A stretch of DNA of 62,979 bases, filler included, from Reclinomonas americana ATCC 50394 (GCA_048213135.1; 5 parts of 3 records of this genome joined end to end with filler, not necessarily neighbours in it), one strand, 5' to 3'. Counted from the first letter of the whole stretch, positions 1-62,979 are shown. Numbers and translations are program-made. Notes: generated by a model from the letters alone, not told the origin.

Positions 1-33
<33 letters not shown>

Positions 34-714
34 ATATATATGCGTGTGCGTGTGTGTGTTCGTGCAAGACAAACTGAGGAGCAGTGACTCCTCCGCCGAC
101 TGCAAGTCTTTCTCTCTCTCTCTCTAAGAGGTTCCACTGTGCTAGCAGTACATGGGTGTTATTTGTGACATTTACGGAGCTCGTCGAAGAGGGAGAAGAA
201 GAGAGCAGAAACCGAGTGCACCAAGAAGGACAAATTGAGCAGCTGCCTGTGTTAAGACGGATGTACTTTGCATGTGATATTTCTCTTCATGCAGCTGACT
301 GTAGTGGTGTTGCCGCAGGAGGAACAGCAAGACGAATGAATAAGATCGGAACCGGGTCAATCATGTCACTGGCGAGGCGAATGAATGTTGTTGTGCGTGT
401 TGCCGCCCGGAGGCATCCTTGTAAACTGAAGAAAGAGACTGACGGCACGGCGTCTGCTGCCATTGTCAGATGTGGAGAGCGAAAGAGGTGACAAAAAGAG
501 GAGGCTAAAGCGAAACACCGATTACCAGTCCACCTGTCAGAAGAGAAAGAGAATGCCCAACGTTCACTGCCCTATCCTCTCCCTCTCCCATCTCTCTCTC
601 CCTTCTCCCTTTCGCCCTCTCCCCTCATCTCCCTTTTCCCCTCTCCCTTCCCCCTTGTCACCCCCCTTTTCCATCACCATCATCACTTCACTTTACCCTT
701 TTCCCCTCCTCCCC

Positions 715-2419
715 CTACCACGTGTCCAACTCCGCCAACACCTCCGGCACCCTACCCATCGGTACCACCATCACTAGCCGGTACGGCGCCGCCAACCTCG
801 TCAACTGCGGCTGCGCCGACGAGTGCGCCTGCCGAATGGGGAACGACAGCGTAAAGTCGGCGCACCGTCGGTACGCCGCGTCCTCCAGCTTCGGATACAC
901 GCGCTCCTCCTCGTCGGCCAGCGAGCGGTGCTGAATCACCGGAGCGGCAGAAGCAGAAGAAGAAGAACCGCCACCTGCCTTCCTCCTCCCTCCCCTTCCC
1001 CCACCAAACTTGCGCGCCGCCACCGTCGCCTTCCGCTTCTCCTGGAATCGGCGATTCTTTTGNNNNNNNNNNNNNNNNNNNNNNNNNNNNNNNNNNNNNN
1101 NNNNNNNNNNNNNNNNNNNNNNNNNNNNNNNNNNNNNNNNNNNNNNNNNNNNNNNNNNNNNNNNNNNNNNNNNNNNNNNNNNNNNNNNNNNNNNNNNNNN
1201 NNNNNNNNNNNNNNNNNNNNNNNNNNNNNNNNNNNNNNNNNNNNNNNNNNNNNNNNNNNNNNNNNNNNNNNNNNNNNNNNNNNNNNNNNNNNNNNNNNNN
1301 NNNNNNNNNNNNNNNNNNNNNNNNNNNNNNNNNNNNNNNNNNNNNNNNNNNNNNNNNNNNNNNNNNNNNNNNNNNNNNNNNNNNNNNNNNNNNNNNNNNN
1401 NNNNNNNNNNNNNNNNNNNNNNNNNNNNNNNNNNNNNNNNNNNNNNNNNNNNNNNNNNNNNNNNNNNNNNNNNNCGCCGGCGACTCGTAGTCGCGCAGCA
1501 TGCGCGTGACAATCAGCACATTGGCCACCTGGTGCTCGCCTCCCGCCCTCTCCACCTCCTCAAAGAGGCACCGGTGCAGGGGCGGAATGAGGGCCGGCGG
1601 CAGATTGATGGCGTGCTCGTTCAGCAGCAGCCCGAGCGGCGTCGAGTGGTCGTCCAGGTAGGCCTCGAGGGTGGCGCGCGACCGCTCGTCGTCGCCGCAG
1701 CTCTCCAGCAGGTGCATGCGCAGGGCCATGGCCCAGGCGGAGCCGCGTTGCAGGTGCGCGTGCACGTTGACGAGGGAGACGAAGCCGTAGATCTCGGGTG
1801 GGTCCTCGTCGCCCTCTTCTTCGGGGAAGACCTTGACGGTGCTGCCGACGTGGCGGGCGGAGAGGACGGCTTCGGCGAGCTCGCCGGGGATCCATTGGGG
1901 GTGCGCGGAGGTGGATGAAGGGTGGCGGTGGTTGTAGTCGTCGAGGAGGGGGGCGATGAAGTTGCGGAGGGCGTGGAAGTCGTCGTCGGTGAAGGTTTCG
2001 ACGTCGAAGATGACGTTGATGATTTCGTTCTGGGGGAGGGGAAGGGGGTGAGGGGAAGGGGGGTGAGGGGGGAAGGGGGCGGAAGGGGAAGGGTGAGGGA
2101 AGGGGGAAGGGGAAGGGGGGGAAGGGGAAAGGGAAGGGAGGGGATGATTGAACTGTGGCTCTCTGCGTTGTGCGTTGCTGTCGCACTTGTGTTCACTTGC
2201 TGCTCCCTTCTCTCTCTTCACAAGCAGACGCTCTCTCTCTCTCTCTCTCTCGATCAATCACTCCTTCATGCATTGCGTGTTGCTTCCTTCTCTCCCTTCT
2301 CCCTCTCTCTCTCTCCTCTCTTTCTCTCTGCTGTGCTGTGAGCGTGTATGGAGAGGGGAGTGTGGCAGGAAGAGTGGAAGTGCTGCGGAATATCAGCGTT
2401 TTGTGTGCGTGTGTGTGAC

Positions 2420-2506
<87 letters not shown>

Positions 2507-2731
2507 NNNNNNNNNNNNNNNNNNNNAGAGAGAGAGACTGTGCACACTCACTCGCCCTCTCTCTCTTCTCTCTATCTCCCTCTCTCTCTCACACACACAC
2601 ACACACTCTCTCTCTCTCTCTCTCTCTCCTGCACACACATGCACACAAAATGCACACATATCGCCACACTTCCACTCTCTCACTCACTCTCCTCCTAACG
2701 CACACTGTGCACACGCACTCGCCTCCTCCCT

Positions 2732-2767
<36 letters not shown>

Positions 2768-3200
2768 GCACACACACATGCACACAAAATGCACTGATAT
2801 TCCGCACACACCACACTTCCACTCTCACACACTCACACTCTCCTCTCCATACACACTCTGCACACTCACTCGCCTCACTCTCTCTCCCCTTTTCTCTCTC
2901 TCTTCCACAAGTCGTTGATGTGAATGTGCACATGGCCACCACTTGTAGCCTCCACCCTCACGCAACAGACTCAATGGCATCCAACTGCCCTTCATCTCCT
3001 TCATCTCCGTCCATCTCATCTCCTTCGTCATCGTCATCGTCACTGGGCGGTCTCATCAGCTCTTGCTCAGTCTCTTCTTCTTCGTCATCGCTGTCGTCGT
3101 CATCGTCCTCGCTGCTGGAGTCTGAGGGGAGTGCCTCCACTGCGCCCTCTTCGCCTTCCACAGCGCCAGTGCCGGCTGCGCGTCTGCGCTTTCTGCCCAT
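715..3200 (-). CDS. BCP1: BCP1/BCCIP (p21-C-terminal-binding) family protein, multi-exon, interrupted by an N gap
   Basis: Acidic exon 1 (3200-2967) splices in phase 0 to the exon starting at 2029. Motifs DDDFHALRNF, VGSTVK, IYGFVSLVN and LGLLLNEHAINLPPALIPPLHRCLFEE match the BCP1 family. The C-terminal part lies at 1062-715. Confidence 0.85.
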
Positions 3201-3285
3201 TTTTGGTGGATTTTGAATGGAATCCGGCGAATGACGACAGCATTGACAAGCTCGGAGTTTTGAATTGCGAGAGAGAGCTCACACA

Positions 3286-6200
3286 ATGTCGGTGCGTGGT
3301 TCTTGGTGCTTCTTTGCTTCTCATACGTTACTCCCTCCTCTCTCTCTCTCTTCTGTCTCTCTCTTTCTCCGTGTGCGTATTTGTGTGCGTGTTGTGCGCT
3401 CGTTTGTGTGTGTGTGTGAGCGAGCGTGTGTCTGTGTGATTTTGTGTGTGTATGTGTGTTTGTGTTTGTTTGCGCGGCGTGTGTGTGTGTGTGTATGTGT
3501 GTGTGCGACTATTCCTCACTCGTTGTTTTCGTGTGTTGCGTGACAGTTCTCTGTGCGAGTGAGTGCGGCGCATGATTCGTCGCTGTCGGTGGTGGTGGAG
3601 GGTATGTCGCTCGCGTCCACTCTTGCGGACTTGCTGCGCGAGGCCACGCGCTTGCTGCGTGAGAAGAGTGGAGATAGGGAGATGGTGATTGTGGGGTTGG
3701 AGAAGCCGCTGCCACTCAACACTGAGGAGGGCGGAGGCATTCCGCTTCGCATATTGGGCATCAACACATCCACGCACCTTGTTGTCCGTGTGACGCTTGG
3801 TGTGGCACTGCAGTCGAGTGGAGGGAGTGGAAAGTGTGTGCCTTGATGTGCCATCGTCTGTGCAAACATGCAACTCACTCTCATGTCCAACAGCAACTCG
3901 GAGAGAGTGACTCGGTTTGTTTTGCTTGCTTGCCTTCGCCATCCTTCTCTCTCCCTTCCTTGGTCTTCACTCGAATCGAGTCGGTGCTGACTGCGTTTGC
4001 CTGTACCCATAGCATGATCGACTCACAGCGCATCAACATGGCCTTTGAGGTGGTGGAGGATGCCGTGCGTCTGCGCTGTCGATGCGCACTGGCACAGTTC
4101 GGTCGCGAAAATCCCGACTTTGATGTGCGGGCCTGGGCAGTGGATTTGTGGGCTCCGAGGATCGATTTTAGTGACTTGTCAGTCCGCGTTCCCAGATCCT
4201 GGGTTCCACCGCTGTCGCTGTATTATTCGGCATTTGCTGCATGGCGTGAACGACATGCTCCACTCCGCTCTGGGCGAGTCATGCTGTCCAAGGAGAAGCA
4301 GTTGGTGGTGTTGGTCTGGCGTGCTGCGTTCGAAGCCGACCCCTCTTCCTACCCTCCGTGTGACGGTTTCGACACGACGGCACTCACTTCCATCATGCTG
4401 TATGGTGGTTTCGTTCATGATAACGGTCGCAAGCTCCTGCTGATTGACGATGCAGATGAACGCAAGGCTGTGGAGAAGCTGCGTGACGTGAGAAATGAGA
4501 TGGTGCACGGTTCGTTAGTGTGGACGGATGCCGCTGTGCAGCAATACCTTGGCGACGGTGGCGTTTTCCTCTCCATCCTCTCTCGCCTTTGGTTGACGGC
4601 CGACGAATTCTCTCGATTCACTGCTCGTGTCCGTGAGGCACGTTATGTCCAGCTTACTGTCAGCACATTCGAGGAGCGGCTGCATCGACTGGCTGTGCGT
4701 GAGCTGTCTTTCTACCAGCACGACGAGAGTGTGCGCAAGGACATGCAGATGTATGTGCCACTGCTGTGCTCACGTGAGCGAGACGTCTCATCGAAAGACA
4801 AGATGACGGATCTGCTGACGGAAGTGGATGCTTTCCTCTCCGATTCCAGCACCACACAGCGTGTGTTGGTGCTCTTTGGCAACAGTGGTGCCGGCAAGAC
4901 CACCACCATGTCGGTGCTGGCCAAGCAAGCCTGGCGACAGTGGCAAACAAGAGAGAGCAGACGAGTGCCTGTGCGTGTGCCTCTCGGTGCACTGCGCAAT
5001 GCCGATGAGCGATTGTTGGAGGAGGCACTGGAGCGATTGTCACCCGAGTTGGGATTCTGCGAGGCGGATGTGCGACGATTGAAGGATGAGCCACTGCTAT
5101 TGTTGCTCGACGGGTACGATGAGTTGTATCGTGGTGTGAATCTGTTTGTCAAGAACCACCTGGATGTGTGTCGTGATGTGAAGGTGATTGTCACTTGTAG
5201 AGGCGATTACGCACTGACGGCATTGGGTGGTGTGACGCAGCATCGACGATACTTTGCGCCAGTGGACGCACGAGGACAGTTGTGCATGCAGCAGCTGATG
5301 GAGCAACACATTGCTCCGTTCAACAAGGAGCAGATTGAGGAGTACTTTGAGCGACTGGTGCTAGTGGGCGGTGATGGTGAAGTGCGATGGTCGACTGTCG
5401 AGGAGTACATTCGTGCACTGAAGAGTGTGCATGGAATGGATGCACTGGTGTCGAATCCGTTCCTTCTGGCAGTGGTGGCTCGCGTGTTGCCTGAGTTGGT
5501 GGCGAGTGGCGTGCAGCGACCGACGCGGTGTGATGTGTTTGACCGTTTCATTCGAAAGTGGATAGAAAGGGAGCAGGAGAGGCAGACGCGTCTCGGTGCC
5601 AGGTATGAGGAAGATGAGGATAGGTGTCTGGCATTCTGCGAGGGACTGGCACGGTTGATGCATGAGAGGAATGTGGTGCGTGCGTCGGTGACGGAGAGTC
5701 GATCAGATTATAGTCGGGCGGAGGATGACTTTGGTGGTGCGCCACTCGCCTTGCGACGAGTAGAAGAAGGACCATTTGACAAGTTCCTCTGCCAGAAGAA
5801 CCAGCATGTGCGAGTGTGCTGTCCGATTGTGCGACGGTATGGAACGACGCAGTGGGGATTTGTGCATCTGTCGTTGCTGGAACATTGTGTGGCACGACAT
5901 GTGTTTGCGTGGGAGACGTGGGATGAGGGGAGGCGGTTGACGGTGCAAGATGTGCAGCAGCATGTGCTAGCTGTGCGACTGCTGAATGATAAACCATCGC
6001 TGGTGGAGCAGATGGCCGAGGTGGTGCGACGAACTCCCCGACTGCAGGAGAGACTGTGGGAGGTGATTGAGTTGTCACGAGAGGTGGATGAGGAGCGAGT
6101 GGTGACGGCGGCAGCGAATGCAGCGACTGTGTTGTGTGTGGCACAAGTGTCGTTCAGTGGGCGGGATCTGTCGGGTGTGCGAGTGAGGGGTGCGGATTTG

Positions 6201-8180
6201 AGGGATGCGGTGATGCACAGGACGGTGTGGAGGGGGGCGGATTTGCAAAAGGTGAATGTGTGTATGGCATACGCGAGGGAGGCGGATTTCACGGATGCCG
6301 ATGTTACGGGTGTGAAGTGGCCGCGGAAGCCATTGAAGGAACACACTCAATGGGTAAACTGTGTCGCTGTCACCGCTGATAGTCAATACTGTCTGAGTGG
6401 GAGTGAGGACAAGACTGTACTTGTGTGGTCGGTGGCAAGTGGCAAGGTGGTACGTCTGTTCGAGGGACATACTTACTGGGTGCTGTCGGTCACAGTTACT
6501 ACCGACGGTCAATATGCTGTGAGCGGGAGTGCAGACAAGACTGTGCGAGTGTGGTCCATGGAGAGTGGGGAGGAAATGTATCAATTGGTGGGACATACTG
6601 GAAATGTGTGCTCAGTCGCAGTGACTCCCGACAATCAGTATGTTGTCAGCGGGAGTGCCGACAAATCAATACGAGTATGGTCACTGGCGAGCGGGGAGGA
6701 GGTACGACGGCTGGAAGGACACACTGGTGTTGTGCGGTCTGTGGCAGTTGCAGTCGTAGACAGTGTTCCATACGTTGTTTCCGGAAGCTTGGACGCGACG
6801 GTTCGAGTGTGGTCACTTGTGAGCGGACAGCAATTACGACGATTTGTGGGACACACTGACAAGGTGATGTCTGTCTCCGTTACTCCCGATTGCCACACCA
6901 TCGTGAGTGGGAGTCGGGACAAGACTATTCGCGTGTGGTCACTGGTAACTGGGGAGGAGGTGCGACGACTTGAGGGCCACGACGGTGCTGTATTTTCGGT
7001 TTGTGTCACGCTTGATGGTCAACATGTATTGAGCGCCGGCAGCGACAAAACCGTACGAATGTGGTCCCTTGTGAGTGGAGAGGAAGTTCAGCGGTATGAA
7101 GGACACACGGCCGTGGTACAGTGCGTCACTGTCTCTCCCGATGGTCAGCTCACAGTTAGTGGAGGTCGTGACAATACTGTCCGACTGTGGTCTTTGTCTG
7201 GTGAAGAAACAGTGCGGCGCATAGGGGGTCACACCGCGTGGGTAGCGGCTATTGCTGTCACTCCCGATGGTCAGCATATTGTCAGTGGCAGTGACGACAA
7301 AACAGTGCGGGTATGGGCACTTGCAACTGGTGAGGAAGTGCGACGGTTTGTAGGCCACAGTAATTGGGTAAAAACTGTTGCTGTTTTCCCTGATAATCAG
7401 CATGTTGTGAGTGGGAGTGATGACACGACGGTCCGAGTGTGGTCACTTGCTAGCGAAAAAGTGCGACAATTGACGGGCCACGTCGGTTCAGTGCGGTCTC
7501 TTGCCGTCACCCGTGATGGGCTGCATATTGTGAGTGGGAGTGATGACAAGACGATGCGAGTGTGGTCTGTGGAGTGCGGGCAGGAATTGCGACGGTTGGA
7601 AGGACACGACGGTGCGGTGCTCACTGTCGCCATCGCTCCTGATGGGCGGCATGTTGTGAGTGCCAGTGCGGACCGCACCGTGCGTGTGTGGTCACTGGCA
7701 AGTGGAGAAGAATTACGACGGTTGGAGGGGCACTCTGCTGGGGTGTACACTGTCACCATCTCTCCCGATGGTGAACACGTTGTCGGTGGGAGTACGGACA
7801 AAACAATATGCATTTGGGCCTTGGCGAGTGGACAGGAAGTGGGGCGATTTGAGGGATTCTCTAGAGCGGTGTGGTCAACGATGTCCACGTCTCTCGGGCA
7901 ACAAATTGTGAATGTGGCATCGGGTTTGTGGACTCTGGCGAGTACGAGTGTAGAGTCGAAGCGCAGCTTGGTGGGCCTCGTTCACAAAAGCTTCTATGTA
8001 TCGCCGTGCGATTGTGCACAAGCAGGCGCTGAAGATCTTGTGCATTCGCGCGGCCCGGAATTGGACGAAGTGAGTGTGGACTGGTATGGCAAAGCAGTTT
8101 TCGTGATGCGTGGTCGCCTTGTTGTAAGCATTCTTGGTTCTGTGACACCAAGCCTTGTTGACGCAATTATGAATGAATGA
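3286..8180 (+). CDS. NLR-like STAND protein: ubiquitin-like domain - HEPN - NACHT - pentapeptide repeats - about 12-13 WD40 repeats (about 1493 aa)
   Basis: Phase-consistent GT-AG exons 3286-3291, 3547-3833, 3894-3914 and 4013-8180. Walker A GNSGAGKT (~4878), Walker B LLLLLDGYDE, KVIVTCR sensor, NPFLL, FVHLSLLEH, AAANAATVL followed by pentapeptides, and 42-aa GH...VRVW repeats. FDTTAL...LRDVRNEMVH is a HEPN-like motif. Confidence 0.9.
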
Positions 8181-8302
8181 TGTTCCCGGATCTGAATCAA
8201 TGTGCTTCCTTCGTCAGGCGAGCGATGGGTTAAGCGGACGCCAGTCGTCCCCTGGTCCTCCCAGTTTTTCCTCCTTCGTTCTTTACGTACCTCGCCGAGA
8301 AC

Positions 8303-9800
8303 ATGTCGTCTCAGTTCAACGTTCTCGCTCTGGTGCGTTGCTCAAGTGGCTTGACACAGAGCGCAAGTGAGCTGGGAATTAGACAGTCAAGCGACTCCTC
8401 GCAAGCAATTCGCGTCGCTCGCCGTCTCTCTCTCCCTGCTCCCACTCTCTTGCTCTCTTGCTCTCTCCCTCTCTCTCTCTCACAGTCGCTGCATGTCGGG
8501 CGTGCGATGTAGTGAGCGGGTGCTCTGGGTGTGTTTCTCGCCCCTCTTCCTCAACGTCATTCTGTGCTCCTCTCCGCCTACTTTATTTCCTCTCTCACTC
8601 ATTCTGTCTTGCCTCCCTCTCCCTTCTCGCACTCTCCTTTCCACCCAATCCTTTCTTTCCTCACCCCTGCCCACCCCACAGACCCTCTCCACCTTCCAGG
8701 CCGGCTCTCAGGAGCTCGTCAACGACGATCGCGAGACCTACGCCAACAGCCTCCTCGGCTCGAANNNNNNNNNNNNNNNNNNNNNNNNNNNNNNNNNNNN
8801 NNNNNNNNNNNNNNNNNNNNNNNNNNNNNNNNNNNNNNNNNNNNNNNNNNNNNNNNNNNNNNNNNNNNNNNNNNNNNNNNNNNNNNNNNNNNNNNNNNNN
8901 NNNNNNNNNNNNNNNNNNNNNNNNNNNNNNNNNNNNNNNNNNNNNNNNNNNNNNNNNNNNNNNNNNNNNNNNNNNNNNNNNNNNNNNNNNNNNNNNNNNN
9001 NNNNNNNNNNNNNNNNNNNNNNNNNNNNNNNNNNNNNNNNNNNNNNNNNNNNNNNNNNNNNNNNNNNNNNNNNNNNNNNNNNNNNNNNNNNNNNNNNNNN
9101 NNNNNNNNNNNNNNNNNNNNNNNNNNGGTCTTCTGGGTGTCTGGATCAGTGTAGGAGTCTACGCTGAATCTGTGCTTCGCTGCTAGTGTGGCTGCGGTGG
9201 CGATGATGTTCTCTGCCTTGTCTGTCTTTCCTGGCTGCTGACCATTGAACACAAAGGTACCGTCTTCTCTCGCGACAAAGGGAAAGTCAAAGAAACGGGG
9301 GGGAGCATTGACGTCTACCTGCTGGCGGTGCAGCTCCTTGTGGTTCTGCACGACTTCTCTCTTGAACAGGTGATTGGTGGGAGGGACAGCGTTGTCGGGC
9401 AAGAGTGCAAACTTCTCCATCGTGTCTGTCTTCACCCTGTGTGCAACGTTTCTGACGAGGTTGCATTCACATTCCAATAATGCGACAAACGCCCACAAAT
9501 CCCTTGCCGACAATGGCCAAGGCACAAACTATCATTTTCTTTTCCAAACAGTAATCTTCCCTTTCAGGTGGCAAAGCCAAGCAATCGCGTGCTGGCTGGT
9601 CTGGTCCAGGACTTTATGGCGCAGTTGCCGTGTGTCCTGAAGGGCTTTATTCTCAACATCGACAGCACACTTAAAACAGTTTTAGTTGTAGAAGGAAAGC
9701 TCACGAGACTTGTTGGCGATCACTGCTCATTGTTGTGCGGCCGCGGATCAGTGAAGTTCTATAGCGCTATTATTATGACCTCTTCTTGTGTTCGTCTTGC
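8303..9800 (+). CDS. possible fragmentary hypothetical gene
   Basis: ATG at 8303 followed by a GTGAGC donor, an exon-like piece at 8699-8764 and an acceptor at ~9567. It is gapped and has no recognisable domain. About 45 bp around the ATG is repeated at ~9949-9992. Confidence 0.2.
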
Positions 9801-10244
9801 ATTTTACAAAGACGTCGTCGCCGTGATCTTTTCGACTCTCTTCTCTGCTGTTCCTAGGACGTCAGTCTCTGCAATCACTTGCAGACGGCACTCCACTCAA
9901 CGTCGCCAGTGTCCCATCAATACACACTCTTTTCCCACTTTCGTTCCCCGAGAACATGTCGTCGCAGTTGAACGTCCCTGCTCTGGTGCGTTGAGCAATG
10001 GGAGGGGTGGTGTGAGAGAGAGAGAGAGCTGGAATGGGCGAGTGGTGAGAGCGGACGCGGGTAATTTATGGAAATGCGCACGCTCAGAAAATGTGTGTGT
10101 GTGTGTGCGTGAGAGAGAGAGAGAGAGAACGAGAGAGAGAGAGATGTGAGACGTGCGCATCACCTGCTGGGGTATTCACATTATTTGAGATAGCGGGTAA
10201 GAGATGCACATCTTTCGTCTGTTGTGCGTGAATGCGTGTTTGCT

Positions 10245-10277
<33 letters not shown>

Positions 10278-10540
10278 ATGTGGCGTGAGACGACGACACT
10301 CGAATCTCACACTCACTCTGTGCTGTGTCTCTCATTGCATCTCACTGCTCTCTCCGTCGCACACTCTATTTCAGTTTTCTTTGTCATGATCATGGCCTGT
10401 CTCCCGTCATTCATTCTCGTTTGCTTGTGCGATCGTCGCTCACACACGAAGCCATCTGTCTTCCTTTCTACCACAGTCTTGCCTTTCTCTTTTTCTCCCC
10501 CTCTTCCTCCCTGCCTCTCCTTCTCATCTCTCCGCCATGC

Positions 10541-10580
<40 letters not shown>

Positions 10581-10624
10581 NNNNNNNNNNNNNNNNNNNN
10601 NNNNNNNNNNNNNNNNNNNNNNNN

Positions 10625-10636
10625 TTAATTAATTAA
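10625..10636. other. artificial scaffold linker (six-frame stop TTAATTAATTAA within Ns)
   Basis: The same 12-mer flanked by N runs occurs four times in the window. Confidence 0.97.
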
Positions 10637-10756
10637 NNNNNNNNNNNNNNNNNNNNNNNNNNNNNNNNNNNNNNNNNNNNCCTCTTCTTCCTCTCCATCT
10701 CTCCTTCTTCTTCTCCTTTTTATCCTCCTCATCCTCCTCCTCCTCCTTTACTTCGC

Positions 10757-11984
10757 TCACCTCCACCACCACAGGCGCTCTCCACCTTCCAGGCTGGCTC
10801 GCAGGACGTCGTCGACGACTACAACGTCACCAACAGCCTGCTCGGCTCGTACTAATTCGATGCGCCCCTTCATGCCAGTCGTACCAATGAAACCCTGGCA
10901 GCGATCTTGAAATCGGAGAGAGTGAGAGAGAGAGAGTGTGTGAGAGAGAGAGAGAGATGGTGTGGTTGGTTTCGGACTGGCAGAGTCTGTTGGGAACGAG
11001 GATAGCAGCAAACACAATGTCGAGGACAATATCTCGAGTCGGATTGCTTCTGATGGCTACCTCCCCACGGAGATCAAGCAGCCTGGTCGGCATTCTATTG
11101 TGGTATCTTTTGCAGAGTCGCCCTTGCTCTTTCCCTTCCCAACACCCCCTTCTCCTTCAACGGCATTCATTATTCTACACCACCACCTCCTCACCTCACC
11201 ATCCACAACCCCATCTGATGCAACCGCACCCACTTTGCAAAATCGCCAAACACGTGCACCTGCGAAACAAAACAAATGAGCACTGGATCACTCCCGTTAT
11301 CGTCTGGCTCATGCCCTCAGATGCTTGTCTACATCGATTCTGTCCCAGCGCGCGCGCTCTCTCTCTCCCTCCTTCACGAGAAACAGCGAGCAAGTTCAGT
11401 GCCAGTGAGGCCAGAAATGTTGTGTGGCGAGCGAGAGAGAGAGAGAAAGAAACGACGAGCAAACGACAATACTCTCAAACTATCGTATTCATCGATTCTA
11501 TCCCTTCACATTCCCCTTCACGGAGTAGCGAGCAAGTTCAGCGCGAGGACAGCCAAAGAGAGCGCAAGAGTGAGGCGAGCGGGAGAGACACAGAAACGAA
11601 GAGCAATAGAGAACGCCATTTTTATCCACTCTCTCACAAGCCACATTCCCTCTCACGAGAAGCAGCGAGCGAGTTCAGCGAGAGTGAGACGGCAGTGAGA
11701 CGAGCGACAGAACAGCTAGATAGAGAGTCAGAGATACACAGAGACACTGAGACTAAAAGACAGCGACAGGTAGACAGAGCGACACAGAGACACAGAGACA
11801 GAGACAGAAAGACAGCAAAACAAAACAACAAGAGAGCAAAAGTCAACGAGCTAAAGAACAACAGAGGACGATATCAACGCGCTCCTCTCTCAGGCAGGAG
11901 GCCAGAGCAGTTTGAGGCACGGACGAGAACGAAGAGAAGTGAAGAGAAAGAAATCGCATGTGTCCGCCTAATCTGCATGCCGTC

Positions 11985-12019
<35 letters not shown>

Positions 12020-25968: not shown

Positions 25969-28330
25969 GACGACATTGGCCAGGAGGAGAAAGGTGAGCG
26001 CGAGGAGAAGGCACACGAGAATGGCGTGCAGAGGGAGAGGGAGGTGCGAGAGGAGTGCGATGATCCCGTGTGGTTCGTCGTCGTCTGAGAGAGGGGGAGG
26101 CATGTCTTCTGGAGGAAGAGAAGTGACAAGACAAAGGACATGTGGGACTGTCAACAGAAGTTGTCACTCGTTCTTGTACCTAACTGACACCTCTACAACT
26201 GTCTGCTGTACAAGAGAGACGAGTCTTGCAACCTGCAACACTGCTGCCCACACGCAACAACGAGAACTCGTGCTCACAAGATGCGCAGCACTTGAGATAT
26301 CGATATCGATATCGATCACAAGATGCGCAGTAGTACTGCCAGACTAGCCTGTAGTGTTGCGCCTACGGCTGCCTGCTGAACGTGAGAGACGAGTCTTGCA
26401 ACATGCAGCACCGCTAGCCACGCATAACATCGAGATATCGGTCGCAATTGCAAGCACTGTTGTCGTCATTCTGCTTGTGTCTGACAAGCTGTTTCGTCTA
26501 CGACGCTCTGCTGTGCATGAGAGACGAGTCCTTGTTGCAAGCAACAGCAGTACTGCTATTTGGACAGGCGAGTGAGCGCCGGGCAGAAAAAGTGCTCGTC
26601 GACATTGGCCAGGAGGAGAAAGGTGAGCGCGAGGAGAAGGCACACGAGGATGGCGTGCAGAGGGAGAGGGAGGTGCGAGAGGAGTGCGATGATCCCGTGT
26701 GGTTCGTCGTCACTGTCGCCTGTGAGAGTCNNNNNNNNNNNNNNNNNNNNNNNNNNNNNNNNNNNNNNNNNNNNNNNNNNNNNNNNNNNNNNNNNNNNNN
26801 NNNNNNNNNNNNNNNNNNNNNNNNNNNNNNNNNNNNNNNNNNNNNNNNNNNNNNNNNNNNNNNNNNNNNNNNNNNNNNNNNNNNNNNNNNNNNNNNNNNN
26901 NNNNNNNNNNNNNNNNNNNNNNNNNNNNNNNNNNNNNNNNNNNNNNNNNNNNNNNNNNNNNNNNNNNNNNNNNNNNNNNNNNNNNNNNNNNNNNNNNNNN
27001 NNNNNNNNNNNNNNNNNNNNNNNNNNNNNNNNNNNNNNNNNNNNNNNNNNNNNNNNNNNNNNNNNNNNNNNNNNNNNNNNNNNNNNNNNNNNNNNNNNNN
27101 NNNNNNNNNNNNNNNNNNNNNNNNNNNNNNNNNNNNNNNNNNNNNNNNNNNNNNNNNNNNNNNNNNNNNNNNNNNNNNNNNNNNATGTCTTCTGGAGGAA
27201 GAGAAGTGACAAGACAAAGGACATGCATGGGACTGTCAACAGAAGTTGTCACTCGTTCTTGGACCTCTACAACTGTCTGATGTACAAGAGAGACGAGTCT
27301 TGCAACCCGTCACACTGCGATCCACACGCAACAACGAGAACTCGCGCTCATAAGATGCTCCGCACTTGAGATATCGATATCGATCACAATTGCAAGATGC
27401 GCAGTAGTACTGCCAGACTGGCCTTGCTATTGCGTCTACGGCTGTCTGCTATGCGAAGAGACGAGTATTGCAACATGCAGCACCGCTAACCACGCATAAC
27501 ATCGAGATATCGTGCGTGTGAGTAGTGTGCAAGTTGTCGTCACTCTGCTTGTGCCTTCTGACAAGCTGTTTCGTCTACGACGCTCTGCTGTGCATAAGAG
27601 ACGAGTCGTTGTTGCAAGCAACAGCAGTACTGCTATTTGGACAGGCGAGTGAGCGCCGGACAGAAAAAGTGCTCGACGACATTGGCCAGGAGGAGAAAGG
27701 TGAGCGCGAGGAGAAGGCACACGAGGATGGCGTGCAGAGGGAGAGGGAGGTGGGAGAGGAGCGCGATGATCCCGTGTGGTTCGTCGTCGTCTGAGAGAGG
27801 GAGAGGCATGTCTTCTGGTGGAAGAGAAGTGACAAGAGAAAGGACAATGCATGGGACTGTCAACAGAAATTGTCACTCGTTCTTGTCTCCAAGGTATGTC
27901 TGCGACAATCCGCTGCACAAGAGAGACGAGTCCTGCAACCTGTCACACTGCGATCCACACGCAACATCGAGAACTCGTGCTGATAAGATGCAAAGCACTT
28001 TGATATATCGATATCGATATTGCTCACAAAATGCGCAGGAGTACTGCCAGACTGGCCTATAGTGTTGCGTCTACGGCTGTCTGCTGTACGTAAGAGATGA
28101 GTCTTGCGACCTGCAGCACTGCTAGCCACGCATAACAGCGAGATATCGTTCGTCTAACTGTGCAAGTTGTCGTCACTCTGGTTGTGCCTTCTGACAAGCT
28201 GTTTCGTCTACGACGCTCTGCTGTACATGAGAGAAGAGTCTTGCAACATGCAGCACCGCTAGCCACGCATAACATTGAGATATCGTGCTTGAAAGAAGCT
28301 CGATGATGTGAACAGCGGAGATCGATATCA
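25969..28330. repeat. ~630-bp tandem repeat array (about 4 partial copies) at a scaffold end
   Basis: GACATTGGCCAGGAGGAGAAAGG occurs at 25972, 26601 and 27678, with internal GATATC runs and GAGACGAGTCTTGCAAC sub-repeats. Confidence 0.9.
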
Positions 28331-28397
28331 GAAGCTGTCACTCTGCAGGCCTATTCCGTTTGCCCTTGACCCTTGACAAGTGTCGGCAGCCATCCAA

Positions 28398-29462
28398 TCA
28401 CTGGCGACTAAGGAGCTCATCAAGTTCGGCCTGGAAACTGCGGACACTGTGCAAAAGTCCGCGCGTTGGGTTGGTCGCCAGTACCGCGTCGATACGCGCC
28501 TGTTACAGCAACACAACAAACACCGCGTATCAGATAGAAAGAAAACACCAGCTCGGTGAAGTATGGAAGGAAAAACAGTTCACAAACCTTCTCCTTCAAC
28601 TCGCGAATTTCTTCCTGATGCTTTTGCTCGCGAAGTAATCCACGCATCTTCTCCTCACGAAGCATCACTTGCTGCTCGCGAAGCTTCGCTTCGTGAACCA
28701 CTGATCGCAACAGCTGCTCGCGGAGCTCCGTCTGCAAGCGCTCCGCCTCTATGAGCAAGCCCTGCTCGCGCACGTTTCGATGAATCGTCAACACAGCCTC
28801 GCGCACGCCCGTGACGGACGGCGGCTCGCCTACTGCCGAGAGCCGATGCAGGACGCCATCCAACGACAGCAGGATCTGACGATTCTTCTCTGCCAGTTCT
28901 GGAAAGGGTACTTCGCCCGCTTTCATGGGCACAGCGTTCTGTAGACTCAAAGCGGAGTGTCACAAACATATACGAACTCGAACTCCACTCCCTCTCCCCC
29001 ACTGAACACACCTTGCCTGTCGACTGCGAGGGCCGAGCGTGAGTTCGCCGCACTAGTCGCGTACGTCGCCTCTGTTTACACAACGCGGACGAGGAGTCGC
29101 CTCCACTTACAAGCGCGCTTTCATCGAAACGCACTCTCCGATCTACATAAGCACACACACACACACAGAGTCAATGCACTGATCGCACTGCAGCTGCAGT
29201 AGACTCTCAACAGTGCTGTCGATCGGCTGCTGTCTCCTCCAGCTCGAAACCAAACTCCCTCTTGATGTCTTTCACTCATTCCTCTTTCTCTTTCTCACGC
29301 ACAAACACTCTGTCGTTGTCCGGCTGTCCGTGTATACAACTCTTTCTCTTTGTATCCCACTGCCTGCCTGCCTGTCTGTTTGTCTCTCTCATTCTCTCTC
29401 TTTCACCCTGTCTGTCTTCCACGTGAGACAACTCTGTATCGTTTCACTTCTCTCCCTCTCTT

Positions 29463-29496
<34 letters not shown>

Positions 29497-29990
29497 CCTT
29501 TATAATAATGATAATAATCCTTCTCTGATCCATACACAACAATGAGCATTTACCAGATATCGCCAACAAGTTTCGTTTGCTTTCCTTATTCTCTCTCTCT
29601 CGCTGTCTGCCAGTCTGTCTGTTGCCCACAGCAGACAACTCTGACGCTGCGTTCCTCTCTCTTCCCGCTCTTCCCCCTCACTCTGCTGCTCACCCGCTCT
29701 CTTTCACTCTCTCGATCCAACATCCCCTTGTGTAAATAAGACAAGCGAGGTTATCCTTCGCACGTACCACCATGGAGTCCCATTGTCAGGGAGGGTCCCT
29801 CAGCAACCACTGGCAAGTCAGAGTCCCCCTTGTGGTGGACTTGTTGCTGCTGCTGTTGTTGTGCATATTCCTCGCGCAACACCAACCTTGTTGGCAATGA
29901 CAGGTTCACCTTGTCTTCTTCACGACCACATGCTTGTCCACTGCCGAGTGGGTGGACGATGGCGGTTGCAAGAGCGCTGCACTCTGACAT
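28398..29990 (-). CDS. hypothetical coiled-coil protein, multi-exon
   Basis: Exon ~28950-28589 (ERLQTELREQLL...EEIRELKEK) splices in phase to a terminal exon ARIDAVL...LLSRQ*. Upstream exons are tentative. Confidence 0.5.
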
Positions 29991-30526
29991 TCCGCCGACA
30001 GAGACTCGCGTGGGACACTGGAAAATAGGACGGGTGACAGATGATAGAGTAAAGAAAGGTCAAGAGACCAACTGCCATTGACTCTTGAAGAGGAAAAGGT
30101 GGGATACGAGAAAGACAGCAGGTACAAACAAACAAAACTTCATTCACCACATTCTAATGCGACGACAAACGCCCACATAATTCTTCACTTCTCTCGATCT
30201 CAATCTACTCGACCCTAAAGGAACGCCAGAATCGCTCAACTGCAAACATATCGTACGGATCAGCTCCCTCTTCCGTCCAGTCTCAACTTCATGAACTCTC
30301 GGACTCATTCCTTCTCCTCCTGCTTTCTCTTCAGATCTCCATTCCTCCTTCCCCGAAGCTCACGTGTACCGCAAACCACTCGATCGCTTGGCGCCTGCAA
30401 TGCACTTCTCCAAGCACTCATCCCTGTTCCATCGCCAGCCTAACTGCAACAGAACTGAAGCAGCATCAGAAACCCGCTGAAACGGTTGTAACACTGTGAG
30501 TGGTAACACACCGTGTTCTACTTCTA

Positions 30527-31328
30527 TCATGAAGATCCCGCTGCAGCCGACGCTAATCCTCCAGCGTCTACGACGCCGACGCCAGCTGCCGAGTCGCACA
30601 ATCGCTTCAATTCGTCGAGCACATACGACGCCGACACGCGCGTTGCTTGCGGCCTCTGCACCGTTACACGCACAATTAGCATATCACCACAAATTTCCCC
30701 ACCGGTGTGTCAGCACGCAACCCAGCACTGTCGAATCAAGTTGCGAATGTCCTCTGGCACTTCTGCTCGCACACTCTGGTCGTCAAGATCGCCAGGCGGA
30801 ACGCCGTCATGCATACGACGCATGATAGCTGGCGTTGCTACTCCACGGTATGGCTCATGTCGAGTGGAGATGAACCAAAGCAGCGAGCCGAGACCGTACA
30901 CATCCGCCCGCTCGTCGTACTGTACGTGAGGGCGGAACAGAAGCGTGATTGGCCCTACACAGCCAGAATAGAGAAATCTAGTACTAACCTCCTGGTCCAG
31001 CATGGTCTCTGGCGCAGCATACGCCATCGTGCCGTGGTTTGATTGCATTTTGCCGAGTGTGCCGTGAATCTTGGCCTCGCCAAAGTCGCACACCTTGGCG
31101 ACGAGTCGGTCCTCGCTGATGAGAATGTCTGCAGAGATTCAGAGAGAATTAAACAAGGAACGATCGTTGGGAAAAGAGGTGAATACAAAGATCAACTCTG
31201 CAGTCTGCACCGCCACGACCGAATCAGTGTACGATAAACGCAACGGAATTCTCTTATAGATCTATATCTCTCCCTTCAGTTCTCTTGATTTCAATATCTT
31301 TCCCATCCACTCTATTCTCACCATGTCT

Positions 31329-31364
<36 letters not shown>

Positions 31365-32023
31365 TTTTACTTGCTACCTTTCTCCTCTTCCCACAAGTCT
31401 GACGCAACTCTGCGGCTTAAGATCACGATGGACCACTCGGCGCGAGTGCATGTAGACCACAGCGGACGCCACTTGCAAGAGTAGAGAGAGAAGGTGCTCT
31501 GTCATCACGTGCTGATCTTTCACCAGGTCATACAGCGTCTCGGCGGTGCCCCCAACATCATCGTGGCCGACGTACTCAAGAACGAGTCCGAGACCACTCG
31601 GGTCGTTCTCGCACACGGCCAGCAGTTTCACAATGTGCGGATGACTGCGAAAAGCTCATGAGTGACAGCGGTCAGCATGCAAGTGCTGCAATCACGGAAG
31701 CACAACTCAAGTTGCATTAGCAGTGCGTGCTCGTTTTCGAAGCAGTCATGGACGCGTTTCCAGTCCGGTGATCGAGACTTCTTCGCTTTTTGCTTGACCT
31801 GGTACCGTTTGTACGCTACAGTTTGCAATGCACCGCCGAGACGCAGCGTAGCATGAAAAACAGCGTTTTGCCCTGAGCGCGTGGCGTAGGAGAGAGATAT
31901 AAGGAACTTTCTGGTCTGCGTTGACAAAGCGATGCACAAACCGACGGCGAGCTGTCCGGCCATGGGTGAGATTCGAATCTCCTTTGGCAGCACAAGCGGT
32001 GCGCGAACGGCGAATTGCTCCAT
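30527..32023 (-). CDS. tyrosine-kinase-like (TKL) protein kinase, 6 exons; possibly the 3' part of the upstream HEPN receptor gene
   Basis: The spliced product has VAYK, FENE, LDHPHIVKLL, LVLEY, HRDLKPQNIL, KVCDFG, GTMAYAAPE, ADVYGLG and LIRQCW. All catalytic motifs are present. Confidence 0.9.
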
Positions 32024-32584
32024 TTTGCGTCAGCAACATGGATTTTGCGAGTCTGAAGTACTCGCTCATTGTCATTCGCTTTTCAGCCTCGTTTTGTTTG
32101 TGTTCTTGTGAGAACCCCTCCCTTCCCGCCCTCTCGTTCTTCGTACCAGTGCAGCCTCGTTTTGTTTGTCGAGAGGCATGCTTCTCGTCGAGCTGGCTCA
32201 TCGCTCGCCTGCTTCGCCTTCAACCCGCTTCGGTCCACTCCAACACCTTCGATTCCGGCAACAACATTCCGACCGGTCAACATCGCCCGTGCGGCCACCG
32301 GCCGCCCCACTGCATTCGTGCTACGGCACTTCCCGCTTCGCACCAACTCGAGTCAGGTGCCTTCAACTACGCCTTGGTCCCTGGCCTTCCACTCCTTTGG
32401 CCTTATCCTGGACCCTCCGCTTTACGGACAATTCACCGAGTGGTTACTTTTTGTAACGCCGCCTATGACGACGTCAACTACGATTTCCGCAACAACACTT
32501 CCGACGACGACTGCCCGGGCATCGTCTTCCAACGTGACCTCAACTACGACAACGCTCTTCGACCACTCTCCGATTCCGCCTGCC

Positions 32585-35500
32585 TTACCAGAGGTTTCTA
32601 ATTAGAGTTCCAATCTGTATGGAGTTGATTATTTAGATTGGAGTCTCACAAGACACACGAGCTTACGAGTGAAACCCTTATCTTTCTGGTACGAAAGAAC
32701 GAGCAAATTCGATACTCTCTCCGTCACCAACTCGGCCGTCACGTTAATGCGACTCACATCTGTATCAGTGAAGAATGAGTTGGAAGAATGAAAAAACAGC
32801 AAGTTGCAAGTGTGTGTCGCAACTGTCATATGCTTGGAACAACAGACGGATGCTTTCGTGTTTCCCGTCGGGGAACAACGAGTGGAGAGAGTTACGAACC
32901 AGTCGCATGATGCCTACATACTCTGCATCTTCGAGCTCAGACAGGCGGGCCAGGTGTGACAGGCGATGTCTCACATCCCGCAAATTCTCCACGGCTCGAA
33001 TCTGTATTGCAGAGCACCCAGTGAGAAGTGACTGGCACGCCTGTAGGTGTCTGTGAGAGCTTACCTTGGATTCATCTGCGAGCAAGCGAACCGCGAGTCG
33101 GTCTTCGTTCGTGACATGATCGAGGCGGACGAGACTCTCCAGCAAATCCACATCCCGACACACGCGAGCAGGAACATAGGTGATGTACAGTAGCATTGTG
33201 CTCAGTTGCGAAACGTCCATGCCCGTGGTCACTCCACTCCTCTTGAACTCTCGCACTGCTTCGTAATTTGAAGGAAATAACTCGACGGAGCGCATGCGAA
33301 TGTTGCCACGCTTGTCCACAGTCATTCGACAATATCTGTGAGGCAGATTGAGCGCAGGAGACACATCACACGCAGGCAGCCCCTACACCAGCACCTCGGT
33401 GGTGGAGTTGGGAGACAGAGAAGCTCAATGTCGAATTCGTCAGGGAAGAATCCGGCGATGAGCTGTTGCAGGAGAGAGCCCAGGGCCAGCGGGATGATCT
33501 CATGTACAACTTCCGTGAGCATGAGAATGGGACGGCGGTCGCTGTGCATGTGACAAAAATCAGAACAAGTAACAGGCAAGAATACGGATCGGCAGGCACC
33601 TGAGGAAGTCCATGTGAAAGAGAGCTCGCAGCTGCAGCTCTAACAACTCAGCCTTTTGTCTCCACTCGTCGCGTTCGGCGGCGGCTGTGGCAAGATACGA
33701 GCGGAGGGTGTCGCATACAACCGTTGCAGATGTGTGCTCAAATTCGAGTTGATTGTTGTGGTTATCGGCAGTCTGGAAGGAGTCGGCATTCACCGCGGGA
33801 GACGATACACACAAAGTGAGCACAAACTGAATTGGCGCTGTAACTTGAATGCGAGCTCACCAAACACGGTGGCAGATGGGTTGACTGCCAGCGTTGCCAG
33901 CATCGGCAAAATAGCAGGCAACTGACGAAGAGGGCGACGGGAGCGGCCAACATGATGGCAAATGCAGTGGGCGAGTGCCAGTCTTGCCAAGTGGGAGTGG
34001 GAAAAGTCTGAAATGCGTTGGCAAGCCACTCACAGAGAGACGACCAGAAAGTCACACCAGAGAAGGGCTCGGGAATAAAGTAATCATCTTTTGCGACAAG
34101 CGACAATTTTGCGCTTTCGTGCTTATGCTGCTCGGCAAACACGCCAATAACGGGCAAGCAGTTATCAGTCATACTATCAATTGCTGCAGCCACAGCCGCC
34201 ACAATAGCCTGCTTGCCGTCAGGACGAAGTAATTCATCAACCGACGGCCCCCCAATAGAGGTGACGCCACCGGTTACCACGGCTCCAATTGCAAATCCGT
34301 CAGCTTCGTCTGCTGCTTCTAAAGGCAGCAGCGGACGCACGTCAGCGCTGCCACTATTGACGCTCTCTGCTGCAGTCGAGCTCGTCTGGGAAGCTGTCAC
34401 CTCCCCTCCCTCGACGGCCGTGCGCGTCATCGCCTCTCCGTCAACGGGGTCCCCCTCAGCTGCATCTGCCAACAGCTCACGGCCAGTGCGCAGCGATTCG
34501 TCAACCGATGAGCCACCACTCATCGGCGATGTGTCGTCACTCACGGCCCAATTAGCCGGTGCGTCAACCACACCAGCTGTATCATCCAGCAGCGGCGGTC
34601 GTAAGGCAGCACCGCCGATCTTGTCACTATCCGATCCTGTCGGTGCATCCACCTGACTCGTCTGCGTGGGAGTTGCCTCTCCTGCGTCGAGCGTCGGCGC
34701 AGCAATGTGCGTATCGTGTGGTAAGTCATCGCCGCCAATCGTTGAAGTCTCAGTCTGCGGCGAATCAATTCCGGTAGCTGCTGTCTCAGAACTCGCTGAC
34801 ACTCCGAAGTGATGATGACCTGCAGCGAGCTGCTGTGCAGGAACCACGACAATCGACTCTGCCGGCTGCACATTGTCACCTTGTGCCAATGACCACACTC
34901 GCACTGTGTTGTCATAACTTCCGCTAATTAGTTTTGACCCGACGGTGAATGTGACAGGATGCAGCTCCTTGACCCTTGACCCTTAACCCGGGGGCCCCTA
35001 CCCTTGACCCTTTGCTCTTGACCGTTGGCTTCCTGGGCCCTTGACCCTTAACCCGAGTGTGGGGCAAAAGTTGTGTCTTGCGCAAGTCGCGAAATGTAAG
35101 TAGAGACTCCGATTTGCATGACCAACTGTCGCAGTGCATCTTCACATTACTAGATACAATGTGCTGGCCATCGGGAGTCATGGCAACTGACTGCACCCAA
35201 TGAGTGTGTTCTTTCAGCTGATGGATTTCTTTTCCACTCGCCAGTGACCACACTCGCACTGTGTTGTCAACACTTCCGCTTACAGCATACTTACCATCGC
35301 TTGAGATGGCGACAGAGAACACCGTATTGTCGTGCTTGCCAACCACTCTGCACACGGGTCGGAAGGCGTGCGTGAGAGTACCTCGAAACACAAATTGGCG
35401 GACAGCCATACAACGCACTCAAACGCATCTGTGTGAATTCTCACTCTCTCTCTCTGTATGTGTGTGTGGGTGTGCGTCTCCTAATCTTCATGACTCACTG

Positions 35501-35600
35501 ACCTCGATTTTGTGATAATCTCCGGTTCACCCAAGGCCATGCACACACACACGGCAATCACCACGCATGTCACCACCAACACACGCATCGGCTGCTGCAT
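32585..35600 (-). CDS. type I membrane receptor: signal peptide - 2 WD40 - Ser/Thr/Ala/Asp-rich stalk - TM - coiled coil - HEPN-like domain (disrupted by a 226-bp insertion)
   Basis: Phase-consistent GT-AG exons 35600-35503, 35347-33861, 33772-33600, 33541-33395, 33335-33065, 33001-32824, 32759-32659 and 32614-. Signal MQQPMRVLVVTCVVIAVCVCMALG; TM AFAIMLAAPVALFVSCLLFC; HEPN-like MDVSQLSTMLL...VENLRDVRHRLSH. Confidence 0.75.
34924..35152. mobile_element. 226-bp insertion flanked by a CTA/TAG direct repeat, containing CCCTTRA telomere-like motifs
   Basis: It splits a WD40 repeat. Removing 226 bp restores the frame (HIVSSGSYDNTVRVW). Confidence 0.6.
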
Positions 35601-35811
35601 TTTGAGATCTCTTCTCGCACAAGTGTTGTGTGCGTGTGAGTGGTCTTTCAGGACATGACATCATACATTATCCCGAAGTAAGCCAGTGTTCGACACGCTG
35701 CGGTGTTACCCTCAGTACTCGGCCCTTGCTTCGTTGATTCCTTCACACGACCGCACATTGTCGATATGCTCTTTTCACTACTTCCGCGACGTTACTCTAT
35801 ATATATCGCTC

Positions 35812-36358
35812 CGCATCAATCCGCCCGACCCACCTGCACCATGCAGTGCGCCGGCCACGTCAAGTATCGATACAGGAACGCCGGAATGGCAAAGCTGCAG
35901 GCGATAGTAAGAAAACACCCTCATTTGCGCCCGATATGCACGTGATTTTTGAAGCGCTCCCACATTTCTCTGTACGGCTCACCCCCCCTCCCCCCTCCTC
36001 CACCCGCCTCACCTATACCGCGGCACACCCAACCGCTTGGCAGCTGCATTGCACTCCTCCAACCGCCCACCCTTGCTCCACCCAAACTGCCGCAAATACT
36101 CCACCGGCTCCGACGTGCCAAACAAAATCGGATGATTGCGATCGCGCATGGCCTTCAGGTACACGCTGTTGAACGAGTGCTCGATCATCGGCTGCGCGCA
36201 ACGGGGAGGGTGAGGACAGAGGGGGGAGGCTGAGAGGGGGGCGGGAAGCGCACCTTGTTGACAAAGTCGCACACCAACTGACTACCGCGCGGGGACATGG
36301 CGGCCGTCGTCGCCAGCGTGTCCTTCACCAGTGCCTCGGGGAGGTACATGAAGACGCC
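35812..36358 (-). CDS. LCM-family SAM-dependent methyltransferase, 3' exons
   Basis: GVFMYLPEALVKDTL...PRGSQLVCDFV and FGTSEPVEYLRQFGW. The exact 3' end is uncertain. Confidence 0.75.
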
Positions 36359-38258
36359 CTGCGGAAGGGGGAAGGGGTGAAAGGGGGAAGGGAGAAGGGC
36401 GTTAAAGGAGAAGCGGAAGAAGGGGGAGAAAGGGGGAGGAGGGGAGAATGGGGGAACGAAGAGAAGGGGGGAGAAGGGGAGAAGGGGGGAGAAGGGAGGA
36501 GAAAGGGGGGGAGAAGGGGGNNNNNNNNNNNNNNNNNNNNNNNNNNNNNNNNNNNNNNNNNNNNNNNNNNNNNNNNNNNNNNNNNNNNNNNNNNNNNNNN
36601 NNNNNNNNNNNNNNNNNNNNNNNNNNNNNNNNNNNNNNNNNNNNNNNNNNNNNNNNNNNNNNNNNNNNNNNNNNNNNNNNNNNNNNNNNNNNNNNNNNNN
36701 NNNNNNNNNNNNNNNNNNNNNNNNNNNNNNNNNNNNNNNNNNNNNNNNNNNNNNNNNNNNNNNNNNNNNNNNNNNNNNNNNNNNNNNNNNNNNNNNNNNN
36801 NNNNNNNNNNNNNNNNNNNNNNNNNNNNNNNNNNNNNNNNNNNNNNNNNNNNNNNNNNNNNNNNNNNNNNNNNNNNNNNNNNNNNNNNNNNNNNNNNNNN
36901 NNNNNNNNNNNNNNNNNNNNNNNNNNNNNNNNNNNNNNNNNNNNNNNNNNNNNNNNNNNNNNNNNNNNNNNNNNNNNNNNNNNNNNNNNNNNNNNNNNNN
37001 NNNNNNNNNNNNNNNNNNNNNNNNNNNNNNNNNNNNNNNNNNNNNNNNNNNNNNNNNNNNNNNNNNNNNNNNNNNNNNNNNNNNNNNNNNNNNNNNNNNN
37101 NNNNNNNNNNNNNNNNNNNNNNNNNNNNNNNNNNNNNNNNNNNNNNNNNNNNNNNNNNNNNNNNNNNNNNNNNNNNNNNNNNNNNNNNNNNNNNNNNNNN
37201 NNNNNNNNNNNNNNNNNNNNNNNNNNNNNNNNNNNNNNNNNNNNNNNNNNNNNNNNNNNNNNNNNNNNNNNNNNNNNNNNNNNNNNNNNNNNNNNNNNNN
37301 NNNNNNNNNNNNNNNNNNNNNNNNNNNNNNNNNNNNNNNNNNNNNNNNNNNNNNNNNNNNNNNNNNNNNNNNNNNNNNNNNNNNNNNNNNNTTCTCTCCC
37401 TCCCTCCCTCCCTTTTCCTTCACTCTATCTCTCTCTCTCTCTTTCTCTCCATCTCTCTCTCTCTCTCTAGACACAGCGAAATGAAGAGAAAAAAACACAA
37501 CTACTGGCTTCTCTGGACTCACACAGAAAAGAGGCAACAAGCAAACGAGTACCACCTGGACAGCTTGTCTCTCTCTTTCTGTCTTCACTCTCTCTCTCTC
37601 TCTCTCTTTCTTTCTCTCTCTTCGTCTCTATTTCTCTCGCGCTCACTCTCCTTTTCTTTTTCCTCTCTTTCTCTCTTTTCCTCTCTTTTTCTCTCTCTCT
37701 CTCTTTCTGTCTTTCGCTCTCTCTCTCTATTCGTCTCTGTTTCCTCGCGCTCACTCTCCTTTTCTTTCTCTCTTTCTCTTTTTTCCTCTCTTTTTTCCTC
37801 TCTCGTTCTCTTTCTCTCTTTTCTCTCTTTCTCTCTCTTTGTCTCTTTTTCTCTCATTCTCTTTCTTTTTTTTCTCGCTCTTCCTTCCCCCTCTCTCTCC
37901 CCCCCTTCTCCCCCTCCCCCCTCCTTCCCCCAATNNNNNNNNNNNNNNNNNNNNNNNNNNNNNNNNNNNNNNNNNNNNNNNNNNNNNNNNNNNNNNNNNN
38001 NNNNNNNNNNNNNNNNNNNNNNNNNNNNNNNNNNNNNNNNNNNNNNNNNNNNNNNNNNNNNNNNNNNNNNNNNNNNNNNNNNNNNNNNNNNNNNNNNNNN
38101 NNNNNNNNNNNNNNNNNNNNNNNNNNNNNNNNNNNNNNNNNNNNNNNNNNNNNNNNNNNNNNNNNNNNNNNNNNNNNNNNNNNNNNNNNNNNNNNNNNNN
38201 NNNNNNNNNNNNNNNNNNNNNCCCCTCACCCCCTCCCTTCCCCTTTTCCCTTCTACAG

Positions 38259-60780: not shown

Positions 60781-62979
60781 GGCACGTGTCAGTGCAACGC
60801 CAACTACTACGGCGCGTCATGCAATGTGAACTGTGTGGCAGCCACCACTTGTTCAGGCAACGGCACATGCAAGAGCGACGGTACATGCCAGTGCAACGCC
60901 AACTACTACGGTGCATCGTGCAATGTGAATTGTGTGGCAGCCACCACTTGTTCAGGCCGCGGCACATGCAAGAGTGACGGCACGTGTCAGTGCACAGGAG
61001 ACTACACCAACGCCAGCTGCAACTGCAGTCCGTCTGTGACATGCTCCGGGAAGGGCACATGCAGGACCGACGGTACTTGCCAGTGCACGGGCGATTACAC
61101 TAATGCCAGCTGCAACTGCAGTCCTTCTGTAAAATGCTCTGGCAATGGCACATGCAAGAGTGACGGCACATGTCAGTGCAACGCCAACTACTACGGTGCA
61201 TCGTGCAATGTGAACTGTGTGGCAGCCACTACGTGTTCGGGCCACGGCACGTGCAGGAGCGACGGCACATGCCAGTGTGCAAGTAACTGGAGTGGTGAGT
61301 ATGCAGAACGAGCTCCATTTTTAGCGCATATTGCTCACGTGAAATACGTACAGGTACCTCATGTTCGACTTGCGTTCTAGCAGCGGCGGTTCCTCGCATT
61401 GGGAACGGCCTCTGGTATTCGATTGCATCCAGCAGTGATGGCATCAAACTGGTGGCTGCAGCTGACGGCTACCAGCTCTACACCTCCAGTGACTCCGGTG
61501 CGACGTGGATTGCGCGTGAAACGAACCGGCCTTGGTATTCGGTTGCATCCAGCAGTGATGGTAGCAGATTGGTGGCTGCAGTCAACGGTGGTCAGCTTTA
61601 CACCTCCAGTGACTCTGGTGCTACGTGGACTGCGCGTGAATCGAATCGCAACTGGGTATCGGTGGCATCAAGCAGCGACGGAAGCAGATTGGTGGCTGCA
61701 GTCCAGAATAGTCGGCTGTACACCTCCAGTGACTCCGGTGTTACGTGGATTGCGCGTGAATCGATTCGCGATTGGACATCGGTGGCATCCAGCAGCGACG
61801 GTAGCAGATTGGTGGCTGCATACTACGGTGGGGGTCTGTATACCTCCAGTGACTCTGGTTTTACGTGGATTGCGCGTCAGTCGAGTGGCGATTGGTTTTC
61901 GGTTGCATCCAGCAGTGACGGTAGCAGATTGGTGGCTGCCGTCCTTGGTGGTCTGCTTTACACCTCCAGCGACTCAGGTGTGACGTGGATTGCGCGTGAA
62001 TCGTATCGCGACTGGGCATCGGTTGCATCCAGCAGCGATGGCAGCAGATTGGTGGCTGCGGAACACGGTGGTCGTTTGTACGTCTCCAGGGACTCCGGCG
62101 TTACTTGGACGCCTCGTGAGTCGAACCGCGATTGGAGATCTGTTGCATCAAACAGTGATGGCACCCAACTGGTGGCCGGTGTTTATGGTGGTCAGATTTA
62201 CACACTGACTGTTCTGTGCGATGTGAACTGCGTGGCAGCCACTACTTGCTCAGGCAACGGCACATGCAAGAGCGACGGAACTTGCCAGTGCAACGCCAAC
62301 TATTATGGCACATGGTGCAATGTGAACTGTGTAGCAGCCACAACTTGCTCAGGCAATGGCACATGCAAGAGTGACGGTACATGCCAGTGCAACGCCAACT
62401 ACTACGGTGCATCGTGCAATGTGAACTGTGTGGCAGCCAGTACTTGTTCAGGCCGCGGCACATGCAAGAGCGATGGTACTTGTCAGTGCAACGCCAACTA
62501 CTACGGCGCGTCGTGTAATGTGAACTGTGTGGCAGCCACTTCGTGTTCAGGCCATGGCACATGCAAGAGTGACGGTACATGCCAGTGCAACGCCAACTAC
62601 TACGGTGCATCGTGCAATGTGAACTGCGTGGCAGCCACTACTTGTTCAGGCCACGGCACATGCAAGAGCGACGGTACATGTCAGTGCACAGGCGACTACA
62701 CCAATGCCAGCTGCAACTGCAGTCCGTCTGTGACGTGCTCCGAGAAGGGCGTATGCAAGAGTGATGGTACTTGTCAGTGCACAGGAGACTACACCAATGC
62801 CAGCTGCAACTGCAGTCCGTCTGTGACATGCTCTGGCAATGGCACATGCAGGAGCGACGGGACATGTCAGTGCAATGCCAACTACTACGGCCCATCGTGC
62901 AATGTGAACTGTGTGGCAGCCACTACGTGTTCAGGCAACGGCACATGCAAGAGTGATGGTACGTGTCTGTGCACGGGCG
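60781..62979 (+). CDS. extracellular protein with tenascin-type EGF repeats flanking a 7-repeat Asp-box/BNR beta-propeller; partial at both ends
   Basis: CSGNGTCKSDGTCQCNANYYGASC repeats; a phase-1 intron at 61296-61380; then seven 120-bp repeats WxSVASSSDGSRLVAA...LYTSSDSGxTW (~61411-62210); then more EGF repeats. The frame is open to the window end. Confidence 0.9.

Follow-up and report, generated by a model that had tools for sequence, protein, structure and literature searches.

A spliced gene of Reclinomonas americana predicted to encode a membrane protein with a candidate HEPN-type tail

A minus-strand gene of Reclinomonas americana ATCC 50394 (GCA_048213135.1), located at positions 35600-32629 of the window, encodes a predicted type-I membrane protein with a helical cytosolic tail. 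The window designates here the whole stretch of DNA that was analysed, 62,979 nucleotides in which five parts of three records of the genome are joined end to end with filler. Sequence comparison makes the tail a distant paralogue of the 'effector' domain at the N-terminus of the product of a NACHT-WD40 gene of the same window; within the HEPN superfamily, the Swt1/DZIP3-like branch is the most likely place for both domains. The reading that we favour, tentatively and with a confidence a little short of even, is that of a lineage-specific type-I membrane protein carrying a HEPN-like RNase tail of this branch, paralogous to the head of the NLR-like protein, with the kinase encoded downstream being separate. 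Such a protein would probably add a membrane-anchored form to the HEPN effector architectures already known.

Gene model and membrane layout

Eight minus-strand exons join into a single open frame of 2304 nt, consisting of 767 codons and a TAA. Seven phase-consistent GT-AG introns had been predicted originally, and this was borne out. All seven are GT-AG, measure 58-181 nt and have consistent phases, leaving the spliced frame uninterrupted; the acceptor is CAG in six of them, the sole other one being GAG at intron 2. Exon 1 (35503-35600) starts with the ATG, encodes a signal-peptide-like hydrophobic N-terminus (residues 1-32) and ends at the donor gag/GTCAGT. Two WD40 repeats are encoded by exon 2 (35146-35347). 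Exon 3 (33861-34964), which lies within one 406-codon open frame (33762-34982), encodes a partial WD40 repeat, an acidic stalk rich in Ala, Ser, Gly and Asp, a Cys-bearing juxtamembrane stretch and the transmembrane (TM) helix (about 33965-33897). Exon 4 (33600-33772), entered in phase 0 and left in phase 2, corresponds to the cytosolic linker with a short helical stretch, and exon 5 (33395-33541), consistent in phase and without a Pfam match, to a hydrophobic helical segment ahead of the HEPN-like core. The HEPN-like domain itself is split between exon 6 (33065-33335), which holds its first half with a G-M-D-x3-L-x3-L-L-Y motif, and exon 7 (32824-33001), which holds the second half with LRDVRHRLSH and ends at the donor aca/GTTGCG. 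Exon 8 (32629-32759) encodes the C-terminal end of the protein and the TAA stop at 32631-32629. The GTTGCG hexamer of the exon 7 donor is also found at two donors of the kinase gene.

Codon usage was scored after training on a neighbouring 1380-codon ORF. The predicted frame was favoured among the forward frames in 7/8 exons, exon 4 included, and in 4/5 exons of the downstream kinase; the scores of the two genes were on par, the neighbouring kinase being a bona fide one. With exon 1, which is short, the frame test was not decisive. Exon 5 gave the weakest score of the eight exons (-0.24), its frame being the best of the forward frames, yet lower than one reverse frame.

Hydropathy analysis (Kyte-Doolittle, 19-residue window) showed two peaks, at residues 1-13 and 431-439, in keeping with a signal peptide and a single TM helix. 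In the stalk (residues 136-400) the net charge is -32 and part of the sequence is duplicated internally (repeat Smith-Waterman score 62), and the candidate coiled coil amounts to about 20 residues of exon 4. Exon 2 matched Pfam WD40 with 53.2 bits for a cut-off of 27 (E 3.2e-14), and its repeats are 48-56% identical to those of the neighbouring NLR-like gene. As a gene model, the receptor-like succession of signal peptide, ectodomain, TM helix and cytosolic helical domain with Rx4H holds. The WD40 content of the protein is limited to two full repeats and part of a third. A closed WD40 propeller needs six or more repeats, and this number is not reached. Intron 2 (34965-35145) contains a decayed continuation of the array, the read-through translation of which aligns to intact WD40 repeats, together with a 7-nt minisatellite at 34967-35054 (12.3 copies, TRF). 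What is left of the WD40 array is a decayed piece, unable to form a propeller, and this hints that the gene is either a young chimera or in decay.

One alternative is that the whole locus is a chimera that is decaying or has never functioned, in which a WD40 fragment, low-complexity sequence and an old effector copy happen to have stayed open and spliceable in the model, while yielding no stable protein. The loss of all but two and a half repeats, the rest of the array being degenerate with a minisatellite inserted in it, argues for this, as do the weak coding scores of exons 1 and 5 and the lack of any relative in the databases searched; besides, extracellular WD40 repeats are unusual. We regard such decay as improbable, however, since the 406-codon open frame survives, the seven introns are all canonical and in phase within an uninterrupted 767-codon frame, the coding scores match those of the kinase, and the catalytic-type motif of the tail is intact.

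The cytosolic tail and the head of an NLR-like gene

C-terminal to the TM helix, the tail comprises about 240 helical residues. HEPN domains carry an Rx4-6H motif in which the arginine is directly followed by a polar residue (N, D or H), as in the form R[NDH]xxxH (PMC3710099). In the tail this corresponds to R-H-R-L-S-H, residues 676-681 of the spliced product, which lies exactly where it had been predicted, at 32971-32954. The bare R[NDH]xxxH pattern alone has little meaning, because it occurs 47 times among the 125,954 positions of the six-frame translation of the window.

The most telling relationship was with the head of an NLR-like gene located about 25 kb from the tail gene within the window (4038-8180, plus strand). 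This intronless gene encodes a HEPN-like N-terminal domain (motif at 4479-4508), a NACHT domain (39.3 bits for a Pfam cut-off of 26.7), pentapeptide repeats (Pfam E 1.3e-6) and a WD40 array revealed by a dozen overlapping tblastn matches across 6333-7970. It has the arrangement of a STAND protein, in which repeats are arrayed behind a NACHT NTPase. The Smith-Waterman score of the spliced cytosolic part of the membrane protein against the N-terminal 270 residues of the NLR-like protein was 61, as compared to 34 +/- 5.2 for shuffled sequences, of which 1/1000 reached 61. The similarity is concentrated in two collinear motifs (BLASTP E 0.003 and 0.038), between which the tail carries a 21-residue insertion relative to the NLR head. 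In the first, G-M-D-x3-L-x3-L-L-Y of exon 6 is collinear with G-F-D-x3-L-x3-M-L-Y of the NACHT-WD40 gene; the second is LRDVR[NH]xxxH, common to both. When the context of the arginine is included, the pattern [LIVM]Rx[LIVMYF]R[NDH]xxxH is found in these two genes only among the 125,954 six-frame positions. The product of exon 8 also aligns with the region following the motif in the N-terminal domain of the neighbouring gene. Alignment of the tail and the NLR head by hhalign gave a P value of 0.00065, uncorrected and from one of several tests tried. On these comparisons, the NLR head is the sole detectable relative of the tail. This most informative comparison is absent from the original prediction.

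Database searches with the tail were performed with contiguous translations, including 21 intron-encoded residues. None of three tail pieces matched Pfam at E<=1, and neither these pieces nor the NLR head reached the Pfam cut-offs of PF18738 (HEPN_DZIP3) or PF18731 (HEPN_Swt1). No match to the tail was obtained in PADLOC, NCBIfam or the PDB sequences. Searches for relatives gave none at E<=0.001 with phmmer among 1.84 billion representatives and none at E<=5 with a word-seeded search. With the NLR head, two PADLOC CARF_HEPN models gave alignments at the motif (E 0.014 and 0.015).

In the ESM Atlas, the named clusters nearest to the tail were HEPN_Swt1 and HEPN_DZIP3, with scores of 0.86-0.90, those below 0.9 being leads only; the recognition value of the tail was 2059, as compared to a value of 2300 reached by 91 in 100 proteins of known families. 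The NLR head, queried independently, had the same two nearest named clusters, with scores of 0.75-0.79, again as leads. A HEPN_Swt1 profile was then built from 31 planctomycete domains passing the Pfam cut-off. By hhalign, this profile aligned to the tail over 20 columns at the motif (P 0.013) and to the NLR head over 49 columns comprising both motifs (P 0.0011), these P values being uncorrected while several tests were tried. The RNxWAH motif of the profile was aligned onto the motif of both proteins. In hmmsearch with the same profile, 17/2000 shuffled sequences outscored the tail and 3/2000 outscored the NLR head.

A HEPN fold is all-alpha and spans about 100-120 residues; four helices make up its core, and an insert of variable size separates helices 2 and 3. 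AlphaFold2 run without an alignment gave unusable models (pLDDT 45.3 and 38.4), in which DSSP assigned mostly helices and a few short strands. Overall, the HEPN-like domain of the original prediction is plausible: individually weak indications converge, from the NLR head, the Atlas and our own HEPN_Swt1 profile, whereas no curated threshold is reached and the structural models are of low pLDDT.

Alternatively, the tail may not be a nuclease. It could be a helical homotypic-interaction or adaptor module, common to the NLR head and serving mutual recruitment, in which Rx4H is incidental or a non-catalytic remnant. Indeed, the one solid relation of the tail is with the NLR-like head and not with any characterised RNase, no curated HEPN model matches it, and some HEPN domains are inactive and act in binding (PMC3710099). 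Against this, the complete R-[NH]-x3-H, including its polar second residue, is retained by the two proteins within the conserved LRDVR context, both led to HEPN_Swt1 and HEPN_DZIP3 in independent Atlas queries, and the catalytic motif of the Swt1 profile aligns with each of them. We consider a purely adaptor role rather unlikely.

According to the nuclease reading that we favour, the protein would expose on the outer side of the membrane the two-and-a-half-blade WD40 relic, following the signal peptide, and the long acidic stalk, probably disordered. Inside, a short helical linker would lead to the helical domain of about 240 residues. We infer that this domain may act as a metal-independent endoRNase through R-H-x3-H (residues 676-681), silent as a monomer. 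Clustering or dimerisation of the receptor through its ectodomain, TM helix or linker would switch it on, and RNA would then be cut at the inner face of a membrane, possibly as a defence or cell-death output.

Known HEPN architectures

HEPN domains of the DZIP3/hRUL138-like and Swt1/Abi2-like groups head NACHT/STAND proteins; in animals such heads are fused to NACHT, DEATH, CARD, LRR or TPR, their expansions are lineage-specific (Nematostella, oyster, Capsaspora), and HEPN-STAND proteins exist in bacteria as well (PMC3710099). The neighbouring gene at 4038-8180 has an identical layout, with an R-N-x3-H helical head, NACHT and repeats. The tail is linked to this type of protein as a putative distant paralogue of that head, both being nearest to the Swt1/DZIP3 families in the Atlas and both remaining below the PF18738 and PF18731 thresholds. 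It differs by its C-terminal position on a membrane protein, instead of a STAND protein, and by being intron-split.

A comparable layout is found among the membrane-anchored HEPN proteins of bacteria, for example those in which an Abi2/Swt1-family HEPN domain is C-terminal to a single TM helix with an external domain (Salmonella STY4199 type); such proteins have been proposed to couple surface stimuli to RNA degradation (PMC3710099). The protein described here likewise combines an external part, a single TM helix and, on the cytosolic side, a candidate HEPN-type domain whose Rx4H is intact; the same superfamily branch is suggested for its tail, and the same logic, stimulus-dependent RNA cleavage at the membrane, may be proposed. 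In contrast, its gene is eukaryotic and intron-rich. The conserved helical ectodomain of the bacterial proteins is replaced in it by a signal peptide that looks cleavable, the WD40 relic and an acidic, mucin-like stalk, and the searches revealed no sequence relation to those proteins beyond the motif.

The kinase gene downstream

A kinase gene lies on the same strand at 30527-32023. Its five exons (32023-31707, 31644-31409, 31128-30989, 30919-30722 and 30655-30527) give an open spliced frame of 339 codons. Pkinase (PF00069) was matched with 51.1 and 42.5 bits for a cut-off of 31.7, and VAYK, HRDLKPQN, DFG and APE are present. The kinase had been described as intact, but none of the three glycines of its glycine-rich loop is in place. 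The distance between the TAA of the tail gene and the kinase ATG is 605 bp (spacer 32024-32628), instead of about 560 bp as first estimated. Within this spacer, neither a Pfam match nor a repeat copied elsewhere in the window was found, and the long ORFs of its plus strand look non-coding (codon scores -0.27 to -0.36).

Receptor and kinase could form one unit, fused through a long intron or acting as an obligate pair; this would be an Ire1/RNase L-like system that was assembled independently, with HEPN before kinase. The two are encoded on the same strand 605 bp apart, and the degenerate glycine loop recalls RNase L, which bears a pseudokinase. Splicing from a donor at 32649 (ctt/GTGAGA) to an acceptor at 31915 (CAG/acc) would place the beginning of the kinase domain directly after the tail. 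The original prediction had reported no clean splice path from HEPN to kinase; phase-compatible paths do exist, in 49 of the 112 GT..AG pairs between the last exon and the kinase. However, this is the chance level, so that splice paths neither support nor exclude a fusion. Moreover, the required 733-nt intron would have 2.6 times the length of the largest among the 11 introns of the gene models. A TAA closes the frame of the tail gene, and the kinase begins with a separate ATG (32023), two codons before which there is an in-frame TGA. Neither a KEN nor a Ribonuc_2-5A match was found in the tail with Pfam, and the databases searched yielded no fused relative, because they yielded no relative of any kind. 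The adjacency of eukaryotic genes is weak evidence of shared function. We consider the one-unit arrangement very unlikely, and the kinase looks like a separate gene.

In Ire1 and RNase L, a KEN-type HEPN domain is C-terminal to a kinase or pseudokinase (PMC3710099), and the proteins form back-to-back dimers (PMC4536996). The resemblance to Ire1 is that of a membrane protein with a candidate cytosolic HEPN-type RNase and an adjoining kinase gene, and activation by dimerisation would be a natural hypothesis for the tail. On the other hand, kinase and tail occupy separate reading frames divided by a stop, their order is reversed, and the HEPN families nearest to the tail are Swt1 and DZIP3, not KEN. 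At E<=10, a search of the PDB sequences yielded neither an Ire1 nor an RNase L chain. The analogy drawn originally has kinase adjacency as its sole basis. Since the gene does not have the KEN-kinase fusion that defines Ire1 and RNase L, we rejected its membership of this group: the HEPN-like domain precedes the kinase, with TAA at 32631-32629 and ATG 32023 following an in-frame TGA.

The kinase itself had been assigned to the TKL group. It is a real kinase, from its Pkinase matches and motifs, and the TKL assignment is suggested by the C-lobe, the best PDB matches of which were TAK1/MAP3K7 (E 8e-8) and MAP3K12, while the N-lobe exon matched mixed kinase groups.

Exon chain and layout of the tail gene

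Joining the eight exons of the tail gene (minus strand, 35600 to 32629) gave a single open frame of 2304 nucleotides, that is 767 codons followed by a TAA stop. All seven introns, 58 to 181 nucleotides in length, are of the GT-AG type and six of them end with a CAG acceptor. The original prediction of this exon chain is thus confirmed as a sequence-level gene model, and the RHRLSH motif is encoded exactly where it had been placed, at 32971-32954. When these introns were pooled with those of the kinase gene, modelled as a separate five-exon gene located downstream on the same strand, GT-AG borders were found in 11 of 11 cases and the CAG acceptor in 10. The donor of exon 7, GTTGCG, is unusual. 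It is nevertheless credible because the identical hexamer recurs at two junctions of the kinase gene, one of which is pinned by the conserved HRDLKPQ/N sequence (slash, exon junction). The three GTTGCG donors, at 32823, 31408 and 30721 (minus strand), account for 3 of the 11 modelled introns. Two further donors also start with GTT (GTTGTG and GTTAGT), and the GTT-type donor looks like a lineage-typical variant.

Coding potential was evaluated with a codon-usage score for which the nearby ORF of 1380 codons (4038-8180) served as training set, with stop codons excluded and the forward frames compared. The predicted frame was the best one in seven of the eight tail-gene exons, exon 1 being the miss and exon 5 giving a weak signal, as compared to four of the five exons of the kinase gene. 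Therefore, the coding signal of the tail gene is roughly equal to that of a Pfam-confirmed gene. Exon 3 lies within a 406-codon open frame, far beyond chance. Just upstream of the tail gene, at 36009-36400 (minus strand), short exons of another gene adjoin a low-complexity tract rich in proline/CT and a gap of 871 N; a Pfam scan of a single piece of these exons gave no match. The window sequence holds 6633 N in 27 runs, and assembly gaps are many.

The predicted product starts with a basic stretch, after which come a strongly hydrophobic core and a cleavage-type site with small residues (residues 1-32). A WD40 region follows at residues 34-127 (Pfam, 53.2 bits versus a cut-off of 27). It comprises two full repeats and one partial repeat, which are 48-56% identical to the repeats encoded by gene 4038-8180. 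In the modelled intron 2, the second repeat runs on in degenerate form and then gives way to a 7-nucleotide minisatellite (34967-35054; 12.3 copies of a unit that reads CCTTGAC on the plus strand). Another 41-nucleotide stretch, with 80% identity to this minisatellite, is found at 25263-25303. No propeller can be closed with such a WD40 piece, which resembles the relic of a longer array. One of the two main rival explanations, that the tail gene is a decaying chimera, has to be weighed here: the truncated array and the degenerate repeat within intron 2 speak for it, and the uninterrupted frame and the coding signal speak against it.

Beyond the WD40 region, residues 136-400 are rich in Ala, Ser, Gly and Asp, with a net charge of -32, and include an internal duplication ~75 residues long. 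A single hydrophobic helix is predicted at residues ~431-457. The acidic residue before it and the arginines after it fit an outside-to-inside orientation. The remaining part, which would be cytosolic, spans about 300 residues over exons 4-8. The candidate coiled coil named in the original prediction is reduced to at most ~20 residues, in exon 4.

The tail compared with the head of an NLR-like protein

On the plus strand, the intronless gene 4038-8180 (1380 codons) encodes, in order, a helical N-terminal domain of about 265 residues (the head), a NACHT NTPase (39.3 bits versus a cut-off of 26.7), pentapeptide repeats and a WD40 array at ~6333-7970. Its product is an NLR-like STAND protein. The WD40 array shows, over 6399-7400 (plus strand), up to 56% identity along 334 residues to other WD40 proteins. 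Its partners (loci L001-L079) belong to Planctomycetota, Myxococcota, cyanobacteria and others, and 450 of 545 matched stretches were confirmed. Such a resemblance may stem from gene transfer or simply from the conservative type of the repeat.

The head carries the sequence LRDVRNEMVH at 4479-4508. Two collinear motifs are common to this head and to the tail, the C-terminal helical domain of the tail-gene product that contains RHRLSH. The first motif reads G-[MF]-D-x3-L-x3-[ML]-L-Y (BLASTP E 0.038) and the second A-V-E-x-L-R-D-V-R-[NH]-x3-H (BLASTP E 0.003). A bare R[NDH]xxxH occurs 47 times among the 125,954 positions of the six-frame translation of the window. A loosened form of the second motif, [LIVM]Rx[LIVMYF]R[NDH]xxxH, is encountered across the same positions in the head and in the tail only. 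Smith-Waterman alignment of the spliced cytosolic part with the head gave a score of 61 over ~130 residues as compared to 34 +/- 5.2 for shuffled sequences, 1 of 1000 shuffles reaching the observed value. The tail differs from the head by a 21-residue insertion between the two motifs, a place where the variable insert of HEPN domains is said to sit (PMC3710099, Figure 2 legend). From these similarities, we take the tail and the head to be distant paralogues.

Proposed HEPN assignment of the tail

Direct searches were carried out with contiguous translations, which carried 21 residues encoded by the intron between exons 6 and 7 and lacked exon 5. With such queries, no match was obtained for the tail in Pfam (three pieces, E<=1), PADLOC or NCBIfam. 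Likewise, phmmer returned no match at E<=0.001 among 1.84 billion representative proteins and a word-seeded protein search none at E<=5. A scan of metagenome contigs for relatives of the tail yielded 201 pattern matches, none of which was confirmed, and PDB sequences yielded nothing beyond a chance match of 12 bits to an expression-tag region. The AlphaFold2 model of the tail, calculated without alignment on the same contiguous translation, was unusable (pLDDT 45.3), and that of the head likewise failed. Prediction of a complex between two copies of the tail piece scored 0.00, with the fold itself uncertain. No relatives of the head were found among proteins of 759-2415 residues or in the metagenome scan.

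In separate queries of the ESM Atlas, the nearest clusters of both the tail and the head were ones with HEPN_Swt1 or HEPN_DZIP3 among their members. Judged by the figures of the tool itself, the scores amount to no more than leads: 0.90 for the tail (Swt1 on 20% of members), then 0.89 and 0.86 (DZIP3 on 11-38%); 0.79 (DZIP3 on 94%), 0.78 (Swt1 on 99%) and 0.75 (DZIP3 on 34%) for the head. Two CARF_HEPN models of PADLOC touch the head at its motif (E 0.014 and 0.015, ~12.5 bits). We then built a HEPN_Swt1 profile from domains of Planctomycetota, in which 44 of 401 genomes had a match above the Pfam cut-off; 31 loci were taken, corresponding to 31 distinct domains. The R-N-x-W-A-H motif of this profile aligns to the motif of the tail and to that of the head. 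The hhalign values are modest, come from a profile of one narrow sub-family and are uncorrected for multiple testing: P 0.013 over 20 columns for the tail, P 0.0011 over 49 columns for the head, with both motifs at similar spacing, and P 0.00065 for the tail and head aligned together. With hmmsearch, 3 of 2000 shuffled sequences outranked the head and 17 outranked the tail.

Overall, the HEPN reading of the original prediction remains plausible, on convergent but weak sequence signals, although the direct profile and database searches gave no match. On balance, a HEPN fold of the tail is somewhat more likely than not. A polar residue after the arginine belongs to the published definition of the HEPN motif and is matched by the tail (PMC3710099, section 6). 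Catalytic competence would be a less probable property than the fold. For the other main rival, a tail acting as a non-catalytic adaptor, speaks the absence of a match to curated HEPN models; this intact motif and its alignment to the HEPN_Swt1 profile speak against it.

The kinase gene, known receptor RNases and neighbouring loci

The kinase gene is made of five minus-strand exons (32023-31707, 31644-31409, 31128-30989, 30919-30722 and 30655-30527) encoding 339 codons, two pieces of which are above the Pfam cut-off for Pkinase. The catalytic lysine, HRD, DFG and APE are present, with none of the three loop glycines in place. The best solved relatives of the C-lobe are TAK1/MAP3K7 (8e-8) and MAP3K12; these matches fit a TKL-like kinase, short of a classification. 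The N-lobe exon matched mixed kinase groups.

The tail gene has its own stop, a TAA at 32631-32629. The frame of the kinase is closed by a TGA until 32029, and its ATG lies at 32023. In the 605-bp spacer, neither a repeat copy from elsewhere in the window nor a domain match was found. Two overlapping plus-strand ORFs, 31903-32601 (232 codons) and 32057-32605 (182 codons), were considered as a third gene and rejected, having no Pfam match and negative codon scores; they are probably compositional. The original prediction had no clean splice path from the tail to the kinase. When GT..AG pairs linking exon 8 with the first kinase exon were listed, 49 of the 112 proved phase-compatible. In one such pair (donor 32649, acceptor 31915), a 733-nucleotide intron would bring the tail directly to the beginning of the kinase domain. 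However, 49 of 112 is the chance fraction and therefore no evidence of a fusion. The two-gene model is simpler, and the proposed coupling of the kinase to the tail is left unsupported.

In Ire1 and RNase L, a KEN-type HEPN domain is fused after the kinase. In contrast, the tail gene lacks this defining fusion, and Pfam and PDB sequence searches revealed no KEN similarity in the tail. The tail gene is therefore not a member of the Ire1/RNase L family. By analogy, its product may still work somewhat like Ire1, as a membrane-tethered RNase activated by clustering.

Of the accounts considered, the most likely one takes the tail gene for a membrane-anchored form of the HEPN effectors that NLR-like proteins of this organism carry. 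Heads of the HEPN type are known from NACHT and other STAND proteins (PMC3710099, Table 1, sections 9, 16). According to the same source, DZIP3-type HEPN domains and active ones of the Swt1 type have undergone lineage-specific expansions in several eukaryotes. In bacteria, a cytosolic HEPN domain of the Abi2/Swt1 type occurs on single-pass membrane proteins, for which a role in linking surface stimuli to RNA degradation has been put forward (PMC3710099, section 15).

A fuller scheme, which we hold to be rather unlikely as a whole, would make one HEPN-type RNase module the output of both a single-pass receptor, at the surface or on endomembranes, and a cytosolic NACHT-WD40 sensor, much as TIR or death-fold modules are shared by membrane receptors and NLRs. 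The receptor RNase would derive from the Swt1/DZIP3 branch rather than from KEN, with an origin independent of Ire1. Clustering would trigger its RNA cleavage, which the kinase encoded next to it might modulate. Should the tail prove to be an active HEPN RNase, the gene would encode a receptor in a eukaryotic membrane, unrelated to Ire1, whose direct output is the cleavage of RNA, and an NLR-type effector head would be redeployable on a transmembrane protein of the same genome. What has been proposed for bacteria, a link between surface sensing and RNA degradation, would then extend to eukaryotes. The membrane protein and the NLR-like protein, sharing one head, would also form a simple testable pair for the switching-on of HEPN effectors. 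If the tail is not a HEPN domain, or if the gene is a relic, the locus would reflect ordinary shuffling of domains among immune-type genes of a family that evolves fast.

Elsewhere in the window, a segmental duplication of ~5.3 kb (38881-44149 and 49587-55297, 76-81% identity) is built of diverged ~1.1-kb units. Its ORFs include five or more from an unnamed family that share an L-S-E-A-E-I ... W-C motif; Pfam scans of four of them gave no match. Teneurin-type EGF repeats are encoded at 60781-61380 on the plus strand (EGF_Teneurin, E 3.1e-29), and Cys-rich repeats continue downstream. A BCCIP exon at 1475-2032 (minus strand, E 3e-30) and a ferric-reductase NAD-binding segment at 47057-47644 (plus strand, E 1.2e-5) are ordinary housekeeping-type neighbours.
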